Below, piece by piece: positions 1-54,480 of a DNA stretch of 54,480 nucleotides. Positions within the stretch are counted from its first letter, which is position 1. Each line of letters starts with the position of its first letter. The notes below the pieces were generated by a model, which saw only the letters and a list, made by a program, of their open reading frames with translations, did not search any database and was not told where the DNA came from. The position numbers were made by a program, and so were the translations under genes. The stretch comes from a phage: the NCBI GenBank assembly GCA_018865545.1, contig GCA_018865545.1_3633.2; one strand, written 5' to 3'.

Positions 1-116
1 TTTTGAATGTGTACCGGAGCATGGCGCACAGGACTGGTTCATCTGTCTGTCTCAACTGGGGCGCGGCGGGTGTCAAGGTTTAGTTTTACGTTTGTTTGGG
101 TGTGGAGGAGAGTTTT

Positions 117-434
117 ATGGCCTACGATGAAAATTCTATCCGTGTGCTGTCACCTGAGGATATCAAACAACGATTTGACTGGGTACGCATCGGGGATTTG
201 GTTCACGAATATAACTTACCTGTGGATTGGGTCAGACGTGGTTTTGAAGCGTGCTGGAGGTTAGACATCGATCCTGATTATTTTATCAACAAGTACATCC
301 TCAAGCAGGATGTTGATCCTGTACCTGATTTTGAGGCTGTTTTTAAGGAGATTGTTATGGAGTCTCGATTCAAGGATCAGGTATGCACTCGGCAGTCTCA
401 AAAACGCACCTACGAATCAGATTTGCAAATGTAG
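117..434 (+). CDS. hypothetical early protein
   Basis: ORF track 96..434; start moved to ATG117 preceded by GGAGGAG RBS; no recognisable motif. Confidence 0.5.
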   Translation: MAYDENSIRVLSPEDIKQRFDWVRIGDLVHEYNLPVDWVRRGFEACWRLDIDPDYFINKYILKQDVDPVPDFEAVFKEIVMESRFKDQVCTRQSQKRTYESDLQM

Positions 435-513
435 CCTACGGATAGGTAAAAACATCAACGAAAATCGATTCTCCGCTGGATCTACAGAGTAAATTTTCAA
501 TTTTCGGAGAAAA

Positions 514-888
514 ATGATGAAACGTACTATGCCAGACAAAGAGCGCGAAATTGCCCTCCAGTTAGCAAGAGAAAAAAGAGAGCAACAAAAGCGAGAATGG
601 ACTGCGCTGGCAGAAGCGGGAAAAATACGCCAACATTTCGCTGACGCTAATCACTGGACAAGGCTTCGTAGCAAGTATAGGATTTCGTCTCCGTACAAAT
701 TAGCTCCCGCAGAAAGTGAGCATGGAATGAAAATTCTTAGACGAACGATCAGACTGACCGGAGGATTCGAGTGGTTCAATGAGTCTTTCGGTATGGACAT
801 CAAGCAGTTTGTCAGAATGAACCGTACGTGGCCTGCATACGCCATTCAGGGGATCATCCTTGAAGAGTGGGATGATTATCAGAATTGA
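514..888 (+). CDS. hypothetical early protein (basic N-terminus)
   Basis: ORF track; GGAGA RBS before ATG; no motif recognised. Confidence 0.55.
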   Translation: MMKRTMPDKEREIALQLAREKREQQKREWTALAEAGKIRQHFADANHWTRLRSKYRISSPYKLAPAESEHGMKILRRTIRLTGGFEWFNESFGMDIKQFVRMNRTWPAYAIQGIILEEWDDYQN

Positions 889-981
889 TTTTTGTTGTAT
901 TTCTGGTAGCCAACTGGTATGTTTATTACAGGGAGTGATAAACACCCCTGTGTTACTTGTTTTATACAGGAGAGTTGATAT

Positions 982-1605
982 ATGTCTTGGCCTTTTTTGA
1001 TTTATCTTATTGATGTTCTTAGTACGGATGGGAAGTATGATGGCTGGGGATTCTTGTTGTTTCTGTGTGTTATTGTATACATGCTGATGCGTCTTCTTCC
1101 AAAGATCCTCGAAGAACCTAAGCTGGATATCTATCCAGGACAAAATCTTGTTTTAGCACAAGATTGGTCACGATTTAAAGCCGGAGATGTTCTTGTTGTG
1201 AAGGATACTGCGGGTGGTGATGTTCTTCTTCGCCACGGGGAGGAATCCCTTGGTTCTTGGGTGAGCAAGAGCATTTTACGAAAAGTGTGCAAACTTGATG
1301 AAAAACAAGAATATATCCCACAGCAAGATGCGATGGAAACACCGCGAAAGTTAACTGTTATTGCTATGGTTGTCTGTGTAATAGGTATTCTATATGCCAA
1401 CTTCATGCCGCAGAAAGAGACTTCTTACAAGATGCTTGCTGCGTATGTAGGTCAAAACATTGTAGAATCTCCAAGGACTCAACAACTTGCAGACAGCACA
1501 ATCAAGTATCTTGATGCCCAAATCAAGAAGTACACTCAAGAATTGGGTGACTCCTCAGAAGTGGCGAGTAAGGAGTCTAAGCCTGGTGAGAAGGTGAAAG
1601 AGTGA
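982..1605 (+). CDS. hypothetical membrane protein
   Basis: ORF track; AGGAGAG RBS; two hydrophobic segments (LIYLIDVL..FLLFLCVIVYML and VIAMVVCVIGILYANF). Confidence 0.55.
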   Translation: MSWPFLIYLIDVLSTDGKYDGWGFLLFLCVIVYMLMRLLPKILEEPKLDIYPGQNLVLAQDWSRFKAGDVLVVKDTAGGDVLLRHGEESLGSWVSKSILRKVCKLDEKQEYIPQQDAMETPRKLTVIAMVVCVIGILYANFMPQKETSYKMLAAYVGQNIVESPRTQQLADSTIKYLDAQIKKYTQELGDSSEVASKESKPGEKVKE

Positions 1606-1967
1606 TGGGAAAGCCATTTGAAACAAAACGCATAGCGTTGGACTTTGATGATACTTTCACGCTAGAGCCTGAGAGATGGTCACAATTTGTTGCTCTATTT
1701 GCAGCAAAGGATTCAGGTTGGTGTGTTAAATTTGTTACTTATCGCTTCGATTCAGATGATAACTCTGATATCCAGTTTTGGGCTGAAAAACTAGGTATCG
1801 AAATAATTTATTGCAATGGTATCCAGAAAGCACAAGTTTGTGCAGAACTTGGTTGGATCCCAGATGTGTGGATAGACGATTTTCCTGTTCTCATTCCTGT
1901 GAAACAACAACTACAGGGTATGCTTTTAGGAATAGAAAATAACGAAGAAAAACATAATGCTAAGTAG
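1605..1967 (+). CDS. small HAD-like phosphatase (putative)
   Basis: ATG overlaps upstream stop (TGATG); motif IALDFDDTFT matches HAD motif I DxDxT; WIDDF resembles motif IV. Confidence 0.45.
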   Translation: MGKPFETKRIALDFDDTFTLEPERWSQFVALFAAKDSGWCVKFVTYRFDSDDNSDIQFWAEKLGIEIIYCNGIQKAQVCAELGWIPDVWIDDFPVLIPVKQQLQGMLLGIENNEEKHNAK

Positions 1968-2204
1968 TTTAAGGGGGAGTGTTGAGAAGCATTGCGTATT
2001 ACAAATTCAAATGTTGGGAGAAACTCTATGATTTGAGCTACCTTATTTTTGGGAATCTCCCTGTCACTGAAGACATTAAACACAAAATGTATCTTGCATA
2101 CATGAAATACCGTCTCCACGAAAGAAAGAGTGGTTGATGAGAATGTTATGATGCCCTGTAGATACTCTCTACAGGGCTTGAATGCTTAATCACAGGACTT
2201 ACCA

Positions 2205-3029
2205 ATGACAAGTATTTTACACACGACAGGTATTTTACCACACTATCAGAAGGACTATTCTTTCCCTGATTTATCTGGGGATATGTTGCAAATATACGAC
2301 AAAGTGCAAGGCGAAGTGTCGGAGCTACAGTTTAGTTCAGACCCTGATGATGAGCAAGAGTTTGATAAACAGATTTGTCGTGTAGAAAACGAGCTTATAG
2401 AGCTACAATCATTAGCCAAATCAACAGATATCGAAGACTTAAGGCGATACGTAGAGAATCTTGAAAACTTAGTGTTCGGGCTTTCGCAAGCTATTATAAA
2501 CATTGGCGAAATTGCTAAAGTTGCGTCTGACAAGTTGCCAGACAACACAGAAGATATTGAAGAAGCGTTGCAGAATATCTGCTATGAAGGAAGCTCTGCT
2601 CTCGGTTGTGAATGTAGCTTAGGCACTGCCCTCGAAGAACGTGGGTGGAGCCTAGCCCAAAAAACTTTTGTTTATCTTGTTATTGGTGGTGAGTTCCCAC
2701 GACTCTTACAACTTAATGCCCTTTTTGGAAACAGTCAGAGCGATAATATTGCATTAGGTATTGATGGTTGGTTCTGCTTAAGAGGTAAAGAATTAACATT
2801 TTGTCGTGGCGATGATGTGTTAATTCTCAATGCTTCTAAACCTGGTGTTGGAATAACAGTAAGACTTAATGGTAAGTCCACTAATTTCCACACCACAGAA
2901 TTGACAGATATTTTTATGGACATATTCGATCCTACAGAAGACGAAATTCTTATGTATGAAATGACCAGTGGAAAAAGGTATGATATTTTGTTGTGGAGAA
3001 ATATTTTCGGTAAGAAGAAAAGTTTATAG
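2205..3029 (+). CDS. hypothetical protein
   Basis: 274-aa ORF, weak RBS; no motif recognised. Confidence 0.45.
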   Translation: MTSILHTTGILPHYQKDYSFPDLSGDMLQIYDKVQGEVSELQFSSDPDDEQEFDKQICRVENELIELQSLAKSTDIEDLRRYVENLENLVFGLSQAIINIGEIAKVASDKLPDNTEDIEEALQNICYEGSSALGCECSLGTALEERGWSLAQKTFVYLVIGGEFPRLLQLNALFGNSQSDNIALGIDGWFCLRGKELTFCRGDDVLILNASKPGVGITVRLNGKSTNFHTTELTDIFMDIFDPTEDEILMYEMTSGKRYDILLWRNIFGKKKSL

Positions 3030-3285
3030 TATGATATTTTATCGCTGATATTTGTTTTCCCTGTGATATTTTTGTCACAGGGAAAGTTTCAACAACAGAT
3101 ATTTTCTTGATACTTTAAAACTCTACCAGAATTTAAAATTCTGTAAATTTAGAAAACTATTACTTATAAGCGTTTCGACACAATTTTGTTATGAAAGCCT
3201 TGTTTTTATATAAAAACCTGTTTTAGCATGAGTGGTAGGATCACACTCCATACTACCTTTATTCCTACAGATGAGCACCTCCATG

Positions 3286-3500
3286 TCCGAAAACTCGGTT
3301 CTCGATCGAAAATTCATTTTCCAGATCGTATTTGCTCCTTACGGAGAAAATTTTTTAGGGCTACAAATTTCAGTTCTCGATCAGTTTTTCGATTTCAAAA
3401 TCGTATTTGTTTTTTCTTGCGAAAAATTTCGCACGCTCAGTTCTCGATCGAGTTTTCAAAATCGAAATCGTATTTGCTCTATAGCGCGAAAAAATTTTTA
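3286..3500. repeat. three tandem ~68-bp direct repeats (iteron-like), core GTTCTCGATCG...AAATCGTATTTG
   Basis: Direct inspection: units starting near 3286, 3361 and 3428 share GTTCTCGATC(G/A), TTTTC, AAATCGTATTTG and GCGAAAAAATTT blocks. Confidence 0.6.
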
Positions 3501-3881
3501 TGGGTATCATAATTCTATCACACACTTAAACGCAAAGCAACATAAAAATTTTTGTTGAATGATAATCATTCTCATTTGCAGAATGACAGGTAGGATCGGT
3601 GTCTTATCCTCCCCCGTTGACCATCGTCGCCGTAGTTTGAAGTTTATAGCCGTTCTCGGCTTATCTCTTTGTTAGATATAGATTAACATAATTGATAAAG
3701 AAAGCAAGCGTTAATTGTAATCTTTACGTTTCTTTACAAATTTATTTTTGACGAGTTACCGGCGATCGACCTTCCAACCAGCGCCCTGGTATGTTAGCCC
3801 CGCCTTTACGCCGTGGGGATGGCGTTTCCTCTTCTGTATGTGAAACATTATAAGCCCGACCCCCGGGCTTGTCAAACATTT

Positions 3882-4148
3882 TTATTGTTTATTTTCTTGC
3901 CAGGTTAGGACACCTAGCCAGAAATGGCAATCACCTTTCGCCCATTGTGGTATATTGCTTTCTTTCCCACCTTCCCGCGCCCAGGAATAACCGCCCGTGT
4001 AACTTTGCAATTGATAACTATCCTCGACCTTATAATCTGACAGGCTGAGAACTGTTTCTACCTTTAAGCCCGTTGCGCTCGCTACCTGGTGGATAGTTCC
4101 CCCTTGCCAGCCTAACGCGTGCATAAGGTGCAATGTGGTCGTGGTCAT
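3882..4148 (-). CDS. hypothetical protein (isolated minus-strand gene)
   Basis: 88-aa ORF; AGGA RBS 9 nt upstream; possible divergent promoter TTGCCT-16-TATAGA; hairpin GCCCGGGGGTCGGGC downstream. Confidence 0.4.
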   Translation of the reverse strand: MTTTTLHLMHALGWQGGTIHQVASATGLKVETVLSLSDYKVEDSYQLQSYTGGYSWAREGGKESNIPQWAKGDCHFWLGVLTWQENKQ

Positions 4149-4224
4149 TTTTTCTATTCCTCTGTTAGTTGGCTAGTTGTTAAAATTATATCTATAACCA
4201 GCCAGGTTAGCAAGGCAAATAAAA

Positions 4225-4280
4225 GAGAAAAATTTTTTAAAAATAGTATTGACAGCTAGGTAGTATAGATCTACTATGTA
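4225..4280 (+). promoter_or_regulatory. sigma70-like promoter TTGACA-17-TACTAT with AT-rich upstream element (repeat copy 1)
   Basis: TTGACA at 4249-4254, TACTAT at 4272-4277; identical copy at 9289-9317. Confidence 0.55.
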
Positions 4281-4332
4281 CACATCAAGGCGATACACCG
4301 CCACCAACCAACCTAAAAAGGGGTGAATTAAT

Positions 4333-4956
4333 ATGAAAACCATCGTTAACGCTGAGAATGTATCTTTCGATAAGTTGAGCGACGCACAAAAAGAAAAAGC
4401 CATTGATCTTATTCGTGAGCGTGAAAGAGAAAGTAATAATGATTTCTTTGCTGATAGTGTCATTGAAGACTATAAGAATGACATTTTGCCAGAGTACGGG
4501 ATCGATGACGCGGTTATCTATTGGTCAGGATTCTGGTCGCAAGGCGACGGCGCATCAATCAGCACTGACCGCGTGGATATTGAAAAATTTTTAAGAAAAG
4601 TTAAATCTTTAACAAAATTCAGAGGGATCCGCAAACTATTTGATCTCGGTGAATATAGTCCGTTATATGCAAGCATTGAGCGGGATAATTACAGCCGCTA
4701 CCACCATGAAAATACTGTTTCCGGTTACGTTGACACTATGTATTGCGGCGATTTAACGGCAAAGCAGGAAGATTTGACCAATCAGCTTGAAAACTTGTTA
4801 ACTGAAACGATCCGCGATCTGTCTTGTAAACTTTACAGAGATTTAGAATCAGCCTACGATGACCAGTTTACAGATGAAGCCATCACAGAATCAATCGAAG
4901 CCAATGATTATCGTTTTGATATTGATGAAGATGGAAAAGTTTACGCTATCGCTTAA
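4333..4956 (+). CDS. hypothetical acidic early protein
   Basis: ORF track; AAAGGGG RBS; shares its first 8 codons (MKTIVNAE) with the gene at 9373. Confidence 0.6.
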   Translation: MKTIVNAENVSFDKLSDAQKEKAIDLIRERERESNNDFFADSVIEDYKNDILPEYGIDDAVIYWSGFWSQGDGASISTDRVDIEKFLRKVKSLTKFRGIRKLFDLGEYSPLYASIERDNYSRYHHENTVSGYVDTMYCGDLTAKQEDLTNQLENLLTETIRDLSCKLYRDLESAYDDQFTDEAITESIEANDYRFDIDEDGKVYAIA

Positions 4957-5046
4957 AAGTACTTGCATTCAGTTTTAAAATAGTACTATACTACTACAAC
5001 AACAGGACGGGGAACCGCTCCCCGTCACATTCAGGAGATCATCAAA

Positions 5047-5265
5047 ATGGCTAATATCCGCACATTGTTAAAAAATGCAAAGCAAGTTTTATTTTCTGAC
5101 GACGAATATTTTAATTGCAATATCAAAGGCGTTCGGAACATCGAGGATGTAAAGGATTTATTTGGAATAAAAGGTAATGTATATCGTAAAGGGTTACACG
5201 GCAATCATCTTGAATATAAGTTAGCTGATAGTGATTATAATTTTACTTTGACAATTATTTCATAA
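5047..5265 (+). CDS. hypothetical protein
   Basis: ORF track; AGGAGA RBS; preceded by GC hairpin 5006-5028. Confidence 0.5.
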   Translation: MANIRTLLKNAKQVLFSDDEYFNCNIKGVRNIEDVKDLFGIKGNVYRKGLHGNHLEYKLADSDYNFTLTIIS

Positions 5266-5330
5266 AACCACTTGCAAAGTTATATAGTCCTGTTATACTA
5301 CCAACATTGACAAACGAGAGGTAAATAAAA

Positions 5331-5687
5331 ATGGCAATCCAGGCAATCATGTTAGAACTTACAGACTTCCGTAATACTGTAAAAAATTTAACCAAAAAAC
5401 AGGTTGATAATATTATCAACGGATACCGTAGCAAGATTAAAGATCTTCCGCTTAAACGCGATCAACATGCGGCTAATATGATGCTTGACGCTATGATCAA
5501 AAAGATGATTCAGTGCGATCTTACTCTGGCTTATGAATACGCTGGCGATCTCTTTGTAACGTATAATAAGCCAGTGCCAGGCATGTGCACCACGGAAGAA
5601 TTGCACGCCCTGAATCTAAAACAAGATGCATGGGATAATATGCGCCGCGTTATGGTGTGGGCAGAAAGCGGTAAAATTTATCAATAA
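5331..5687 (+). CDS. hypothetical protein
   Basis: ORF track; GAGAGG RBS; upstream TTGCAA-16-TATACT promoter-like sequence. Confidence 0.55.
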   Translation: MAIQAIMLELTDFRNTVKNLTKKQVDNIINGYRSKIKDLPLKRDQHAANMMLDAMIKKMIQCDLTLAYEYAGDLFVTYNKPVPGMCTTEELHALNLKQDAWDNMRRVMVWAESGKIYQ

Positions 5688-5689
5688 AG

Positions 5690-5735
5690 ATAGTTGTCTT
5701 TTAGTTATGCCGTGGTAGAATACACGGCATAGATA
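5690..5735 (+). promoter_or_regulatory. promoter TTGTCT-16-TAGAAT with palindrome ATGCCGTG/CACGGCAT flanking the -10
   Basis: Direct inspection; near-identical element at 10280-10325. Confidence 0.45.
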
Positions 5736-5763
5736 AGAGAAACTACTTATCAGAGTTTAAAAG

Positions 5764-5982
5764 ATGAAAAATATTACGGGTAAAACCGAGCTATTAAAGG
5801 CGCTTTCTGTCGGTGAGTCAGCTTTATGGGTATGCGAAAAAGATCGCCTACCGTCGCGTGAGATGGCCTTGTTTAAGGCTTTATCTTTGAAGCTGAAAAT
5901 TAAATTATCCCAAAAATTAGCGGTTGTTGCCGCACCTGGGGAAACTGCTTTCAGTGTCGTAATGGTTAAAAGGTTGGAGTAG
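5764..5982 (+). CDS. hypothetical protein
   Basis: 72-aa ORF downstream of the palindromic promoter; weak RBS. Confidence 0.4.
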   Translation: MKNITGKTELLKALSVGESALWVCEKDRLPSREMALFKALSLKLKIKLSQKLAVVAAPGETAFSVVMVKRLE

Positions 5983-6067
5983 AAAAAATTAAAAATTATA
6001 TTGACAAGCAAAACAGCAAAAATTAAACTTACACACAGTTAAACAAACAATATTAACGAGGTAAATC

Positions 6068-6439
6068 ATGAAACAGTTAACCGCTTCCCAAAAAGCAATG
6101 ATCCGTGAGTATGTTTTAAACTCTCTTTCTTTCGATATTGAATCGGGTAGCGAGCAAGATCAGATCAAAGAATTAAAAAACCGATTTGAATCTGAATACT
6201 GGTACGATAGCAACAAGAAACGCTATCAAAATGATAAAGTACAAGGCCTCAAAAATTGGTTGCAAGGTTTGCCGAGTGGTGTTAATATCGATTTCACTTA
6301 TTACGATATTGAGCAACGCCTTAAAGATTTTGGGGTCATCACCGAGACGACCAGAGAAAACACTATTGAAAAATATATCTCTGAGTGGTGGGATCTGGTA
6401 GCGCCGTTTTATGCTGGGCTAATCGTCAACTTAAAATAA
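6068..6439 (+). CDS. hypothetical protein
   Basis: ORF track; GAGG RBS; upstream TTGACA-17-TAAACT. Confidence 0.55.
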   Translation: MKQLTASQKAMIREYVLNSLSFDIESGSEQDQIKELKNRFESEYWYDSNKKRYQNDKVQGLKNWLQGLPSGVNIDFTYYDIEQRLKDFGVITETTRENTIEKYISEWWDLVAPFYAGLIVNLK

Positions 6440-6516
6440 TTATTGCAAACTATCTAAAACTGGTTTAAATTAAAGGGAGTGAGTTTATCACTCCCAACAT
6501 GAAAGAGGTTAATCAA

Positions 6517-6828
6517 ATGAATAGTTATTTTGCTACTCGTTCACTTGCACGCATTGCAGCGAAAGAAACAGGCGGCAAAGTTTTAGATAATGGTAAAGAT
6601 GCGCCTATCGGTAAACGTTGGCAGGTTATCCCTGGCTATGTTGTTGAAGCCGTCCAGGATACAGCAAAACAACGCGCCGAGATGGAGAATAAACCAGTAG
6701 TTACCTTGTCCATTGCTAAGCGTAGCAATGTAGCGAATCAAGCCCGTAAGGCGCTTTATTACGCCATCAATTACGCAAAAAATAATAAAATTGTTCCAGT
6801 TTATCATAAGCGTTCATTTAAGAAATAA
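6517..6828 (+). CDS. hypothetical protein
   Basis: ORF track 6499..6828; start moved to ATG6517 behind AAGAGG RBS; hairpin 6473-6493 upstream. Confidence 0.5.
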   Translation: MNSYFATRSLARIAAKETGGKVLDNGKDAPIGKRWQVIPGYVVEAVQDTAKQRAEMENKPVVTLSIAKRSNVANQARKALYYAINYAKNNKIVPVYHKRSFKK

Positions 6829-6897
6829 TTTTTAATTAGATAAAAAGCGCCCTAAGAAATGGGCGCTAAACAAAAACACTTAAAGAGGTAAATTATT

Positions 6898-7248
6898 ATG
6901 GCCAGCATTGTAGAAGTTTTCAAAAAAGCCGTAGAAAATAAAAACGCTGAATTGTCTTTAGTATCTCTGGATTTTACTGATGCTTACGGTAACACTTATT
7001 TTGTTTACGAGCTTGCTTTTACTTGTCCTGAATTGAAAACATGGGAAACATTGCATAAATCTCGCGATCTGCAATATGGATATGGCGATCACGTTTTAAC
7101 TGTTGCAATGAAAGACCTTGCAATCATTACCGGGATGGGATCGGACGCTGTATATATTACCCGTTGGGCACACGATAACGATTTAAAAATCAGTGTCAAC
7201 AAGCGCACCAATTGCCGCAAAAAAGATCTAAAACAGTTCATCGCTTAA
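6898..7248 (+). CDS. hypothetical protein
   Basis: ORF track; AAGAGGT RBS; hairpin AGCGCCC..GGGCGCT upstream. Confidence 0.55.
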
Positions 7249-7264
7249 TCATCCTGGTAGCTGT

Positions 7265-7615
7265 ATGATTCAGTTTTATATAATCATCGCGGCGCTTGCA
7301 ATTTATTTAGGATTGCATAAAAAAATATTTAGATTGATTCTCTGGTTTTACTACGAATACAGGATCAGAATGGTTTATCACTATATCGAATACTCTTTTC
7401 ACGGTGAGAGATACCACACCAGAAGATCCGGCCCATTAAATGATCTTGAGGGCAACGGTTTAATCTGTGAGGTTAAAAAGCGTGGCGGTAAAATTCTTTA
7501 CCACAAAGAGGGTACTTTTGATTATATTGATGACGTGATTAATTTTAGGCAGCAAGCCGTTGCAGATCACGCCAGCAAAATAATCAACGGCAGCTATAAA
7601 CGCAAAGCGGGGTAA
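7265..7615 (+). CDS. hypothetical protein with N-terminal transmembrane segment
   Basis: ORF track; hydrophobic N-terminus IIIAALAIYLGL; weak RBS. Confidence 0.4.
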   Translation: MIQFYIIIAALAIYLGLHKKIFRLILWFYYEYRIRMVYHYIEYSFHGERYHTRRSGPLNDLEGNGLICEVKKRGGKILYHKEGTFDYIDDVINFRQQAVADHASKIINGSYKRKAG

Positions 7616-7616
7616 T

Positions 7617-7799
7617 ATGCGGAATTTTGAAAAAATTGTTAAGGCTAATCGTCTGGAATATGGGGAAACAGACGAAAAACGGGAACGGGTAGGCAAACGT
7701 CACAAACCTAAAAAGGTTCCGAAATTGTGGTGTCCTGATAAATACGATCACAAATTAAAACAGCGTATCGCTGAAAAACAGCGACTTAACGCAAGATAG
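7617..7799 (+). CDS. small basic protein
   Basis: ORF track; Lys/Arg-rich; followed by intrinsic terminator. Confidence 0.4.
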   Translation: MRNFEKIVKANRLEYGETDEKRERVGKRHKPKKVPKLWCPDKYDHKLKQRIAEKQRLNAR

Positions 7800-7804
7800 C
7801 AGAC

Positions 7805-7830
7805 AAGGCCGGATAGTTCCGGCCTTTTTA
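7805..7830 (+). terminator. rho-independent terminator
   Basis: Hairpin AAGGCCGGA-TAGT-TCCGGCCTT followed by TTTTT. Confidence 0.6.
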
Positions 7831-8016
7831 GTGCCTGGCAGCGCCTGTAACGATTAAAAAGGCCAACGGTGGCGTGATGCACCACAAAATAAAATAGCTC
7901 GCCAGAGAGCTTTTTAGAGGCCTTAAAATCGATCCGAAAAATATTGATAAAAAATGCTTGCAATGCTTTCCAGATACTGATAGTGTTACTTCAACAAACA
8001 AAACGAGGTAACGGCA

Positions 8017-8154
8017 ATGATCGAAGTTCTTAAAAATCCTATTTTGTGTGGTATGGTTGTTTCTGTACTACTCCCGATCTCGCTGTTAGTCGTTAGCGAA
8101 ATAGATGATTTTCTTTTCAATAAAAGACTTGCCAACAAGTCAAAAACAAATTAA
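8017..8154 (+). CDS. small hydrophobic peptide (45 aa)
   Basis: Not in ORF track (under 60 aa); ACGAGGT RBS 7 nt before ATG8017; hydrophobic core ILCGMVVSVLLPISLLVV. Confidence 0.3.
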   Translation: MIEVLKNPILCGMVVSVLLPISLLVVSEIDDFLFNKRLANKSKTN

Positions 8155-8191
8155 TATAGTATCAGCATACTAACTAGCGAGGTGATTTAAT

Positions 8192-8410
8192 ATGTTTGGT
8201 TTTATTGTTCTATCTTGTTCTCTTTCTGTCACTGCTGCAAAGGTAGAATGTAACTACACTGTAAAAGAGACTTTTAATGATGAAAAGTCTTGCAATGCAT
8301 ACGAAAATAATTATAAACTAGGAGACGGGGAGCAGTTCGGGATCTGTGATGAATTAAAAGACGGGATCAAGAAAGGTGATAAGCGCCCGATCCTAGTCCT
8401 GAAAAAATAA
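8192..8410 (+). CDS. small secreted protein (putative signal peptide)
   Basis: ORF track; GCGAGGTG RBS; N-terminus MFGFIVLSCSLSVTAA resembles a signal peptide. Confidence 0.5.
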   Translation: MFGFIVLSCSLSVTAAKVECNYTVKETFNDEKSCNAYENNYKLGDGEQFGICDELKDGIKKGDKRPILVLKK

Positions 8411-8450
8411 TTTTCTAATCATGTTGATCAATTTTTAAGAGGTGAATAAA

Positions 8451-8738
8451 ATGTTTGAAGTTTTCGCGGGTATGTGTTTTTATACAGCTTTGGCAGTTCG
8501 CCAGTGTGATGATTATATCGTTGAATCATACGACGATCAGTTAACTTGCGAAATAGTCGCTAATGACTACGGCAAAAAAGATCGCTGGGTTAATCCGGCT
8601 TGTATACCATCCCCAGAGGTAGAAGCCATGCCAGAAGGGGAAGAGGTGACGGATCCAGTTGTAGCGGTATCCTCCTTTTTCGTTGACAACCTGGACGCCC
8701 AAGAATTGATCAACATGTATGTAAAAAATCAAAAATAA
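8451..8738 (+). CDS. hypothetical protein
   Basis: ORF track 8442..8738; start moved to ATG8451 behind AAGAGGTG RBS. Confidence 0.5.
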   Translation: MFEVFAGMCFYTALAVRQCDDYIVESYDDQLTCEIVANDYGKKDRWVNPACIPSPEVEAMPEGEEVTDPVVAVSSFFVDNLDAQELINMYVKNQK

Positions 8739-8780
8739 CGCTTGACGTTGATTTGTGCCACCTTATAATAGGTGGCATAG
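8738..8780 (+). promoter_or_regulatory. promoter TTGACG-16-TATAAT with palindrome TGCCACC/GGTGGCA flanking the -10
   Basis: Direct inspection of 8742-8777. Confidence 0.45.
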
Positions 8781-8828
8781 GTAAGCGAAAGCGGATCTAA
8801 ATCTTAAACAAGTTAAGAGAGGTAAATC

Positions 8829-9149
8829 ATGGAACAAGCTAATAAATTTTTCTTCCTGGCTGGGATCGTGGATAATGTGAAATGTGATTTCAAGCGTGAA
8901 AATGATAAGACGTTACTCACTTTCTGCGATATGCTTGATCATGAGAATGCCGACACGTTACGAATTGAGATCCGCACGATAACCAATATCGACAACGCAA
9001 GCCGTTTAATTTATAAAACTCATTCTATAGCCTACAGCCTAGAAACATCGACAAGCTGCCTGCAACAAGGTGAGAGCTTGCCTATTCTAAATAGTGCCGA
9101 TGTATTTGGCGCGGTTGTTGCCATTGTGAACGATGTTTTTTCCCGCTGA
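8829..9149 (+). CDS. hypothetical protein
   Basis: ORF track; AGAGAGGT RBS. Confidence 0.5.
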   Translation: MEQANKFFFLAGIVDNVKCDFKRENDKTLLTFCDMLDHENADTLRIEIRTITNIDNASRLIYKTHSIAYSLETSTSCLQQGESLPILNSADVFGAVVAIVNDVFSR

Positions 9150-9264
9150 TTGGTGTTAATCTTATGTTAGAAAATATCGTTTTTTGGTGTGGTGTCGTTC
9201 TTGCTGTTATGGTTGGCCTTCTGGCGACGATGGAGAATATTGTGATCTCAAATAACCTGGCACG

Positions 9265-9320
9265 GTAAAAAATTTTTTAAAAATAGTATTGACAGCTAGG
9301 TAGTATAGATCTACTATGTA
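9265..9320 (+). promoter_or_regulatory. sigma70-like promoter TTGACA-17-TACTAT (repeat copy 2)
   Basis: Part of the 130-bp perfect direct repeat 9268-9397 = 4228-4357. Confidence 0.55.
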
Positions 9321-9372
9321 CACATCAAGGCGATACACCGCCACCAACCAACCTAAAAAGGGGTGAATTAAT

Positions 9373-9660
9373 ATGAAAACCATCGTTAACGCTGAGATAA
9401 AAGAGGGTAACAAAATAAATATTCTAACAGTTTATGGCGAGACTGTGGAGTCAGTATCGGAGGCTATTAATAAGATTACACAAAAAATTGCAATTGAAAT
9501 ATTAGCCAGTGATCCGGCTCGTTTGTTTAATGATGTGTACCATGATGACGTATCTTTGCCGTGCTTCACTTTCAAAACAGAAAGCACGTTTGACAAAGTA
9601 AAAAAGTGTATACCTGTTCACGTCTATCTGTGCCAGGAAGATCCAGAAGATTGGATCTAA
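9373..9660 (+). CDS. hypothetical protein
   Basis: ORF track; same RBS and first 8 codons as the gene at 4333, then diverges. Confidence 0.55.
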   Translation: MKTIVNAEIKEGNKINILTVYGETVESVSEAINKITQKIAIEILASDPARLFNDVYHDDVSLPCFTFKTESTFDKVKKCIPVHVYLCQEDPEDWI

Positions 9661-9695
9661 CGGTTGACAATACGCAATGATTGCTTATAATAACC
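9660..9695 (+). promoter_or_regulatory. promoter TTGACA-16-TATAAT
   Basis: Consensus hexamers at 9664-9669 and 9686-9691. Confidence 0.5.
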
Positions 9696-9738
9696 CGCAT
9701 CAGACGGTAAGTTTTCCGCACCTAACAAAAGGCTAATA

Positions 9739-10008
9739 ATGATGAACATCTCAAAAACTACTTTCAACTTCGCTAAAAAGCGTGGGATTGAGCTTGAGCT
9801 AATCGCAGCAGATGATCGCTTGGTCCTGGCTTTTTATGAAGCTAAAAACGAATGTGAGTGGATGTTCTCTTATAATGTTAACTATGATTGCCTAACATGG
9901 CGCGGCAATATCTATCTTCCAAACGAAGTAAAAGAGGAATTACCAGCCACGATCACGACTGAGAAAAAATTACGTGAAGTTATTGACTTCATCTCTAAAA
10001 GTATCTAA
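9739..10008 (+). CDS. hypothetical protein
   Basis: ORF track; AAAGG RBS; downstream of consensus promoter. Confidence 0.5.
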   Translation: MMNISKTTFNFAKKRGIELELIAADDRLVLAFYEAKNECEWMFSYNVNYDCLTWRGNIYLPNEVKEELPATITTEKKLREVIDFISKSI

Positions 10009-10054
10009 GATTACAGGGAAAGGGGCAAAAGCCCCCTACCGCAGAAGGTATAAA

Positions 10055-10279
10055 ATGGATAAATTAACAAAGATTGAACATGAAGTTATGGATCTTGCAA
10101 GGGCTAATAGGCCATTTGACAAGATTTTCTCTAAGGAGAATAAAGAGATCTTGAAAGGTCTAACGCAAGGTCAAAAAGACGGCTTGCGCCGCTTATATCG
10201 TGAGGCGTATGACTATTTTCGCTGGTGGGAAATAGAAGAGGCTAACGCGAAAATAGAAGGCCTAGAAAATTTAGTATAA
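10055..10279 (+). CDS. hypothetical protein
   Basis: ORF track 9974..10279; start moved to ATG10055 behind GAAGGT RBS; GC hairpin 10017-10040 upstream. Confidence 0.45.
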   Translation: MDKLTKIEHEVMDLARANRPFDKIFSKENKEILKGLTQGQKDGLRRLYREAYDYFRWWEIEEANAKIEGLENLV

Positions 10280-10325
10280 AAGTAGTTGACTTTTACTTAT
10301 GCCGTGATAGAATGCACGGCATAGA
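10280..10325 (+). promoter_or_regulatory. promoter TTGACT-16-TAGAAT with palindrome GCCGTG/CACGGC flanking the -10
   Basis: Near-identical to the element at 5690-5735. Confidence 0.45.
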
Positions 10326-10374
10326 TAAGAGAGACGGCACAAGCCATTGATTAAACTTAAAGAGGTAAATTATC

Positions 10375-10776
10375 ATGAATACTTACAAAACTGTTTTTAA
10401 TTTCGACAACTTCAAAGCTATCTGTGACGATCAGATCGGTAAGTGCCGTAAAGAAAAAGGATTCTATAAGTCTTATAAATTGATTGCGGTTGTTGATGAA
10501 GAGATCACCGAAGTGGCAACGCTCAACCTGTACCACACCAACGCTACTAATTACGCTTGCCTGTGGATGCACTGGACCAATATTAAAGGTTGGGATCATG
10601 GCTATGTTGGCGGGAAAGCAAGCGGATACGGTTACGACAGGGAGGAGGCCGCGATCCATGTCGCAGCTAATAAGCTCGGTATTACTGGCAACTGGTTTAA
10701 AGGTGAACAATTGCTAGATGCGATGGCACGTCATTTTGATATGAAAGGCGCGAAGGTTATCTGCTGCAACGCGTGA
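10375..10776 (+). CDS. hypothetical protein
   Basis: ORF track; AAAGAGGT RBS. Confidence 0.55.
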   Translation: MNTYKTVFNFDNFKAICDDQIGKCRKEKGFYKSYKLIAVVDEEITEVATLNLYHTNATNYACLWMHWTNIKGWDHGYVGGKASGYGYDREEAAIHVAANKLGITGNWFKGEQLLDAMARHFDMKGAKVICCNA

Positions 10777-10823
10777 TCACTCAATAGCGGGGAATATTCC
10801 CCGCTTATAGATAGGGCATAATC

Positions 10824-11282
10824 ATGATTTACGATCTTAAATATTACGACGAATTGAGCATTGCAGCACAATTAACCGCCCGTGTCAATATTATAGCAGA
10901 CCTGGAGAATCACCACAGAAAGCGCATAGTTCAGGCTGTCGCCAGTTTTAAAAATGATCCCCATAAAGTGATTAATGACACGGAGCACATTTCACGCCTC
11001 ATAAACGGCGCAAAGGCGCTTTATAGTGTACGTCATTACGGGGATGATTACCTTATAAAGTTTATTCGTGATAATCGTTTGATCTTTACCCCTGGAGGCA
11101 GCTATATAGCCTATAGCGACGGCTTTATGATGATTATTAAGGGTAAGGAATACATCCCCACGGCCTCACAACAAAAAGCATTGAGAGCGCTTTACATCGC
11201 CATTAATGAGCGTGGCCCGTCATATCATGATTGGCTATATAGAATGCACCACAAAATAAAATTTTTTATGATTCCCGCTTGA
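10824..11282 (+). CDS. hypothetical protein
   Basis: ORF track; preceded by hairpin GCGGGGAATATTCCCCGC. Confidence 0.5.
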   Translation: MIYDLKYYDELSIAAQLTARVNIIADLENHHRKRIVQAVASFKNDPHKVINDTEHISRLINGAKALYSVRHYGDDYLIKFIRDNRLIFTPGGSYIAYSDGFMMIIKGKEYIPTASQQKALRALYIAINERGPSYHDWLYRMHHKIKFFMIPA

Positions 11283-11360
11283 CACCCTCATAAAAACGCC
11301 TTATTATCTATCTCATAAGGCGGGGAGCGGTTCCCCGCCACACTTAAGAGGTAAATAATC

Positions 11361-11750
11361 ATGCGTAACCTGGTTCATGTTTCCAACGTTGAAAAATTCC
11401 AATCTTTACAGGCTATCGTAAACGATACAGCGCCTTTTATCGTTAAAGGCTTGATCGCAAGAATGCAACAGAAAAAACCTGAAATCTGGGCTAATTATTG
11501 CCTTGATAATGATGATCAGGCCGCCGCTTTCATGGTTAGCGAACTGCTGGGAAGTGTAGGGAACATGTTACCGGAAAACATCGCAGAAGAGATCACCTAT
11601 CGTTATAATATGGCGATAACTTATCAGGAGGTTGCGCAATTTAACCTGATGGATGACGACGAACAACAGGATCAGGAAATTTACTGGGAGTATGCCGACC
11701 GTCAGGCAGCTTTTGATGAACGGTTGGAGATGTACTATAACGAATGGTAA
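11361..11750 (+). CDS. hypothetical acidic protein
   Basis: ORF track; TAAGAGGT RBS; acidic C-terminus DDDEQQDQE. Confidence 0.55.
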   Translation: MRNLVHVSNVEKFQSLQAIVNDTAPFIVKGLIARMQQKKPEIWANYCLDNDDQAAAFMVSELLGSVGNMLPENIAEEITYRYNMAITYQEVAQFNLMDDDEQQDQEIYWEYADRQAAFDERLEMYYNEW

Positions 11751-11756
11751 TAAACA

Positions 11757-11787
11757 GGCCGCATATTAGCGGCCTTTAATTTTTTCT
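11757..11787 (+). terminator. rho-independent terminator
   Basis: Hairpin AGGCCGC-ATATTA-GCGGCCT followed by TTAATTTTTT. Confidence 0.6.
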
Positions 11788-11847
11788 ATTGACAATATTA
11801 CACTAACCTTTAAAATGTTCTCTATTAAGTATCTTTAAAGGTGTAAC

Positions 11848-12027
11848 ATGCTCCAATCAATCATTGATGTTCTATCAGTCGCTAACAACGTGATGAACGT
11901 AATTACAATGATTAAACTTGTTGCGTGGTTTGTTTCCGGGGATTATCGCTATATTAAATGGCGCAAGCCAACCATAAAAGACGTAGTGAAGATCTCATTT
12001 GAAGCAATGACAGAATATTATCTATAA
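11848..12027 (+). CDS. small hypothetical protein (59 aa)
   Basis: Not in ORF track; AAAGGTG RBS before ATG11848; upstream TTGACA promoter-like. Confidence 0.3.
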   Translation: MLQSIIDVLSVANNVMNVITMIKLVAWFVSGDYRYIKWRKPTIKDVVKISFEAMTEYYL

Positions 12028-12088
12028 CGATTATTTTTTGTTGACATCCAAAAGATTTTTCAATACCATTGATCACATAAGGGCGGCA

Positions 12089-12316
12089 ATGATGCTGCCC
12101 ACAACTGAAAGAGAAATCACCATGGCGCTTAAAAAACTAACAAGTAATACACGTTGGGATGAAATCGGCGGGGAAGTATACATTTTCGCCCGTAAACCAG
12201 GTGATCAAAAATGGTCAAAGGCTTTTACTTGCCACCCTGCAACCATAGACCTGATAAAAAGGGAAGGTTTACGCGAAGCAGTAGCAAGAAATTTGCTGAT
12301 TCCTTATAAAAAATAG
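12089..12316 (+). CDS. hypothetical protein
   Basis: ORF track 12038..12316; start moved to ATG12089 behind AAGGGCGG; upstream TTGACA-17-TACCAT. Confidence 0.45.
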   Translation: MMLPTTEREITMALKKLTSNTRWDEIGGEVYIFARKPGDQKWSKAFTCHPATIDLIKREGLREAVARNLLIPYKK

Positions 12317-12382
12317 TTTGAAATTAATTTCATTATTGATAAAATCTTATATAAAACTTTAACCTAAAAGGGGTAAATTAAT

Positions 12383-12583
12383 ATGAAACGTTTTACTTAT
12401 GGTGTGGTTGGCGGTTCTGTTTCAAACCGTTTTTACAATACCGAGCGTGGTGCTAAAAATGCAGCTACCCGTGAATATGGCAATAGTGCAAATTTACAAG
12501 TTGGCTACATTAGCAAAATTAGCGGTATGTTTATTCCGGTTGCTCAACGCGGCATGTATTGCATAAACTGGATGCCAATGTAA
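12383..12583 (+). CDS. hypothetical protein
   Basis: ORF track; AAAAGGGGT RBS. Confidence 0.5.
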   Translation: MKRFTYGVVGGSVSNRFYNTERGAKNAATREYGNSANLQVGYISKISGMFIPVAQRGMYCINWMPM

Positions 12584-12598
12584 AAAGGAGTAATAAAA

Positions 12599-12790
12599 AT
12601 GGATGTACCACAAGTTAGAAAGGTATTAGCAGCGTTACGCTATCACAATCATAGCAAGGTGAAGAATGATCCTGATTATGTTGATTCCAGCTTGGAGGAA
12701 GACACCTTGCAAGCTATAAGCCATATGCAGGAATTGCTTAAGCGTATGACAGAGAAGAACAGATCTGATTATATAGGTGAAGAGATTTAA
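12599..12790 (+). CDS. hypothetical protein
   Basis: ORF track; AAAGGAG RBS. Confidence 0.5.
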   Translation: MDVPQVRKVLAALRYHNHSKVKNDPDYVDSSLEEDTLQAISHMQELLKRMTEKNRSDYIGEEI

Positions 12791-12821
12791 TCTCTTACAA
12801 CCGCACAAAGTAAAATTGTAC

Positions 12822-12850
12822 AAGGGGCGCATTAAGCGCCCTTTATTTTT
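12822..12850 (+). terminator. rho-independent terminator ending the plus-strand cluster
   Basis: Hairpin GGGGCGC-ATTA-AGCGCCC followed by TTTATTTTTG. Confidence 0.6.
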
Positions 12851-13235
12851 GCCCTAACAAGTATGATAAGTTTTATCTATCAAAACACCACACAGAAAAA
12901 AGTGAATAAAACGCGGTATCGAGCTAAACGAGGGCAGACAATACAACGGCAAGGCTGAACATTTAAGGCCGTTATAACGCGATTCAGGCCGCTTAAAATC
13001 GATCCCCACCACGAACAACCCCCACAAAATGACTAAAACGACACAACATGACCTAAATGATAACCATTATCAATAACATAAGCATTTTTATGCGTTTTTA
13101 GTGAATATCTATTTAAATGATAATGACTCTCAACAACAAACTAACACGACCGAAGCGATTTAATCGCCTACCACAAAATTAATCATTTGTAAAGAACAAT
13201 TTAAAAGCTGCGTAAGTGGCGCGACCGTAGGGAGC

Positions 13236-13460
13236 GACACAATAACGCAGTAGTAACCCCTCCCCTCACTCCTTACAGTCGCCCGGTATCGGGCTAGCGT
13301 TATTATGTCGCTACGCGCCAACGCGTTAACAATTTTGCAAAGAAGCCTGCTTTGCAGGTTAAGCGCATTGCGCTTAATCGCGTAGCGACTATGTGAAATT
13401 ATAACAGTTAAATTATTAATAAAATCTTGCAAAATTGTTAACCTACTGCGTTATTGTGTC
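13236..13460. repeat. nested and interleaved inverted repeats
   Basis: 18-bp perfect IR GACACAATAACGCAGTAG (13236-13253) / CTACTGCGTTATTGTGTC (13443-13460); 16-bp IR 13325-13340 / 13427-13442; 11-bp IR GTCGCTACGCG / CGCGTAGCGAC; palindrome TTAAGCGCATTGCGCTTAA. Confidence 0.7.
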
Positions 13461-13849
13461 CGGTACGGATTAGTTACGTATGTAACTAACAACTAACGTT
13501 GCTAAATTGTGTCCTGTATATAATTCGTTAAATTAACCAAATTAATCCCCGATTATTACGCAGTAAATCACCTGCTTTTAACCCTGTTAATGTGCCACGT
13601 AGTGATCTGCTATCTTGCCCAGGGATAACCGCATGGCATGCGGTTAAATGCTGTTAAGTGCCTGAAATGCCAGATCAATTTAGTCACTGCGTGATTATGA
13701 TTGCGACAATAATTTGCTTATGATTTGTTATGCTTTGTTATAATTTGCTATTTATTTGTTAAACACTCTTTTATCTTTCCTCTTTCATTTTTGTTATATT
13801 TGATTTGTTATCGTTTTCTTCCGTTTCATTTCGTTATTGAAAACAAGAA

Positions 13850-15250
13850 TTATTATCATTCATGTGCCTTAACAGGCTGGCAGGTCTGTTAGTGGTCTGG
13901 TTCTCTGTGTGGTCATGTGATGGCTGGCTTAGTAGCTTGGTTTTATTGTCTGGCCTGTTATTGTTAGCTTGCTTGTTGTTGTGTGGTGTATGTATCAGTT
14001 AGCTAGTGTATGATCTGGTGCGCATAACGTGTATTATGTTAAATCACTAAGCCCACAAATAAGGTGGCTTGTCAATAACAATAAGTGCTGTGTGCGGTAG
14101 TCTGGCCCATCAGTGCGCCCCTTTGTTGTGTGGTGCTCTCAGTGTGTGACCTGTCTGCTGTGTGCGCTGCGCCAAATCTCGAGCGGTTCTCGATCACAAT
14201 AGCTGTAAGATATTTTGTAAAGATTCGTAGTTTTTCTTGACACCCACAATCGTCCGTCTAACCCTTCAGAGATTTATCTGTGATTTTTACCCTTCAGAGA
14301 TAAATACAAACTATGAGCTACATCTGCCACAAGCATACCTGCCATGTCACATCACTAATCTTGCAAGGATATTTCTGTAAGTGAACCTGCACACAATGCA
14401 GCACGCGTCTTGTTGTGTGGGGAGGGTGGGGTAACAATCAGGAAGTGGTGTGGCTGTGATAACGTATTGGATAAAAACTCTGGCTGGCTTGTCGATGATA
14501 TTTGTGTGGGGAAATGCTGATGGGTAAGATATAAGACACTTGTCTCCGGCAGGGGTGGGGTGTGGAAAAGAAATGGGCCTGTCCGACCCATTGTGATATA
14601 GAAATGAAATGGCCATCTCACCATTGACCAGGTAAGCCAATATCAAGGCCAAATTCGTGGCACTCATCCCAGTCAAGACTTTGATTCCAGTTTGTAACTG
14701 TCCTCTCTGTGTGGTGGGTGTATGATGCTCTCTGTGACTGCTTTGGCATCTTTTTTGTCTGAGATTTCCCGAAAAGAGGTGTGTTGTCATTGAGTCTTCC
14801 GGCAGCCTTTTCACCCTTTTTGACTTGTCTCCCACAGGCATTCCACTGCTCCAGTGTCCTGTAACACATAAAATCATTCTCCTGTAATATCTGGTGTGAG
14901 GATAATGACAGATTGTATCAGATGCGTCAAGTCTGTTGACCAGAGTGTGTGGGGAGTGGTGTCGTTATAAAAAAAAATTTTAGGGAGCTTTCCATGACTT
15001 ATTCTGTGGCTTCAGCAAGGCCATAAACCCAGATGTGGCGGGGCTTTCAGCTATGTTGTGTGTTGATCGCAAACAAGGATAAAATAATCAATATAAATGC
15101 AGATAAATGTTGTTTTATTGTGTTTGTGTAACTGGGGTGTCGTGTCTTGATAGGTTATGACCTGTACATATTTTGTACAATTGTGTGGTGTGCAGAGTTT
15201 GGGTGGCAATTCCCCAGACGGGGCAGGGTAGGTTATGGTGGAGAGCAGGG
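13850..15250. repeat. GT-skewed non-coding region with recurring TGTGTGG(G) motifs and G-tracts
   Basis: Direct inspection: TGTGTGG-like motifs near 13975, 14125, 14412, 14446, 14503, 14556, 14707, 14945, 15181; GGGGAGGGTGGGG at 14419-14431. Confidence 0.5.
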
Positions 15251-15270
15251 GCATGGTTAGCCCCATATGA

Positions 15271-15594
15271 TCAGGGTTGTGCGTCTGTTTGTTTGAACTG
15301 GTCTTTTGAACGTATTACATAACCACAACCATATTTTCTCAGCCAGACCAGTTCCCATGGACTATCACTCAGGTTTTTCCTGTTTATCTCTTTTAGCTGG
15401 GCAACCGCATCGTCCCATGATGTGACTTCGAGATAACCGATAAGACTGTCCTCTCCAAAATCTCCGTAATCAAATGTGCATCTGACCTTGGCGATAAACT
15501 CTGTCTGTGGATTTTCAGGTTTTACAAAAGCCCAGTGAAAGATTTGTTCTGTGCAATGCTCATTAACCCACCTGATTTGTGTGGTCATAATCAC
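15271..15594 (-). CDS. hypothetical protein
   Basis: ORF track; last gene of the leftward cluster. Confidence 0.5.
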   Translation of the reverse strand: MIMTTQIRWVNEHCTEQIFHWAFVKPENPQTEFIAKVRCTFDYGDFGEDSLIGYLEVTSWDDAVAQLKEINRKNLSDSPWELVWLRKYGCGYVIRSKDQFKQTDAQP

Positions 15595-15597
15595 CTC

Positions 15598-16221
15598 TTA
15601 TCGTATAATCTCGCCTCGGAAAACTGTCTCTTGCCCCTGAAGATGCCTTGTCATGTAGTCTTTGATCCGGTCATCAACCCATTTAATACGTTCTGGGTTG
15701 GTGTGACAATTAGCGTTGGTACTTTCCAGCCAGTAAGCCGCCTGGTCTGTGGTAAATGGAAAATTCAATGGGCGACCAGCAGCTACGAATTGTGCTTGCA
15801 TCTCCCGAAGTAAGTTATCCCTTTCTCGCCATGACCAGCGCCATTCTGCATAAGCCTTCAGATTGTTTTTCAGGCCTGTTTGTTTTGAAAACTTATACCC
15901 TAAATATTCGTCAGGGTCATTGAGCCATTTCCGGTAATCCCTGTAAAACTCATATAGTTTTTCACTTGAAATTTTTATCTTTGTTGTCTGCATTGGTGGC
16001 AGAGGCAGATATGCCCAGTGTGTTGGCTCACACACAATACGTGTATCATCGTGGTAAGCATACTGGAATACACCTTGCCCAATATGAGCACCAACAAACA
16101 TTTCTTTAGTGTCTGAACAAAACACCAACACATCTACAAAATCTGGTGGTAACTTATCTGAGCACATTACCCATGTATCTGTGTGATTGGTTTTTAATTC
16201 CGCAAAAAATTTATTGTTCAT
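15598..16221 (-). CDS. hypothetical protein
   Basis: ORF track 15598..16299; start moved to ATG16221 behind AAGGGTG RBS. Confidence 0.5.
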   Translation of the reverse strand: MNNKFFAELKTNHTDTWVMCSDKLPPDFVDVLVFCSDTKEMFVGAHIGQGVFQYAYHDDTRIVCEPTHWAYLPLPPMQTTKIKISSEKLYEFYRDYRKWLNDPDEYLGYKFSKQTGLKNNLKAYAEWRWSWRERDNLLREMQAQFVAAGRPLNFPFTTDQAAYWLESTNANCHTNPERIKWVDDRIKDYMTRHLQGQETVFRGEIIR

Positions 16222-16223
16222 AC

Positions 16224-16415
16224 TTACACCCTTAAAAATAAGGAAAACAGACAGGCGACCCCACCAAATACATTGACACAACTTAGAAGAATACTCCACA
16301 ATCTTTTCCAGCCTTTAACAGCAGCACTTTCCGAGAATCCGCAGAGTGCCAACATGAAATTGGAAATTCCAAGAAAGGCCAGTAGTAAATTTAATAGTAT
16401 ATCTATCATCGGCAT
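16224..16415 (-). CDS. small membrane protein
   Basis: ORF track 16224..16469; internal ATG overlapping the upstream stop chosen as start; hydrophobic throughout. Confidence 0.35.
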   Translation of the reverse strand: MPMIDILLNLLLAFLGISNFMLALCGFSESAAVKGWKRLWSILLSCVNVFGGVACLFSLFLRV

Positions 16416-16771
16416 CACCCAAACCACATTACTATCCCTAACACTACGAAAAGAAACCCAAGTAGGCAAAAGGAGGTTATTCTCTCTTTCTTTTTAAACT
16501 CTTTTGTTGGGTTGTAATTTTCCTGTTTTAATACAAGGTTCTCATCATACCAAGTAATCCGTTGCCCGTTCAGGTTATGATACCGCTTATGAAGCTGCAC
16601 AGCTTTTTTGGCAATATCTCCTGTTGGGTATGGGTTTGAGTACATGGCCTCGCCATCATCTGAAACTACTGTTTGGTTTATCGCATCACCATCGTAGTAC
16701 ACTTTCCAGCAGGATTTAGTTATAACCCCATCAACCATGTCTTCTATGTGATATATATTGTACTTGCTCAT
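16415..16771 (-). CDS. hypothetical protein with C-terminal hydrophobic segment
   Basis: ORF track. Confidence 0.5.
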   Translation of the reverse strand: MSKYNIYHIEDMVDGVITKSCWKVYYDGDAINQTVVSDDGEAMYSNPYPTGDIAKKAVQLHKRYHNLNGQRITWYDENLVLKQENYNPTKEFKKKERITSFCLLGFLFVVLGIVMWFG

Positions 16772-17139
16772 GCGTACTCTTTTATCTCCTGGATTGCATC
16801 TTTCGATAGCCAGCTATCAACAGGAATACTACTGAAATCTTTGTGCCACCGATGGGGCTTGTGCCCCTCCCTATGGTCAAGGGGGCATATATCCTCTGGC
16901 ACTTTAAAATGATTGCCTTCGATATCGTAATAGTTTCCGTCTATAAGGGTATAGACGTGTCCTTGTATCCTGCTATAGCATATCTGTGCTTGTGGGAAAA
17001 TGTGTTTAAGTACTAATGCCACTTGATAGCACTTCCCATTCTGACCAATCCACACACTATCCACTTGTGGTGGGAAAATATCCCTGATTTTTCCTATCAG
17101 GGATGTTATATGGTTTTCTACACAACCTGCCATACTCAT
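16768..17139 (-). CDS. hypothetical protein
   Basis: ORF track; 4-nt overlap with neighbour. Confidence 0.5.
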   Translation of the reverse strand: MSMAGCVENHITSLIGKIRDIFPPQVDSVWIGQNGKCYQVALVLKHIFPQAQICYSRIQGHVYTLIDGNYYDIEGNHFKVPEDICPLDHREGHKPHRWHKDFSSIPVDSWLSKDAIQEIKEYA

Positions 17140-17414
17140 CGCCTTGCTTTTAGTAGTGCCTTGAAAAATTTTCTCGCTGCTTTTTCTGCCTGCCCTTTAC
17201 GAGAAAACTCGTTCTCTCTGAATCTCCATTTTCCCGTATCTTCATCCTTCCAGACTTCTGCGTTAAGGAAATCAAGAATATTATCTGTAATCAATTCAAT
17301 ATCCTCATCTGTAAACCAATATTTTATGGCTCCGCTATAGACCTCTCGGAGGTACTCTCTACGGTCATCACCAGAAATCATATTTTTCCCTGATGGCTGC
17401 TCCCAACCCAACAC
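17136..17414 (-). CDS. hypothetical protein
   Basis: ORF track. Confidence 0.5.
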   Translation of the reverse strand: MLGWEQPSGKNMISGDDRREYLREVYSGAIKYWFTDEDIELITDNILDFLNAEVWKDEDTGKWRFRENEFSRKGQAEKAARKFFKALLKARR

Positions 17415-17553
17415 CTATAACTAGTAGTACTGCCACGAATACCAACCAAAAGAGATAAGCATTGCCAAAAATGGTTGTTGGAAACACAACAATAAACAAA
17501 ACAATCAGTACGACAGGAACCCCGATACACAAATTCTTCAGCACTTCCTTCAT
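17368..17553 (-). CDS. small membrane protein
   Basis: ORF track; two hydrophobic stretches. Confidence 0.35.
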   Translation of the reverse strand: MKEVLKNLCIGVPVVLIVLFIVVFPTTIFGNAYLFWLVFVAVLLVIGVGLGAAIREKYDFW

Positions 17554-17555
17554 AA

Positions 17556-17876
17556 TTACAAACTAACCTCTTTCTTCGGCAATGGCTGAAAACATGGTGG
17601 TAATTCACCACCTAACGACCAACGTAGAAGATTATTATATCCTGGGAGTCTCTTGATACCACCTTCTCCTTTATACACCCACGGAACAAGCGTAGATTCA
17701 AATTTTCTCTCACCTGTCTTTGACTCGTACAATAGCCACATACCTTGGGTATTGGTTCCTGTATCCGTCCAGTTTATCTGCCAATCTGATGTTCCCACTA
17801 ATTCGAAATTGTCTGTTTCTTTCTTTTTCTTAAACCATCCAAACATTACTCTATCCTCACTGATACGTAGCGCCAT
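17556..17876 (-). CDS. hypothetical protein
   Basis: ORF track; true start may be the internal Met (MFGWFKKKKE). Confidence 0.45.
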   Translation of the reverse strand: MALRISEDRVMFGWFKKKKETDNFELVGTSDWQINWTDTGTNTQGMWLLYESKTGERKFESTLVPWVYKGEGGIKRLPGYNNLLRWSLGGELPPCFQPLPKKEVSL

Positions 17877-18003
17877 GTTCTTTTGTAATATTCCACAGTT
17901 TCCTCCAGTTTGTCAAGAGGAACTCTAGTTTTCAATACCCACCAGTTCCCTAGATATTCGGCAGAACATGCACTCATCCTGCCACATATGGTATACGTTG
18001 CCA

Positions 18004-18204
18004 CTACATCCTCCACGTTAGTTTCTGAGCGATCTCCAACAAGGCATCTATCTTATGCATATACTCTTTCCTTTTCTCACTGCCAGGAGGGAATTGGTCT
18101 CTCGTTTGCATCAAGGTTTTTATCTCTTCAGACAGATGATTAAGGATTTCAACGCGCTCACGTTTTCGACCTAGTTGCTCAATTTCTTTATCACGACAAT
18201 TCAT
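18004..18204 (-). CDS. hypothetical protein
   Basis: ORF track. Confidence 0.4.
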   Translation of the reverse strand: MNCRDKEIEQLGRKRERVEILNHLSEEIKTLMQTRDQFPPGSEKRKEYMHKIDALLEIAQKLTWRM

Positions 18205-18214
18205 AATACACCCT

Positions 18215-18252
18215 ACAGTGTTGTCAAACTATGAGAGTATGATAATATATGG
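18215..18252 (+). promoter_or_regulatory. promoter TTGTCA-16-TAATAT for the isolated plus-strand gene
   Basis: Hexamers at 18221-18226 and 18243-18248. Confidence 0.45.
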
Positions 18253-18283
18253 TGCAACAACTTACAATAGCAGGAGACGATTT

Positions 18284-18565
18284 ATGACTGTGAAAATACC
18301 TAAAGGCGGCAGATCAGATAGAAATGCATGTGACATGCGTGTAAGGGTAGGGAGAATGTGTCTAATTTATGGAATAACTTATCCACCAATGGTGCGACTT
18401 AATGGTAAAATATGTAAGGTCATCGACATACCAAAAGATAACACAACACGCTTCTTGTGCAAGGTCAAAGATGAAGAGAAGGTTTTTAACATCCCACACA
18501 AAAACCTAACAGTTTTGGATCTTAATGACAACATTGTTATCTCCAAATACCGTTGCATAAACTAA
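18284..18565 (+). CDS. hypothetical protein (plus-strand gene embedded in the minus-strand cluster)
   Basis: ORF track 18218..18565; start moved to ATG18284 behind AGGAGA RBS; own promoter and terminator. Confidence 0.45.
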   Translation: MTVKIPKGGRSDRNACDMRVRVGRMCLIYGITYPPMVRLNGKICKVIDIPKDNTTRFLCKVKDEEKVFNIPHKNLTVLDLNDNIVISKYRCIN

Positions 18566-18598
18566 AATAAAAGCCCCATGCGGGGCTTTTATGTTTAT
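18565..18598. terminator. bidirectional rho-independent terminator
   Basis: AAAATAAAAGCCCCATGCGGGGCTTTTATGTTT: 7-bp GC stem flanked by A-tract and T-tract, between convergent genes. Confidence 0.65.
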
Positions 18599-19335
18599 TC
18601 AAAATCATCAACACCGCTATCGGTAAGGTTTTCTCTGCTCGAAGGTTTTGTCGAAAGAACTTGCTCAAGCAGAGAGGAAAATTTCTGCAAATTACTTATA
18701 GAGGAAGTCTCTGTTGCCATGGCAAGCATATCCACTTCTTTTTCGGTAGGTTGCGTCCAGTCTAGAAACATCTCTTTCATGTACAACGTTGATGTCCCTA
18801 TTGGTGTGGCGAGGTCAACCCTATCAGCATAGACCCAGAAAAGAACTTCTTTCTCTATACATACACACAAAGCAGCACCCAACGAGTATCCTGTAACGAG
18901 GGATGGATATCTTGCAACGAGGATCTCGACATTCAGGTCATCCCAGTGAAATACAACACCCAAACACTTCATATCCACAATGTCTTCCACTGCGGGTTTT
19001 AGCTCCTCATGGGAAGAAAGGGAGTCATAGTTAATATTCTTTATGAATTTAAGAACGTCTTGGCGGTTGTAGGCACAATCGTTATCACCTTGCTTCCAGT
19101 AACCCCAAAATGAAGTCGATAAATTCAACCAAAAACTTGCAGTTGTCCCTAATGTCTCAGCCAGTTTTTCAGCCACATCTTCTGATACTTCTTCCATGTT
19201 ATATAGGATAGTTCTTAACTTATTTACAGGTATACCAGATCTGTCGGCAAGATCATCCACACACCAACCTAATGGATCCAGATATTCGTGGATAATAACC
19301 TCCCCTGGTGACACTGGTGCTCTTTCTTTCTGCAT
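18595..19335 (-). CDS. HigA-like HTH (antitoxin family) protein fused to a C-terminal domain of unknown function
   Basis: Start at ATG19335 behind AAGGAGAG RBS; N-terminus PVSPGEVIIHEYLDPLGWCVDDLADRSGIPVNKLRTIL..AEKLAETLGTTASFWLNL matches the HigA/VapI HTH pattern; about 150 aa follow with no recognised motif. Confidence 0.55.
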   Translation of the reverse strand: MQKERAPVSPGEVIIHEYLDPLGWCVDDLADRSGIPVNKLRTILYNMEEVSEDVAEKLAETLGTTASFWLNLSTSFWGYWKQGDNDCAYNRQDVLKFIKNINYDSLSSHEELKPAVEDIVDMKCLGVVFHWDDLNVEILVARYPSLVTGYSLGAALCVCIEKEVLFWVYADRVDLATPIGTSTLYMKEMFLDWTQPTEKEVDMLAMATETSSISNLQKFSSLLEQVLSTKPSSRENLTDSGVDDFE

Positions 19336-19388
19336 TCTCTCTCCTTTCTCTCTACCAGAAAACCCTGCAAAGCAGGGTTTTGTTACTA

Positions 19389-19592
19389 TCAGCATTTAGG
19401 CGAGCATTTATCGCACGGGCATGAAATTCCGTGGAAACACAAACCTGTTCCGTCTTTCTTGACCCCTGTTCCACCACATTGGGGACAACTATCGTGTAAG
19501 CATTTTGTTTTTGTTGTCTCCTCTTTATCTTTATTAAAGAAGTTTTTCATAATCATTTTCTGTTGTTCAATCGTAAACATTTGCGTCCCCAA
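19389..19592 (-). CDS. small Cys-rich zinc-finger protein (CxxCxGxG type)
   Basis: ORF track; CLHDSCPQCGGTGVKKDGTGLCFHGISCPCDKCSPKC. Confidence 0.45.
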   Translation of the reverse strand: MGTQMFTIEQQKMIMKNFFNKDKEETTKTKCLHDSCPQCGGTGVKKDGTGLCFHGISCPCDKCSPKC

Positions 19593-19873
19593 AATCTTTC
19601 AAGTGCTTCTACCTCTTCCATGTTTGGGAAGATACCATAGAAACAGAACTTACCTTTAGAGAAGTACGGAATAAATACCCGTGCATCAGATGTTTGAAAC
19701 ATCTTGTCAAAATTTGGTAGCTTCAGGTGGGATTTTATAGCCTCTTTAATACTTTTATCCCATTGATGCTGCCATTTGCAGGCTTTTAGGTACTCACTAA
19801 TATTATAAGAACCTACTCTCCCCAAGATACTGGTGAGAAACTTTTTGTTTTTACGAATAATCTTCTTTTTCAC
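19553..19873 (-). CDS. hypothetical protein (paralog of upstream gene)
   Basis: ORF track; N-terminus MKKKIIRKNKKFL resembles MKKKLVRRNKLFL of 19851..20156. Confidence 0.4.
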   Translation of the reverse strand: MKKKIIRKNKKFLTSILGRVGSYNISEYLKACKWQHQWDKSIKEAIKSHLKLPNFDKMFQTSDARVFIPYFSKGKFCFYGIFPNMEEVEALERFWGRKCLRLNNRK

Positions 19874-20156
19874 TCAAAAACCTCGTTTCTTCAAACTGCT
19901 CTGGTGTCAATAAACTTGTTCCTACACGACTGCCATTGCCACACATAATGGGCACGGCAATCATGTGACTATCCTTTTCTGCATTACCTAAATCAAGGTA
20001 CTGCCCATAACGTTTGATAAGTCGAAGGCTCATTTTTGAATTAGCTAAAGCCCTTGTATTATAGAGATAATCCTCAAGGTACAAATGTAGAGCGTTTGCC
20101 ACCTTTAGAGATTTTGATAAGAATAATTTATTACGCCGGACCAGTTTTTTCTTCAT
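19851..20156 (-). CDS. hypothetical protein (paralog)
   Basis: ORF track. Confidence 0.4.
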   Translation of the reverse strand: MKKKLVRRNKLFLSKSLKVANALHLYLEDYLYNTRALANSKMSLRLIKRYGQYLDLGNAEKDSHMIAVPIMCGNGSRVGTSLLTPEQFEETRFLSEKEDYS

Positions 20157-20349
20157 GCAACCCTCGCTTGTGCCTGTACATTGCTAAAGGCCATACAGAA
20201 CTCACTATAAAGCATTTCCATGCCCAACCCCATGGAGTCTTTGGTGCATAAGCTCGTTCAAGCCATTTACTCTTTTCCATCTCTGCCGTATGTACAAACC
20301 ATACGGCAATATACAGTGCAACTATAATGTAGATAAAGCCATTAATCAT
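20131..20349 (-). CDS. small membrane protein
   Basis: ORF track; hydrophobic N-terminus. Confidence 0.35.
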   Translation of the reverse strand: MINGFIYIIVALYIAVWFVHTAEMEKSKWLERAYAPKTPWGWAWKCFIVSSVWPLAMYRHKRGLHEEKTGPA

Positions 20350-21403
20350 TCATCTTATCCCAACACATTTGTTGTGCTGTCATCAAAACATCGGCAGCAA
20401 AGTTAAGATCTGTTGTCTTCGGTAAATGCGTGTTCTTGTACAGAGTGTTACGAATATAGTCATCCTTCTCTTCTGCCCAAGCCAAGAGCTTCTCCAAAGA
20501 CCATGCACCATTCCTGATTGCAAGAAGCTCCTGAGCATCAGGTCTTTTTACTAAGACTTTACCTTCTGCTAGGATCTCCTCAGCCATACGCATCAATCTT
20601 ACCAAATGGATGGCATGTTTGCAATCGTACCCGTACTTTTCTTCTAAGTCATGCCGGACCGGATTTCTGTTTTCAACCCATGTCCAGTAGTTCTTATGCT
20701 TTTCCTTTGCTTGTTTATGGTCATCTGCTAGATACTTAACGATTAAAATTGGTTTACGTTTCTTATCCTCGCCAGAGAACTGTTCGTATGGGACTTTACG
20801 AATAGAGCCGTCAGAGTTAAACAAGCCAGCATTGTCGTGTGTTCCGATCACGCCATAGATATTATCACCCATTGGTAAAAAGACACACAACTTGTTAAGG
20901 TCATCCAGCATTTTCTGGAAGTCTTTGTGTTTTGTAAGATTATCATCCATCCACGAGTGTGTCAAGCGCATGAACTCTTTTTGTGTTGGTTGCTCTTTAG
21001 GCTGCGGGTTATTAATCCATTTATTATGGCCTTTGATACGCTTCAGTTGCGCCATCGCGTACCCAGAAAAAGTAAAAGCAACTTTGCTGGATAGGAGTTT
21101 TGGCGCTTGCTCGCGTAGGTACTCGTAAACATCTGAAGTTTGCAGAATGTCACCTCTATCAACAAACATAAGCTCGATGATGTTTGGGTTCATATCAACG
21201 AACAACTTCATGTAGTTTGTTAGCTCATACAGTTTACCATCCTCTTCATCAATAAGAGTCATTTCTCTGTCAACGAAAAACGGGGTAAGAATGCTTTTAG
21301 GCTCTGCACAATAAATTCCGCGAATATCCACATCAGATGTTGGTAAGTTAGTTCCATAGGCAATACTACCACTGTAGCAGCGCATTAGTTCTAGTTTCTT
21401 CAT
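20342..21403 (-). CDS. Pol-beta superfamily nucleotidyltransferase, function unknown
   Basis: N-terminal motif GSIAYGTNLPTSDVDIRGIY fits the G[SG]..D.D NTase signature. Confidence 0.55.
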   Translation of the reverse strand: MKKLELMRCYSGSIAYGTNLPTSDVDIRGIYCAEPKSILTPFFVDREMTLIDEEDGKLYELTNYMKLFVDMNPNIIELMFVDRGDILQTSDVYEYLREQAPKLLSSKVAFTFSGYAMAQLKRIKGHNKWINNPQPKEQPTQKEFMRLTHSWMDDNLTKHKDFQKMLDDLNKLCVFLPMGDNIYGVIGTHDNAGLFNSDGSIRKVPYEQFSGEDKKRKPILIVKYLADDHKQAKEKHKNYWTWVENRNPVRHDLEEKYGYDCKHAIHLVRLMRMAEEILAEGKVLVKRPDAQELLAIRNGAWSLEKLLAWAEEKDDYIRNTLYKNTHLPKTTDLNFAADVLMTAQQMCWDKMND

Positions 21404-21780
21404 TGTTGTACCTTTTTGTCTTTTCTTGCATTATCCCAAAAATTAAGGATATTTTGGTATCGGATCTTGTCTTCCATATATTCGGCCTCATCACGAAGAT
21501 CGCGCACATGGTCTATTAAGGCACACACTTCATCATGGTATGTTGTATCACTAGTGATGTGCTTAATCATACAAGATCCTGCTTTCCACTTTGAAAGTGA
21601 GTATCTCAGATTATCATCTTTCTCTGTGGGGAACGCGTCAACTAATATTTTTGCCTTATTACCTTTTATCTTTTGTACCACCCCTCTGCGCAATTCATTA
21701 TTACCCCAATAGATAAACACAGTATCACCAACAAATAACCTGGTTCCACTTGCGTCTCTCATTTTATGCCTCCAACACAA
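21400..21780 (-). CDS. hypothetical protein
   Basis: ORF track. Confidence 0.5.
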   Translation of the reverse strand: MCWRHKMRDASGTRLFVGDTVFIYWGNNELRRGVVQKIKGNKAKILVDAFPTEKDDNLRYSLSKWKAGSCMIKHITSDTTYHDEVCALIDHVRDLRDEAEYMEDKIRYQNILNFWDNARKDKKVQQ

Positions 21781-22126
21781 AGAAATAATAAATTGTTACC
21801 GCTGTAAAGTAAAGTGTTTTGGAAATCAGCCGTAACCAACAATCCCTGTTTGTATACACTTTTCCTGCCAAGATATTACTACCTGTTACGATATGCCCCC
21901 ACACCCACACACCAAACAAGAATCCTCCTAGCAAACCCCCTGTTGGTGGTGTTAATGTGGTAATCATCGCAATACCTTCGAGGATGGTGAATATGAAGAA
22001 ATATGAGAATGCCTCTCTTACACATTTTATTCCTCTGCCAGTAACGCAGGTATTAACTAAACCTATAAGACAAAAGATCGTCCAAAGCACATACAATGTA
22101 TAAACCATAACCCACCTAACCTCCAA
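21764..22126 (-). CDS. membrane protein
   Basis: ORF track; multiple hydrophobic segments. Confidence 0.45.
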   Translation of the reverse strand: MEVRWVMVYTLYVLWTIFCLIGLVNTCVTGRGIKCVREAFSYFFIFTILEGIAMITTLTPPTGGLLGGFLFGVWVWGHIVTGSNILAGKVYTNRDCWLRLISKTLYFTAVTIYYFFVLEA

Positions 22127-22173
22127 AATGTTAACCTCTCCAACCCTATCAGAGAGGTTTCAGAAATGATCTG

Positions 22174-22671
22174 TTACTCACCTTTCAGCTTAAAACTTTT
22201 CAATGTTTTGATAAAGTTTTTCTCTGCTGGTGAGTAAGTGTGAACGAAACCTGTTTCTTCACAGGTGTAGGTATCATTAATCTCCATCGCATGTTGAGGC
22301 ATAAATGCACCTTCAGGAACAGGTTTATATTCTGGGTTGTAGATATATTCCGGTAACACAACAGCTACAGCAGTCAGTGCTCCATTCAGGGCTTCCCATT
22401 CTTCACGGAAAGCACCAACAGGGAGGTTTCCCACAGATTTAACCTGCGTAAGAAAATCTTGCAGGACGGATTGATAACCACCATTTAAAACAATAATGGT
22501 CTTATCTTTTTCTCTCCAGCATTTCAGCAAATAGTGCGCATCGAACTCTTCCGGTGTGTTTGCTGGGCGGTTATATGCCTCCATAAGTTCCACAATGGCA
22601 TGCGCTGATTGGATACCTGCATGGATACCGGAGATATATTGATTAACAATACAATACATTCTTGTTTTCAT
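22174..22671 (-). CDS. PTH2-like (peptidyl-tRNA hydrolase-like) protein, tentative
   Basis: GIQSAHA resembles the Q-x-S/A-H-A motif of PTH2 enzymes; weak. Confidence 0.35.
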   Translation of the reverse strand: MKTRMYCIVNQYISGIHAGIQSAHAIVELMEAYNRPANTPEEFDAHYLLKCWREKDKTIIVLNGGYQSVLQDFLTQVKSVGNLPVGAFREEWEALNGALTAVAVVLPEYIYNPEYKPVPEGAFMPQHAMEINDTYTCEETGFVHTYSPAEKNFIKTLKSFKLKGE

Positions 22672-22886
22672 TTTTGTTTTTTCCTCAGAATTATTCTATC
22701 TTCACTAAAAATTTCCTGTAACCCAGCAGCTATCAGTGCAAATATTGCTACCCACCATACAACTAACAGGAGTACCCCAACAAGCAAATCTCTACCTGTG
22801 ATCTGTTGCTCAATCCTGTAGGTAAAAATAAAGAAAGCTACGGATACTAAAGCACCAACAAAGAAGTAGATAAACACTTCAGTCAT
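22668..22886 (-). CDS. small membrane protein
   Basis: ORF track; two hydrophobic helices. Confidence 0.4.
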   Translation of the reverse strand: MTEVFIYFFVGALVSVAFFIFTYRIEQQITGRDLLVGVLLLVVWWVAIFALIAAGLQEIFSEDRIILRKKQK

Positions 22887-23214
22887 TATCTCTTTTCTCC
22901 AAATCCCGTTTCTCCAAGTATCCTTTTACCATAAGTGCTACAGCGTAAATTCCCACAAGACAAATACAAAATGTGAAAATAATAGGTAAAGTCATGACCG
23001 CAAACATCATAAACAGTGGTCCTACAACAGTAATGAATGCTGTTCCAAGCAACAACAAAAATACTACATATTTATCTGCCGTCTCATCCACCTTCTTAAG
23101 ATACACACCTAAACACACAGAAGACAACAGGAATGACAGAATGGACAGCAATAGATACCAATTATCAATAAAGATGATAATTGGACCAGCAACATTTTCT
23201 AGCCACCACATCAT
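22879..23214 (-). CDS. membrane protein
   Basis: ORF track; three hydrophobic segments. Confidence 0.45.
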   Translation of the reverse strand: MMWWLENVAGPIIIFIDNWYLLLSILSFLLSSVCLGVYLKKVDETADKYVVFLLLLGTAFITVVGPLFMMFAVMTLPIIFTFCICLVGIYAVALMVKGYLEKRDLEKRDND

Positions 23215-23228
23215 ATATACTTACCTCT

Positions 23229-24485
23229 TTAGAATAACATATCTCTGCTGATTGCTTTACGAATAGCATCAATACGGGCTACTCGCACAGCTTCACCAAT
23301 CTCTTTACCCTTCTTACCTTTTTCCAGAAGGGGTTTTGTTATAGCTTTAGAATCAACTTTTGTCATAGCATCGTAGGCTTCCAACAAAATATGACCCTGA
23401 GGATAAGGTTTATGTCTAAAATCACCACCTCTTCCTTTAGCATCACAATAACACGCATCTGCAAGTGTGTAAACCTTTATTTTCTGATCAGCTTGTCCAG
23501 CAGCTTCAAATATTTTCATGATGCTTTTTGGTTTCAAACCGTTGTTACCATCTCTGGGGGAGATGGCGTGCACTTTTGTGTGATTTTCCGCAACATATTT
23601 TGCCGTGTCACGATAGATATTATAAATCTTCAACCTTTCACACAAGGATTGGATAACATCTACACCAGCTTTCTCATGACCATGAAGATTACCATTGTCC
23701 TTGTAAGTTATAGCTTTGCCAAAATCATGGCACAGCACAGCAAACTTGGTCAGTGGATCAGCCCCTAATTCATCAGCAACCCGTAACGCTAGAATTGTAT
23801 GGGTGTAAGCATCCCCTTCTGGGTGATGTTCTTTAGGTTGTTGCACACGACGTAGGGCTTCCAGTTCAGGAAGTTCGCCAATACGTCCCATATTGACAGC
23901 AAAAGATCTGAAATAACCACTCTTTAAGGCTTTCAACATTTCCTTCCATTTACGCTCGGCGCTTATTTCTGCCAAAGAGTGTCGGTTGTCATAAGCCAGT
24001 TTAAAAGTTTCTGGATGGATATGCCACTCTTCCCCAAGCTGGGCTTTAAATCTAAACAGGCGTAGAATACGTAATGGATCTTCAATAAATGCCTGCGATG
24101 TATGACGTAATGTTTTAAGTCCTAAATCAACTTGACCACCAAAAGGATCAATAATCTCACCACTGTCAACATCCATCGCCATGGAGTTGATGGTTAGATC
24201 TCTACGTGCCAAATCCTCTTCCAGTGTTACATCTGGACTAAAGCATACCTCAAATCCTTTATGGCCTTCGCCTGTTTTTCTTTCTGTGCGTGCAAGAGCG
24301 TACTCTTCTCTTGTTTCTGGGTGAAGATAAACTGGAAAAGATGCGCCAACTTGTGTGAACCCTCTTTTCAACATCTCTTCATGCGTAGCGCCAACAACAA
24401 CATAATCACGGTCTGATAATTCACGACCCAGCAATTTATCTCTTACTGCACCGCCTACTAAGTATACCTTCATTTCTTCGCCCAC
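23229..24485 (-). CDS. cca: tRNA nucleotidyltransferase (CCA-adding enzyme) with HD domain
   Basis: N-terminus MKVYLVGGAVRDKLLGRELSDRDYVVVGAT..YALARTERK closely resembles bacterial Cca; HD-like region ALLHDIGK-type (LCHDFGK). Confidence 0.85.
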   Translation of the reverse strand: MGEEMKVYLVGGAVRDKLLGRELSDRDYVVVGATHEEMLKRGFTQVGASFPVYLHPETREEYALARTERKTGEGHKGFEVCFSPDVTLEEDLARRDLTINSMAMDVDSGEIIDPFGGQVDLGLKTLRHTSQAFIEDPLRILRLFRFKAQLGEEWHIHPETFKLAYDNRHSLAEISAERKWKEMLKALKSGYFRSFAVNMGRIGELPELEALRRVQQPKEHHPEGDAYTHTILALRVADELGADPLTKFAVLCHDFGKAITYKDNGNLHGHEKAGVDVIQSLCERLKIYNIYRDTAKYVAENHTKVHAISPRDGNNGLKPKSIMKIFEAAGQADQKIKVYTLADACYCDAKGRGGDFRHKPYPQGHILLEAYDAMTKVDSKAITKPLLEKGKKGKEIGEAVRVARIDAIRKAISRDMLF

Positions 24486-24796
24486 GTATTCATATAATTA
24501 ACAATATCTTTTACGGTTCTCTTTCCGTCCAGTGGATAAACCATGTCATCGCTCATCCCACCGTGTTTTAGCATTGCTACCAGTCTAGTATATACCTCTT
24601 TTGGTCTTTTGCAAGTTCTTTTCTTCCATTTATGACCGTCTGGGGAGTACTCCTTATCTTCAAGAGAGATATGAAGGATGTCCCCTATAAACTCTTTAGC
24701 CTGTGTGCTGTAAAGTGGACGGTGGAATATGTAGAATTTCATTGCTTGCTCCTTTGTTGTAATAACAATATCAGTGCAAGCCACCTGTGTCAACAC
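24470..24796 (-). CDS. hypothetical protein
   Basis: ORF track. Confidence 0.45.
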   Translation of the reverse strand: MLTQVACTDIVITTKEQAMKFYIFHRPLYSTQAKEFIGDILHISLEDKEYSPDGHKWKKRTCKRPKEVYTRLVAMLKHGGMSDDMVYPLDGKRTVKDIVNYMNTWAKK

Positions 24797-24831
24797 ATAA
24801 AGAAAAACCCGCTAAAAAGCGGGTTAATCTC

Positions 24832-25113
24832 TTACCATGTTACAAATATGTTTATAGATGTGCCTTGTTTTGTTGGTTGATAGCTAATAATATCTACCGT
24901 GAAGCCACCACCACGAAGATCGCCAACAATATGAGGCAGGTAATCACCCATTTCCTCCGGGAACTGTAGTGACATACCCATTCCAAATAGACCTTTCTTT
25001 GCACATTGGCTGATCCCGTTTACTATCTGATCGTATAGTTCCACCAGAGATTTTGGGGTGTCCTTTTTCGACTTGTTCGCTATCTCTCTCATTTTGCTGG
25101 CGACATTTGCCAT
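24832..25113 (-). CDS. hypothetical protein
   Basis: ORF track; strong TAAGAGGTAAAG RBS before ATG25113; overlaps the 3' tail of the methyltransferase ORF by 170 nt in another frame. Confidence 0.45.
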   Translation of the reverse strand: MANVASKMREIANKSKKDTPKSLVELYDQIVNGISQCAKKGLFGMGMSLQFPEEMGDYLPHIVGDLRGGGFTVDIISYQPTKQGTSINIFVTW

Positions 25114-25624
25114 CTTTACCTCTTAAAAAATAGAAAGGCTTCAAATTAAGGGTGTTCTTTTTGTCCCACACATACCATGCATACCCGCTTCCATCTGTCT
25201 TACCATCCTCTGTAAAAGATGGTCTTTGAGAAAGTACAAGCAGAGATGTTGGGGGATTATCTTGCCACCACTCCCACCTTTTCATACTTTCAAGAAAACC
25301 AAGACGTAGAAGCATGATAACGACATCAGCGTCACGTAGAGCTTTCTCAACAAATTCTTGAGCCAGTGAGTATGGAGGGTTAGAGATTATGATATCTGTG
25401 TGATTATACTCTGTTGCCAGATAATCAACACCTTGGCGTATTTCTCCCCAAGCACTTCCGATTGGTAGAAAATTATAAATCCTACCGGAAGCTCTGCACG
25501 GCTCCATATATTTCTTTTTCATATCTATGGGGATGACTTCCAACAGGGCTTCAACAGCCCATACTGGGGTTTCATACGTGTCGTATTCTCTCCGATCACC
25601 CTTCCTTTTCAGGGGTGCTACCAT
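24944..25624 (-). CDS. DNA methyltransferase-like protein (NPPY motif)
   Basis: DIIISNPPYS motif IV of amino-methyltransferases; C-terminal 60 aa low-complexity and overlapped by the next gene. Confidence 0.45.
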   Translation of the reverse strand: MVAPLKRKGDRREYDTYETPVWAVEALLEVIPIDMKKKYMEPCRASGRIYNFLPIGSAWGEIRQGVDYLATEYNHTDIIISNPPYSLAQEFVEKALRDADVVIMLLRLGFLESMKRWEWWQDNPPTSLLVLSQRPSFTEDGKTDGSGYAWYVWDKKNTLNLKPFYFLRGKDGKCRQQNERDSEQVEKGHPKISGGTIRSDSKRDQPMCKERSIWNGYVTTVPGGNG

Positions 25625-26571
25625 CAGTTACCAACCTTTTCGCTAGTTTCTTTCAGAATATCTTCGGAAACACTAAGAATTTGATTCAGTAGAATGTCTC
25701 TTTTGTGTGGTATTACTCTGGCTTCATTCTCACCATATTGCAGGTTGTTTAATTGTACAAGAATTTCTTTTAACTCGTCAACATTAAAACCATCAAAATC
25801 ACGTTCGTTCAAAGTTGACATATTGAAACTAAAATTCTCGCCACCAACCGCAATGTTCATAAACATTTCTTGTACCTCACCTTTAGGAACAGCATCTATG
25901 TTTTGGGGTGTGACATTCTTAACCACTGTTGTTTTTGTGGTTTTTGAGCCTGTTACATACTTCAGCCCTTGTTGCTCTCTTCGGATATTCTCTTTATCCA
26001 GTAAAGCGGCTTCTGTGCGTGCCAAAATATCTTCTTCTGTCAACCAAACTTCCCCACCACCTTTAATGGTTTCCATTTCTTCAGGTGTTAGCACATCTTT
26101 ATAGAAATAATCGAAGACACGATCAAAGTAGTCTTTTTGGAACACAGCTTGGCGGTAAATGTTGGATCCGTCTCCACCTATCCAACCCTGATAGTTATGG
26201 AACATAAAAATTGTCAATGGTGAAACAGTTCTACGCTCACATGCCAACCATAATACTGTTCCTGCTGAACACACTTGGCCTTCTGCATGAACAATAACCA
26301 TGGCCTGACTTTCTCGGATGGCGCTAACGTATGCCATAGCAATAGCAACATCTCCACCCAATGTATTTATAATAATGCGTACCGTATCCTCTGGATTGGC
26401 TGCACGAATTGTTTGTAACCGCTCTTGGTGATCTTCCAACCAATGCATCTCATTAACGTAAATGACATGATTATTAGCATGAGCACGATATGTAAAAACA
26501 TTAGCAGTCTCTACACGGTTAACGTTAAAATCATTACTCAGTTTTTGCATTACAACCTTCTCCGTTTTCAA
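25624..26571 (-). CDS. ClpP-like serine protease
   Basis: VIVHAEGQVCSAGTVLW (Ser in GxSxG-like context) and FMFHNYQGWIGG (His) resemble the ClpP catalytic motifs. Confidence 0.55.
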   Translation of the reverse strand: MKTEKVVMQKLSNDFNVNRVETANVFTYRAHANNHVIYVNEMHWLEDHQERLQTIRAANPEDTVRIIINTLGGDVAIAMAYVSAIRESQAMVIVHAEGQVCSAGTVLWLACERRTVSPLTIFMFHNYQGWIGGDGSNIYRQAVFQKDYFDRVFDYFYKDVLTPEEMETIKGGGEVWLTEEDILARTEAALLDKENIRREQQGLKYVTGSKTTKTTVVKNVTPQNIDAVPKGEVQEMFMNIAVGGENFSFNMSTLNERDFDGFNVDELKEILVQLNNLQYGENEARVIPHKRDILLNQILSVSEDILKETSEKVGN

Positions 26572-27031
26572 TGAGGATACCCATCAAAATATGGCTATTA
26601 CTCAAAAGCCAATCTATGTTTATGCCGCACTCCTCATCAACAATAACTTTGTCGCTATATCTGGAGCACCGGATAACTCTACGAGCATATTCAGCCGCTA
26701 TAGCTGCTTGGTGTATAATTGTAAACCTATCAAGTTCATCTTTAGTAAGATGAATGAACTTAGATTTACCATTCATACAGATGAGATGCTCCAGCAACTC
26801 AATTCTGTTAGAGAACATCAATTCGGCATCCTTCTTAGCAGCACTTTCAGAATAAAACATACTAGCTAAGAGGCTTTTATTAACAATTCTTAAAGAATTA
26901 GCCACCGTGGTCATATATCTGTTATAAAGCTCAGTAGCCATCTCTTCAAACACGTCAGGCTCTACAACACCACAATTCTGTAACTTTACCAAGGTATCGT
27001 TTGTTAAGACACTACAGACAGTATTTTTCAT
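26534..27031 (-). CDS. hypothetical protein
   Basis: ORF track. Confidence 0.45.
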   Translation of the reverse strand: MKNTVCSVLTNDTLVKLQNCGVVEPDVFEEMATELYNRYMTTVANSLRIVNKSLLASMFYSESAAKKDAELMFSNRIELLEHLICMNGKSKFIHLTKDELDRFTIIHQAAIAAEYARRVIRCSRYSDKVIVDEECGINIDWLLSNSHILMGILIENGEGCNAKTE

Positions 27032-27037
27032 TGTCCC

Positions 27038-27346
27038 CTACCTAGCAATTAGATATTGTATCTTTCCGTCATCTTCCTGATACCCAACATCTACAACATA
27101 GTATTCTCCAACATCAGGAATCAACAACTTATCCCCAACCTCGTACTCTTTTGGGGTATGGTATACCATTGATTCTGTAAAATATTTGTACTTATCCGTA
27201 TCGTTAATGTTGCATGAAATTTCCATTTCTCCGTTGTTGTTGGGTATGAGAATATCCTCACCATTCTTTTTCCCAACCACATAACCACCTACCAATGTTT
27301 TAACTAAGCACAGTGTTTTATTGAGTTTGTCTTGGAACTTTGGCAA
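27038..27346 (-). CDS. hypothetical protein
   Basis: ORF track. Confidence 0.45.
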   Translation of the reverse strand: MPKFQDKLNKTLCLVKTLVGGYVVGKKNGEDILIPNNNGEMEISCNINDTDKYKYFTESMVYHTPKEYEVGDKLLIPDVGEYYVVDVGYQEDDGKIQYLIAR

Positions 27347-27962
27347 AAGAATCCTCCATTTTGTCCAGGAATGTTTCCAGGATTTTTATTCTTTCTGGTG
27401 TGTTAAGATTAAGTGTTTTAATCCCTTTCATCTTAGCAAGATTGACAGCAGTAGCCGTGCCGCCTCTTGGATTACCATTCTTATCTTCTTTTGCGAAGTA
27501 GAGCACAAAGGAAGATGGCTTTGGGTTGTTAATATTCACTCCCAACACTTGATGCACATTCCTAGAATGTAACGCAAATGCTGCTCTGTTTCTCAACAAT
27601 GCTTGTGGGTTTGGATGCACCTTTTGCACCAACTCATCTCGGTATTCTATTTGATCGATATATAGATGGTTAATATATTGTAAGCCATAATCCCAGTTAT
27701 CGTACAAATCCACTTCTTTATCGCCAAAACCTTTCCATGGTATGTAAATTTCTGCGAGTCTGTTACCATACAATATTTTGGTTTTATCGTCAAGGCTATC
27801 GAAATATCGCTGCATCCCTCTCTGGAACGCCGCATCAGCCCCTTCTGCCTTACCGCTCCGCAATGTAAACCCTAACCCAGCCAGTCTAAAAGCAGCGTCT
27901 TCCATGACGCTGATAACTTCTGGGGGTGTTTCACGAGAACCTACCCCAGTATAATAACGCAT
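27318..27962 (-). CDS. DprA/Smf-like Rossmann-fold (SLOG) protein
   Basis: YTGVGSRETP...LRSGKAEGADAAFQRG resembles the DprA GSR...SG.A.G.D core. Confidence 0.45.
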   Translation of the reverse strand: MRYYTGVGSRETPPEVISVMEDAAFRLAGLGFTLRSGKAEGADAAFQRGMQRYFDSLDDKTKILYGNRLAEIYIPWKGFGDKEVDLYDNWDYGLQYINHLYIDQIEYRDELVQKVHPNPQALLRNRAAFALHSRNVHQVLGVNINNPKPSSFVLYFAKEDKNGNPRGGTATAVNLAKMKGIKTLNLNTPERIKILETFLDKMEDSFAKVPRQTQ

Positions 27963-27970
27963 AAACCCCC

Positions 27971-28759
27971 TTATGATGCCATTGGTGTGTAAATACCTTT
28001 ATCTCTGTCTTTCAACAATCCCTTGGCGATTTCCTTGACAACACCACCACGGACTACATCCTGTAGTTGATTAAATTGAACAATACCCACACCAGAAATA
28101 TTATGTCTGTGGAGAAAATCTTCAACCCATTCCAAACCAGAGACACCACGTATATCTTTTTGACTTTCATCCCCCATGATGACAAGAGTGCAATTATCTG
28201 AAATACGAGTTACAATACTCAGCATTTCTTCTGGAGTGCTTTGTTGTGCCTCGTCAATCAGTAGAAAGCTGTTTTCATCAAACGATCTTCCTCTAATACT
28301 CTCCAACTCTTGCACCTCGATACGTCCATGCAGTCCATCTTTCAATGAATTATAATACGCCCCATCACCCATTCTTTTACGAATTGTATCGAGCATATTC
28401 CTTACGTAAGGATATAGTTTCTCCAGAGTAGAACCAGGTTTGAATCCAGAGGTCTTTCCCGTTTGCACATATGGCCTTGCCACAATGATTTTATCTATCT
28501 CGTTTTTCCTGAGAAGATCTGCTGCATATGCAGAGGCGAGATATGTTTTTCCTGTTCCAAAAATCCCTTTGGCTATAATGATGTTACATGTCTTAAGTTT
28601 TTGGAGATAATCTTGTTGTTTTTTATTCATAGCAACAAGTGCTGGGGCGCTGTTTCTATCTTCCTCAAACTTAGGGTTGTATTTCATCTTTCTTTCAGCA
28701 CGTTCTTTCTTCCTTGCTGCAAGTTTTAAAGCACGCGTCTCTTTACTTCTTCCCATCAA
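27971..28759 (-). CDS. phoH: PhoH-like ATPase
   Basis: Walker A GIFGTGKTYLA, LLIDEAQQ and IMGDESQKD motifs typical of PhoH. Confidence 0.8.
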   Translation of the reverse strand: MMGRSKETRALKLAARKKERAERKMKYNPKFEEDRNSAPALVAMNKKQQDYLQKLKTCNIIIAKGIFGTGKTYLASAYAADLLRKNEIDKIIVARPYVQTGKTSGFKPGSTLEKLYPYVRNMLDTIRKRMGDGAYYNSLKDGLHGRIEVQELESIRGRSFDENSFLLIDEAQQSTPEEMLSIVTRISDNCTLVIMGDESQKDIRGVSGLEWVEDFLHRHNISGVGIVQFNQLQDVVRGGVVKEIAKGLLKDRDKGIYTPMAS

Positions 28760-28768
28760 AGGATCTCC

Positions 28769-29473
28769 TTAAGAGTTCAGAACAGATTTAGCTTTATTAT
28801 AGTATGCAGTTCTTTCAGACAGATGATTTGTCCCACCATTCACAAGTTTTGTTATTTTTACAATATCGTCAGCATCGCAGGCTGCATTAATATTCCGAGA
28901 TTGCCAGTACCAACCAGCACTTAATACAGCATATTCCGGCTGCTCAAGAAGCTCTGGGTGATTAATCAAATCTATACCTAGAGCTTTGCCACAATCTCTA
29001 TAATTGGCATAACCTGTAATCTGGATAAGGCCCCTTCCTTTATACTTTGCCCCATCGCCATCTTTTTCCGGTGTATTGCCAAGTTTTTTTGCCAAATTGC
29101 CTGTGTCATACTTATCAAAGTATGCATCATTACCAAGCTCTCTGACATATTTAAACTCAGCAGACTCAACACCTATCTGGGATAGAAAACCAGCTATCCT
29201 GTTTGTGGTGTTAATATCTGTTTTCAAGAAAAGATTGTTTAGAGGTTCAAGAAATTTAGAATTTCTGTTTGCTTTTGCTCCGATAGGAAATATCTTGTCC
29301 AATTGCGCTTGTGTAAGTAGTGTATTCCCCCCGTTTGTCGAGTTAGCTTTTTGTATGCATTTTTCCAATGCGGATTTAGTGGCGGGGCCATAGATACCAT
29401 CAGCCCCAGATTTTCCTACACTAAAACCACCATTTATCAGCATACGTTGAATTTCGGCTATCGCAGAGTTCAT
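28769..29473 (-). CDS. endolysin (GH19 lysozyme/chitinase-like with N-terminal peptidoglycan-binding domain)
   Basis: YKGRGLIQITGYANY signature of family 19; N-terminal IYGPATKSALEKCIQ PG-binding-like repeat. Confidence 0.7.
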   Translation of the reverse strand: MNSAIAEIQRMLINGGFSVGKSGADGIYGPATKSALEKCIQKANSTNGGNTLLTQAQLDKIFPIGAKANRNSKFLEPLNNLFLKTDINTTNRIAGFLSQIGVESAEFKYVRELGNDAYFDKYDTGNLAKKLGNTPEKDGDGAKYKGRGLIQITGYANYRDCGKALGIDLINHPELLEQPEYAVLSAGWYWQSRNINAACDADDIVKITKLVNGGTNHLSERTAYYNKAKSVLNS

Positions 29474-29488
29474 TTTCCCTCTTCTGTG

Positions 29489-29914
29489 TTAGCCCTCTCC
29501 AATTGCCTCACTAAAAGCTGTTTGAAAACTGGAAGCAACTCCAGCAAGTTTAATCGTAATTCTTTCTTGATAAATTGCATACGCTAGCTCATCTGGTGAA
29601 AGAGCTTCTTTCAGATGACCAGCCATTACACCCATTACTTTCTCAAGTGTATCTTCAGATAACATCTTCTTGAGCCGTTTCTGGGCTGTGTTTAACTCTT
29701 TCTCAAGGGTTGGGTTAGAGTCTTTCTTGGCTTGCGCTTTCATCCTCTTCATGGAATCAATCATTAACTGAGTGTCCTCAGTTACCTGATTAATCAACCT
29801 TGGGAAGATCAATTCTGCAAAGATATAGGCCAACTCTTCATGAGTTTTAAGAAGTAAGCTATCAATCGTTAATTTTGGTGCGTACAAGTTTTCTTCATTA
29901 ATGATATCTGCCAT
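29489..29914 (-). CDS. hypothetical protein
   Basis: ORF track 29489..29947; start moved to ATG29914 behind AGAGGA RBS. Confidence 0.45.
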   Translation of the reverse strand: MADIINEENLYAPKLTIDSLLLKTHEELAYIFAELIFPRLINQVTEDTQLMIDSMKRMKAQAKKDSNPTLEKELNTAQKRLKKMLSEDTLEKVMGVMAGHLKEALSPDELAYAIYQERITIKLAGVASSFQTAFSEAIGEG

Positions 29915-29918
29915 GATA

Positions 29919-30065
29919 TTATCCTCTACGGGTTGCTCGTGCCGCATTATCTGCCATTACCTGAAACAATTCCTCTTCGGTAATCTTTCTTTTCTTGCGT
30001 TTTCCACTACGCAGCGCCAGCGCAAGCTCTTTTTCATATGCCTTTCGTAGAGTTTTCTTACTCAT
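29919..30065 (-). CDS. small basic protein (48 aa)
   Basis: Not in ORF track; ATG directly after the nrdG stop (TAAATG) with AGGAGA RBS inside the nrdG 3' end. Confidence 0.35.
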   Translation of the reverse strand: MSKKTLRKAYEKELALALRSGKRKKRKITEEELFQVMADNAARATRRG

Positions 30066-30539
30066 TTAAATCTCCTCTTTCCACAAACCATCTTTTTTAA
30101 CCCACATTCTTTGGTTATCAGAACCCCTGAACCTTTTGGTTGTGGGCTTAGACATATCATACTTACCATCTATAACAATGTCAACAAGATTCTTAATTCT
30201 TTCAGGTATTTCTTCAAATAAATACCCTGTCCACAGCCAAATGTTTTTATCATCTCCGTAAACTGACCGTACCTTTAAAATAATCTTTATAACACCATCA
30301 ATATTTTGCGGATCAAGTGGTTCCCCACCTAAAATTGAGAGTCCTTTTATTTGCTTACGTGCCAAATCCTTTATAATTCTATCTAAGTGCTCATCTGTAA
30401 ACACTTCGCCATAGCTGTATGACCAGGCTCTTTGGTTAAAGCAGCCGCGACAACCATGACCACAACCGCTAACCCAGAGGGAGCATCGCACTCCCTCCCC
30501 GTTGATCATATCTGTTGGTTCATAACCGCAGAAATTCAT
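30066..30539 (-). CDS. nrdG: anaerobic ribonucleotide reductase activating protein
   Basis: Radical-SAM cluster motif CGHGCRGCFN; adjacent to nrdD exons. Confidence 0.8.
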   Translation of the reverse strand: MNFCGYEPTDMINGEGVRCSLWVSGCGHGCRGCFNQRAWSYSYGEVFTDEHLDRIIKDLARKQIKGLSILGGEPLDPQNIDGVIKIILKVRSVYGDDKNIWLWTGYLFEEIPERIKNLVDIVIDGKYDMSKPTTKRFRGSDNQRMWVKKDGLWKEEI

Positions 30540-30940
30540 GTATGTTTCACTCTCTCCACAACTTCTTGCATCTTACCCTTGTTATAAGGACGGCTGTTTG
30601 GAGCAGACAAATATCCAGACACACGTCTAATCACACTTATTGTTTCTTCATCATGATTGCCACAAGAAGGACACTCGAACCCCTTAGCTGTGGCCTTAAA
30701 TTCACCAGAGAAACCACACTCGTGACACCTATCTACAGGTTGATTTATACCAAAATAAGGGATGTATTCATATCCATAATCCACTAAGGCTTCCAATGCT
30801 TGCATGTTGTTTTTTAGATTAGGAACTTCCACATAACCTATGTTGCCACCATTACTTATCTCAGCAAACCCACATTCATAATCCCATTTGAAGAATGGAT
30901 CAGACGTTTTCCACACTGGTTGATGGAACGAGTTTGTCAA
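30536..30940 (-). CDS. nrdD: anaerobic ribonucleoside-triphosphate reductase, exon 3 (glycyl-radical C-terminus)
   Basis: Zn-ribbon CHECGFSGEF..CPSCGN and glycyl radical motif RRVSGYL; 5' boundary approximate (frame open upstream to about 30955). Confidence 0.75.
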   Translation of the reverse strand: MTNSFHQPVWKTSDPFFKWDYECGFAEISNGGNIGYVEVPNLKNNMQALEALVDYGYEYIPYFGINQPVDRCHECGFSGEFKATAKGFECPSCGNHDEETISVIRRVSGYLSAPNSRPYNKGKMQEVVERVKHT

Positions 30941-31300
30941 ATAATCTCTTTCAATTAACCCAGGATATGCTTCTTTAAGTTTTGTGGCAAATTTATAACA
31001 CAGAGATTCTGCCGATGTACCGCTGCTTTCGCAGTATTTTTACGGACTAGACTATATCACGATCTTGTGACCACTCACAAGACCCTCCACATTTCGCCAT
31101 TCAAGGCTACTCTACTCGCTTCTTCACATCAGGTGAGGCTGATGCTATGCTTTCGATAGTCGTTAGAGACAATTTCTTGCCTACGGGGTTAGCTCTGCCC
31201 CAACAGGGTTTAGCCTTTCTTAACAGCTTATTGTTTATTCAGCTATGCCCGTTTAGTGGAGTTATTCGACAACCATCACTGGTTGAAGGCCCAATTGTGT
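30941..31300 (-). ncRNA. group I intron (ORF-less) in nrdD, boundaries approximate
   Basis: Separates exon 2 from exon 3; on the coding strand contains AACGACTATCGAAAG (P7 5'-like) and AAGATCGTGATATAGTCTAGTCC (P7 3'/P9.0-like). Confidence 0.55.
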
Positions 31301-32391
31301 CTAGGCGTGCCATATAAGCTAAATGCTAAACCACTTCGCTCTTTAAAATCAGCACAAATATCCTTCATGTATTTCAAGATATTCATTGCCATCTCTTTAC
31401 GAACTGGTTCGCCATACAAAATTTCAACTGCTTCATAAAGACCCACATAGCCAATACTGATTGATGCGTAGCCATTAAAGAAGAGTTTACTAATCTTTTC
31501 ATCAGGTCCAAGTCGTGCAATAGCCCCTTCCATAAACATTGTAGGGTTCTGGGAGGCTTTTACATCCATCAATCTACCGACTCTAACCATATGCGCTTTA
31601 TATGCCATTTCCATGTGCTTTTCAAGCAATTCGGTAAACAGAGTTTTCTTAGATTTTGCTTCTGCTGCAATCATAGGCAAGTTTAGAGAGACAACACCAA
31701 GATTGAATCTACCGTCATATTTCTCACCATGTTCTGTTGCATAATAAGATAAGAAACTTCTACAGCCCATGCTTGTAACACGCCCGTCTGAAGAACCTGT
31801 TACCTTTTTATTCAACGGGACAGATATGAAATCTGGATAAATCCTTTCAACACAACACTCCATAGCTAATTGCTTTAAGTCGTAGTTTGGATCGCCAGGC
31901 TTCATGTTTACCCCATCTTCCAAGAAGAAGATAACTTTTGGAAAAACAGGTGTGACTTTATCTTTGCCAAGTCCGTTCTTGTGAACAAGAAGATAATTCT
32001 TTGTAATCATTCTCCCAAAATAGGAAGTATCAAGCCCAAGGCTCAAGGTAATAAATGGGCATTGACCGTTAGCACTCATCAAGGTATTTACCTGATAAAG
32101 CAATGTCTGCATAGCATCGTAAACATCTTTTTCCGTCATCTGCATAGCTACACCTTCTGGGTCTGGCAGCCATTGCTCCTGACAAAATTTTAGATTTTTA
32201 TCGTAACTTGCCTTGGCATATTGTTTTAATCCTTCGTCAATATGAGTGTATGACTGACCACCATACTGTGCCGAAGAAACTGCTTGGGATATCTGGCTAA
32301 GAATCGTACAGGCGACACCTATTGATTTTGGTTTTTCTATTTTTGCGTTGCCAATTTTAAAACCGTTCTCCAACATACCCCTGTAATCCAC
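31276..32391 (-). CDS. nrdD: anaerobic ribonucleoside-triphosphate reductase, exon 2
   Basis: Central NrdD-like body ending near FSLYGTP; the last 8 codons and stop (RHNWAFNQ*) are probably intron read-through. Confidence 0.8.
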   Translation of the reverse strand: MDYRGMLENGFKIGNAKIEKPKSIGVACTILSQISQAVSSAQYGGQSYTHIDEGLKQYAKASYDKNLKFCQEQWLPDPEGVAMQMTEKDVYDAMQTLLYQVNTLMSANGQCPFITLSLGLDTSYFGRMITKNYLLVHKNGLGKDKVTPVFPKVIFFLEDGVNMKPGDPNYDLKQLAMECCVERIYPDFISVPLNKKVTGSSDGRVTSMGCRSFLSYYATEHGEKYDGRFNLGVVSLNLPMIAAEAKSKKTLFTELLEKHMEMAYKAHMVRVGRLMDVKASQNPTMFMEGAIARLGPDEKISKLFFNGYASISIGYVGLYEAVEILYGEPVRKEMAMNILKYMKDICADFKERSGLAFSLYGTPRHNWAFNQ

Positions 32392-32757
32392 AAGACTACA
32401 GTTGAAGAGCGGACTTATTAGGTAATCTAAATCCTTGATTTTCCTACATTTTTGCAGGCAATGACTATATCATAATCTCGAAAGAGATTCTCTGCTTTTC
32501 AACTGGTAGCGTCTCCAGCTTACTCCCGAAGGATAGTCGATACACATAACGAAGTCTCACTCAGAATTATTATCTTCACGGAATGATACTTCGTCTTAGC
32601 ACGGTATTACCTTGCCCCTTAGCCGAAGGGTTTAGGCTCCCTTACTCATAATGCAGTCACCTGCTTCTGAACCGTTAGCACAGTTTTTACTGCACACCGC
32701 TTTGCAATCAGCGTTAACAGAGTTATTCAATACTGATCACTCAGTAAGGCCACGATG
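32392..32757 (-). ncRNA. group I intron (ORF-less) in nrdD, boundaries approximate
   Basis: Separates ATP-cone exon from exon 2; coding strand contains GTATCGACTATCC and GATTATGATATAGTC, the same GATATAGTC block as the second intron. Confidence 0.55.
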
Positions 32758-33261
32758 TTATTCATGGATATGACCATACCCATTTGTATGCCATTCAGCT
32801 AATTCTTTTGGTAGAATTTGAGTTAGTGAAACGTGCTTGCTAAGGATACCAGCGAGAAGATCACGATGGCTACTAACCACCCCACTTGGTTTATTAGCGT
32901 TTTCTTTAGTAAATTCATCGGCAGTTTGTTCTAAGAATCCCGTAATATCTGCAAACAGCTTCCCTTTACATTCCCTAACGTTATCACGCGTTTTACGATA
33001 TTCAATATAAACCCGTGCTGCATTTTTGAGGTCAAGATCCATTAGTGAATCTTCCACAATGCGGTGAATATCACAAACAGCCACTTTCTCTTGTGGTGGT
33101 TCTGATTTTTCCAGAGTTCCCCAGACTTGCTCGCCAACTGCACATGCCAGAGGATATGATTTCTCACCATAACCAGCAGCAATCAGAGCAGCTTCTGCCG
33201 CTCTAATAACTTTCACACCATCATAATCTTCTTCACGCCCATCACGTTTAACAACTTTCAT
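32758..33261 (-). CDS. nrdD: anaerobic ribonucleoside-triphosphate reductase, exon 1 (ATP-cone)
   Basis: MKVVKRDGREEDYDGVKVIRA ATP-cone start; ends GYGHIHE just before the intron. Confidence 0.75.
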   Translation of the reverse strand: MKVVKRDGREEDYDGVKVIRAAEAALIAAGYGEKSYPLACAVGEQVWGTLEKSEPPQEKVAVCDIHRIVEDSLMDLDLKNAARVYIEYRKTRDNVRECKGKLFADITGFLEQTADEFTKENANKPSGVVSSHRDLLAGILSKHVSLTQILPKELAEWHTNGYGHIHE

Positions 33262-33264
33262 TGT

Positions 33265-33567
33265 TTATTCCCCCAGTTCAGTATTAATAAACGCAATAAA
33301 TTCATCTGCCGTACCAACATACACAGTATCGACACCGCACTCATAGAAAATCCGTGGGACTGTTTTTGGGATAACAGGGGAACATTTTAAGACCAATTCC
33401 TCTTTGGTGAAGTCTTCTCCTAATTTCTTATAGATAAAGTTAAGTCCTTTTTGTTTTGCAAACTCTTTTGCTCTTACACAATGAGGGCAATTATCTTTTC
33501 CATAAATTAAAAACGTGCATTCTTTAAAGTTCATCTTAAAAATCCCAGATTTCTTCTTCTGCATCAT
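33265..33567 (-). CDS. glutaredoxin/thioredoxin-like protein (CPHC)
   Basis: YGKDNCPHCVRAKEF active-site motif; located between nrdB and nrdD. Confidence 0.7.
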   Translation of the reverse strand: MMQKKKSGIFKMNFKECTFLIYGKDNCPHCVRAKEFAKQKGLNFIYKKLGEDFTKEELVLKCSPVIPKTVPRIFYECGVDTVYVGTADEFIAFINTELGE

Positions 33568-34624
33568 TCACTGTGGTGTTAACACGATAATCTGTGTTAG
33601 ACATTTCTTGGTTAGCCGTCTGCTGTAGCGCAGGATTCATCCATACTTGCATAAACGGTAAAGGGTCTTTGGAAGGAGGGTTGAAGTCCCTATCAAATCC
33701 AAAGTGGTCATAAATAGGAGCACAATTATAATCAACCCACTCTTTCAGCAATGGTTCGTTAAGGCCAATGATTGCTCTACCATCACTGAAAATATAGTGA
33801 CTCCAACTATACTCTTTTAATCTAACTTCGTCAAGAATTTCTTTCAATTCATGTTTGATGGCATTAAAGCTGTTCAACCATACAGGGTCTTCTAACAGAA
33901 TTTCAATAATTGCCAAGTCGTTCTTTGTGTGGAGAATCTCATCAAGCATTATTTTTTGCACAAGTTGTGCCACTTGAACAAAGATCCCTTGTTCAGCCAA
34001 GGCAAATGTGCACGCAAAACTGGATATGAACTCTATAGCTTCTAGGCCAAGCAGGGCAAACATAGCTCTCAGAATGCCTCTACGGGCCTCTTCTTTATCT
34101 ATAGAAGCAGGATCCAGTCTGTATTTAGCACCAAGAACTTCCAGTTCGCGCATATATTTGACAATGACACCAGATCTGTTTAAAACTTCTTGGTTGTTTT
34201 GTACTTCCTCAATAATTTCTCGTGCATTTGGCAAACACTGTCTGACAATTTCTGAGTATGTCAAAGCATGAAGCACTTCGATTTCTGCCTGTTTCATCAT
34301 CAAAGCGTATAATTCACTGTTTGTGATGAATGGGGCAAATAAACAGATAATTGATTGCGCTGCAACACTATCAGCTTCCCATTGCCACATCAAAGTTTGC
34401 ACCATAACATCATAGGTTGATTTACTGCATGTGGCAAAATCTGAAATTGATTGTACTAAATCAACTTCGTCTTCTGACCAGTCTTGCTCTTTTTGTTTTT
34501 TATATAAATCGAAAAGTTTTGGGTATTTTTTATTAATGGAGTCATACATCCCCATCTGCTGACCAAGAAACAGAGGGTAATCCCCAGTTTTATGTGCTGT
34601 GTTTTCTGTATTGAATAATGCCAT
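33536..34624 (-). CDS. nrdB: ribonucleotide reductase class Ia beta subunit
   Basis: 362 aa; ferritin-like region with conserved E/H pairs (EIVRQCLPNA, EFISSFACTFALAEQG); adjacent to nrdA. Confidence 0.85.
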   Translation of the reverse strand: MALFNTENTAHKTGDYPLFLGQQMGMYDSINKKYPKLFDLYKKQKEQDWSEDEVDLVQSISDFATCSKSTYDVMVQTLMWQWEADSVAAQSIICLFAPFITNSELYALMMKQAEIEVLHALTYSEIVRQCLPNAREIIEEVQNNQEVLNRSGVIVKYMRELEVLGAKYRLDPASIDKEEARRGILRAMFALLGLEAIEFISSFACTFALAEQGIFVQVAQLVQKIMLDEILHTKNDLAIIEILLEDPVWLNSFNAIKHELKEILDEVRLKEYSWSHYIFSDGRAIIGLNEPLLKEWVDYNCAPIYDHFGFDRDFNPPSKDPLPFMQVWMNPALQQTANQEMSNTDYRVNTTVNDAEEEIWDF

Positions 34625-34664
34625 TTAGACCTCGATGAAAAAGGGGCTTTCGCCCCTTAATAAA

Positions 34665-36980
34665 TTACAATGCACAACTCTCGCAGTACGGATCTTCAAC
34701 TGAACTGTCTGCAATCAAAGGATAGTTCTTTTTAGTTTCTTCCTCAGCTTGTTTCTTCGCGTGAAGTTCCGCTGTCAAAGAATCACCAGCACCAACCTTA
34801 GAGTTTAGATAGTACCATGTTTTCATACCCACTTTTGTTGCCTTGATAAGATATCCTAGCTGTTCTTTCATAGAAATCTTACCATCTTTGTGTTTGGTGT
34901 AATCAAGATAGAGATCTGCACTGATCGCCTGTCCAGTAAATTTCTGGAACAGGGCATAAATATCTATCAGATCATTTGTTGGTGTATCCCAAGCAGATGT
35001 GTAGTAATCTTTTAATTTTTCATAATCAGGAACGATAAAAAGAACCTGACCTTGAGGTGATTTTTTAAAGATCACATGATCACGAACAGGGTATATACCA
35101 TTTGTGGTGTTTGTTGCCAAAGACGAACTCTCGTTCGGCATGTAGGCTTCCAGAACACTGTTCCTGATCCCACCAAAATCAACAATCTCCTTGCGTAAGG
35201 ACTCCCAATCCTGTTTGAGTGTAGGATCCTTCACCACACTATCAATCGTTTTGTTGTAAGTATCAATCGGTAGCCAACCAGATGGGTATTTTGTTTTACC
35301 AATCCACTCACAAACACCACGTTCTTTAGCTAACCGCAGACTTGCCTTATGAAGGCTGTAGCTGTGCAATTCAGCTAAATCATGTACCAACTGTTTGCTC
35401 TCAGGAGAACCATAAGGAACTCTATGTGTCGCAATATAATGTGCCACGTTTGTGATGCCAACACCAATAGACCTACGTTTTTTAACTGTGCTCTCCATAT
35501 TTTCATACGGATAGGTCATGATATCCATCACGTTGTCAATCATGAGTACGGTATAGTATGCCACATCTTCATACTCTTCTTGTTTAACTCTGCCAGCAAC
35601 CAACGATGCTAGGAAGCATAAAGCAACCTCACCATCTTCAGCATCATACTCGAAGAGGTTACGCATATCTGAATAACCTTTTGTTGGTAGTGATATCTCA
35701 CAACACAAATTGCTTGAATAAATAATTTCCTTAAATGGGGTGTGTCTATTCATCTCGTCAGTCCAGTAAACATAAAGTCTACCAGTTTCTGTACGCTGAG
35801 TAATTATCTCTATTGCCAAATCTCTCGCTTTAATCCAAGTTTTTGGAATAGAAGCATCCTTGGCAATTTTATCAACTTCAGAGTCAAACTCCTCCATTGT
35901 CATAGTGAACATCCCATCATGGAGTTGTGGGGCATCTTTATAAGATACCAGCATCCAATCCAGGTTTTTCGCAACACGATTGACAAAAGATTTGTTAATA
36001 CCAACGGAATAATCCATTGTGTTAATCCGCTTAGATGTCACAGTCATAGGGTTACGTAAGCGAATTAATTCATCAATTTGTGGATCAAGAGCTAAGAAAG
36101 AAATTGTTGCTGAACCACCTCTGGACTGTTGCCTATTTTCTTTTACCCCAGCATCAATACCACGATAATAAGGTAGTTTACCCATATGCTTGATTGTGTT
36201 TCCTCTAACACCATCACCAATAGAGCGAGATGCTAGATAATAACCGATACCAGCTTGATTAACAGTCATCGTATATGCAACTTCTCGTGCAACACCGATA
36301 GATTTAGCTGTATCGTCTGCCTTAATTACACAACACGAAGCATATCCTGTTTTTCCGGTACGAAGCCCGTTAAGGTATGGTGTCGGGGCGTTGATTTTAA
36401 GATCAGACAAATATGTGTACAATTTTGTCACATCTTTAATACGACGATCCTTAGGCATATTCTTCATAACTGCCATCGCCATCCCCATAAACATCATCTG
36501 TGGGGATTCAAAAAGGATGTCATTAACAGCGTCCTTAATACCGTACTTATCACGGAACTGTTTCAATACAGCATACCCATAAGACAGATCTTTACTATGG
36601 TCGATGACAGCTTCTAATGCTGTTAACTCCAAGCCTGTGTATTTCATATCTTCCCAATAGCCTGAATCAACCATACGGTGATAGAAATTTGGCAAACTTG
36701 GGATTTTTGTGAACCCACCAAAGGCTTCTTTATAAATCTGCCCGACTAAAACTCTACCAGCCATCCGTGCATGTGCTTCATCTTTACGGCTAATACATGC
36801 ATCTATAATAGCTTGGTTCACTTCTTTGGTTGTGCAACCATCATATAGTCTTTTATATGCGTCAAGAGCAATGTGTGACCAGTTGCCGTTGCCATCATCA
36901 CCAAAAATGGCAGCTTTGTTAAGGCGTTCAGGGTCGAATACTACCTCTGACCCATCGCTTTTAATAACTTTAGTAATCAA
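34665..36980 (-). CDS. nrdA: ribonucleotide reductase class Ia alpha subunit
   Basis: 771 aa; N-terminal ATP-cone; active-site SNLCCEISLPT; C-terminal CESCAL tail. Confidence 0.9.
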   Translation of the reverse strand: MITKVIKSDGSEVVFDPERLNKAAIFGDDGNGNWSHIALDAYKRLYDGCTTKEVNQAIIDACISRKDEAHARMAGRVLVGQIYKEAFGGFTKIPSLPNFYHRMVDSGYWEDMKYTGLELTALEAVIDHSKDLSYGYAVLKQFRDKYGIKDAVNDILFESPQMMFMGMAMAVMKNMPKDRRIKDVTKLYTYLSDLKINAPTPYLNGLRTGKTGYASCCVIKADDTAKSIGVAREVAYTMTVNQAGIGYYLASRSIGDGVRGNTIKHMGKLPYYRGIDAGVKENRQQSRGGSATISFLALDPQIDELIRLRNPMTVTSKRINTMDYSVGINKSFVNRVAKNLDWMLVSYKDAPQLHDGMFTMTMEEFDSEVDKIAKDASIPKTWIKARDLAIEIITQRTETGRLYVYWTDEMNRHTPFKEIIYSSNLCCEISLPTKGYSDMRNLFEYDAEDGEVALCFLASLVAGRVKQEEYEDVAYYTVLMIDNVMDIMTYPYENMESTVKKRRSIGVGITNVAHYIATHRVPYGSPESKQLVHDLAELHSYSLHKASLRLAKERGVCEWIGKTKYPSGWLPIDTYNKTIDSVVKDPTLKQDWESLRKEIVDFGGIRNSVLEAYMPNESSSLATNTTNGIYPVRDHVIFKKSPQGQVLFIVPDYEKLKDYYTSAWDTPTNDLIDIYALFQKFTGQAISADLYLDYTKHKDGKISMKEQLGYLIKATKVGMKTWYYLNSKVGAGDSLTAELHAKKQAEEETKKNYPLIADSSVEDPYCESCAL

Positions 36981-37255
36981 ACATTCTCCTTCTCTTCTAC
37001 ATCATATTTAGCCAAAAATAAAGCAGCTTCATCATTAAGATCCTCTTTTAAAGAGTCTCTATCATCTGCAAGGATATTAATTACTTTTCCTGTGTATGCG
37101 TCATAATAAACATCATCATACATCTTGCTATCATCTGTAAGATCATTAAAATATAACCACCCAGCATAATGATATTTATCATCAAAACCGCGATCTTTCC
37201 ATTTGGTCTTTTCTCGCGCCATTATGCCCCCAGACCAAACATATCGCCAAGCCAT
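36977..37255 (-). CDS. hypothetical protein
   Basis: ORF track. Confidence 0.45.
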   Translation of the reverse strand: MAWRYVWSGGIMAREKTKWKDRGFDDKYHYAGWLYFNDLTDDSKMYDDVYYDAYTGKVINILADDRDSLKEDLNDEAALFLAKYDVEEKENV

Positions 37256-37698
37256 GATTCATCTTTAGAATCAAAGTTAATATCTAAACTTTGCTTTCTT
37301 TCTCCACGCTTTGTGTATTTTCTGACATTGACTTTTTCTGCCACAGGAAGATCGTATGGAAGATCAATAACAAATTCCATATCCTTTTCTGAATACATTT
37401 CTACATCAAGAATATCTATACCATTATAAATTCCTGCGTATGGATAATCGTTCCGCATATCACCTACAAAAATTGTTGTTTTTCTATAGGTTGATGGGAA
37501 ATTGGCACAACGAACATTCTTGTTGTGTAGCATTGTAATATGTTTAGGAAGTCCATCAGCATCACTGACTTGGAATCCAATAGCATACAACGCAGCACGA
37601 AGTTGATTTTCTTCTTTAATATTAAAACCGGGGATTGTGCGAAGAAAGTCCAGCGTCACAGAAATATGCTGTGTAGGTTTACGTTTTGTTTTTTTCAT
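37222..37698 (-). CDS. hypothetical protein
   Basis: ORF track. Confidence 0.5.
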   Translation of the reverse strand: MKKTKRKPTQHISVTLDFLRTIPGFNIKEENQLRAALYAIGFQVSDADGLPKHITMLHNKNVRCANFPSTYRKTTIFVGDMRNDYPYAGIYNGIDILDVEMYSEKDMEFVIDLPYDLPVAEKVNVRKYTKRGERKQSLDINFDSKDESWLGDMFGLGA

Positions 37699-37782
37699 AT
37701 ATTCTCCACCACATTTGCAAACTAGGGGACAAATAGCCCCCTATACATCATGCAAACATAATATGTATTTTTATTAAATTTG

Positions 37783-39669
37783 TCAACCTGCCACAACATT
37801 GTTGGGAACTAGTTGGCGGTATTGTACCCACCCACGTAGATTTCCTGACCACATATTTCCTTTTCTATCCATATGTGTCACGCCGTCACTTGCCTGTCCA
37901 TCCCACCACAATGAAGCCTCATTCTCCAACATAGGTGTTGCAACATGCTCAAAAGGAGATGCGTGTACCTTATCACCACTTGTTAGCTTTTTATAGATAT
38001 CAAGGGCTTTATCCTTAGTGTTGTTAAGCACGCGATACGAGACTTGTGCACAACAAGACACAGAAATAGCAATTGCCTCATCAACACGTAGCATCACAGG
38101 CTCGTTGTTCTCATCTAAAACACAATACCCATGAAATTCTCCAACATCCTCACCAACCTCAACTGTGTAGAGGTGCTCTACATATGGGGTGTGCCACTGA
38201 CCAGGTTCTAATAGCTCAGGTACAGACTCATCCACAGCTTGTTTCATGAGAGATGCTAGTTTATGGATCGTCGGGTCTGCATCTCCATCTGCACGAAGAT
38301 GGAAAAAATTATTCCAATCCGTAGCAGTAACAACAGTTTTCATCCTCTGGAACGGTTCCAGTAAGCGATTTGCCACCTGCTTGTGGTATCCCGCTTGTGA
38401 GTATGCTTCGGCAAAACGTGATGCACTTAAAGCCGCCAATTTCCACCAATCCTCTGGGGAATATCCAGCATCTATTTCAGCATTGTGATTACCATCATCT
38501 TGCATACCAGGTTTATTCTTACCAAATTGAACAGGCATGGCAGGATTTTTTCGTACTTGCTCAATCATCTTAGAGATTGGAATTGCTCTGCTGCTCATAG
38601 CATTCCTGCTAAACAGTCTATGCGTCATAAGTTCACAGTTCCCACTGATAAATACGACACCTTCCCTTCGAACAACCACGTAGGAGGTGTCTACACTTAC
38701 ACAATACACCTTCCCTACATAGTCCTCATACTCGAAGATATCTTTATCCTGCCTTAGACTAATGTAGTTCGTAACTTTAAATGAGCATTTATACAGAGAG
38801 CCATACTTACGAATATTCACAGAGTCACCATTCAGGTGAGCTAACACCTGAATTTGGTTAATCAGTGTTTTGGATGTGGTGTTATACTCCATGTTGTCAA
38901 TATTGCCGTCTGAGAGTAGCAATGCTCTCTTAAATAAGCGGTACTGCTCCTTATTTAACCCTCTGATATATTTTGGTAATTTTTTCTCCCCTTCTCCAGT
39001 GTAACATGCTTCTGTTAATGGGTTTTTATTAAAACTGATAACTATATCGTCCCCATATATAGAGGTGCTATATTCGTATCCACACTCTTCAAGGATACGT
39101 GTAACTTCCTGTACCTTCCGAGACTTTTTAAAATGGAAGTTTGCCTTATTCCCCTTTTCTGGGGTATGTCCATCAGCAGCAAACCAAACACAAAATTCAA
39201 TCTCCGCATCAGAAAGGTCACACTTTGCATTCATTACCCCAGACTGCTCGATACGTAATGTTCCATAGTCTCCTACAAGTTCCTCAGCAAGAATCGTCTT
39301 ACTTACAAATTTACCCCCAGTAGTCCTTTTTTTCGTAAGGACTCGATGCTTGTCTGTAACAAGCATGGGGAACTTCTTCTTGTTCAGAGATACCATCCGA
39401 TGACGACCTTCGTTCTCTATGTGTGCGGATGGGGTTACAAAGCTAATAGCTCCTGTTGTATCATCATACTGTGCTACCTTAGCATTGAGTGCAAATACTT
39501 CCCTGAAAGATCTGAACTCTGGCAATTCCGAGTTAATCTGACTGAGTATTTCTGTCTTCTCGTCAAAGCAGTGAATAATGCGGGGGTATTCCAACTCAAA
39601 AGTGGTAATTCTGATACCTTGTGGGGAAATACTGTCAGCTACGATATGTACAGAGATCTGATTATTCAT
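37783..39669 (-). CDS. thyX: ThyX-like flavin-dependent thymidylate synthase interrupted by a LAGLIDADG intein
   Basis: ThyX signature HRLFSRNAMS (RHR-x7-S with T for the first R), NFFHLRADGDAD and HASPFEH; insertion CFDEKTEIL...VVFISGN with LAGLIDADG-like CVWFAADGHT and LLLSDGNI. Confidence 0.55.
   Translation of the reverse strand: MNNQISVHIVADSISPQGIRITTFELEYPRIIHCFDEKTEILSQINSELPEFRSFREVFALNAKVAQYDDTTGAISFVTPSAHIENEGRHRMVSLNKKKFPMLVTDKHRVLTKKRTTGGKFVSKTILAEELVGDYGTLRIEQSGVMNAKCDLSDAEIEFCVWFAADGHTPEKGNKANFHFKKSRKVQEVTRILEECGYEYSTSIYGDDIVISFNKNPLTEACYTGEGEKKLPKYIRGLNKEQYRLFKRALLLSDGNIDNMEYNTTSKTLINQIQVLAHLNGDSVNIRKYGSLYKCSFKVTNYISLRQDKDIFEYEDYVGKVYCVSVDTSYVVVRREGVVFISGNCELMTHRLFSRNAMSSRAIPISKMIEQVRKNPAMPVQFGKNKPGMQDDGNHNAEIDAGYSPEDWWKLAALSASRFAEAYSQAGYHKQVANRLLEPFQRMKTVVTATDWNNFFHLRADGDADPTIHKLASLMKQAVDESVPELLEPGQWHTPYVEHLYTVEVGEDVGEFHGYCVLDENNEPVMLRVDEAIAISVSCCAQVSYRVLNNTKDKALDIYKKLTSGDKVHASPFEHVATPMLENEASLWWDGQASDGVTHMDRKGNMWSGNLRGWVQYRQLVPNNVVAG
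38638..39570 (-). mobile_element. intein with LAGLIDADG homing-endonuclease domain (about 311 aa, boundaries approximate)
   Basis: Starts with Cys in block-A-like CFDEKTEIL, ends ...SGN immediately before Cys; inserted 5 residues before the ThyX catalytic motif. Confidence 0.5.
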
Positions 39670-39989
39670 TATAAAGCCCCTTCCAGTTTCTTTAGAAAGT
39701 CATCTTTAAAACTATCTACCAGTTTCATATATTCTTCTGCAATCATATCCTCAATAATCCCACGGCGTTCAGAATATTTTTTATCGAAGGAGATCATTTC
39801 TTCGATTTCTTCTGCGGTGAAGATTTTTAAGTGCATATCGTTAATAATTTTAGTAACAAATTCCTCTGTGATACCCAGATCTTCAATTGTGATCCCTGTT
39901 CCTTCAAGGCCAAGGATAGGGATGATTTTCCCTGCACGAGCAATCATTTCATTCTTAAGGTATTCAAAAGATTCTTTTTTCAACATCAT
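39669..39989 (-). CDS. hypothetical protein
   Basis: ORF track. Confidence 0.45.
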   Translation of the reverse strand: MMLKKESFEYLKNEMIARAGKIIPILGLEGTGITIEDLGITEEFVTKIINDMHLKIFTAEEIEEMISFDKKYSERRGIIEDMIAEEYMKLVDSFKDDFLKKLEGAL

Positions 39990-40183
39990 CTTCCTCTCTT
40001 TTTTATCTTAAACTTTGTTTGCGGATCCATACCCGCTTTAAAAACAAGATATCTTGTAAGAATATCATTACACATATCACTGGTAGCTTTAAAAGAGATT
40101 AAGAAGTCCTCATCCTCTGTGAAAACTTCCACCCAATCTCCATATTTTACTACAAAATCACCTTTTGTGCATCGTCTAATCAT
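39986..40183 (-). CDS. hypothetical protein
   Basis: ORF track. Confidence 0.4.
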   Translation of the reverse strand: MIRRCTKGDFVVKYGDWVEVFTEDEDFLISFKATSDMCNDILTRYLVFKAGMDPQTKFKIKKRGR

Positions 40184-40785
40184 GCTATGTCTAAAACAAA
40201 ATCACGTATTGTATACCAATCATCTGTTTCAAGGTCTAGGGATGTTTTTAATTCTTCAGACTGATCATAAGGTGTTTTAAATTTAATTTTAATAACCTCT
40301 GGACCAAACTGATTAAGGAACTCATTCCTATCATCAATAATAACATCAACATCTACCCCAGCTTTATGCTTTGTTGCATAGAAAGCATGACCGGAACCAG
40401 GCTCTAAGCTGAAAAACTCTTCTGTTTCTCTTTTTAGAAAGCGCACTTTAGATGAAAAATGACCTTTCATACAATAAGAAACAAAATGATTAAAATGACC
40501 AGCTTTAGCCCATGCAGCTACTGCTTCCACTGCACCGGGGAGAGGCTTCAACTTATCGTAAAGATAAGGATCCTCCCAAAACTCATAAGGACTAAGCTGA
40601 TGCACCTTCGCAGGTGGGAAATACTTAGAAACATTGTAATACAGCATACCTTGTGGATTTGGTGGTGGTAATGATAAATCCATTTTAACACCATAAACCT
40701 TTTCCAACCACTCAATCCAAGGTGTCCCAGAATCAACAAATGTCAAATCTACATCAATTCCGATCTTAAGCGTATTCACCTTCAA
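40180..40785 (-). CDS. HAD-like hydrolase (putative 5'-deoxyribonucleotidase)
   Basis: IGIDVDLTFVD fits HAD motif I (DxDxT); C-terminal DVDVIIDDR resembles motif IV. Confidence 0.4.
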   Translation of the reverse strand: MKVNTLKIGIDVDLTFVDSGTPWIEWLEKVYGVKMDLSLPPPNPQGMLYYNVSKYFPPAKVHQLSPYEFWEDPYLYDKLKPLPGAVEAVAAWAKAGHFNHFVSYCMKGHFSSKVRFLKRETEEFFSLEPGSGHAFYATKHKAGVDVDVIIDDRNEFLNQFGPEVIKIKFKTPYDQSEELKTSLDLETDDWYTIRDFVLDIA

Positions 40786-41392
40786 AGACTCCCCCTGTTG
40801 CCAAAACGTTTTTTAAGAAATCCAATTTTTCAACAGCATTGTCATAAACCTTCCTATTGTAATACTTATTTGTTGGACGGTAATTATTAAGTTTCCGCTC
40901 ACATTCAGAAATTATGTAACGTAACCATGCATGATGGGCTTCTAGTTCAGAATCGAAAGTCCCTATATGGATAAAGCTAGGAAAATTACGACAATGTACT
41001 GCTTTCCATCTTTCTCTATTTTTAATTTTACATGTCCCAAGAAGACCACCAGATTTCGTTACCGTTTTCTCTGGGAATGGAAAACAATAGAGGATATCCT
41101 TTGGTGTGAATATGCATGTTTCTGGACTGTACAGTTGACTTTTCCTAATTAAGTAGATATCTAAGCTGTGATCTGGTTTTTTATTCTTCAGATACCATTC
41201 TTTGTAATTACTAAACACCAACCACTCATCACATACATTAAAATCGGTGTCGCCCGTCATATAGCAAAACAGAATCATTGATCGCCACGTTTTATGAGCC
41301 ATTTTAACTTTCCATACCGTTTCGCCAGGGTCATGATTATCTGTGGCGACACCACAAAACAAACCATCAACCTCAAAAGAAAAATTTTTCAT
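40766..41392 (-). CDS. AP2-domain homing endonuclease-like protein
   Basis: WKAVHCRNFPSFIHIGTFDSELEAHHAWLRYI resembles the AP2 DNA-binding domain of phage HNH/AP2 endonucleases. Confidence 0.4.
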   Translation of the reverse strand: MKNFSFEVDGLFCGVATDNHDPGETVWKVKMAHKTWRSMILFCYMTGDTDFNVCDEWLVFSNYKEWYLKNKKPDHSLDIYLIRKSQLYSPETCIFTPKDILYCFPFPEKTVTKSGGLLGTCKIKNRERWKAVHCRNFPSFIHIGTFDSELEAHHAWLRYIISECERKLNNYRPTNKYYNRKVYDNAVEKLDFLKNVLATGGVFEGEYA

Positions 41393-41991
41393 TATTCAAC
41401 CCCAGCAGCAGTAAAGACGAACCACTTATGGATTGACTTGGCACAGTCTTCCATTTTACCATCAATATTCTCGAAATCTCTTTCGTACCCTCGGATCCCG
41501 TCTAAATAGAGCCAATTACGACTATCATTGCCCCAGTCACAACCTTCTCTGTGAATACGTGCCAAGAAGAATTTACCACCAGTTTCATAAGCATAGTTGG
41601 AAAGCTCAAGGATCTCTTCCTTAAAACCACCATCTGAAAAAACAACCAACCATGCCTCTTGATGGTTTTTCTTTAAATTCTCTACAGCAGCTTTGCCAAA
41701 AGCATTCTGTCCGAAAATTGGTTTAATCACATTCTCTGAACAATGGATCATCCATTCTCGTGGGGAGACATGTTCTCCATCAATTTGCAGGTAAGGACAA
41801 GGTTTTTCTTTGTATCTACGGTCATAAAGACTGTTCCACAAATCTTTTGAGACTCCAGCAGATCTGATAGCAACTTCAAAAAGTAGTTTCTTCACTTCTT
41901 CATGAAACACACCAGAGATGTTCTCACTCAAATAAGAACAAATAGCGTCTTTTCCAGCACCTGGTGGTGCATTTAAAACAAGAATATGCAT
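41392..41991 (-). CDS. deoxynucleoside monophosphate kinase (P-loop)
   Basis: MHILVLNAPPGAGKDAICSYL P-loop resembling phage dNMP kinases. Confidence 0.55.
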   Translation of the reverse strand: MHILVLNAPPGAGKDAICSYLSENISGVFHEEVKKLLFEVAIRSAGVSKDLWNSLYDRRYKEKPCPYLQIDGEHVSPREWMIHCSENVIKPIFGQNAFGKAAVENLKKNHQEAWLVVFSDGGFKEEILELSNYAYETGGKFFLARIHREGCDWGNDSRNWLYLDGIRGYERDFENIDGKMEDCAKSIHKWFVFTAAGVE

Positions 41992-42005
41992 TCAATCTCC
42001 CACAA

Positions 42006-42980
42006 TCAGATGATATTAACAAGGGTATTAGCCATCTCTTCTTTGGTGCGGATATTACGTCTGTCACGCATAACAGATCCACAACATTCGCAACGGTAAG
42101 CCTGAAATTTTGATAGATATGTTGTTCCTACCTTACCATCCATAACTGACAAATTATCAGAATTGCATCTTACGCAACGAAGTTCAACATTATCATCCGG
42201 CTCATTAAAAAGTGTAACGTTAGGATGTTTTTTCATAAAAGGCCTTACTTTAAGGTAAATACCTTCCAGTGTTGGAATATCACCAATGTTATAATATTCC
42301 ATTTCCTCAAATGCCTTAACATCTCCGTGGCAGCATCGTTTCCACAAAGAGATTCCTTCGTGGTGTCTTTTACGAGCCTCTAGTTGAAAGTAGTTACACG
42401 CAGCCTCTAAAGAGTTAGAAGGTAACGAAAAAGCATTCTTTAACTCTGCAAGAGTATCAATAACAATATATGGCGAGGGGGGGTTCATACCATGAAAAGC
42501 AAATCTTTGGTTTGCCCATCCTTTATCAAATTTAGCATTGTGTGCAATGAAAATATCACACTCATCCAAAATGTGCCACAAATCTTCCACAAGCTCTCTG
42601 TCATCATGGATATCTGTTTTAAATGTTTCGTAGTCAGGTAATTTACGACTTAATATTGCTGGATTGTCTAACCACTTCCCTGCCCATGTCAACATATATG
42701 GCTCGCTCTCTACGTGAGACGGAGAGATGTTTTCTTTAATTCTTCTAAATACCCAAGCCAACGTTGGTGCTACTTCCACATCACCCAGAAAAATTTTTGC
42801 CCCCGGCTTTTTAGTGAGGGTCTCCACAATCTGTTTTGATGCCTCTGTATTCTGAGCGTGAGCTTTAAGAACTAACCTGATATGTGACTCTTTACTTTCT
42901 TTTCCCAGATACCGACGAGCTATTTCTCTGTTGCTCAAACCTTTAGACTTTAACTCTAGAATTTCTTCTGCACTAAGCAT
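42006..42980 (-). CDS. DnaQ-like 3'-5' exonuclease with N-terminal HTH and C-terminal zinc ribbon
   Basis: FLGDVEV (Exo I-like), FIAHNAKFD (Exo II), CVRCNS..CECCGS zinc ribbon; N-terminal LSNREIARRY HTH-like. Confidence 0.45.
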   Translation of the reverse strand: MLSAEEILELKSKGLSNREIARRYLGKESKESHIRLVLKAHAQNTEASKQIVETLTKKPGAKIFLGDVEVAPTLAWVFRRIKENISPSHVESEPYMLTWAGKWLDNPAILSRKLPDYETFKTDIHDDRELVEDLWHILDECDIFIAHNAKFDKGWANQRFAFHGMNPPSPYIVIDTLAELKNAFSLPSNSLEAACNYFQLEARKRHHEGISLWKRCCHGDVKAFEEMEYYNIGDIPTLEGIYLKVRPFMKKHPNVTLFNEPDDNVELRCVRCNSDNLSVMDGKVGTTYLSKFQAYRCECCGSVMRDRRNIRTKEEMANTLVNII

Positions 42981-43192
42981 TACACCTCTCTAACAAACTC
43001 GATGATATCGTTAACAGCAAAATCACGGACATCACCCTTGTCGATATCGTATGCCCTCATTAGCCATTGAGGTTTTTTGTGATAAGGGGTCGTTCCAAAC
43101 CACAATTTTGGGTCTAAAACATTTCTGTAGCCACACTTACCTTTCCAGTTTTTATAATAAAAACGTAGAGGGTTATTCAAATCTCCAGCCAA
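42980..43192 (-). CDS. hypothetical protein
   Basis: ORF track. Confidence 0.4.
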   Translation of the reverse strand: MAGDLNNPLRFYYKNWKGKCGYRNVLDPKLWFGTTPYHKKPQWLMRAYDIDKGDVRDFAVNDIIEFVREV

Positions 43193-43472
43193 AATTCTCC
43201 TCCGTCTGCCTCACAAATTCCTTCAAATACAAGATAATACTATCCTGTTTCTTAGTTGTTGAAGGAATGTCTAATCCAAGGTCTTGTTTTGCTCTTTCGA
43301 TGATCTTTTCATTAGAGCATCTTCTTAAGAACTTTAGCATGTCATCCTTATATGAGGGATGTAAGGGGTAACTGCTAAAATCCCTCTCAAGATAATCTGC
43401 AAGGTTTCTTAATGCTGTGGACAAAGATGTTTCTGTGTGAAGTGACACATACTTCATCCAAGCCTTCAACAC
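43173..43472 (-). CDS. hypothetical protein; frame is open a further 276 nt upstream with an HNH-like motif but no canonical start
   Basis: ORF track start is GTG43472; upstream in-frame translation reads ...NPCLDHDHFEGKCRGVLSQCVNTFEGY with no ATG/GTG/TTG until the stop at 43749-43751. Confidence 0.35.
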   Translation of the reverse strand: MLKAWMKYVSLHTETSLSTALRNLADYLERDFSSYPLHPSYKDDMLKFLRRCSNEKIIERAKQDLGLDIPSTTKKQDSIILYLKEFVRQTEENFGWRFE

Positions 43473-43696
43473 GTACCCTTCGAAAGTGTTAACACACTGA
43501 CTAAGGACTCCACGGCATTTCCCTTCAAAATGGTCATGATCAAGACAAGGGTTGCGAAGTGGCTCACCTAAAACAGGATCAAGACCATTCTGGTCTAAGA
43601 TTAGATATTCTCTAAACTCAGCTATTTGCTTAGGATTTTTTAACCAGAGACTATTGTTGAGAGGGACGCTTACTGCTTTCTTCCTTGGTTTACGTT

Positions 43697-44326
43697 TTAC
43701 TTTCTGTTGTTTTTGTCTCTTTCTTGGGATAATTCCTCCAAGAATTTTTTACCTATTAAGTAAGCATCAGCATAATCTGATTTACCAGCAGCCAATGTAA
43801 TACCATCTAACCAACCAGGACAAACACAATCAACAGCCCGTATCATGTGTGATTTTTCCATCTTTACTTTACGAGATGAGTATACCTTTTTCCCAGTCTT
43901 TTTGTCAAGTCTTTCTTTAACTATTTCTCTATCTTTTTCTGGGAGTAAGTTTCTGGCAAAAGACTTTAGAGAAGTTGGTGGTATTTTATGTATATTATCA
44001 AGCCACTCAGGTGATTTATCACATAAGGCATAGACAATGCAATGGAACAAACCTGCCAAATCACGCGTCGCATTCCCTACAGATCCGAAACTCAAATCCT
44101 CCATCACATACTTATCTATCTTGTACTTATCAACTAATTCCAAGATCTTTTGAACTATGTGTCTGATTTGTTCGTAGACTGTATCGTAATAAACGACATC
44201 TTTATTTTTCTTAGACCTGCTGGAGTTAGATCCTGTTCTAATCATCTCTCTATATATGGGAACACCATGCTCCCATATAACAACAGCGCAGTGGGAGATT
44301 GACTGGTCAACCGACATCAGTCGCAT
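43697..44326 (-). CDS. RuvC-like Holliday junction resolvase (tentative)
   Basis: N-terminus MRLMSVDQSISHCAVVIWE resembles the RuvC/YqgF first strand with catalytic Asp. Confidence 0.35.
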   Translation of the reverse strand: MRLMSVDQSISHCAVVIWEHGVPIYREMIRTGSNSSRSKKNKDVVYYDTVYEQIRHIVQKILELVDKYKIDKYVMEDLSFGSVGNATRDLAGLFHCIVYALCDKSPEWLDNIHKIPPTSLKSFARNLLPEKDREIVKERLDKKTGKKVYSSRKVKMEKSHMIRAVDCVCPGWLDGITLAAGKSDYADAYLIGKKFLEELSQERDKNNRK

Positions 44327-44636
44327 CTAAACCCCCGCCAAAATCTTCAACAGCCTGATCTTTAAATAAAACTAAACCACATTCTAAATCACCATGCAAC
44401 ACACTTGTCAGAAGAACTAGTCTTTCTCCTTCTACCAACTCACAATCTTCTAAAATCTGTGCAGCAAATATTTTATCCTTGTTTATAAAATCATCCTTAA
44501 AAAGGATATGATCACCATTCTCATCTTCTACTAATTTCCACTGCCCTGTACCAACCAAGAACTTCGGTTTCAAAGACGATACAGAAAGTGCTTGGGAGTC
44601 CCTCATCACAGCTTCTATAATCATCACATCTATCAT
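44307..44636 (-). CDS. hypothetical protein
   Basis: ORF track. Confidence 0.4.
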   Translation of the reverse strand: MIDVMIIEAVMRDSQALSVSSLKPKFLVGTGQWKLVEDENGDHILFKDDFINKDKIFAAQILEDCELVEGERLVLLTSVLHGDLECGLVLFKDQAVEDFGGGLDATDVG

Positions 44637-45766
44637 AGTACCCCTACCCTTTTCAATTCTGTTGCTAGTGTTGTTTTATCATTGGGGTGTCTTTTCATGT
44701 AAACCATCTGGAAAATTACAGATGCCCATTGACCAGCACTCATCTTTTTAAGGCTTCCATCCCAAGATGTAAATTCAACCCCGTTTGGAAACCATGCCTT
44801 ATACTGGTCAACAATTGCTTCCCACATCTCTTTTTCTGTTCCAAGATGCCCGATCAAATTGAAAGCCGCAGTATCCCCAAATCTTCCGTTTATATCAAAG
44901 CACTGGTATGGTTTAATATTGTCAGAAATATCACCACAAAGCATCTGATAACCGAAGAACTTTTTGCCCCAGCCTTTAACCTTATTACCTTCCATCCATA
45001 TTTCACCCATTGAGTCATCAATCAGCATTGGGGTTGGATGTTTCCACTGCTTCTCTCCGTTATCGCGCATCGTATCAAATAGCAGACCTGGTGTTCCTTT
45101 CTGATCCTTATCGAAGGATGCTATCAGGAAATTAAACTTACCTGTCTTCTTATAATTTTCCCACCCTGTGTACATTAGTACGGATAAGTAATCATCTGCT
45201 TCAACACCATTGATGACTTTTGCATTGTACTTCTTCTTAACGTAATCTCGCGTTTCCTGTAAAAGCAACGGCCTGAGTAGATCTTCCCTATTACCTTTAT
45301 ATCTCTCTGGGGCAGGAAGCATAAGACGGAAATTATTCTCGCCACCAAGAACACCAACACCTTGCTTGCTACTAATTTCAAGATGATCAAAAATAGCATT
45401 GATCTTCATTTTGAGAAGATGAAGGCAATTCTCAACAGGCTCCGGTGTTTGGATATCCTCAACAAGGAAGTCTTCCCTCGTCCAAGGTGTAAATGATTTT
45501 CCTGCGGCCTTTGCTTTCATTTCCATATTGGCATTTTGGTCTTTTAGCCAACCGCCTACAACTTTTTTGGTTGATCCCCAAAACTCTGTGCGATTACGAA
45601 ACTCTTTAGATTTCCCAGATTTAATATGCGTCGCTCGGATGGTTCTTTTTTCAGAACCAGCAGCCGATACGTAACATGTTTGATCTAAATCTAAGACAAT
45701 TACACAATCATTTGTGATTTTATCTTTCCAGTTTTTATCGTATGGATACCCCACAACACCTCTCAA
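44633..45766 (-). CDS. 5'-3' exonuclease / flap endonuclease (FEN family)
   Basis: VINGVEADDYLSVL (GxEADD motif) and LCGDISDNIKPY (H3TH GDxSDNI motif). Confidence 0.6.
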   Translation of the reverse strand: MRGVVGYPYDKNWKDKITNDCVIVLDLDQTCYVSAAGSEKRTIRATHIKSGKSKEFRNRTEFWGSTKKVVGGWLKDQNANMEMKAKAAGKSFTPWTREDFLVEDIQTPEPVENCLHLLKMKINAIFDHLEISSKQGVGVLGGENNFRLMLPAPERYKGNREDLLRPLLLQETRDYVKKKYNAKVINGVEADDYLSVLMYTGWENYKKTGKFNFLIASFDKDQKGTPGLLFDTMRDNGEKQWKHPTPMLIDDSMGEIWMEGNKVKGWGKKFFGYQMLCGDISDNIKPYQCFDINGRFGDTAAFNLIGHLGTEKEMWEAIVDQYKAWFPNGVEFTSWDGSLKKMSAGQWASVIFQMVYMKRHPNDKTTLATELKRVGVL

Positions 45767-46200
45767 GTATTACCTAAATAATCTTTCAAATAGCTAACGT
45801 CAAGTTCCCATTCCTGACGCTTACTTCTCTCACGATACAGAGCAAACGCCTCTTCAACATATTTTTCGGCTACATGTTGAGGGATGTTGTTAACTTTCAT
45901 GAAATGCCTCAAAGCTATATGCCCTCTACCTCGTAAACTAGCCAAACCAATATGTTTAACTTCGTGACACGATGGGCATAGTGCAATAAGACCTTTCAGG
46001 GTGATCTTACCATCTTCAAAATCCCATACCTCGTGGCATTCAACAGGGTGTTTATGTCCTTTGCCACCGCAGATTTCACATTTATAACCTGCTTCTGCAT
46101 AACATTTCTTTCTTACCTTGTCCCATTCTGATTTTGATAAGTAAGAACGTAAATTGTTGAACCATGCCGTTTTAGGTACTAGTTCAATAGTTAATCTCAT
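45763..46200 (-). CDS. HNH endonuclease
   Basis: CEICGGKGHKHPVECHEVWDFEDGKITLKGLIALCPSCHEVKH HNH zinc-finger motif. Confidence 0.7.
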   Translation of the reverse strand: MRLTIELVPKTAWFNNLRSYLSKSEWDKVRKKCYAEAGYKCEICGGKGHKHPVECHEVWDFEDGKITLKGLIALCPSCHEVKHIGLASLRGRGHIALRHFMKVNNIPQHVAEKYVEEAFALYRERSKRQEWELDVSYLKDYLGNT

Positions 46201-46378
46201 TCCGATTTCTCCCGAAGTACATATGCAAAATTCTCATCCAACTGGGCATTGGTAAAAGAGCCAGCAGAGAACATATCATTAGTGCCTTCAAATCATAATC
46301 TTGACAAACAAGCCATCCAATGCTTACCAAACATAAAGACAGGATAAAACTTAACAACACTATTAACATATTTTTCAT
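46184..46378 (-). CDS. small membrane protein
   Basis: ORF track; hydrophobic. Confidence 0.35.
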   Translation of the reverse strand: MKNMLIVLLSFILSLCLVSIGWLVCQDYDLKALMICSLLALLPMPSWMRILHMYFGRNRNEINY

Positions 46379-46398
46379 AACAATCTATGTTCTATGTT

Positions 46399-46596
46399 TT
46401 AATGAAATATTCTTTTTGATGGGCAGCTTCCAGCACCTTCTTTAACCACTGTTTCTGTACTATGCCCATCGCTATAAATACAGACTTTGGAATCACCATC
46501 ACGATATTCTGCCTCAAGGCTCAAGGTGTTTGTGGTAGAAATTGCTAGAGGACTAAACAGAAGTGAGGACAGGAGGATAATGTTTTTAAATTTCAT
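46399..46596 (-). CDS. small secreted protein (signal peptide)
   Basis: ORF track 46399..46632; start moved to ATG46596 behind AGGTGG RBS; MKFKNIILLSSLLFSPLAIS signal-like. Confidence 0.4.
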   Translation of the reverse strand: MKFKNIILLSSLLFSPLAISTTNTLSLEAEYRDGDSKVCIYSDGHSTETVVKEGAGSCPSKRIFH

Positions 46597-46605
46597 TTTT
46601 ACCAC

Positions 46606-46637
46606 CTTTGAAAAAGCCCGATGAAAGCTCATCGGGC
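46606..46637 (-). terminator. rho-independent terminator
   Basis: On the minus strand, hairpin GCCCGATGAGCTTTCATCGGGC followed by TTTTT. Confidence 0.55.
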
Positions 46638-46647
46638 ATACGGTATA

Positions 46648-47538
46648 TTATTTACCTGTAGGTAATGTTACAAACGGGGCTTGTGCTCCACTAGTCATAT
46701 ACACAGGTGTTACACCATTCCATTTATTAATTGCTTCAAGCTGCATAATCTCTGGATTTTTACGCAGAGCAGCACCACGTAGTTCAATAGATTCTGCATC
46801 ACCTTTGGCAATCAAGATTTTAGCATCTGCTTCGCCTTGTGCTTGGAGTCGTTTAGACTCAGCCTCGCCACGAGCCGCCTCAATACGTTTCTGGGCTTCA
46901 GCTTTCACTTGCTGAATTTCGTTTTCACGAAGCAGTGCTTTTTGTGTCGCTTCGATTTTATCATTAATGGAAGCAGTCACCTTTGGCGGATACACAAGAT
47001 CGTCAGTATAAGAAAGTTTCACAAGCACAATACCAACAGGATCAAGTTTTTGTTTCAGATGCTTGGTTACGCTCTCAAGCAGTTGTGTTTTTCCATCACC
47101 AGTCAGTGTACCGATATCCATTGAACCAGCTTCTTTGATCAAAGCATCAGAGATATTCTGGCGAATGTTTACCTCTGTAATTTCTTGTACACCTTTACGG
47201 TACGTCTGGAAAATAGTCGTTACTTTAGAACGATCAACATAATATTCAACACCAATTTTCGCAGAAACTGTCATAGAGTCTTTTGTCTGGAAATTGAATG
47301 GTTGGTCATAGTTATGCAACTGGTTAAAAGTCGGGAACTGATAAATCTCTTCGTTCCAAGTCAGCCAGTACTTACCTACCCCAACCTCTTGTTGCTGGAC
47401 ACCTTTTTCATCACCGTACAGATCAACTTTAACGCCAACGTAACCTGCTGGAACGGTTGCACGCTCACAACCTGTGAGACCAATTGCAGAGACTGCAAGA
47501 ATACCTGCAAAAATAACTCGTTTAATAGATTTAAACAT
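46648..47538 (-). CDS. SPFH/band-7 (prohibitin-like) lipoprotein
   Basis: Lipobox-like LTGC near the N-terminus; C-terminal coiled coil EIQQVKAEAQKRIEAARGEAESKRLQAQGEADAKILIAKGDAES typical of band-7 proteins. Confidence 0.7.
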   Translation of the reverse strand: MFKSIKRVIFAGILAVSAIGLTGCERATVPAGYVGVKVDLYGDEKGVQQQEVGVGKYWLTWNEEIYQFPTFNQLHNYDQPFNFQTKDSMTVSAKIGVEYYVDRSKVTTIFQTYRKGVQEITEVNIRQNISDALIKEAGSMDIGTLTGDGKTQLLESVTKHLKQKLDPVGIVLVKLSYTDDLVYPPKVTASINDKIEATQKALLRENEIQQVKAEAQKRIEAARGEAESKRLQAQGEADAKILIAKGDAESIELRGAALRKNPEIMQLEAINKWNGVTPVYMTSGAQAPFVTLPTGK

Positions 47539-47551
47539 TAAACCAATCTCC

Positions 47552-47764
47552 TTACTTTTTACGTTTTCCAGTTTTCTTCTTAGAAGACTTGCCTAAGAAG
47601 ACCTTACGCCCCCAGACAAAAACAATCATCGGAGACACAAACAACATTGCAAAACCACACATTACCATCAGTGTGTCTTTTGCAGACAGCATTGTTGGTA
47701 CTACAAATCCAATGATGACACAGATAAAAACAAGAATACCAACGCAATTTAAATACGTCTTCAC
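47552..47764 (-). CDS. small membrane protein (possible NfeD-like partner of the SPFH protein)
   Basis: ORF track; two hydrophobic helices and a Lys-rich tail; immediately upstream of the SPFH gene. Confidence 0.4.
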   Translation of the reverse strand: MKTYLNCVGILVFICVIIGFVVPTMLSAKDTLMVMCGFAMLFVSPMIVFVWGRKVFLGKSSKKKTGKRKK

Positions 47765-47766
47765 AA

Positions 47767-48084
47767 TTATCCCTCACGACCAAACAGAATATCCACCTCA
47801 GCCATTTGCTCAACCTTTTCCTCAAGGTCTTTTCGCTTCTTACCCGCTTGGTATTGTCGGTCAAATTCTGCATTTATCATTGCATTGATAAATTTAGGGT
47901 CGTATCCGTGGCTTTCTTTTTCTACGGATACGATATCTTTAAGCATGTCACTTGCGTCTTTTTTCATGATGCGAGCTTCAACACCTTCCAAGATGACTTT
48001 TTTCAGTCGATCGCGCTCAACAGGATCAGAAGGTAAAGTATTTTTCAGTTCAATTTTTGTTTTAGGCATACGTGGCATTTTCAT
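47767..48084 (-). CDS. hypothetical protein
   Basis: ORF track. Confidence 0.45.
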   Translation of the reverse strand: MKMPRMPKTKIELKNTLPSDPVERDRLKKVILEGVEARIMKKDASDMLKDIVSVEKESHGYDPKFINAMINAEFDRQYQAGKKRKDLEEKVEQMAEVDILFGREG

Positions 48085-48142
48085 CTCCTCTGTCTACGTA
48101 TAAATTTAATTATAAAAATTTTATATGGTTTGTCAAGGGGTA

Positions 48143-48349
48143 TTAAATAAAATCTACACCAATTAAATCACCATCACAACGAGCAATATTATCTGCCACA
48201 CTGCTAAGTTCATAGACATAGCAAGTATGAGCATATTTCTTAGCGCCACCCCAACGGCGCTTTACAACAAAGCGTACAACACACTTCTGAAACAGTGTTT
48301 CTGTACCACCGCGTTGTTCGATCTTCTTGATAAGGTCTTCGATATTCAC
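48143..48349 (-). CDS. hypothetical protein
   Basis: ORF track. Confidence 0.4.
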   Translation of the reverse strand: MNIEDLIKKIEQRGGTETLFQKCVVRFVVKRRWGGAKKYAHTCYVYELSSVADNIARCDGDLIGVDFI

Positions 48350-48361
48350 TTTTTACCACAC

Positions 48362-48389
48362 TTCCAAAACAAGCCCCTTATAAGGGGCT
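48362..48389 (-). terminator. rho-independent terminator
   Basis: On the minus strand, hairpin AGCCCCTTA/TAAGGGGCT followed by TTGTTTT. Confidence 0.5.
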
Positions 48390-48404
48390 ATTGTTATATA
48401 TTGA

Positions 48405-49094
48405 TTACACTTTAATAATCGGTTCAACAAAGGTAATTGGTTTCATAATTTTACCATTACCATCCATAAAGGCAACACGTTCACCGACCTGAACATGGAT
48501 TACAGAATTATAGCGTCCTTTTGAACGGCGTTCAATCTCTTTGCATTCAAACTCCAACATCTCCAGTTCTTTATCCTTGTAGTCAGGATATTTAACAAGT
48601 AGTTGTGTGATTGTTGGGAACTTAGAGTCGTTAGAATTAAGAACCTCTTCCATATTATACCCAAGATTGATATCCAATTTATAGCATAAAGCCACAACTT
48701 GTTTCAAAATCTCAGCATAATCAGAGATTTTCAACTTATCTTTATGTACCAAGTCAAGCAAACTACCGATTTGCAACTCAACCGTGTCTGAGGGAACCAT
48801 GCATGACTCCCATTTTTCAGTGTCCCACTGCACCAAACGCAAAGCGTAAGAGCTTACGACAAAAAGATCACAGGCTGCATCAATAACCGCTGCCTTGTCG
48901 GATGATGATAAGGCTTCAATAAGCTCAGAAAGCTCCTCTTTAATAAGATTTGTTTGTAGTTTAATATCTGTTGACATTCCTCCACGACCAATCCTTGCTA
49001 CCTCATTCCATTTGGCAACACGATGACCATATGCAATCATGTTATCAGGCTTGCTCATGGTTTCAAGTGTGGAATACATATTTTTTAAATTCAT
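48405..49094 (-). CDS. MazG-like nucleotide pyrophosphohydrolase (tentative)
   Basis: IKEELSELIEAL...DAACDL resembles the MazG EExxE...ExxD motif. Confidence 0.4.
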   Translation of the reverse strand: MNLKNMYSTLETMSKPDNMIAYGHRVAKWNEVARIGRGGMSTDIKLQTNLIKEELSELIEALSSSDKAAVIDAACDLFVVSSYALRLVQWDTEKWESCMVPSDTVELQIGSLLDLVHKDKLKISDYAEILKQVVALCYKLDINLGYNMEEVLNSNDSKFPTITQLLVKYPDYKDKELEMLEFECKEIERRSKGRYNSVIHVQVGERVAFMDGNGKIMKPITFVEPIIKV

Positions 49095-49103
49095 CTCTTC
49101 TCC

Positions 49104-49475
49104 TTAATTTACTGCATCTGGTATATGATCACCATCTGGTTGATCACGAATTATTCTTAGAGGTAACAAAGCACCATTTTTTCCTGTGAACAGACATTTA
49201 TCTGCATAGCTACCATTCTTGTACCAAGAGTATGATGTATTAACTTTATAAGTCATACCATCAAACTGGCAAGCAACAGTGTTAATTATTGGCCTAATAA
49301 GACAAAATGTAAGGATACCAATAACAACAAACCATGCGATAATAATCTTGCGAATATTTGGTTTTACCCAATCAATAAAATCATCTAATTTATCCCGTCT
49401 GAACCTATATGCCAGATACACACATACAGAGAACAGTATAGTAGTCAGTAGAACGAACACCCAATACCAAATCAT
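49104..49475 (-). CDS. membrane protein
   Basis: ORF track; N-terminal and internal hydrophobic helices. Confidence 0.45.
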   Translation of the reverse strand: MIWYWVFVLLTTILFSVCVYLAYRFRRDKLDDFIDWVKPNIRKIIIAWFVVIGILTFCLIRPIINTVACQFDGMTYKVNTSYSWYKNGSYADKCLFTGKNGALLPLRIIRDQPDGDHIPDAVN

Positions 49476-49487
49476 AATTATTAACCT

Positions 49488-50777
49488 TTAATATATAGGA
49501 TCCCACGTCAAAGAATCTACCTCACGAACACATTTGCCAACAGGAAATTGCGGAACACCGTCATCGGTCCTTGCTTGGTATGTAAAAGTTATATACTTGC
49601 CGATAAGTTTTTTCATATTCTCTTGTGAGCGTTCTTCGTGTGTGCCTCTCATCTTACAGTTAAATTGTGTACCATCCTTCTCAGCACACAACAGGACACC
49701 TTCTCCATTCTTATCCTCAAAGGAATCAAGAACTCTGGCCTCACCATCCTGAAACAATTTCCACTTTTGAAGATCAGACGATCTTTGTCCAAACTCATAC
49801 TTTCCGTGAAAGTTCCTTATTACAACACCCTCATAACCTGCTTCCATAAACTCCTTGATGAGCATTTTAACACGATCCTCACCAGACACTATTGCTCCGT
49901 GCACCACTTTAATCAGGTTATAAGGCCATGTATATTCAGAGACTTTCTGTAAATTATTAAACCTACACTTGTTTGTGTCAGAAGACATCCATGGTGTGTC
50001 ATCTTCCGAAGGGATATCGAAAATATGATATTCTAAGTCTAAACTTGAATAACCACAATACTTATTAATATTTTTCTCTGGTTTCTTTGTGATAGGATGT
50101 TCTAACCCTTCGGAGTCTTTCCAAAATTCATCACCATTGTTAATTGCTTTTTCAAATCGCTTTATGTCTGATTGATAGTCTTTTTCTATCTCACACTCTA
50201 TCTCTTCTGGTGTTCTCCATTTCTTAGCCAAAGAGACTATTTTCTGGAGACTTAACCCATGAATATACAACTCACCATCAAACATTTTCAACCCTGTCTT
50301 TTTGGCTAGCTTAGACATCTGATCAAGCAATTGGCCTTGTACAGGATATGTTTTATTGCCACGACTATTAAACACAGGTACACCATCATCACCAACAAGA
50401 ACAAGTGCTCTGACACCATCGAGTTTTGGTTGAACATGCACAGGGTACACTAAAGAGCTTTTCCTTTTAATAGCATCATGTGCAAGCATTGGTGAGAAAT
50501 CTTGTGTTTTTGTAAGATCATCCTTTGATACACGATACCCAAGGCGTACTTGTTTTTCCCACTTAGATTTTGCCTCCAAAACAGCTTGTTCTGTATCAGT
50601 TGTCTCATTTTTCTTACCGATGTTTTTGGCAAAGCATTTTGTGCGTTTATACTGCATTTTACCGTTTTCTTTACCAAACTCAACAACAGTTTCTGATCCA
50701 TCTACCCACACATTCCACACTTGATATGTACCATCCCTGTTTATGGCGTACAGTGTTGGGAGGTTATTTTCAAGCAT
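49488..50777 (-). CDS. ATP-dependent DNA ligase
   Basis: Motif I KLDGVR, motif III FDGELYIHG, motif IV EGVVIRN, motif V DLQKWKLF; start set to ATG50777 behind GCGAGGT RBS. Confidence 0.7.
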   Translation of the reverse strand: MLENNLPTLYAINRDGTYQVWNVWVDGSETVVEFGKENGKMQYKRTKCFAKNIGKKNETTDTEQAVLEAKSKWEKQVRLGYRVSKDDLTKTQDFSPMLAHDAIKRKSSLVYPVHVQPKLDGVRALVLVGDDGVPVFNSRGNKTYPVQGQLLDQMSKLAKKTGLKMFDGELYIHGLSLQKIVSLAKKWRTPEEIECEIEKDYQSDIKRFEKAINNGDEFWKDSEGLEHPITKKPEKNINKYCGYSSLDLEYHIFDIPSEDDTPWMSSDTNKCRFNNLQKVSEYTWPYNLIKVVHGAIVSGEDRVKMLIKEFMEAGYEGVVIRNFHGKYEFGQRSSDLQKWKLFQDGEARVLDSFEDKNGEGVLLCAEKDGTQFNCKMRGTHEERSQENMKKLIGKYITFTYQARTDDGVPQFPVGKCVREVDSLTWDPIY

Positions 50778-51555
50778 TAAATACCTCGCTTGTGACAACA
50801 GATTTTCCTTCAAGGTGATTCTCTACCAACTCGATAAGTTTTTGGTTGCTGAATGCTTCAACTGCTCCACAGCGCATTTGGTACACACCATATTTATCAT
50901 ACTGCTCTTGTTCAAAGTAATTAATCGCTGGGTTTATTACAACGAGTTTAATACCTCGTTTTGCGATTGCATGTAGCAATTCCCAGTTAAAGTCGATAAC
51001 TTGGTTAGAGCAGCCAACCAGAAGTACAAGGTCTTGAGTATTCAAGTCATCAAGCATGGTAAACATGTCCTGATAAAGTGGTGCATTCTCACCGAAAAAT
51101 ACCACATTTGGCTTGCACCACCAGTAATCATCAGGATCAACAGCCGTATACCCAACATCAATCACACGCTTAGGAAACTCTTCACCATTCTGTACAACAA
51201 GCTCTTTTAGAAAACCATGCACATGGAGAATATCTTTCTTTTCAATGCCAGCGCGTTCAAGCAGATCGTCAACATTTGTTGTAAGATTACGTACTTGACC
51301 AGGATAACGCTTATACCATTCTGCAACACGCAGATGTGCCATGTTGGGATGGACAGTCTTCAATTCCTCACGACGTTTGTTATAAAATTCGTGTGTTTTG
51401 TGATAGAAATTGCCACGAAATGCATGAATATTACATACTTCTTCAAGATCATATTCGTCCCAGAGGGCTTTACCTGAAGAAGTATCTGTACGGAATGTAC
51501 GAATACCGCTTTCTGTTGACATACCTGCACCACTAATCACAAGTAATCGACGCAT
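50770..51555 (-). CDS. Sir2-family NAD-dependent deacetylase / ADP-ribosyltransferase
   Basis: LVISGAGMSTESGIRTFR matches the Sir2 GAGxSxxSGIPxFR motif. Confidence 0.75.
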   Translation of the reverse strand: MRRLLVISGAGMSTESGIRTFRTDTSSGKALWDEYDLEEVCNIHAFRGNFYHKTHEFYNKRREELKTVHPNMAHLRVAEWYKRYPGQVRNLTTNVDDLLERAGIEKKDILHVHGFLKELVVQNGEEFPKRVIDVGYTAVDPDDYWWCKPNVVFFGENAPLYQDMFTMLDDLNTQDLVLLVGCSNQVIDFNWELLHAIAKRGIKLVVINPAINYFEQEQYDKYGVYQMRCGAVEAFSNQKLIELVENHLEGKSVVTSEVFNA

Positions 51556-51563
51556 ATAACCAC

Positions 51564-51971
51564 CTATTGTAATTTTAAAGAGTTACGTAAACGTGCTTCT
51601 TGACGATCACGAATAAACTGCGGGACATCATGAATGCTTTCGTTACCATGATAATTTTCCACAACTACAGATGTTACATCATAGCAGTAGTTTTCTGCTA
51701 AGTCAAGATAAGGTTTCAACTCTTTCGCAGAAGTTGTTGTGTTTGAAACAATAATCTTTTCAACTTCATTCTGCATGTGGAGTTCTACTTTGTCACGACA
51801 CCATTGATGAGCTTTGTGGACATTTTCTTCTTTCCACTCATACACACCGTCTTCGGTGTAATGAAATTGGTCAGCTTCACACACAGGCCAACGACCATCA
51901 TCAGACAACTCTTTAGCAAGAGTTGATTTTCCTGACCCAGAGACACCACGTAAAATAAATAACTTTTTCAT
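51564..51971 (-). CDS. P-loop polynucleotide 5'-kinase-like protein
   Basis: MKKLFILRGVSGSGKSTLAKEL resembles the N-terminus of the T4 Pnk kinase domain. Confidence 0.55.
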   Translation of the reverse strand: MKKLFILRGVSGSGKSTLAKELSDDGRWPVCEADQFHYTEDGVYEWKEENVHKAHQWCRDKVELHMQNEVEKIIVSNTTTSAKELKPYLDLAENYCYDVTSVVVENYHGNESIHDVPQFIRDRQEARLRNSLKLQ

Positions 51972-51981
51972 CAGTTTTCCT

Positions 51982-52314
51982 TTAGTATTGGTGGCGGTAT
52001 AATTTTATACCAAGAATATTTTCAAAATATTCTTTCGCCAACATGAATTTGTTCACAGCAGATGGGTTAGAGCTATGTACGTGAATTTCTTTAAGATTCA
52101 TAAACTTACCATCATGAAGCTCACGTTCAACATAGAGGAAAGCATCGTAACCTTCCTCATCAGAACCCAAATCATTATCAAAATGAATTGAATCAATGTC
52201 ACTATCACTCATAAATTTTAGTAATGAGTAAAAGCTAGAGAGATTCTTACACCATAAAGCATTAGGGTAGCCATAATCTACTGGATTTCGTAGATCATCC
52301 AACCATAGTTTCAA
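51982..52314 (-). CDS. hypothetical protein
   Basis: ORF track; between the kinase and RNA ligase genes. Confidence 0.45.
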   Translation of the reverse strand: MKLWLDDLRNPVDYGYPNALWCKNLSSFYSLLKFMSDSDIDSIHFDNDLGSDEEGYDAFLYVERELHDGKFMNLKEIHVHSSNPSAVNKFMLAKEYFENILGIKLYRHQY

Positions 52315-53243
52315 ATTGTGCCTCCGAAAAAATCCTCGATGATTTCACGACGGAATTGTTCATGCAAACATTCCCAATGTTCTTTAGAATAGTTATCACG
52401 CAAGTAGTTTAAAAGGTTATAATACTCTTCGTCAACTTTCTTCTTAGCTTCTTCTGGGTTTCCCCAAATCATATCCCACTTGTTCTTACCGCCACGCATC
52501 AAAAATTTCTTCGCCAAATAGTGTGGTGATTTTATCTTCAAGAGAAGATCTTGCTGTCCTGTAGCATCACGTACAACAAACCCTTCATGTTTGCATTCTT
52601 TAGACATTTTCAGGATGTCTGAAAAGTGCATATTTATGTAAATCTCTGGTCGTTTAAAACCGAACTCTTTTGCGATAAGATCCAGAGCTTTTTCACTAAG
52701 CATAGAAGTTAATTTGTTTTTATGAAATCGGACACCAATCAAATACACACCTGCCTTTTCTGGTACAATGTGTGGGTCTGAAGGAGCGCAAATCTCAAAG
52801 ATAAATGTTGTCTTTGGTTCTTCCACACATGATAACAACATTGGCAAATTAGTACATTCTTCCATGATCATACCTTTTGCAAGTTTTGCAAAATCGGAAT
52901 CTAAAGTTCCTGTTGTTGAAACAATTAGCTCACCATTGTATGAGCTTACTGCTGCCATGAAGCCATTAACTTTACGTGCTGCATTCACAACCATATCTTT
53001 TGGAAGATCAGTACCGTTCTCTAAATGATTGAAAATCTTTGTAAAAGGCCAAACAATAATGTTGTCATCACTGTCCACAACCATACCACGGCAATCAAGT
53101 AAGCGACTGTCTTGATCCCACAAGTTTTCCCAGAAAACTTTGTTACTGTATTTCAAAACAGACAAACCTTTAAACTCACCACTGGTATAAGTCTTCTTTT
53201 TGACAAGGCCTTTTGCTACTAAATCTTCAACATTAAATTTCAT
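52311..53243 (-). CDS. RNA ligase (covalent nucleotidyltransferase, KxNG type)
   Basis: Motif I KVNGF, motif III IFEIC, motif IV EGFVVRD, motif V LLLKIKSPHY; KxNG rather than KxDG favours an RNA ligase. Confidence 0.55.
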   Translation of the reverse strand: MKFNVEDLVAKGLVKKKTYTSGEFKGLSVLKYSNKVFWENLWDQDSRLLDCRGMVVDSDDNIIVWPFTKIFNHLENGTDLPKDMVVNAARKVNGFMAAVSSYNGELIVSTTGTLDSDFAKLAKGMIMEECTNLPMLLSCVEEPKTTFIFEICAPSDPHIVPEKAGVYLIGVRFHKNKLTSMLSEKALDLIAKEFGFKRPEIYINMHFSDILKMSKECKHEGFVVRDATGQQDLLLKIKSPHYLAKKFLMRGGKNKWDMIWGNPEEAKKKVDEEYYNLLNYLRDNYSKEHWECLHEQFRREIIEDFFGGTI

Positions 53244-53440
53244 TTGTCTTCACCGTCACTATTGTATGATTGTTTATTAAATGACTCAATTATACATGTT
53301 GATCGTCTTGCGTCAACAGATTGGCTTGTTAAATCTTTAGCAACAACCAGCTTTTCCACATCATCTTTTTTGATGGATCCGTAAGCACCAGAATCCATCA
53401 TGAAGAATATTTTATCTTCTGTTATCTTGTGTATTTTCAT
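53240..53440 (-). CDS. hypothetical protein
   Basis: ORF track. Confidence 0.35.
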   Translation of the reverse strand: MKIHKITEDKIFFMMDSGAYGSIKKDDVEKLVVAKDLTSQSVDARRSTCIIESFNKQSYNSDGEDK

Positions 53441-53461
53441 TCATAAAATCTCAATGATTAT

Positions 53462-54040
53462 TCAATGCCCATCAGCAGTGAAAACGTCTTTTTCCATACA
53501 CATTTGGTATGCTTCTGGCAAACCCAAAATTCTCCCATGTACATCCCAACCAACATCAAGAATCCGTCCTTTCGCACTGTAAGATCCGTGGCAATGACCA
53601 TGCAAGAACACAGACCCATAGTGAGATTTATTCCACGCTGCAAACGGGTAATGGCTCATACAAATTTTTTGTTCATAATCGTTAAATTCGTAATAATCGC
53701 ACACATCATGACCACGTTTTTTGAATGTTTTAATCGCATCAAAATTGTCATGATTACCTTTGACAAGGACGATATGCCCAACAAGCTCATCAAGAATTTC
53801 TTCAAGTCTTTTAATAACTTGCTTGCCATGACCGAAACAGAAATCACCAAGCACAAAAGTCACAGTATCGGCATCTGCGCCGTGGTTAAATTTCACTGTG
53901 AGGTCTTGGTTCATTTGTTCAACGGTTTTGTACAAATCACCACGAAAACGTTTTGAACTCTCAAAGTTAAGGATGTTTTTATGCCAGTAATGTAAATCAG
54001 ATGTTACACGGTATTTGGTTCCCATTTCTCTCTCCCACAC
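53462..54040 (-). CDS. calcineurin-like metallophosphoesterase (Ser/Thr phosphatase family)
   Basis: Motifs SDLHY (DxH), LGDFCFGHG (GD), VKGNHD (GNHD), LHGHCH. Confidence 0.75.
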   Translation of the reverse strand: MWEREMGTKYRVTSDLHYWHKNILNFESSKRFRGDLYKTVEQMNQDLTVKFNHGADADTVTFVLGDFCFGHGKQVIKRLEEILDELVGHIVLVKGNHDNFDAIKTFKKRGHDVCDYYEFNDYEQKICMSHYPFAAWNKSHYGSVFLHGHCHGSYSAKGRILDVGWDVHGRILGLPEAYQMCMEKDVFTADGH

Positions 54041-54050
54041 ACAACAAAAA

Positions 54051-54446
54051 TCACTGTCGCTCTAACAAATCTTCTGCTGGATAAGCATACAGCATGTATT
54101 CCCAACCACGATGATAGTGTCTGTGCTGCCAGTTGATTAATTTTAGGCACACAATGTTCACCACGTTCCTGTCCCCATGGATAAAAACACAAGTCTCAAG
54201 GATTGACTTTCCAAACTCAACATGACTGTCAAGATACAGTTTTGTGTTGTATCTTTTTTCAGCATCTAGCATGATCTGTTTCAGAGCCAGAAATGCCTCA
54301 CGACACACAGATTTTTCATCAGAAATCATTTTGATATTCAAGCATTTCCCCCACACAGGCAACCACGTAAATCGTGTCTGATCACCACAACACAATCGGT
54401 TTGAAACAAACCTGTTTGACACACAACTGAATCGTCGTAGTGTCAT
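54051..54446 (-). CDS. hypothetical protein
   Basis: ORF track. Confidence 0.45.
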   Translation of the reverse strand: MTLRRFSCVSNRFVSNRLCCGDQTRFTWLPVWGKCLNIKMISDEKSVCREAFLALKQIMLDAEKRYNTKLYLDSHVEFGKSILETCVFIHGDRNVVNIVCLKLINWQHRHYHRGWEYMLYAYPAEDLLERQ

Positions 54447-54480
54447 GCCAAAACACAGACAGACATGATACGACGAAGAT

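What the first reader, a model, noticed from the sequence alone, without database searches (positions are those of the whole stretch)
37783..39669. ThyX-like gene with a LAGLIDADG intein and unusual motif order
A 311-aa insertion starts with Cys and ends with Asn before Cys, carries two LAGLIDADG-like motifs, and sits five residues before the ThyX RHR-x7-S motif. The first Arg of that motif is Thr here, and the PFEH-type motif lies near the C-terminus rather than before the RHR motif, suggesting a permuted or extended ThyX.
Basis: partly seen in the sequence, partly recalled or inferred. Interest (0 to 1): 0.55.

Follow-up and report, generated by a model that had tools for sequence, protein, structure and literature searches.

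The report
Intein inside a permuted phage ThyX
A phage gene for a flavin-dependent thymidylate synthase (ThyX) is interrupted by a self-splicing, mobile protein element (an intein), which is an ordinary new example, but the enzyme belongs to a very large phage family in which the ThyX fold is circularly permuted, and I found no description of that.

Summary
Window 37783..39669 (-) is one 628-aa ORF in a Vequintavirinae/Avunavirus-like E. coli phage. Residues 34-344 (window 38638..39570) are a class-1 LAGLIDADG intein. It is an exact 933-nt in-frame insertion compared with an intein-less allele in a closely related phage (the surrounding DNA is 94-98% identical). It has Cys1, TxxH, a C-terminal Asn and a +1 Cys. 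Its AF2 model (pLDDT 95) matches the PI-PfuI, PI-SceI and VMA inteins.

- the matches to T. maritima ThyX are in non-collinear order;
- an in-silico "de-permuted" protein gains 14-16 bits against Pfam Thy1;
- one collinear match runs across the junction of a doubled ThyX sequence.

THR in place of RHR is the family norm (115 of 131). The family carries inteins at five or more sites.

The intein is a new member of a known kind. I found no description of the permuted ThyX. Splicing, homing and thymidylate synthase activity are inferred, not shown.

The parts
37783..39669 (-). Whole precursor ORF: 628 aa plus stop (N-extein, intein, C-extein)
   Evidence: It is 98.3% nt identical to 'putative thymidylate synthase' CDSs of Escherichia phages 18-1-2, 19-1-2, 24-2-1 and vB_EcoM_TH18.
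39571..39669 (-). N-extein, aa 1-33 (MNNQ...YPRIIH): an added N-terminal strand plus the strand equivalent to T. maritima ThyX residues 61-69
38638..39570 (-). Class-1 intein with a LAGLIDADG homing-endonuclease domain, 311 aa (Cys34..Asn344 of the precursor)
   Evidence: Exact 933-nt indel against L005. AF2 pLDDT 95.3. Foldseek top 14 hits are endonuclease-containing inteins, TMq 0.57-0.71. 36-51% identical inteins sit at the same site in other family members.
39346..39357 (-). Intein block B, TDKH (T72-x-x-H75 in intein numbering)
   Evidence: H75 is invariant in 16 related inteins; translation checked.
39166..39189 (-). LAGLIDADG motif 1, VWFAADGH (catalytic Asp133)
38902..38925 (-). LAGLIDADG motif 2, ALLLSDGN (Asp221-Gly222 invariant)
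   Evidence: Pfam LAGLIDADG_3 scores 22.1 bits, just under the 22.5 cut-off.
38638..38715 (-). Intein blocks F and G: GKVYCVSVDTSYVVVRREGVVFISGN. Cys stands at the usual block-F Asp position, the penultimate residue is Gly, and the terminal residue is Asn.
   Evidence: A penultimate Gly in a phage class-1 intein that splices has a precedent in PMC5050341.
37783..38637 (-). C-extein, aa 345-628 plus stop. It begins with the +1 Cys, which is Ser in empty alleles.
38587..38625 (-). ThyX motif in its family form, THR-x7-S-S-R (T349 H350 R351 ... S359 S360 R361). It aligns with T. maritima R78 H79 R80 ... S88 G89 R90.
   Evidence: Across the family: THR 115, THK 8, RHR 2 of 131.
37945..38184 (-). 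Relocated module (precursor aa 496-575): strands, two helices and HASPFEH. It is equivalent to the N-terminal ~60 residues of canonical ThyX (S30, H53, T55, E58, H59).
37945..37965 (-). HASPFEH motif (H569..H575), the counterpart of T. maritima H53-ETPFE-H59
   Evidence: It is also an intein insertion site in other family members and in canonical Corynephage P1201 ThyX.
37786..37944 (-). 53-aa C-terminal tail with no canonical ThyX counterpart. It carries family-conserved N610, Q616 and R618 (SGNxxGWxQxRQ).

Best explanation
The gene encodes a 628-aa precursor. A 311-aa class-1 intein sits between His33 and Cys345. After translation the intein is expected to excise itself by the standard four-step pathway: Cys34 N-S acyl shift, trans-thioesterification to Cys345, cyclisation of Asn344, then an S-N shift. 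This ligates a 317-aa enzyme. The intein's LAGLIDADG domain is expected to cut intein-less alleles (...CGCATTATTCAT|AGTGAACTTATGACG...) in co-infecting related phages and copy itself in, together with the Ser-to-Cys change at +1. The mature protein belongs to a very large, mostly phage-borne branch of the ThyX (Thy1) superfamily whose fold is circularly permuted. The new termini fall between the HxxPFEH flavin-binding motif and the strand that leads to the RHR motif. An N-terminal strand and a 53-aa C-terminal tail have been added. It most likely makes dTMP from dUMP for phage DNA synthesis, next to the phage's ribonucleotide reductases. Shown here: the insertion/empty-site polymorphism, the conserved splicing and endonuclease residues, both predicted folds, and the non-collinear homology. 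Inferred: splicing, endonuclease activity, homing and thymidylate synthase activity.
For: INTEIN
- The insertion is exact and in frame compared with empty alleles in KpS8, PVP-SE1 and P0001. It is 933 nt against L005, and only the -1 and +1 codons differ within +/-45 nt.
- C1, H75, D221-G222, K196 and N311 are invariant in 16 related inteins at three sites.
- The AF2 model has pLDDT 95.3 and pTM 0.91. Its top PDB hits are TliVMA, PI-PfuI, PhoVMA, PI-SceI and PI-TkoII (E 8e-13 to 3e-7).
- Full-length relatives include the GenBank-annotated intein of Corynephage P1201 ThyX (25% identity) and the mycobacteriophage phosphoesterase (RDF) intein family. The Bethlehem gp51 member of that family has a penultimate Gly and was shown to splice.
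- Compared with phage 18-1-2 the intein has 5 mismatches in 933 nt, and the exteins 25 in 954 (Fisher p = 3e-4). This fits recent spread by homing.

EXTEIN
- Pfam Thy1 scores 39.9 bits (cut-off 24.8), but only on profile positions 59-191. phrog_85 'thymidylate synthase' gives 4.7e-108.

PERMUTATION
- A family profile hits T. maritima ThyX at E = 1e-6. Profile 216-262 aligns with Tm 20-64, 26-55 with 61-90, and 132-176 with 155-199.
- De-permuted constructs gain 13.6-16.3 bits in 5 of 5 members, and the match extends to profile position 12/13 (48 in one member) through 190/191. Core-only and shuffled-module controls show no gain.
- On a doubled Tm ThyX a single 28.2-bit domain joins Tm 159-220 to Tm 1-64.
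- Counterparts of Tm S30, H53, E58, H59, H79, R80, N85, S88, R90, N169 and R174 are invariant or at least 90% conserved, except the R80 counterpart, which is Arg or Lys.

CONTEXT: NT5C-like nucleotidase, nrdA, nrdB, glutaredoxin, nrdD, nrdG.
Against: - No experiment supports splicing, cleavage or enzyme activity.
- The penultimate intein residue is Gly, not His, and block F has Cys where most inteins have Asp. Splicing chemistry or rate may therefore be atypical.
- Pfam LAGLIDADG_3 falls just below its cut-off (22.1 against 22.5 bits), and no Pfam Hint/intein model matches.
- The extein is far below the TIGR02170 thyX equivalog cut-off (43.6 against 87.9 bits).
- The first Arg of RHR is Thr. 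In solved ThyX enzymes that Arg hydrogen-bonds both the flavin ring and dUMP (PMC6514825).
- The Tyr 'lid' after the Ser-x-Arg is an invariant Ala.
- The permutation rests on sequence-profile tests and the order of secondary-structure elements. I could not superpose coordinates.
Confidence: 0.8

Rival explanations
1. The extein has the ThyX fold but is not a plain dTMP synthase. It may be a flavin-dependent pyrimidine-nucleotide modifying enzyme with a different substrate, product or reductant.
For: - It is below the TIGR02170 equivalog cut-off.
- The family-wide R78-to-T change removes a residue that contacts both flavin and dUMP in solved enzymes.
- The Tyr lid is replaced by an invariant Ala.
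- A conserved 53-aa tail (N610, Q616, R618) and an invariant WHxP (H493, P495) have no canonical counterpart.
Against: - Counterparts of the nucleotide-binding Ser88, Arg90 and Arg174 and the flavin-side His53, Glu58 and His79 are conserved.
- The gene sits in a dNTP-supply cluster.
- PHROG and GenBank annotations call the family thymidylate synthase, but that is by homology only.
Confidence: 0.15
2. The insert is a decayed intein that no longer splices, or splices poorly, so the gene is inactive or yields a fused 628-aa protein.
For: Penultimate Gly instead of His, and Cys instead of the block-F Asp. There is no experimental evidence.
Against: - The ORF is intact, and four isolated, presumably viable phages carry an intein 99.4% identical at protein level.
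- Splicing residues are invariant across homologues that are only 19-52% identical.
- A phage class-1 intein with penultimate Gly splices efficiently, and changing that Gly to His slowed it (PMC5050341).
- The insertion lies in the helix just before the active-site motif, so an unspliced protein would very probably be inactive, and then nothing would select for an intact extein.
Confidence: 0.05
3. The intein still splices, but its endonuclease is inactive. The element would then be a vertically inherited passenger, not an active homing element.
For: No cleavage data. Pfam LAGLIDADG_3 is marginal. Two related inteins (P0196, P0214) have Asn in place of the first catalytic Asp, so decay does occur in this intein family.
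Against: - Both catalytic Asp residues (D133, D221) and the conserved Lys196 are present.
- The intein is present or absent between closely related genomes (the surrounding DNA is 94-98% identical), with a clean junction.
- The intein is significantly less diverged than its exteins between isolates.
Confidence: 0.25
4. The late HxSPFEH motif is not homologous to the early motif of canonical ThyX. It would be convergence or an unrelated extension, so the protein is merely N-terminally truncated and C-terminally extended, not permuted.
For: - Each non-collinear HMM piece is weak on its own (9.5-14.7 bits).
- Only 2 of 10 isolated C-terminal segments hit Pfam Thy1 (E 0.0012 and 0.057).
- There is no coordinate superposition.
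Against: - The match covers about 45 residues, including the upstream helix (SxxxAxVS[YF]) as well as HxxPFEH, not just a heptapeptide.
- The de-permuted constructs gain score in 5 of 5 members and the shuffled controls do not.
- One collinear domain spans the junction of the doubled sequence.
- The order of secondary-structure elements (strands, helix, helix, short helix) mirrors the canonical N-terminus.
- Related inteins occupy the same H|xxP(F/L)EH position in canonical P1201 ThyX and in permuted family members.
Confidence: 0.05

Closest known systems
Corynebacterium phage P1201 gp22 thymidylate synthase (Thy1/ThyX) intein (GenBank note: 'contains hypothetical intein')
   Same: It is a LAGLIDADG intein in a phage ThyX. 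It aligns over its full length with this intein (25% identity, E 5e-12) and has the same C...SGN ending with penultimate Gly.
   Different: The P1201 extein has the canonical motif order (HH|SVLEH before RHRH). Its intein sits inside the HxxPFEH motif. That corresponds to site 'e' of the permuted family, not to the pre-THR site used here.
Mycobacteriophage Bethlehem gp51 (RDF / metallophosphoesterase) intein, Kelley et al. 2016 (PMC5050341)
   Same: It is a phage class-1 LAGLIDADG intein with a penultimate Gly, and splicing was shown experimentally. Phosphoesterase inteins of related mycobacteriophages align with 81% of this intein.
   Different: Only about 23% identity, a different host protein and a different host phage group. 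Activity of the present intein has not been tested.
Ter ThyX intein (Trichodesmium erythraeum) and the ThyX inteins of mycobacteriophage cluster C1
   Same: They are inteins in flavin-dependent thymidylate synthases. Ter ThyX splices efficiently in E. coli (PMC3620165). The C1 ThyX inteins are listed in PMC5050341.
   Different: I did not compare their sequences or insertion sites. Whether their exteins are canonical or permuted was not checked.
PI-PfuI, PI-SceI and the TliVMA/PhoVMA inteins (solved endonuclease-containing inteins)
   Same: The two-domain architecture is the same: a HINT splicing domain and a LAGLIDADG endonuclease. Foldseek gives E 8e-13 to 3e-7 and TMq 0.57-0.71.
   Different: Sequence identity is 10-15%. 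This intein is shorter (311 aa against 360-540), and it has Gly for the penultimate His and Cys for the block-F Asp.
Canonical ThyX / FDTS (T. maritima TM0449, PDB 1KQ4/1O26; M. tuberculosis 2AF6; H. pylori 3AH5)
   Different: - The order of segments is circularly permuted.
- The first Arg of RHR is Thr, and the Tyr lid is Ala.
- There is an extra N-terminal strand and a 53-aa C-terminal tail.
- It is about 317 aa against about 220, and it is below the TIGR02170 cut-off.

Membership tests
Intein (class 1) | In-frame insertion within a conserved host protein that is absent, with a seamless junction, from orthologous alleles | tested here: met
   It is a 933-nt, 311-codon indel against L005/P0001. 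KpS8 and PVP-SE1 read RIIH-SELMTHR without a gap.
Intein (class 1) | N-terminal nucleophile (Cys/Ser at position 1) and block B TxxH | tested here: met
   Cys34 (intein C1) and T72-D-K-H75. C1 and H75 are invariant in 16 relatives.
Intein (class 1) | C-terminal Asn followed by a +1 Cys/Ser/Thr | tested here: met
   ...ISGN344|C345. The +1 residue is Cys in all site-a inteins, and Ser in the empty alleles compared (KpS8, PVP-SE1, P0001, P0002, P0006).
Intein (class 1) | Penultimate His in block G (frequent, but not obligatory or defining) | tested here: not met
   The penultimate residue is Gly, as in all 16 relatives. Phage class-1 inteins with Gly at this position splice (PMC5050341).
Intein (class 1) | HINT fold of the splicing domain | tested here: met
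   AF2 pLDDT 95.3. Foldseek aligns the whole model with TliVMA, PI-PfuI, PhoVMA and PI-SceI. No Pfam Hint model hit.
Intein (class 1) | Protein splicing that yields ligated exteins | not testable with these tools
   This needs expression followed by Western blot or MS.
Class 3 intein | No position-1 nucleophile, and a Trp(B:12)-Cys(F:4)-Thr(G:5) triplet | tested here: not met
   Cys1 is present, B:12 is Val and G:5 is Ser. Only the block-F Cys (VYC) is shared.
LAGLIDADG homing endonuclease (double-motif, intein-borne) | Two LAGLIDADG motifs, each ending in an acidic residue, within an alpha-beta-beta-alpha-beta-beta-alpha pseudo-dimer fold | tested here: met
   VWFAAD133G and ALLLSD221G. Foldseek also matches I-DmoI and I-Tsp061I over about 170 residues. 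Pfam LAGLIDADG_3 scores 22.1 bits against a 22.5 cut-off.
LAGLIDADG homing endonuclease (double-motif, intein-borne) | Site-specific cleavage of the intein-less allele | not testable with these tools
   The candidate target is known from L005: CGCATTATTCAT|AGTGAACTTATGACG.
ThyX / Thy1 (flavin-dependent thymidylate synthase) | Match to Pfam PF02511 above the gathering score | tested here: met
   39.9 bits against 24.8 for the spliced extein, but only on profile positions 59-191 of 191.
ThyX / Thy1 (flavin-dependent thymidylate synthase) | NCBIfam TIGR02170 thyX equivalog cut-off | tested here: not met
   43.6 bits against a cut-off of 87.9.
ThyX / Thy1 (flavin-dependent thymidylate synthase) | ThyX motif RHR-x7-S | tested here: inconclusive
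   The motif is THR-x7-S. The His, the second Arg, the Ser and the following Arg are conserved, but the first Arg is Thr here and in 115 of 131 family members.
ThyX / Thy1 (flavin-dependent thymidylate synthase) | ThyX fold | tested here: met
ThyX / Thy1 (flavin-dependent thymidylate synthase) | Canonical order of segments (HxxPFEH module before the RHR motif) | tested here: not met
   The order is reversed, which is consistent with a circular permutation.
ThyX / Thy1 (flavin-dependent thymidylate synthase) | FAD-dependent conversion of dUMP to dTMP; homotetramer | not testable with these tools
   No assay and no multimer model were possible. I found no report of biochemical tests on the permuted family in the papers searched.

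The most novel reading that the evidence does not exclude
The permuted 'ThyX' of Vequintavirinae and thousands of other phage genomes may be a mechanistically distinct flavoenzyme. The loss of the flavin- and dUMP-contacting first Arg of RHR (to Thr) and of the Tyr lid (to Ala) would be compensated by residues from the new C-terminal tail (N610, Q616, R618) or from the invariant WHxP. That could change substrate, product or reductant. In addition, the intein family it hosts (Cys at block-F position 4, penultimate Gly) might give conditional, for example redox-tuned, splicing that times enzyme activity during infection.
Probability: 0.15. Interest if true: 0.7.

Novelty: new variant of a known kind. 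Interest (0 to 1): 0.45.

Why it matters
1. Annotation. Public records of this phage group call the 628/629-aa ORF 'putative thymidylate synthase' and do not mark the intein. The mature enzyme is 317 aa.
2. Enzyme family. The rearranged ThyX is not a curiosity of one gene. It is the standard form in a family with about 5,100 representatives at 50% identity clustering, and in more than 1,000 sequenced phage genomes. Yet Pfam models only two thirds of it, NCBIfam's thyX model rejects it, and I found no paper that describes the permutation. Because ThyX is an antibiotic target and a model for flavin-mediated methylation, a natural permuted variant with R-to-T and Y-to-A changes in the active site is a useful comparison.
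3. Functional marking. Inteins mark functionally critical positions. Five insertion sites in this family all fall in conserved motifs. The same H|xxPFEH site is used in both the canonical and the permuted topology, which independently ties the two motifs together.
4. Tools. The intein and its endonuclease are candidates for protein engineering (a class-1 intein with penultimate Gly) and for a new cleavage specificity.

Tried and rejected
- Single-sequence phmmer of the extein and of the intein against PDB sequences gave only chance hits. A family profile was needed.
- Pfam scans of isolated C-terminal segments were weak (2 of 10), so I designed the de-permutation, shuffle and duplication tests.
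- The same duplication test on the Corynephage P1201 extein showed the same non-collinear order, but only weakly, and no domain fused across the junction.
- The word-indexed protein search found only 3 relatives of the intein. tblastn against phage genomes was more informative.
- I considered a group I intron or a free-standing endonuclease gene in place of an intein. I rejected this because the insert is in frame, has no stop codon, carries the splicing residues, and has no Rfam match.
- I considered a class 3 intein because of the block-F Cys. I rejected it because Cys1 is present and the Trp and Thr of the WCT triplet are absent.
- The window holds no second copy of the intein.
- GC content of the intein (0.406) against the exteins (0.394 and 0.442) is uninformative.
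- Literature searches for a permuted or extended phage ThyX found nothing relevant. This is absence from an open-access library, not proof that it has never been described.
Full report
WHAT IS THERE

Window 37783..39669 (minus strand) is a single 628-aa ORF with an ATG start. The window is 98.3% identical over this gene to four GenBank phages: Escherichia phages 18-1-2, 19-1-2, 24-2-1 and vB_EcoM_TH18. They are classified in Vequintavirinae, genus Avunavirus, and the ORF is annotated there only as 'putative thymidylate synthase'. The neighbours are a dNTP-supply cluster: an NT5C-like nucleotidase, nrdA, nrdB, a glutaredoxin, nrdD and nrdG.

THE INTEIN

I aligned the ORF with the orthologues of Klebsiella phage KpS8 and Salmonella phage PVP-SE1. 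Residues 34-344 are absent from them, and the flanks join without a gap as YPRIIH-SELMTHR. Acinetobacter phage vB_AbaM_B9 carries a homologous insert at the same place (45% identity overall).

A metagenomic protein, P0001 (318 aa), is 98% identical to the spliced extein and lacks the insert. Its contig, L005, is collinear with the window at 94-98% nucleotide identity. The only difference in the gene is a 933-nt indel at window 38638..39570. Within +/-45 nt of the junction only two codons differ: CAT to CAC (silent, position -1) and AGT to TGT (Ser to Cys at +1). This is the classic occupied-site versus empty-site pair of a homing element, and the intein brings its own +1 nucleophile.

The insert has the residues expected of a class-1 intein:
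- Cys1;
- block B, T72-D-K-H75;
- two LAGLIDADG motifs, VWFAAD133G and ALLLSD221G;
- block F, VYC;
- block G, ISGN, followed by Cys.

In an alignment of 16 related inteins, C1, H75, G134, K196, D221, G222, C290, G310 and N311 are invariant, although identity is only 19-52%.

Pfam evidence is marginal. LAGLIDADG_3 scores 22.1 bits against a cut-off of 22.5, and no Hint model matches. I therefore predicted the structure: pLDDT 95.3, pTM 0.91. Its 14 best PDB matches are all endonuclease-containing inteins: TliVMA, PI-PfuI, PhoVMA, PI-SceI and PI-TkoII, with E from 8e-13 to 3e-7 and TMq 0.57-0.71. Free-standing LAGLIDADG enzymes such as I-DmoI follow.

The penultimate residue is Gly, not the usual His. 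Kelley et al. showed that the mycobacteriophage Bethlehem gp51 (RDF) intein also has a penultimate Gly and splices efficiently, and that restoring His slows it (PMC5050341). Phosphoesterase/RDF inteins of that family align with 81% of the present intein in tblastn.

The invariant Cys at the block-F position that is normally Asp recalls class 3 inteins. However, Cys1 is present and the Trp and Thr of the WCT triplet are not, so I file this as class 1 with an unexplained block-F Cys.

Between this window and phage 18-1-2 the intein has 5 mismatches in 933 nt, against 25 in 954 nt for the exteins (Fisher p = 3e-4). The intein is therefore younger than the divergence of its host alleles, as expected for recent homing.

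Among 50,697 phage records only five carry this intein at this site.

THE EXTEIN

The spliced 317-aa protein matches:
- Pfam Thy1 above threshold (39.9 bits against 24.8), but only on profile positions 59-191;
- phrog_85 'thymidylate synthase' at 4.7e-108;
- TIGR02170 thyX at 43.6 bits, well below its 87.9 cut-off.

THE MOTIF ORDER

An exhaustive phmmer search with P0001 against 1.84 billion representatives finds 5,142 proteins at E <= 1e-3 and 2,326 at E <= 1e-30. Most are 300-340 aa and matched end to end. In 150 of them the motif is THR in 115, THK in 8 and RHR in only 2. In the 108-sequence alignment drawn from them, the late HxSPFEH is conserved: H, S, E and H at 90% or more.

Three tests support a circular permutation.
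1. A 108-sequence profile hits T. maritima ThyX at E = 1e-6 through three pieces in non-collinear order. Profile 216-262 aligns with Tm 20-64 (helix SAVRAARVSF ... HETPFEH), 26-55 with Tm 61-90 (the RHR...S-G-R block), and 132-176 with Tm 155-199. I verified the Tm sequence against 1KQ4.
2. I placed the C-terminal module (P0001 residues 186-265) in front of residues 21-185. The Pfam Thy1 score rose in 5 of 5 diverse members: 41.4 to 55.0, 51.3 to 66.3, 31.5 to 45.1, 50.7 to 66.6, and 43.6 to 59.9 bits. It gave one stretch reaching profile position 12/13 (48 in one case) through 190/191. Core-only constructs and constructs with a shuffled module score 33-51 bits and start at profile positions 58-60.
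3. Against a tandemly doubled T. maritima sequence the profile gives one 28.2-bit domain that runs from Tm 159 through the C-terminus into Tm 1-64 of the second copy.

The secondary-structure order in the model agrees: strands, helix 219-235, helix 242-253, short helix 261-265.

The new termini therefore lie between HxxPFEH and the strand that leads to RHR. An N-terminal strand (residues 7-15) and a 53-aa tail are additions. I could not superpose coordinates, so the three-dimensional equivalence remains an inference.

ACTIVE SITE

By these alignments, the counterparts of Tm S30, H53, E58, H59, H79, R80, N85, S88, R90, N169 and R174 are invariant or at least 90% conserved, except the R80 counterpart, which is Arg or Lys.

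Two things differ:
- R78 is Thr. In solved enzymes that Arg hydrogen-bonds the flavin ring and helps hold dUMP (PMC6514825).
- The residue after the Ser-x-Arg is an invariant Ala where canonical enzymes have the Tyr 'lid'.

The tail carries conserved N610, Q616 and R618, and the linker an invariant WHxP, whose roles are unknown. I therefore rate 'thymidylate synthase' as likely but not established.

INTEINS AS MARKERS

Seventeen of the 150 representatives carry inteins, at five sites:
- (a) H|C...GN|CE(L/I/F)(M/L)THR, the site used here;
- (b) within or just after THR, HNH-type inteins;
- (c) SS|...|SRAIP, a mini-intein;
- (d) LRxH|...|C(D/E)AQPE;
- (e) PxH|...SGN|(S/C)SP(F/S)(E/G)H.

Site-e and site-d inteins belong to the same family as this one: site-e inteins are about 25% identical by blastp, and site-d inteins 19-22% in the alignment.

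Corynephage P1201 gp22 has a related intein and is annotated 'contains hypothetical intein'. Its ThyX has the canonical order, and the intein sits at KHH|C...SGN|SVLEH, which is the site-e position but near the N-terminus. The same conserved site is used in both topologies, which is independent support for the homology of the two motifs.

HOW NOVEL

Inteins in ThyX are known: Ter ThyX (PMC3620165), mycobacteriophage C1 (PMC5050341) and P1201. By itself the intein is a new, unannotated member of a known kind.

For the permuted ThyX I found no description in the searchable literature. Neither Pfam nor NCBIfam models it fully. I rate it a new variant of a known kind, with the caveat that the library holds open-access papers only.

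NOT SHOWN

Splicing, endonuclease activity, homing, flavin binding and dTMP synthesis are all inferred.

Noticed in passing
window 30536..33261 (-); L005 15967-17506: The anaerobic ribonucleotide reductase gene nrdD is split into three ORF pieces (32758..33261, 31276..32391, 30536..30940), with gaps of about 366 and 335 nt. The sister contig L005 has group I introns in nrdD: Rfam Intron_gpI scores 75 bits and 41.8 bits, plus a weak 18-bit hit. The window has only a weak hit (17.6 bits, 32442-32773). Two L005 introns (16676-16954, 17254-17506) are absent from the window, and window 31013-31303 is absent from L005. Small introns are therefore present or absent between phages about 97% identical.
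   Followed up: partly
window 40766..41392 (-): A free-standing HNH homing endonuclease gene (208 aa; phrog_953, E 3.8e-24; no Pfam hit) lies in a ~630-nt segment (about 40782-41412). That segment is absent from both Escherichia phage 18-1-2 and contig L005. It is about 1.1 kb upstream of thyX.
   Followed up: partly
window 39572..40771: The stretch between the HNH endonuclease insertion and the intein is only 94.2% identical to L005, against about 98-99% on either side. It may be a recombination or co-conversion tract linked to the two mobile elements.
   Followed up: no
proteins P0128, P0130, P0137, P0139, P0157, P0160, P0162, P0166, P0190, P0191, P0196, P0204, P0214, P0230, P0235, P0247, P0266: The permuted ThyX family is an intein hot spot. 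It has at least five insertion sites, all in conserved motifs, and three intein types (LAGLIDADG, HNH and mini-intein). Seventeen of 150 representatives carry one.
   Followed up: partly
window 38638..38715 (intein blocks F and G): The block-F position that is normally Asp is a Cys (VYC), invariant in 16 related inteins, and it is combined with a penultimate Gly. The intein does not have the class 3 WCT signature. The meaning is unknown (a possible disulfide or redox control, or altered catalysis).
   Followed up: partly
window 37786..37944 and 38185..38205: The 53-aa C-terminal tail (SGNxxGWxQxRQ; N610, Q616 and R618 conserved) and the invariant W-H493-x-P495 linker have no counterpart in canonical ThyX. 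They might compensate for the missing Arg78 and Tyr91 equivalents.
   Followed up: no
OK181858.1 19898-20749 (Escherichia phage 19-1-2, other scaffold); PQ014731.1; protein P0273: Related inteins (23-30% identity) sit in the DNA primase/helicase of the same phage group, in a DNA polymerase of Escherichia phage VB-EcoM-WM, in RNR alpha of Staphylococcus Silviavirus phages and Shigella phage SHSML-45, and in a GTP cyclohydrolase I (P0273). The window itself has no second copy.
   Followed up: no
L003 3902-4300 (Salmonella phage PVP-SE1) and several Seunavirus records: In some intein-less relatives an HNH endonuclease gene, or a fragment of one, lies immediately downstream of thyX. The thyX locus therefore attracts different kinds of homing elements in different Vequintavirinae.
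   Followed up: no

Follow-up and report, generated by a model that had tools for sequence, protein, structure and literature searches.

Gene 49 of phage T4, which encodes endonuclease VII (gp49), has a normal start codon and is controlled by a hairpin at its ribosome-binding site (RBS). Several T4 nucleases are restricted at translation by RBS hairpins (PMC2988022). Translation may also be set by the start codon itself: in Escherichia coli, where initiation has been measured from all 64 codons, initiation at AUA, AUC, AUU and CUG runs at 1-2% of that at AUG, an AUC start gives an N-terminal Met as seen by mass spectrometry, and the only confirmed natural non-canonical starts are those of infC and pcnB, both AUU (Hecht et al., bioRxiv 10.1101/063800).

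The described genes closest to the locus treated here are two orthologues to which RefSeq already assigns a non-canonical start, gp093 of phage rV5 (YP_002003595), begun at ATT, and gp125 of phage PVP-SE1 (YP_004893932), begun at the homologous ATC. A non-canonical start for endonuclease VII is therefore already known in RefSeq, and the gene described below is a further member of the same set; the start codon is not discussed in the rV5 genome paper, the Vequintavirinae papers or the phage annotation guide. We analysed a 54,480-nt stretch of phage DNA (the window), which belongs to an rV5-like phage of the Vequintavirinae with TH18 as its closest relative. The window protein shares 58-74% identity with rV5 gp093 and PVP-SE1 gp125, together with the same gene order and the same GGAGG-N4-ATC. 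Unlike rV5 and PVP-SE1, the window lineage has a stop 6 codons upstream and no canonical codon before the active site, and with the in-frame stop so near it offers the cleanest case.

A long open frame without a canonical start codon

All genes in this part of the window lie on the minus strand. The original prediction drew attention to the frame of an ORF at 43173..43472, which stays open to 43748 through 92 codons (276 nt, 43473..43748) that include no ATG, GTG or TTG, and re-translation agrees with it in each particular. Translated from 43751 down to 43173, the strand opens with a TAA stop (43751..43749) and continues for 191 sense codons, the first ATG/GTG/TTG among them being the GTG at 43472..43470, codon 93 of the open frame. 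The start-less peptide includes CLDHDHFEGKCRGVLSQCVN and does carry the CLDHDH…C…CVN motif that had been noticed, and the 92 start-less codons encode …NPCLDHDHFEGKCRGVLSQCVNTFEG…. The overlap with the upstream RuvC-like gene (43697..44326) is 52 nt, i.e., 17 codons plus 1 nt, as had been proposed, and the open frame lies at −1 with respect to that gene. The features discussed throughout are as follows.

43173..43730, minus strand: proposed full-length endonuclease VII CDS, 185 aa plus stop, with a putative AUC start; phrog_423 match
43735..43739, minus strand: Shine-Dalgarno (SD) sequence GGAGG, within the 3′ end of the RuvC-like gene; conserved in the clade
43728..43730, minus strand: ATC, favoured as initiation codon, which follows GGAGG by 4 nt
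43731..43733, minus strand: ATT, second candidate for initiation, separated from GGAGG by 1 nt only
43749..43751, minus strand: in-frame TAA, upstream limit of the endonuclease VII frame, from re-translation
43650..43727, minus strand: Lys/Arg-rich N-terminal tail PRKRQKQQKVKRKPRKKAVSVPLNNS, directly following the ATC
43479..43547, minus strand: predicted catalytic His-Me-finger core (C62, D64, H65, H67, N81, E84), inside the start-less part
43470..43472, minus strand: GTG (V87), the first canonical start codon, giving a 99-aa product that lacks the active site
43697..44326, minus strand: upstream RuvC-like resolvase gene; phrog_159 match
42980..43192, minus strand: downstream 70-aa ORF with a TTG start, overlapping the endonuclease VII 3′ end by 20 nt

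How unusual such a lead is can be judged from the 43 long frames of the window (stop-to-stop, at least 150 codons), in which start-type codons make up 6.1% of all codons. At that frequency a 92-codon stretch free of them has a chance probability of about 0.003, to be read beside internal start-less runs of 103 and 130 codons that are also present elsewhere in the window. As a 5′ lead, the 92 codons are by a wide margin the longest among the 43 frames. The runner-up, with 51 codons (23238..23768, plus strand), is antisense to a 418-aa gene and was discarded as not being a gene. The start region is identical in the GenBank genomes TH18, 18-1-2, 19-1-2 and 24-2-1 (98.6% identity) and in three metagenome contigs (99% protein identity), which rules out a sequencing or assembly error.

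The neighbourhood is that of a replication and recombination cluster. The upstream gene matches phrog_159, 'RuvC-like Holliday junction resolvase', with an E value of 3.4e-31 and has no Pfam match and no PDB sequence match, while the downstream 70-aa ORF matches phrog_3715, of unknown function (E 3e-25). Relatives keep the gene order exonuclease, small ORF, RuvC-like gene, endonuclease VII, small ORF and DnaQ-like exonuclease, with endonuclease VII at a conserved place in this core of replication and recombination genes.

The frame encodes a predicted T4-type endonuclease VII

Profile comparison of the whole frame returned phrog_423, 'endonuclease VII', with an E value of 1.9e-36 over residues 28-176 (profile positions 3-158 of 159). 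T4 endonuclease VII itself (PDB 1e7d) was matched by sequence with E 1.4e-4 over residues 61-162, on both sides of the GTG at 43472. As both matches run through this GTG, a single protein is made up of the start-less piece as one half and the 99-aa "gene" as the other. The Pfam family PF02945 was found with E 1.6e-4 and 22.0 bits, under its gathering cut-off of 23.6, and a precomputed PF02945 match is present on many of the homologues. In the PDB, T4 gp49 is the sole significant match by sequence or by fold.

The residues D64, H65, H67, N81 and E84 align with T4 gp49 D40, H41, H43, N62 and E65 and are invariant in both alignments considered (A1, which includes T4 gp49, and A4, with 21 sequences), and this active site falls wholly within the start-less half. 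An AlphaFold (AF2) model built from 21 homologues reached a pLDDT of 89.4, the basic N-terminal tail being modelled at 60-76 and the first ~20 residues with low confidence. Searched with Foldseek against the PDB, the model returned three T4 endonuclease VII entries alone at E < 0.001 (probability 1.00), aligned over 156/157 columns, with TM 0.32-0.39 and an rmsd of about 19 Å to T4; here a monomer model is compared with a chain of a domain-swapped dimer, for which a low global TM-score might be expected.

On this sequence evidence, 43473..43748 is the predicted 5′ part of an intact T4-type recombination endonuclease VII gene, and the predicted product is a junction resolvase of the His-Me-finger superfamily that would cut branched DNA and Holliday junctions. 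Its 185 residues would be laid out as a disordered Lys/Arg-rich tail, a His-Me-finger catalytic core and a helical C-terminal domain.

The likeness to T4 gp49 (PDB 1EN7, 1E7D, 2QNC; PF02945) covers the whole alignable T4 length, the catalytic residues and the C-terminal helical domain, at about 24% identity. Two differences stand out. Unlike T4 gp49, the window protein has an extra Lys/Arg-rich N-terminal tail of ~30 residues; this tail together with the start residue counts 11 K+R and no D/E in 27 residues, and the overlap with the RuvC-like tail takes in its first 10 codons and part of the eleventh. The second concerns the zinc site, whose structural ligands in T4 gp49 we take to be C23, C26, C58 and C61. 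In the window protein the corresponding columns hold D/L and S/V and no aligned cysteines, and C62, C72 and C79 are conserved in it and in its relatives in place of the T4 zinc cysteines.

The HNH-like motif had suggested a homing endonuclease in decay, and this part of the original prediction did not survive. The protein has no Pfam HNH match, and the only HNH-named match, phrog_36860, reaches E 2.4e-5 against 1.9e-36 for endonuclease VII. A mobile HNH homing endonuclease was rejected as a candidate, as every relative, from Vequintavirus to Pseudoalteromonas phage H101, has the gene at an identical position with unchanged neighbours. The comparison with homologues instead shows an intact gene at the same place in the relatives, of endonuclease VII type and not a homing HNH gene. 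Decay is likewise contradicted by the core position of this T4-type gene, by purifying selection and by a frame that is intact in every relative examined.

The evidence for selection comes from the start-less part itself. By tblastn, relatives align from the first residue past the in-frame stop, at 73-77% identity, and no stops or frameshifts occur in the start-less part of any relative, in lineages at about 60-77% protein identity. Over a 57-codon gap-free stretch of this part, chosen downstream of the RuvC-like overlap, differences at codon positions 1/2/3 number 10/3/27 against PVP-SE1, 13/1/33 against a Klebsiella phage and 21/6/29 against rV5. Since substitutions fall mostly at third codon positions, the start-less part is under purifying selection. 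A pseudogene is ruled out by these counts and by the invariant catalytic residues.

The same data weigh on the view that the start has been lost in this lineage, the gene being silent or decaying and only the 99-aa C-terminal piece being made from the GTG at 43472. The 92 codons without a canonical start speak for it, as does the annotation of TH18 from the equivalent of this GTG. V87, moreover, aligns with T4 gp49 M68, and two nested proteins are reported from T4 gene 49, going by the title of Barth et al. 1988 as listed in PMC2988022. Against it stand the third-position substitutions and unbroken frame across lineages with their invariant catalytic residues, an absence of canonical starts that is common to the whole clade, and the GTG itself, which is not conserved and reads GTA in phage KE23. 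A silent gene is accordingly the reading to which we give hardly any credence. As a clade-wide trait, the absence of a canonical start must be old and maintained. The case in which the GTG at 43472 was the true start and the upstream frame was not conserved as protein had been named as fatal to the original prediction; homologues show the opposite, the upstream frame being conserved and holding the active site. A nested short product from the same GTG may be made in addition to the full-length protein.

A Shine-Dalgarno sequence and an AT(C/A) codon are conserved at the proposed start

If the gene is intact, its start has to lie between the in-frame TAA and the basic tail. In the window only seven codons are available there (43748..43728: AAA ATT CTT GGA GGA ATT ATC), and since none of them is ATG, GTG or TTG, initiation must be non-canonical in the window. 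The last of them, the ATC at 43730..43728, is preceded by a full GGAGG. A complete GGAGG seldom serves as an RBS in the window: of the 25 on this strand, only 2 stand 4-9 nt before an ATG. With 4 nt between SD and start, the spacing is rather short, against 6-11 nt in the few other GGAGG-ATG pairs of the window.

We compared about 33 distinct clade sequences of Vequintavirus, Seunavirus, Mydovirus and metagenomic contigs, drawn from GenBank, IMG/VR and metagenomes and including PVP-SE1, 4MG, rV5, the BASEL phage EduardKellenberger and phages of Klebsiella, Cronobacter and Raoultella. All of them present GG(A/G)GG-N4-AT(C/A) in frame, with AUA instead of AUC in two lineages, and right after the AT(C/A) comes a Lys/Arg-rich stretch (IRRKRVKS…, IAKRKIRKK…, IPRKRQKQQK…). 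Three further lineages taken from the protein database have the same signal. One lineage, L036, reads GGAGG-N6-ATC with an in-frame stop one codon upstream of the ATC (TAA GTA ATC).

The conservation is confined to the signal. The 4-nt spacer between SD and ATH varies, with 13 different spacers seen, and in a 16-sequence alignment the four G's and the AT are the sole invariant columns in the 97 past the RuvC-like 'IG' motif. The A of ATH, which never varies, is the third position of a Leu, Val, Ile or Ser codon of the RuvC-like gene or falls in its stop. The RuvC-like stop itself moves from 2 nt before the ATH (L012, L013, L036) to +31 nt (the window), and the C-terminal tail that carries the SD and the start is variable in length and sequence and missing in outgroups. 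As this tail varies and can be missing, the needs of the RuvC-like protein do not explain why the signal is conserved. Both elements are coding in either frame: read as endonuclease, GGAGG and ATC specify Gly-Gly and Ile, and read as RuvC-like protein they make up parts of Leu-Glu-Gly and Ser. A peptide motif could be conserved in the same way, and conservation by itself does not fully tell it from a translation signal.

Outgroups supply a further comparison. In them the corresponding site holds an ATG or GTG that overlaps or adjoins the stop of the RuvC-like gene and leads straight into the basic tail: ATG in Serratia phage ChuuTotoro (MARRYRKRTR…) and in Pseudoalteromonas phage H101 (MRTRKRKK…), GTG after GGAGG-N6 in Certrevirus CB7 and its relatives ((M)AIRTGRRRR…), and ATG or GTG in many metagenomic proteins (MAKYRRSAKR…, MALPRRKSRR…, MRRCRRKSSK…). 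The ATH of the rV5-like clade therefore occupies a start-codon position and is no arbitrary residue.

Which near-cognate codon is used can be argued from the same alignments. An ATT, either the one at 43733..43731 or the one at 43745..43743, would be an unlikely choice, even though the non-canonical starts confirmed in E. coli (infC, pcnB) are both AUU. The ATT at 43733 has its homologue annotated as the start in the rV5 RefSeq record, and the one at 43745 lies at a good spacing of 5 nt from a weak AGGT formed by the RuvC-like 'IG' codons. Neither position is kept, however: the codon before the ATC takes nine forms (ATT, AGT, TTT, CCT, TAT, GCT, GAT, TTC, ATA), and the codon at −6 is ATT only in the window lineage. 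The ATT at 43733 is also only 1 nt from the SD. Spacing of 1 nt between SD and start is too short. Moreover, lineages L027 (…GGA GGG TTT ATC) and L036 offer ATC alone, as the only near-cognate codon before the basic tail. The clade-wide conservation of the ATC at 4 nt from the SD, and its being the sole near-cognate in L027 and L036, place the start at 43730..43728, with the ATT at 43733..43731 less likely and our second choice.

Some lineages have canonical codons in the vicinity. In-frame upstream ones are found 1-10 codons before the GGAGG, namely GTG in L029-32, ATG in L123-125 and TTG in rV5, and their scattered positions fit the background frequency of start-type codons of ~6%. Downstream, a GTG lies about 21 codons on (VVVPLT) in many genomes of Seunavirus and Mydovirus, and starting there could yield a protein of about T4 length that lacks the tail; this codon is missing from the window. 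Where they exist, the upstream ATG/GTG/TTG or the downstream GTG could be the actual start, and in lineages with an in-frame upstream ATG/GTG/TTG, GG-x-I could in principle be a peptide motif.

No shared frameshift signal in the overlap

Since the endonuclease VII frame is exactly −1 to the RuvC-like frame, a programmed −1 frameshift in the A-rich overlap, with the GGAGG acting as a dnaX-type stimulator, would yield a RuvC-like-endonuclease VII fusion without any start codon of its own. The resemblance to dnaX-type frameshifting lies in the −1 frame, the internal GGAGG and the A-rich downstream sequence. Candidate slip sites do exist: within the overlap, A_AAA and A_AAG occur in the window at −17 and +28 nt relative to the ATC, and most Seunavirus, Mydovirus and Vequintavirus sequences have an A_AAA 10-13 nt past the ATC, about 12 nt downstream of the GGAGG. 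The dnaX system, however, combines its SD-like stimulator with A_AAA_AAG and a hairpin, and here there is no heptamer, no hairpin and no conserved slip site. Scanning the allowed overlap of 22 lineages for heptamers and single-slip sites gave no common X_XXY_YYZ heptamer, and L009, L011, L029, L031 and L123 are devoid of any slip-prone site. Room for slippage vanishes altogether in some lineages, the RuvC-like stop preceding the ATH by 2 nt in L012 and L013 and the overlap being about 1 nt in L036. RNAalifold on 16 sequences predicted 2 pairs at −0.5 kcal/mol with no covariation, and outgroups have their separate ATG or GTG in the usual stop-start overlap. The A-runs of the overlap are explained by the Lys and Arg codons of the basic tail.

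With neither a slippery site nor an RNA structure in common, a frameshift fusion across the clade is rejected, and as an account of this locus it is highly improbable. A further-out reading confines it to a low-level −1 frameshift that would make a double-resolvase fusion in the window lineage alone. Three origins had been offered for the start-less frame at the outset. The non-canonical start is the one that the comparisons favour; they support neither the decaying homing endonuclease nor the frameshift fusion, whose geometry fits and which falls for want of a common slippery site and because outgroups start the gene with an ATG or GTG of its own.

Proposed initiation at AUC

The gene is intact, the SD and the ATH are conserved, and canonical starts are found at the homologous site in outgroups. 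From this we infer both the actual initiation at AUC and its throttling purpose: most likely, 43173..43730 (minus strand) is an intact endonuclease VII gene that starts at the AUC 43730..43728 behind GGAGG, the weak codon holding output low. An initiator tRNA would read this AUC as fMet, 4 nt downstream of the full GGAGG, with SD and AUC both sitting within the last 14 codons of the RuvC-like gene. The strong SD would recruit ribosomes to a weak codon, which may result in a low, fixed level of a nuclease that would be harmful in excess. The weak codon would thus serve here the same end as the RBS hairpins of T4.

Such a hairpin was looked for at this locus. The region around the start is A-rich and without conserved structure (the window fold has z = −0.8), and the search for a T4-like RBS-sequestering hairpin yielded only a weak, window-specific stem, UUCUUGG/CCAAGAA, that is neither conserved nor significant. 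Among cellular genes, E. coli infC and pcnB are the closest parallel, sharing a near-cognate AUH start that lowers initiation and a product whose gene dosage matters. They differ in that their codon is AUU and experimentally proven, with infC autoregulated via IF3, whereas the codon of the window is AUC and is predicted from sequence.

A phage-borne initiator tRNA for AUC was considered and set aside: the window has none, and the rest of TH18 has 16 tRNAs, none of them with a GAU anticodon. TH18 does have two CAU tRNAs. One is an odd 79-nt prediction without three anticodon-stem G-C pairs, a trio typical of initiator tRNAs, and the other is presumably tRNA-Ile2 (ileX-like).

Extended to the family, it is likely that the Vequintavirinae (Vequintavirus, Seunavirus, Mydovirus and unclassified relatives) have fixed an AUC start, occasionally AUA, for endonuclease VII, paired with GGAGG and placed inside the resolvase gene.

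Annotation of the gene in relatives and significance

Eight different annotated starts were seen for this same gene. Besides the ATT of rV5 and the ATC of PVP-SE1, KE23 is annotated from a GTG overlapping the RuvC-like TGA stop, FV3 from the upstream TTG, 4MG from the GTG at VVPLT, KB57 from a GTG inside the domain, EduardKellenberger from a TTG inside the domain, and TH18 from a GTG that leaves a 90-aa 'endonuclease' stump, catalytically dead. One PHROG family looks as if it had been built from such stumps. Automatic gene callers ignore ATC and ATT, and many rV5-like genomes therefore show this core nuclease of recombination and packaging cut short or shifted.

The interest of the finding is modest and lies in a conserved natural AUC start combined with a recurrent annotation error. 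If the proposal is true, enterobacterial translation would have a natural, evolutionarily conserved AUC start, and how much nuclease is made might vary with IF3 stringency or with how far the RuvC-like gene is translated, and hence with the stage of the infection. In a large group of coliphages considered for therapy, such a start on a nuclease that may be toxic would offer a clean test provided by nature, and could show how a weak start codon and a strong SD together set a low level of expression.

Annotated starts of endonuclease VII

Across GenBank and RefSeq records, the orthologous endonuclease VII gene is annotated with eight different start positions, the kinds of start being ATT, ATC, three GTGs, two TTGs and one 90-aa stump. 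The comparison took in the following loci from relatives.

Endonuclease VII annotations in relatives
L001 1744-2016, annotated gene in TH18
L014 844, annotated start in rV5
L002 1406, annotated start in PVP-SE1
L003 1472, annotated start in KE23
L015 952, annotated start in a further relative
L120 319, annotated start in a further relative
L121 217, annotated start in a further relative
L122 292, annotated start in a further relative

The family phrog_29095 ('endonuclease', 92 positions) matches residues 110-179 only of the window protein and looks as if it had been built out of truncated endonuclease VII annotations.

The first canonical start of the frame, GTG at V87 (window 43470..43472 (-)), is aligned with Met68 of T4 gp49. 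Two nested proteins have been reported for T4 gene 49, going by the title of Barth et al. 1988 as cited in PMC2988022, and V87 could likewise give rise to a short C-terminal product in the window. This GTG is not conserved, KE23 carrying GTA.

Restricted to the window lineage, a local stem UUCUUGG/CCAAGAA (window 43722..43746 (-)) brackets GGAGG and the proposed AUC start; it is not conserved among relatives and its fold is not significant (z = -0.8). At the other end of the gene, the window and TH18, which are 98.6% identical, diverge in the protein's C-terminus, ...EENFGWRFE* (43173..43200 (-)) in the window versus ...EEKFG* in TH18 (L001 2000-2016), and in how the gene overlaps the small ORF that follows (TTG 43192).

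Other observations in the window and in TH18

Ranked by the length of the 5′ lead that lacks a start codon, the frame 23238..23768 (+) comes second in the window, with 51 codons. It was rejected as a gene because a 418-aa gene (23229..24485 (-)) covers it in antisense and its translation is of low complexity, unlike protein.

Beyond the window, the TH18 genome (L119) harbors a cluster of 16 tRNA genes (24815-30486), two of them with a CAT anticodon. One looks very much like E. coli tRNA-Ile2 (ileX) and, on account of that resemblance, probably reads AUA; the second is an atypical prediction of 79 nt whose acceptor end is U1-A72. The TH18 terminase large subunit is annotated in three parts, interrupted by an 'HNH homing endonuclease' gene (L119 18775-22488), which suggests either an intron or intein, or the insertion of a homing endonuclease gene of the free-standing kind.

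Zinc site and paired resolvases

T4 endonuclease VII binds zinc through four cysteines. In the alignments of endonuclease VII proteins (A1, with T4 gp49, and A4, with 21 sequences), the window subfamily has no such cysteines in the corresponding columns and conserves C62, C72 and C79 instead (window 43488..43547 (-)). This suggests that its structural zinc site may be rearranged or absent.

Two junction-resolvase types adjoin here with overlapping ends:
43697..44326 (-), RuvC-like gene
43173..43730 (-), endonuclease VII gene
The pair is kept from rV5-like phages through Pseudoalteromonas phage H101.

Follow-up and report, generated by a model that had tools for sequence, protein, structure and literature searches.

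Structural biology currently pays much attention to the cages that SPFH proteins form, and the structures of HflK/C, QmcA, flotillin, prohibitin, erlin, and stomatin were all reported from 2022 to 2026. In E. coli, HflK and HflC (7vhp, 7wi3) form, as a K/C pair, a cage around FtsH that is anchored in the inner membrane by N-terminal transmembrane helices, with most of the protein in the periplasm; each subunit comprises an SPFH domain, a long wall helix, a second helix, and a C-terminal cap segment. The prohibitins PHB1/PHB2 (8rrh, 9o9z) form a heteromeric ring anchored by transmembrane helices, which in mitochondria faces the intermembrane space, i.e., the equivalent of the periplasm; they are not known to have a hairpin partner. 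The SPFH protein QmcA, which faces the cytoplasm, shares a two-gene unit with a small membrane protein, YbbJ (8z5g), which carries the OB-fold of the NfeD family. Flotillin (9bq2) has no transmembrane helix; its SPFH cage is held on one leaflet by lipid modification (PMC12624060). NfeD partners have been reported for the SPFH1, 2, and 5 subfamilies, whereas none were found for HflK/C, which faces the periplasm, or for the bacterial p-prohibitins (SPFH4), for which a periplasmic orientation was proposed (PMC2636767).

SPFH genes are also annotated in phages. The family described here already appears as phrog_200, as PVP-SE1 gp117 and phiCbK gp180, and in Aeromonas phage Gekk3-15 and phage GIB1, while the copies in EHEC prophages are named by PGAP as "SPFH domain-containing protein". 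The role of the phage SPFH/band 7 lipoprotein has been called unclear, with only guesses offered (PMC13239085, PMC8540360). The literature that we found on phage SPFH proteins consists of annotations and speculation, with no tested function and no mention of a pairing with phrog_1130, the family of the partner described below. The gene family is known already; what this analysis adds is its near-obligate pairing with a two-transmembrane hairpin protein, which turns a vague "lipoprotein" annotation into a defined two-gene module, distinct from the SPFH–NfeD pairs.

Operon layout in a Vequintavirinae-type genome

The window, i.e., the whole stretch of DNA analysed (54,480 nucleotides), is a Vequintavirinae-type phage genome with 95% identity to Escherichia phage vB_EcoM_TH18. 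The unit under study lies entirely on the minus strand, where a sigma-70 promoter is followed by three genes, for a 105-aa protein that is probably GapR-like, for a two-helix membrane protein of 70 aa, and for a 296-aa SPFH protein; a terminator comes next, and then the gene of a 65-aa peptide. The promoter (48109..48136, minus strand; TTGACA-N16-TATAAT), which appears to drive the operon, agrees with the consensus at 12 of 12 positions; three such perfect matches occur in the 54 kb of the window against 0.04 expected, and PVP-SE1 has an annotated promoter at the equivalent site, upstream of gp114. By its sequence the promoter is of the early type, and the host RNA polymerase would presumably transcribe the operon early. 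The neighbours of the operon are ligase, MazG-like, HNH, and exonuclease genes, which belong to DNA metabolism rather than to lysis.

An intrinsic terminator hairpin (46616..46637, minus strand; GCCCGATGA-GCTT-TCATCGGGC followed by TTTTT) stands directly 3′ of the SPFH stop codon and closes the three-gene unit. It has a 9-bp GC-rich stem, a T5 tract, and an RNA fold energy of −19.8 kcal/mol (z = −3.05); at the matching position PVP-SE1 has a hairpin that lacks a T-tract. The first-pass annotation had placed the SPFH gene, its partner, and the small secreted protein all between terminators. However, this sole downstream terminator separates the SPFH gene from the peptide gene, and no second terminator was found 3′ of the latter. 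The interval given in that annotation, 46399–48084, does contain the genes that it described, and also a fourth that it left undescribed, namely the 105-aa gene that comes first in the operon (48084..47767).

The product of this first gene (47767..48084, minus strand) matches phrog_639 "transcriptional regulator" (E 6.6e-20), and the best hit of a PDB sequence search is a weak one, the UPF0335 protein 6cfx (E 0.055). On these sequence matches it is probably a GapR/UPF0335-like DNA-binding protein. The 65-aa product (46399..46596, minus strand; phrog_4641, 7e-23) is a predicted Sec-secreted small protein, the signal of which reads MKFKN-IILLSSLLFSPL-AIS|T. The signal peptide with its small-x-small cleavage site is conserved, the homologues of PVP-SE1 type reading AFA|T. 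Its conserved mature part of about 45 aa has two cysteines and, in an alignment of nine homologues, the motif C-x18-CPS-x-KTFH; a PDB sequence search with this peptide returned chance matches only. The start is most likely the ATG at 46596, with the ribosome-binding site AAAGGTGG, and not 46632, since the extra 12 codons would overlap the terminator hairpin and are unconserved in the homologues. The signal peptide noticed in the first pass was thus real, while the start had been set 12 codons too early.

Both of these genes were considered as parts of the conserved module and were ruled out, as they occur in Vequintavirinae loci only: among 84 phage loci fetched for the SPFH gene, homologues of the 105-aa protein are found in 10 and the 65-aa peptide gene in 11. 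The 105-aa protein is a lineage-specific neighbour outside the conserved core, and the secreted peptide, which had been counted as a member of the unit, also lies beyond the terminator. A further neighbour encodes a hydrophobic small protein of 64 aa (46184..46378, minus strand), for which no relatives were detected outside TH18-type phages; PVP-SE1 has at this position an unrelated two-helix ORF, gp119.

The putative SPFH lipoprotein and its fold

The identification of the 296-aa protein (46648..47538, minus strand) as a band-7 protein was confirmed by Pfam Band_7 (PF01145; E 4.8e-20, 72.8 bits against a cutoff of 23.6, residues 28–215), by phrog_200 "lipoprotein" (E 4.9e-86), and by the SPFH fold recovered with AF2 and Foldseek. 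In the AF2 model (mean pLDDT 83.7), a signal peptide (1–23) and the predicted lipidation site Cys24 precede an SPFH domain (about 25–180), a 76-residue helix (185–260), a second helix (262–271), and C-terminal strands. Within the C-terminal motif W273-x-G275-xx-P278...P288, the residues W273, G275, P278, and P288 are invariant in the family, and AF2 confidence is low (pLDDT 54–64). Such a combination of invariance with low confidence in a monomer model is expected of a segment which folds only in an oligomeric cap.

Foldseek aligned the model over its full length (270–316 aligned columns) with the cage subunits of prohibitin, HflK/C, erlin, stomatin, QmcA, and flotillin. The top structural match was prohibitin 8rrh (1.8e-14), and the others included HflC/K (7vhq, 7wi3; 6e-14 to 1e-10 for the HflK/HflC structures) and QmcA (8z5g; 5e-9). 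The modelled protein has the complete SPFH architecture and matches the cage-forming SPFH proteins. A profile search with the family gave PHB1 at 2.8e-5 and both HflC and QmcA at about 1e-4, placing the protein at about equal distance from all SPFH classes; prohibitin is the top match by sequence as well as by structure, at an identity of only about 20%. The NCBIfam equivalog scores lie far below the cutoffs, both for HflK (47.9 vs. 159.4 bits) and for HflC (22.7 vs. 134.4 bits). Flotillin, a precedent for a cage held by a lipid anchor, matches the model by fold; it differs in being a heteromeric cytoplasmic protein of eukaryotes whose helical wall is much longer.

Many records suggest another identity for the homologues, under the names "serine protease" and "SPFH serine protease". 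This is almost certainly wrong, since Band_7 is the sole Pfam family of the protein, with no protease or other family at E ≤ 0.1, and the model consists of the SPFH domain and helices throughout. The label is contradicted by the domain content and is a propagated misannotation. In the PVP-SE1 record, the accompanying note derives the label from phiP27.

Database searches give 467 relatives of the protein and, separately, 409 phage records, and the identity ranges from 45 to 89% across phages of Enterobacterales, Aeromonas, Acinetobacter, and Sutterella, the protein being 89% identical to PVP-SE1 gp117. These numbers, together with the hairpin ORF present in 83 of the 84 loci, show that the two genes are not chance ORFs.

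The N-terminus had been described as lipobox-like, and we find a canonical lipoprotein signal peptide, MFKSIKRVIFAGILAVSAIGLTG|C, with the regions MFKSIKR-VIFAGILAVSAIG-LTG-C24. The lipobox L21-T22-G23-C24 (codons 47467..47478, minus strand) is followed by Glu at +2. When a lipobox is defined as [LVI][ASTVI][GAS]C close to the N-terminus with an n-region and an h-region, 75 of the 142 non-identical family members carry one, in 46 cases LTGC, and the residue at +2 is Glu in 45, Gly in 16, and Asp in 10. Most of the other 67 members have a Cys-less hydrophobic N-terminus, which may be an anchor or a signal, and a few have the lipobox-like Cys motifs LNGC, TSGC, LCGC, or RTGC. A lipobox in about half of the family and mostly a hydrophobic anchor or signal in the rest agree with a domain that is periplasmic and held at the inner membrane, which is the orientation and location that we consider likely.

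The residue at +2 argues in the other direction. Under the Lol-avoidance rule of E. coli, Asp at +2 keeps a lipoprotein in the inner membrane, and Glu predicts the outer membrane. By this rule the phage protein would go to the outer membrane, apart from its inner-membrane partner, which counts against a cage built together with that partner, but some relatives have Asp or Gly at +2 or an anchor without Cys. The protein could then be an outer-membrane lipoprotein that masks a receptor, like T5 Llp or Cor, and the hairpin would be incidental. Besides Glu in place of Asp and the presumably early expression, one record bears the label "outer membrane lipoprotein", and a prophage SPFH lipoprotein of Pasteurella, which may or may not belong to the present family, is reported from outer-membrane vesicles (PMC9872710). 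We nevertheless consider receptor masking quite unlikely: the 67 members lack a canonical lipobox and most of them have no Cys at all, the family retains 45–89% identity across host genera with different receptors, unlike the fast-evolving, receptor-specific blockers, the fold is that of a full-length SPFH cage subunit, and a near-obligate inner-membrane partner would be left unexplained.

The hairpin partner and its pairing with the SPFH gene

The 70-aa protein (47552..47764, minus strand; phrog_1130, 4e-21) is encoded by an ORF with a GTG start and a GAGG ribosome-binding site, which ends 13 nt upstream of the SPFH start. Two hydrophobic stretches (2–29 and 31–52) precede a lysine-rich C-tail with a charge of +10, and the positive-inside rule predicts an N-in/C-in topology with the short periplasmic loop SAKDT. 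The AF2 model consists of two helices with zero strands, so that the small two-helix membrane protein noticed 5′ of the SPFH gene is upheld by both model and topology check. A search with this sequence alone finds near-identical relatives only, while a profile built from 24 locus-derived partners reaches 57 clusters, all unnamed, and the gene is often unannotated in phage records. The family is poorly conserved, with a median identity of 21%, one invariant residue (Pro23), Ser27 in at least 90% of the members, and no conservation of the basic C-tail. Given this low conservation, the hairpin could be a mere anchor or an unrelated co-expressed protein.

The first-pass annotation had likened the two genes to the bacterial SPFH–NfeD pairs; on this view the hairpin would be a minimal form of NfeD, regulating the SPFH protein or processing it. 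The small membrane gene is indeed adjacent to the SPFH gene, co-oriented, and co-inherited with it, as NfeD genes are (PMC2636767). However, neither Pfam, profile searches, nor AF2 reveal an NfeD domain or fold. The NfeD Pfam models (the OB-fold PF01957 and the N-terminal models) gave no match to the window protein at E ≤ 0.1 or to 24 diverse family members at E ≤ 1, and the family profile did not match YbbJ of the solved QmcA–YbbJ complex (8z5g) at E ≤ 10, i.e., YbbJ and the hairpin show no sequence relation. A model without strands means that there is no OB-fold, in contrast to YbbJ, and at 55–75 aa the family members are too short for an NfeD domain to fit. Moreover, HflK/C and the p-prohibitins, which face or presumably face the periplasm, are subfamilies for which no NfeD was found (PMC2636767), and tblastn detected no ClpP/S49-like protease gene in the window. 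The query of that search, the sole such gene among the related loci, is an SDH_protease/NfeD1b_N-like gene beside the integrase in one prophage lineage (L085–L087); neither the window nor any other SPFH locus has anything similar by this search, and the gene was treated as a coincidence. We therefore regard a classical SPFH–NfeD pair as highly improbable. Membership of the hairpin in the NfeD family is refuted, and sharing an operon with an SPFH gene does not alone define an NfeD.

A co-oriented partner adjoins the SPFH gene upstream in 83 of the 84 loci, having been detected in 71 by HMM and in 12 more by position, topology, and the loop motif. The single locus without it holds a truncated SPFH pseudogene. 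Start and stop codons overlap by 4 nt in the ATGA manner in 39 of 69 pairs. In a mirror-tree comparison, the pairwise identities of the SPFH and hairpin proteins correlate with r = 0.73, which shows co-inheritance, not interaction. Searches that start from the partner also arrive, through its remote relatives, at a Band_7 gene. Phage SPFH genes at a greater distance do without this partner: no membrane ORF stands upstream in phiEa21-4 or Streptococcus Javan521, and the upstream ORF encodes one helix in PaCe and three in phiCbK.

Salmonella prophages, Stx2a prophages, and metagenomic phages also carry the pair. It is found in lytic as well as temperate phages, always in early or replication operons. 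In a Salmonella prophage it lies between the genes of an ssDNA-binding protein and a DNA polymerase, in another prophage it follows Cro and precedes the primase gene, and in an Stx2a phage it is co-directional with xis-int and just upstream, a context read as a PL-like early operon. Strictly lytic carriers of the SPFH gene include Vequintavirinae, Schitoviridae, and Bruynoghevirus (cf. PMC8540360). Thus, the conserved core is a two-gene phage module of hairpin protein and SPFH protein, and the earlier proposal that an SPFH protein and a small membrane protein act as a functional unit is supported by the conservation of the pair across unrelated phages.

Possible functions of the module

With moderate confidence, we propose that the module encodes an envelope-protecting periplasmic SPFH cage, with the hairpin as co-subunit, as an early phage accessory function. 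The large product would be exported via its lipoprotein signal peptide and lipid-anchored at Cys24, so that the SPFH domain, the long helix, and the C-terminal motif would all be periplasmic, an arrangement comparable to that of HflK/C and the prohibitins. Taking all solved full-length SPFH proteins as analogues, we consider it most likely that this product homo-oligomerises into a ring or dome, which would sit on the inner membrane from the periplasmic side. The hairpin, co-translated from the immediately preceding and often overlapping ORF, would be a stoichiometric, membrane-embedded co-subunit that touches the base of the cage via the conserved P-x-[LM]-x-S loop motif and supplies the transmembrane "fence" or anchor missing from the lipid-anchored SPFH protein. 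Together they would enclose a patch of the inner membrane of the infected cell and protect the envelope early in infection, either by blocking the entry of secondary-phage DNA or by resisting membrane insults. Such protection would be generic and host-independent, and the 45–89% identity of the SPFH protein across diverse host groups was counted in favour of a generic target. Analogy and gene linkage are what suggest cage assembly and the interaction with the partner, and the biological function is, in all its parts, something that we infer.

Two functions, superinfection exclusion and lysis timing, had been suggested in the first pass. T4 Imm/Sp, T5 Llp, Cor, HK97 gp15, and TP-J34 Ltp are early small membrane proteins or lipoproteins that act at the envelope. 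These proteins are small and often receptor-specific, whereas the phage SPFH protein has a conserved scaffold fold. Pfam, PHROG, and PADLOC detected no sequence or fold relation of the unit to known exclusion proteins; the sole PADLOC match to its genes, SspF (E 0.0024, 15 bits), was read as chance.

Lysis timing is the weaker of the two, because the promoter is of the early type, the neighbours are DNA-metabolism genes, and temperate phages keep their copies in early or replication operons. In this scenario the hairpin would act like a holin of class II or a pinholin, and the SPFH cage would restrain it in the manner of an antiholin. Class II holins are small, with two transmembrane domains, an N-in/C-in topology, and a charged or basic C-terminus. 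The hairpin resembles them in size, topology, and its very basic C-tail, and 3 of 24 family members gave sub-threshold Pfam holin matches. However, these matches are weak (best E 0.0091) and stand amid similar weak matches to unrelated membrane families, the basic tail is not a family trait, and no endolysin gene adjoins the unit, all of which makes a holin role very unlikely.

As to purpose, we lean toward envelope protection or superinfection exclusion, and the main rival is modulation of FtsH. In that alternative, which we rate as unlikely, the module would mimic HflK/C, its periplasmic cage capturing or modulating FtsH or another inner-membrane quality-control machine. Phage or host proteins (CII-like regulators, sigma-32, LpxC) would thereby be stabilised early, as a membrane counterpart of lambda CIII. 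In lambda, cIII and other host-modulating genes lie in the region near xis-int, and the pair of the Stx2a phage lies just upstream of xis-int in the same direction. The nearest relatives by sequence and structure, prohibitin and HflK/C, are both partners of FtsH-type AAA proteases (PMC2636767), the periplasmic orientation considered likely here is that of HflK/C, and the high conservation across hosts would fit a conserved target such as FtsH. On the other hand, the protein falls far short of the HflK and HflC equivalog cutoffs and is equidistant from all SPFH classes. In addition, HflK/HflC form a K/C pair with N-terminal transmembrane helices, whereas the phages have a single SPFH gene, a predicted lipid anchor, and a two-transmembrane hairpin partner. 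Strictly lytic phages, i.e., the Vequintavirinae, Schitoviridae, and Bruynoghevirus, carry the SPFH gene too (PMC8540360).

A bolder and more tentative reading, which we consider possible but would not favour, is that the module is an undescribed kind of virus-encoded periplasmic cage with a non-NfeD co-subunit, which would wall off a patch of the inner membrane early, either excluding phage DNA or membrane-attacking defences or imprisoning a machine of the host, FtsH for example.

The module occurs in about 0.8% of sequenced phages, and its carriers include lytic phages, Stx-converting and other prophages, and plasmids. A version of the pair is present in about 10% of complete E. coli genomes, with 199 of the E. 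coli matches on plasmids. Should the cage reading be true, these frequencies would amount to a widespread, unstudied layer of phage–host conflict at the membrane. If it proved to exclude phages or to control FtsH, the module would be of importance to EHEC prophage biology and to phage-therapy cocktails, as PVP-SE1-like phages and other therapeutic candidates carry it; if it has no measurable effect, it would be an ordinary accessory gene. Some lineages have lost the module by deletion, which shows that it is dispensable. At one locus, P0157, which had seemed to hold a partner without an SPFH gene, an in-frame deletion has left a fusion in which the partner is joined to just the final 17 residues of SPFH.

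Layout of the operon in the window

The region is 95% identical to Escherichia phage vB_EcoM_TH18, a member of Vequintavirinae, and to phages 18-1-2, 19-1-2 and 24-2-1, in whose records all genes here are "hypothetical". Every gene of the SPFH operon region is carried by the minus strand. The sigma-70 promoter TTGACA-N16-TATAAT at 48136-48109 (-) agrees with the consensus at 12 of 12 positions, and an annotated promoter occupies the equivalent position in PVP-SE1. Perfect sigma-70 matches number three in the 54 kb, against 0.04 expected; the other two (TTGACA-N16-18-TATAAT) lie at 3847-3875 (-), where the spacer is a GC-rich palindrome, GCCCGGGGGTCGGGC, and at 9664-9691 (+).

The first gene encodes a 105-aa protein (48084-47767, -; phrog_639, "transcriptional regulator") and is followed, after a gap of two bases, by the 70-aa partner ORF (47764-47552, -; phrog_1130, "membrane protein"), which has a GTG start and a GAGG ribosome-binding site. 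The 296-aa SPFH ORF (47538-46648, -) begins 13 nt after the partner ORF, with an AAGGAG ribosome-binding site, and is followed by an intrinsic terminator (46637-46616, -; stem of 9 bp, T5, folding z-score -3.05). Next come the 65-aa secreted-peptide ORF (-; phrog_4641), whose conserved part runs from ATG 46596 behind AAAGGTGG, a 64-aa hydrophobic ORF (46184-46378, -) and an HNH endonuclease gene. The first-pass annotation, which placed the SPFH gene, a small membrane partner and a secreted peptide all between terminators, was thus essentially right, but its strand, peptide start, terminator place and gene number are amended here: the terminator separates the SPFH gene from the peptide gene rather than lying 3' of the latter, the likely start codon of the peptide is 12 codons further in, and the named genes are present but an undescribed fourth gene, that of the 105-aa protein, heads the operon.

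These outer genes were compared across a set of related loci comprising 80 IMG/VR loci with SPFH relatives, drawn from 443 relatives there, and the TH18, PVP-SE1 and Salmonella prophage loci. Homologues of the 105-aa protein occur at 10 of 84 loci and those of the secreted peptide at 11 of 84, all of them Vequintavirinae. The best PDB sequence match of the 105-aa protein is weak (6cfx, a UPF0335 protein, E 0.055, residues 19-72); in sequence it resembles the nucleoid-associated proteins of UPF0335, which we take to be the GapR family, and some of its Vequintavirinae relatives have an acidic C-terminal extension. In the homologue alignment, the signal peptide of the secreted protein ends in AFA|T or AIS|T, and the mature part of about 45 aa contains two conserved cysteines. 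By its sequence this is a real, conserved gene, but, found at so few loci, it is not a member of the conserved unit; it is instead a lineage-specific neighbour, expressed at best via terminator read-through. PVP-SE1 has the matching gene order, gp114 to gp119, plus a small ORF, gp116, between partner and SPFH gene. In PVP-SE1-type phages this ORF encodes 54 aa (L002 4884-5048) and looks ribbon-helix-helix-like by eye; the window has no counterpart in its 13-nt gap. Both in the window (the 64-aa ORF) and in PVP-SE1 (L002 3530-3733), the gene after that of the secreted peptide is a small ORF for a two-helix membrane protein, and since no homology between the two is detectable, the position is conserved without the sequence.

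Fold and anchoring of the SPFH protein

The SPFH protein matches Pfam Band_7 (E 4.8e-20) and phrog_200, "lipoprotein" (E 4.9e-86). Its N-terminus, MFKSIKR/VIFAGILAVSAIG/LTG/C24, has the classic form of a lipoprotein signal peptide, which bears out the lipobox of the first-pass annotation and would place the whole protein outside the cytoplasm. An AlphaFold2 model built from 66 relatives (mean pLDDT 83.7) shows a signal helix and an alpha/beta SPFH domain at about residues 25-180, followed by a helix of 76 residues (185-260), a shorter one (262-271) and short strands at the C-terminus. Foldseek against the PDB returned full-length matches, with 270-316 aligned columns, to recently solved SPFH-cage subunits, namely prohibitin (8rrh, E 1.8e-14), HflC/HflK (7vhq and 7wi3), erlin, stomatin, QmcA (8z5g), flotillin and major vault protein. 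In sequence, PHB1 (2.8e-5), HflC and QmcA (about 1e-4) lie at roughly equal distances from the family profile, and the scores of the protein fall well short of the NCBIfam equivalog cutoffs for HflK and HflC; it thus represents a separate SPFH subfamily and is not an orthologue of HflK, HflC or QmcA.

The last 25 residues are modelled with low confidence by AlphaFold2 and contain W273, G275, P278 and P288, all invariant among the relatives. We infer that this segment may fold only in an oligomeric cap, for which a low-confidence but invariant pattern would be expected. In the alignment of SPFH relatives, the long helix varies in length by 11-residue blocks (columns 239-249 and 260-270, window SPFH residues ~238-248), one shared by Vequintavirinae with part of the Serratia-type proteins and another in the relative P0083. 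Since such a block corresponds to three helical turns, the putative cage wall may differ in height by fixed increments.

In public records many homologues bear the name "serine protease" or "SPFH serine protease", which appears to have been propagated from phiP27 NP_543057. A serine protease finds no support here, Band_7 being the sole domain, with no match to a protease family.

A canonical lipobox was found in 75 of 142 non-identical SPFH relatives, with E (45), G (16) or D (10) as the commonest +2 residues. The remaining 67 mostly have a hydrophobic N-terminus without cysteine, some with signal-peptidase-I-like sites (AVA|N or ALA|S) and a few with lipobox-like cysteine motifs such as LNGC or TSGC. 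The interchange of lipid anchor and signal anchor in these sequences, together with an inner-membrane partner, argues for a position at the periplasmic face of the inner membrane. In E. coli, Asp at +2 is the classical retention signal; the window protein has Glu, not Asp, so that outer-membrane sorting is possible. The +2 Glu would also fit an Llp/Cor-like outer-membrane protein, a weaker reading that sits poorly with the Cys-less relatives, the partner and the fold. A Pasteurella prophage SPFH protein, which may or may not be of this family, has been reported in outer-membrane vesicles (PMC9872710).

The hairpin partner and its distinction from NfeD

The two-helix membrane protein described 5' of the band-7 gene is confirmed. 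In the partner, hydrophobic stretches at residues 2-29 and 31-52 flank a neutral six-residue loop, SAKDTL, and are followed by a C-tail of +10, predicting an N-in/C-in topology by the positive-inside rule; its AF2 model (pLDDT 62.8) consists of two helices without strands. This hairpin topology would fit a holin or antiholin, which is nevertheless a weaker explanation, as the timing and the genomic place of the hairpin do not suit it.

In 71 loci, an iterated HMM of the 70-aa protein found a co-oriented homologue directly 5' of the SPFH gene, and 12 more loci have a 58-63-aa two-helix ORF with a related loop motif in the same place. At the one remaining locus (L060 2727-3287), the SPFH gene is without its first ~52 codons and there is no partner ORF. 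Partner and SPFH gene overlap by ATGA in 39 of 69 pairs. In an alignment of 24 diverse partners, Pro23 is invariant and Ser27 nearly so; the two belong to a P-x-[LM]-x-S motif where helix 1 meets the periplasm. A search with the family profile returned 57 unnamed clusters of 52-81 aa, and a Band_7 gene lies directly 3' of the partner in three of four distant clusters examined. In the fourth, an in-frame deletion has fused the partner to the last 17 SPFH residues, which shows that phages can do without the module and that its two genes decay together. This remnant, P0157 (L112 3001-3207; 57 contigs in the cluster), joins the N-terminal ~51 partner residues to LPQYMTGGATVPFVPVK; an 869-aa ORF with homing-endonuclease (intein-like) Pfam matches, a large terminase by eye, follows it. 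In L060 the module has decayed a second time, independently.

With a median identity of 21% vs 62%, the partner evolves much faster than the SPFH protein. The distances of the two correlate (r = 0.73), and from this and their linkage it follows that the pair is inherited, and also lost, as a unit. Under-annotation of small genes hides the pairing. In the record of the Stx2a-converting phage LC567840, the 62-aa partner ORF (L110 2316-2504), which overlaps the SPFH start by 4 nt, is unannotated; several other assemblies (L085-L089) have no called gene immediately before the SPFH gene, where the partner appears to have been missed.

The first-pass annotation had likened this arrangement to bacterial SPFH-NfeD pairs. 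First, the NfeD Pfam models gave no match to the window partner at E <= 0.1 or to 24 members of its family at E <= 1, and even at E <= 10 the family profile failed to match YbbJ from the QmcA-YbbJ structure. Second, the partner model is without beta structure, and its length leaves no room for an OB-fold. Third, in a survey of prokaryotic SPFH operons, NfeD accompanied only subfamilies SPFH1, 2 and 5, and neither the periplasm-facing HflK/C nor p-prohibitins, whose periplasmic orientation is a proposal (PMC2636767). The NfeD-like fold, whose absence the first-pass annotation had named as evidence against its reading, is thus lacking, and the likeness to NfeD is rejected. The sole NfeD-N/S49-like protease seen, a ClpP/S49-type "SDH_protease + NfeD1b_N" gene (L085 175-963, L086 339-1235, L087 2-925), belongs to one prophage lineage, next to an integrase and about 6 kb from the SPFH gene; with no counterpart in the window or at any other SPFH locus, it is probably coincidental.

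Distribution, genomic place and possible role

SPFH relatives (E <= 1e-10) occur in 409 of 50,697 phage records, including Stx2a phages and Lak megaphages, with Pseudomonas, Erwinia, Klebsiella, Escherichia, Burkholderia, Caulobacter and Salmonella among the hosts and with the labels "lipoprotein", "SPFH domain protein", "serine protease", "outer membrane lipoprotein" and "QmcA". In the version found in E. coli prophages, the pair, named by PGAP "SPFH domain-containing protein" and "hypothetical protein", matches in 536 of 5,426 complete E. coli genomes (218 with query coverage >= 80%), and 199 of the 618 matching places are on plasmids. Its occurrence in species-representative genomes is patchy (17 loci with strict search patterns), a spread typical of mobile cargo. 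The most distant phage SPFH genes have other upstream genes: a three-helix protein in phiCbK and a one-helix protein in a Bruynoghevirus, in contrast to the two-helix partner here, and no membrane protein in phiEa21-4 or a Streptococcus prophage. The obligate hairpin partner therefore marks a subfamily with roughly >= 45% identity to the window SPFH protein.

This is not a new kind of gene, as it is a close relative of PVP-SE1 gp117 and phage SPFH "lipoproteins" are already annotated and have been noted in genome papers, which assign them no experimentally tested function and call their role unclear (PMC13239085, PMC8540360, PMC1524935). In the published accounts consulted, no mention was found of the obligate pairing with the phrog_1130 hairpin, of the distinction from SPFH-NfeD pairs or of the alternating lipid and helix anchors, which together make this a variant SPFH system that is directly testable.

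What is directly seen is an early-type promoter, tight or overlapping ORFs, an exported-type SPFH protein with all elements of its cage relatives and an obligate two-TM partner. The SPFH protein may form a homo-oligomeric ring or dome at the periplasmic face of the inner membrane, in which the hairpin would be a membrane-embedded co-subunit supplying the transmembrane helices that a lipid-anchored SPFH protein is without; lipid-anchored cages are known to exist from flotillin (PMC12624060). The complex might serve generic envelope protection in the early phase, e.g., by excluding secondary DNA entry or resisting membrane damage. We favour such a role because lytic and temperate phages alike carry the module in an early position, because it is accessory and lost by deletion in some lineages, and because its unusual conservation across hosts suggests that it acts on a conserved target and not on one particular receptor.

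The pair lies between an Enc34-type ssDNA-binding gene and a DNA polymerase gene in a Salmonella prophage, and after a Cro-like gene and before a primase in another prophage family. In the Stx2a-converting phage it lies immediately 5' of xis and int and runs in their direction, a location that we read as a PL-like early operon. Lambda carries cIII in the region just upstream of xis-int, and this shared place, together with the fact that the nearest relatives of the SPFH protein all partner FtsH-type proteases, makes an HflK/C-like effect on FtsH the main rival to the envelope-protective role. Elsewhere, some elements have genes with links to phage defence close by: a Tad2-like gene (L088 8811-9389) lies near the module on an Acinetobacter plasmid with a ParM-type partition gene, and a ThsB_TIR gene (L112 1961-2446) lies near it on the opposite strand in a metagenomic phage.

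Follow-up and report, generated by a model that had tools for sequence, protein, structure and literature searches.

A phage sirtuin of a glutamine-less, zinc-less clade lies within a block of RNA-end-healing and -sealing genes

The window analysed here is a stretch of phage DNA of 54,480 nucleotides. Over 4.7 kb it is 93.8% identical to Escherichia phage vB_EcoM_TH18 and to phages 18-1-2, 19-1-2 and 24-2-1 (Vequintavirinae). Its minus strand carries a Sir2 gene together with the following genes and features, given from the upstream to the downstream end:

53462–54040, minus strand: calcineurin-like metallophosphoesterase (Pfam Metallophos, E 6.8e-8; phrog_547; nearest PDB sequence 1XM7)
53240–53440, minus strand: 66-aa ORF inside the block, an annotated CDS in TH18
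52311–53243, minus strand: Rnl1-type RNA ligase (Pfam RNA_lig_T4_1, E 7.4e-18; phrog_562)
51982–52314, minus strand: cREC, cyclic-phosphate processing receiver-like protein (Pfam PF20274, E 1.7e-15)
51564–51971, minus strand: P-loop kinase (Pfam AAA_33, E 1.4e-9; GSGKST P-loop), presumed polynucleotide 5'-kinase
50770–51555, minus strand: Sir2/sirtuin gene, 261 aa, an ATG-to-TGA ORF and member of a phage-specific clade without the usual Gln and zinc site
50770–50777, minus strand: 8-nt overlap of the ligase start with the Sir2 stop, ATGCTTGA, read from the sequence
49488–50777, minus strand: ATP-dependent DNA ligase, 429 aa from its ATG (Pfam DNA_ligase_A_M and DNA_ligase_OB_2; phrog_114; KLDG motif)
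49104–49475, minus strand: 123-aa predicted membrane protein with a hydrophobic N-terminus (phrog_8041, E 8.8e-38)
48405–49094, minus strand: MazG-like nucleotide pyrophosphohydrolase, last gene of the block (Pfam PRA-PH, E 6.9e-6; phrog_671)
48372–48389, minus strand: terminator-like GC hairpin and T-run (7-bp stem with 5 GC pairs, tail TGTTTTGG)

An earlier note on this DNA had placed the Sir2 gene between an RNA repair module and a DNA ligase. The flanking genes are as it described, with the RNA-repair genes upstream on the minus strand and the DNA ligase downstream. Rather than separating two modules, the sirtuin gene lies inside a single compact, same-strand array of genes for enzymes that heal and seal RNA ends; the RNA ligase, cREC, kinase, MazG and phosphoesterase genes all lie on its strand within 3.3 kb. 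The hairpin lies 16 nt past the MazG stop and probably marks the transcription unit's 3' end. The kinase matches phrog_2071 and phrog_505 ("polynucleotide kinase"), and residues D6, D7, D46 and D48 are invariant in the cREC alignment. The RNA ligase scores far under the T4 RnlA equivalog cut-off, and an attempt to type it as T4 Rnl1-like or Trl1-like (2'-phosphate dependent) by PDB sequence search gave no significant match. The same search gave no significant match for the kinase and a single one for the metallophosphoesterase, an uncharacterised Aquifex protein. Pfam scans of the 66-aa ORF and of the 123-aa membrane protein returned no match.

At the junction with the DNA ligase, the ligase ATG (50777–50775) lies upstream of the Sir2 TGA (50772–50770). 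The 2-nt distance between stop and start reported in the earlier note is correct, but the ATG comes first, which gives an overlap of 8 nt between the genes. A GAGG Shine-Dalgarno sequence stands 6 nt ahead of this ATG, and the TTG at 50813 is merely the longest possible start of the ligase ORF. The TH18 annotation has the identical 8-nt overlap and Mydo has an overlap of 1 nt; in rV5, unlike in the window, TH18 and Mydo, the DNA ligase is not joined to the block in this way, and three genes stand between it and the sirtuin. The arrangement in the window would be compatible with translational coupling, as had been suggested.

The identification of the gene as a phage-encoded Sir2 holds by profile and by fold. 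Pfam SIR2 (PF02146) matches the ORF with E 2.9e-26 and 92.9 bits (cut-off 24) over profile positions 1–178 of 180, and phrog_2162 ("Sir2") matches with E 4.9e-102 and covers residues 1–255; both matches are far above chance level. The AlphaFold (AF2) model has a pLDDT of 90.4. Its best Foldseek match is E. coli CobB (1S5P, E 5e-18), with a TM score of 0.85 (normalised to CobB) at 27–28% identity, and the other fold matches are sirtuins only, with structures of the desuccinylase SIRT5 among the top ones. In both sequence and fold the deacylases CobB, Sir2-Af1 and SIRT5 are closest. An NCBIfam scan gave 7 matches, all to CobB-type models and all far under their curated cut-offs, the best being NF001753 with 116 bits against a cut-off of 243.

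Homologues fall into more than 100 database clusters at 51–96% identity and into at least 1000 phage records, and deposited, annotated proteins are up to 96% identical to the sirtuin of the window. The homologues of T5, rV5, Mydo and phAPEC8 are 52–73% identical to it, and the phrog_2162 family includes T5 "cobB" (T5.102) and the proteins of rV5, Mydo and Serratia phage BF (AQW88637.1). When 185,579 species genomes were scanned for the clade-specific motifs, by exact-match patterns that divergent copies could escape, only 7 loci were found, at no more than 41% identity, so the clade has no evident cellular counterparts. Judged by sequence, it is found almost only in phages.

Alignment with CobB and within the clade located the following active-site features:

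51490–51531, minus strand: NAD+-binding loop, codons G9–R22, GAGMSTESGIRTFR, aligned with the CobB loop GAGISAESGIRTFR
51370–51384, minus strand: Tyr/Arg anion-binding motif of CobB/SIRT5 type, codons Y58–R62 (YNKRR), aligned with CobB FYNARR
51268–51282, minus strand: TQNID motif with Gln replaced by Thr, codons T92–D96 (TTNVD)
51214–51219, minus strand: catalytic His of the HG motif, codons H113–G114 (CAT GGT), aligned with CobB HG
51112–51216, minus strand: former zinc-ribbon module, residues 114–148, without Cys4 but with its strands retained

The phage sirtuin shares with CobB, SIRT5 and Sir2-Af1 the sirtuin fold, the GAGxSxxSGIxxFR loop, PNxAH, the N and D of the C-pocket, the HG catalytic His, the FYNxRR Tyr/Arg motif and (K/R)PxVVxFGE. 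Across 39 members of the close clade, G9, A10, G11, S16, G17, F21 and R22 of the NAD+ loop are invariant, as are Y58, R61 and R62; when jumbo-phage members are included, the invariant residues of the Tyr/Arg motif are F57, Y58, N59 and R62, so that R62 is the only one of the two arginines to be kept. H113 and G114 are invariant in both alignments. The catalytic His, which the earlier note had proposed to check, is thus in place, and the gene is not one that has lost its catalytic residues. It appears to encode a genuine, apparently active Sir2-type enzyme.

Unlike these class III-type deacylases, the phage sirtuin lacks the Zn-Cys4 site, has the Gln replaced, is restricted to phages and is linked to RNA-end enzymes. 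The zinc-binding cysteines, a second feature that was to be checked, are absent throughout the phage clade. Between HG and KPNV the window's protein has C147 alone, a position that varies between C, V and A among the 39 members, whereas DSSP still assigns strands to residues 114–122, 130–133 and 146–151 of the AF2 model. Members of the Gln-less clade have 0–2 cysteines in this region, and several Gln-retaining viral sirtuins have 4. A cellular protein, the CobB of Acinetobacter (L009), is likewise without the Cys4 site, and the loss of zinc therefore does not by itself exclude deacylase activity. In the TQNID motif, Asn94 and Asp96 are kept and T93, N94, V95 and D96 are invariant among the 39 close-clade members; the Gln position is occupied by Thr93 in the close clade and by Ala or Ser in the jumbo-phage members, whereas the cellular CobB in the alignment retains TQNID. 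Among 80 viral sirtuin loci from IMG/VR, 70 have T[T/A/S]N and the other 10 retain the Gln. The equivalent Q167 of SIRT2 is required for full activity, and its mutation lowers activity (PMC3603925). The loss throughout a clade of a residue needed in canonical SIRT2 points to altered chemistry.

The same 80 loci were used to measure the association with RNA-end enzymes, a partner being counted when it lay within 3 kb of the sirtuin. Partners were present beside 52 of the 70 Gln-less sirtuins and none of the 10 Gln-retaining ones; by clusters at 80% identity the figures were 18/32 and 0/7 (Fisher p = 0.0096). The linkage is confined to the Gln-less, zinc-less clade. It recurs in three phage lineages with different sets of partners. 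In the Vequintavirinae and Mydo these are an Rnl1-like ligase, cREC and the kinase; in T5-like phages a HAD_SAK_2 "Swiss Army Knife RNA repair" phosphatase lies 28–442 bp from the sirtuin; and in jumbo phages a 2H/Acb1-like phosphodiesterase and a Nudix-cREC fusion, whose Nudix is of the Nudt16-like "decapping" type, directly adjoin it. In related phages it is the RNA-end-processing genes, and not the DNA ligase, that the sirtuin gene moves with. Of the 80 loci, 23 have a NAMPT gene within 8 kb; in Mydo and Serratia phage BF such a gene adjoins the module.

Exactly this neighborhood was described by Iyer, Burroughs, Anantharaman and Aravind (Viruses 2022; PMC9503650, section 3.7.3). Their type 2 neighborhood contains a T4-like RNA ligase, cREC, a nucleotide kinase, MazG and a calcineurin-like phosphoesterase, and no macro domain adjoins it; they predicted that its sirtuin acts like Tpt1/KptA in the NAD+-dependent removal of RNA 2'-phosphates. 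With its full-length phrog_2162 match and type 2 neighborhood, the window's gene differs in nothing essential from their RNA-repair clade. The gene family and the hypothesis are therefore already known, and this gene adds no new biology. A search of the literature for experimental work on any phage sirtuin found none.

Following Iyer et al., our preferred though tentative reading is that the sirtuin may transfer ADP-ribose from NAD+ to a phosphate of damaged RNA. The target would most likely be the 2'-phosphate left after a 2',3'-cyclic phosphate end, the product of a host anticodon nuclease or toxin, has been opened and the break sealed. In the first step an RNA phosphate oxygen would attack C1'' of NAD+ and nicotinamide would leave; the proposed chemistry is that of Tpt1/KptA and would parallel step for step the sirtuin reaction on the carbonyl of acyl-lysine. 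The cREC, MazG or phosphoesterase protein might open the ring of the cyclic by-product or break it down, or make the 2'-phosphate at the outset, and in many such phages the supply of NAD+ would be secured by the nearby NAMPT. The conserved Tyr/Arg pair is the carboxylate-binding site of SIRT5 and CobB, and by analogy this pocket of the phage sirtuin would suit a phosphate. We are somewhat more hesitant about the broader proposal that the Gln-less, zinc-less clade might comprise the first sirtuins with RNA phosphate, not acyl-lysine, as their physiological substrate, and might be a non-homologous replacement of Tpt1/KptA. The sirtuin and Tpt1/KptA are alike in adjoining genes for an RNA ligase, a kinase and a cyclic phosphodiesterase (PMC9503650). 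They differ in that Tpt1/KptA, of the ART superfamily, has an unrelated fold and no sequence similarity to the sirtuin, whose only Pfam match is SIR2, so that the proposed analogy is one of function.

Several observations speak against an RNA phosphate as the substrate. No recognisable partner accompanies 18 of the 70 Gln-less sirtuins, in the T5-like loci no RNA ligase turned up within 8 kb, and viral cREC loci are mostly without a Sir2 gene within 6 kb. In phAPEC8-like phages the block is otherwise intact, DNA ligase included, and the Sir2 gene is about 30 kb away. Disguised RNA-repair genes were sought beside the phAPEC8 Sir2, where Pfam matched DUFs only and BLASTP against our query set returned nothing below E 0.25. 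The block of the window holds a T4-type set of kinase, metallophosphoesterase (a possible 3'-phosphatase or cyclic phosphodiesterase) and Rnl1-like ligase; no 2'-phosphate arises at any point of the T4-type pathway, which therefore has no obvious need for a 2'-phosphotransferase. The closeness of the sirtuin to genuine protein deacylases also counts against it.

If the published prediction is true, sirtuin chemistry extends to nucleic-acid phosphates, and a very common gene, found in at least 1000 sequenced phages, T5 and rV5 included, would be part of the counter-defence against host tRNA and anticodon nucleases. RNA repair would then be tied to the NAD+ arms race, and a yeast/plant-style (2'-phosphate-dependent) RNA repair pathway would be completed in phages, which would explain the NAD+ salvage genes that they carry. 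As the idea was put forward in 2022, novelty would lie in its confirmation.

The alternative that survives best is that the gene encodes a protein lysine deacylase resembling CobB and SIRT5, either a deacetylase or a desuccinylase, that remodels host or phage protein acylation early in infection, its position in the block reflecting co-expression only; the neighbouring ligases or the kinase would then be possible targets. The best sequence and fold matches and the sole NCBIfam matches favour such an enzyme, as do the kept catalytic His, NAD+ loop and acyl-carboxylate Tyr/Arg motif, the Cys4-less CobB of Acinetobacter and the unlinked sirtuin of phAPEC8-like phages. However, every NCBIfam deacylase model scores far under its cut-off, the glutamine on which SIRT2 activity depends is replaced clade-wide, and the sirtuin has been linked to RNA-end enzymes repeatedly and independently, with differing partners, which makes co-expression alone hard to accept. 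We regard a deacylase as rather unlikely; should it be one, phages would have in this gene a widespread means of altering the acylation of host proteins.

We consider it improbable that the protein is an NAD+ glycohydrolase or a small-molecule ADP-ribosyl transferase, which would lower host NAD+ or else produce or remove metabolites or signals derived from ADP-ribose, with cREC, Nudix and MazG acting on the products. An example would be the crippling of the host's NAD+-dependent ligase, with the phage relying on its own ATP-dependent enzyme, and in the window the sirtuin does overlap an ATP-dependent DNA ligase gene. This adjacency, however, is lineage-specific, and T5, itself a carrier of the sirtuin gene, has an NAD+-dependent DNA ligase. 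The NAMPT gene beside the sirtuin in many phages suggests that NAD+ is preserved, not destroyed. Manipulation of NAD+ was an idea of the earlier note, which had drawn an analogy to host defence SIR2 proteins, and soluble ADP-ribose derivatives are further predicted substrates of the neighbouring cREC, Nudix and 2H families (PMC9503650). The defence SIR2 NADases (ThsA, DSR1/2, SIR2-HerA and SIR2-pAgo) belong to the SIR2 superfamily and consume NAD+; the phage sirtuin differs in being a single-domain protein of 261 aa, without sensor or partner domains, from a lytic phage. The sequence lends this analogy no support: a scan of the sirtuin against PADLOC defence models gave no match at E ≤ 0.01 and its nearest relatives are deacylases, so we rejected a defence-type SIR2 identity. 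Sir2-less cREC loci were examined for a KptA/Tpt1 gene in place of the sirtuin. None was among the 25 Pfam families listed for 150 same-strand neighbours, which included Metallophos, RNA ligase, RlaP, RtcB, NADAR, ADP-ribosylglycohydrolase and NAD synthase; NADAR, ADP-ribosylglycohydrolase and NAD synthase favour a role in NAD+ or ADP-ribose metabolism.

A macromolecular ADP-ribosyltransferase or other RNA-directed deacylase, modifying for example host proteins, N-acetyl-aminoacyl-tRNA from GNAT toxins (by deacylation) or NAD-capped RNA, would fit the RNA-centred gene context, the "decapping" Nudix of jumbo phages and the protein ADP-ribosylation by a macro-linked sirtuin class (cited in PMC9503650), but it is very improbable, being speculative, with no specific sequence feature indicating such substrates and no macro domain or other ADP-ribose-removing partner among the Pfam-scanned block genes of the window.

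The window contains no tRNA genes and no NAMPT. A promoter scan found 28 sites against 26.5 expected from shuffling, a number not above expectation; one site matched the consensus at 12 of 12 positions.

The 261-aa open reading frame at 50770..51555 on the minus strand (ATG to TGA in the ORF listing) was borne out as the Sir2 gene that an earlier note had recognized. The Pfam SIR2 profile (PF02146) aligned to it from end to end at 92.9 bits (cut-off 24 bits; E 2.9e-26), and residues 1-255 matched phrog_2162, “Sir2 (NAD-dependent deacetylase)” (E 4.9e-102). The adjoining gene is indeed a DNA ligase, but it does not begin after the sirtuin stop, as the note had it. The ligase ATG is at 50777, upstream of the Sir2 TGA at 50772-50770, so the two genes share 8 nt (ATGCTTGA), with a GAGG Shine-Dalgarno sequence, read from the sequence, 6 nt 5' of the ligase ATG. 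An identical overlap is annotated in the record of Escherichia phage vB_EcoM_TH18 (Vequintavirinae). Over 4.7 kb, the Sir2 region shares 93.8% identity with TH18 and three sibling records, all of which annotate the gene as “NAD-dependent protein deacetylase of SIR2 family.”

From 54040 to 48405 every gene lies on the minus strand, separated by gaps of 8-21 nt or overlapping by 4-8 nt. Downstream of Sir2 come the ATP-dependent DNA ligase, a membrane protein and a MazG-like pyrophosphohydrolase. The other features of the block and its boundary are as follows.

53462-54040, minus strand: calcineurin-like phosphoesterase, beyond the 66-aa ORF (Pfam/PHROG matches)
53240-53440, minus strand: small 66-aa ORF inside the block, a CDS in TH18
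52311-53243, minus strand: Rnl1-type RNA ligase, upstream of Sir2 (Pfam/PHROG matches)
51982-52314, minus strand: cREC “cyclic-phosphate processing receiver” protein, upstream of Sir2 (Pfam/PHROG matches)
51564-51971, minus strand: P-loop AAA_33 kinase, upstream of Sir2 (Pfam/PHROG matches)
49104-49475, minus strand: 123-aa membrane protein inside the block, downstream of Sir2 (phrog_8041; a CDS in TH18)
48389-48372, minus strand: terminator-like hairpin right after the MazG stop
48136-48109, minus strand: 12/12 sigma-70 consensus, TTGACA-16-TATAAT, after the hairpin

Because these genes are co-directional and tightly packed, the sirtuin is internal to one operon-like block and belongs with the RNA-repair genes, rather than standing between two modules as first proposed. 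The hairpin and the sigma-70 site probably mark the boundary between two transcription units; promoter-like sites showed no overall enrichment in the window. Further along, 46648-47538 (minus strand) encodes a 296-aa SPFH/Band_7 protein (Pfam Band_7, E 4.8e-20) with a lipoprotein-like N-terminus, whose Proteus phage Mydo counterpart is annotated “lipoprotein” at the equivalent relative position. The window contains no tRNA genes.

Sirtuin neighborhoods in other phages were arranged as follows.

Mydo: gene order as in the window, with Sir2 followed by DNA ligase; NAMPT and PRPP synthetase just upstream of the block
rV5: RNA ligase, cREC and Sir2 contiguous; kinase and phosphoesterase divergent; DNA ligase three genes further
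T5: Sir2, then a HAD_SAK_2 phosphatase (“Swiss Army Knife RNA repair”), then two DUF7415 genes
Serratia phage BF and PBECO4 (jumbo phages): 2H/Acb1-like phosphodiesterase, small zinc-binding protein, Sir2, Nudix(Nudt16-like)-cREC

In every T5-like locus scanned, the sirtuin is accompanied by the tandem DUF7415 genes seen in T5 (L004, 6661-7482). In Serratia phage BF, a 71-aa “phage zinc binding domain” protein (PF23903; L005, 4738-4953) lies directly upstream of the zinc-less sirtuin. In rV5_ev147, ~3 kb separates the phosphoesterase end of the repair block from a phage tRNA cluster (Met, Thr, Tyr, Arg and one untyped; L002, 1-695). In several lineages the sirtuin has NAD+ salvage genes (NAMPT, PRPP synthetase, NMNAT/ADPR pyrophosphatase) no more than a few kb away: in Mydo (L003, 1-1133), in Serratia phage BF (L005, 812-3978), where NMNAT and NAMPT lie upstream of the sirtuin module, and in 23 of the 80 loci recovered by our IMG/VR scan for sirtuin relatives. 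None lies inside the window, and by synteny with Mydo, NAMPT is expected just past its 3' end.

In its treatment of viral sirtuins, the study of Iyer, Burroughs, Anantharaman and Aravind (Viruses 2022; PMC9503650) assigns most of them to a distinct clade and describes three neighborhood types. In the first, found in jumbo phages (Serratia BF, for example), the companions are 2H, Nudix, cREC and PIN; in the second, that of V5 and Mydo, they are a T4-like tRNA ligase, cREC, a kinase and MazG, joined in some cases by a calcineurin-like phosphoesterase; the third is represented by SP15, with a HAD “Swiss-army-knife” phosphatase. It proposes that the sirtuin is a KptA analogue, taking off 2'-phosphates. 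By that description, the window is an instance of the second type. Gene, family, neighborhood and leading hypothesis are thus all already in the literature and genome annotations. We found no experimental test of the proposal in the literature searched.

The nearest solved proteins by sequence were E. coli CobB (1S5P, E 7e-19), Sir2-Af1/Af2 and SIRT5. An AlphaFold2 model computed from 39 clade members was confident (pLDDT 90.4, pTM 0.88), and Foldseek ranked CobB first among its matches (E 5e-18; TM 0.85 normalised to CobB), followed by Sir2-Af1 and desuccinylase structures of SIRT5. Across the 39-member alignment, invariant residues comprised the NAD+ loop (G9, A10, G11, S16, G17, F21, R22), Y58, R61 and R62, P70, N71 and H74, T93, N94, V95 and D96, H113 and G114, K148-P149...F153-F154-E156, and G181, S183 and N208. 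To judge from these residues, the enzyme looks catalytically intact. Of the features flagged earlier for checking, the catalytic His is kept (H113, codon CAT at 51219-51217) and the zinc site is missing: in the alignment, a single Cys (C147), variable as C/V/A, lies between HG and KPNV. The model still predicts the three beta strands of what was once the zinc ribbon. Y58 and R61 align with FYNARR of CobB and correspond to the class III Tyr-x-x-Arg motif (SIRT5 Y102/R105), which holds succinyl- or malonyl-lysine by its carboxylate. The Gln of TQNID is replaced by Thr in the window sirtuin, T5, rV5, Mydo and phAPEC8, and by Ala or Ser in jumbo phages; unlike the phage clade, cellular CobB keeps it in two examples. 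Mutation of the corresponding Gln in SIRT2 (Q167A) is reported to reduce activity (PMC3603925).

Homologues were found by tblastn in at least 1000 phage records, among them several jumbo phages along with T5 (“cobb: putative transferase”), rV5, phAPEC8 and Mydo. In the protein database, one cluster reached 96% identity to the sirtuin and over 100 clusters reached 51% or more. Since a clade-specific motif scan of 185,579 species genomes yielded no more than seven loci, none above 41% identity, the Gln-less clade looks essentially phage-restricted.

Seventy of the 80 IMG/VR sirtuins were Gln-less, all with 0-2 Cys in the zinc region. We searched the loci's ORFs by phmmer with window, rV5, Mydo, T5, BF and PBECO4 proteins. 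A partner (cREC, Rnl1-like ligase, kinase, HAD_SAK, 2H or Nudix-cREC) lay within 3 kb of 52/70 Gln-less sirtuins and 0/10 Gln-retaining ones (several with four Cys), counts limited by the small query set and by phylogenetic redundancy among the loci. After clustering at 80% identity, the figures were 18/32 versus 0/7 (Fisher p = 0.0096).

Linkage is incomplete. In phAPEC8-like phages the neighbors of Sir2 are unrelated DUFs, and a cREC-centred scan showed that such contigs (IMG/VR pairs L048/L098, L046/L099, L049/L100 and L056/L111) carry cREC, phosphoesterase, RNA ligase, kinase, DNA ligase and MazG ~30 kb from the sirtuin. The ATP-dependent DNA ligase, retained even in this sirtuin-less block, is thus a constant component of “RNA repair” blocks across two phage subfamilies. 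At most other viral cREC loci no sirtuin lay within 6 kb; same-strand neighbors there include Metallophos, RNA ligase, RlaP, RtcB, NADAR, ADP-ribosylglycohydrolase and NAD synthase, and KptA is not among the families listed. We found cREC homologues in 376 phage records, versus at least 1000 for the sirtuin.

The best-supported reading, which we hold tentatively, is the published one, an NAD+-using sirtuin acting on a phosphate of damaged RNA. The enzyme would move ADP-ribose from NAD+ onto that phosphate. From established mechanisms, we infer that the sirtuin and Tpt1 reactions are formally parallel: in both, C1'' is attacked by an oxygen nucleophile as nicotinamide departs, and the acyl or phosphoryl centre is then attacked by the 2''-OH via a 1'',2''-cyclic species. 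The conserved Tyr/Arg anion pocket would suit phosphate, and a TQNID motif that lacks its Gln throughout the clade points to remodelling at the ribose and acceptor site. This reading is weakened because the block already holds the parts of a T4-type pathway, which never makes a 2'-phosphate, and because linkage to RNA-end genes is partial. Its main rival, somewhat less likely in our judgment, is a genuine CobB-like deacylase; CobB is the closest structural match, but NCBIfam deacylase models match far under their curated cut-offs (best 116 vs 243 bits). A NADase or small-molecule role is improbable, fitting poorly with the adjacent NAD+ salvage genes of related phages and with a sirtuin that has no similarity to defence SIR2 proteins and no match among PADLOC defence models, which leaves the earlier note's defence-NADase analogy unsupported and its interpretation as a whole supported in part.

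One compared contig, L009 (CAKLQF020000009.1, “Acinetobacter phage MD-2021a”), holds msbA, gcvH, cobB, putP, lrp and putA and looks like bacterial chromosome deposited as phage in error; TQNID is kept in its CobB, which has a single Cys in the zinc region.
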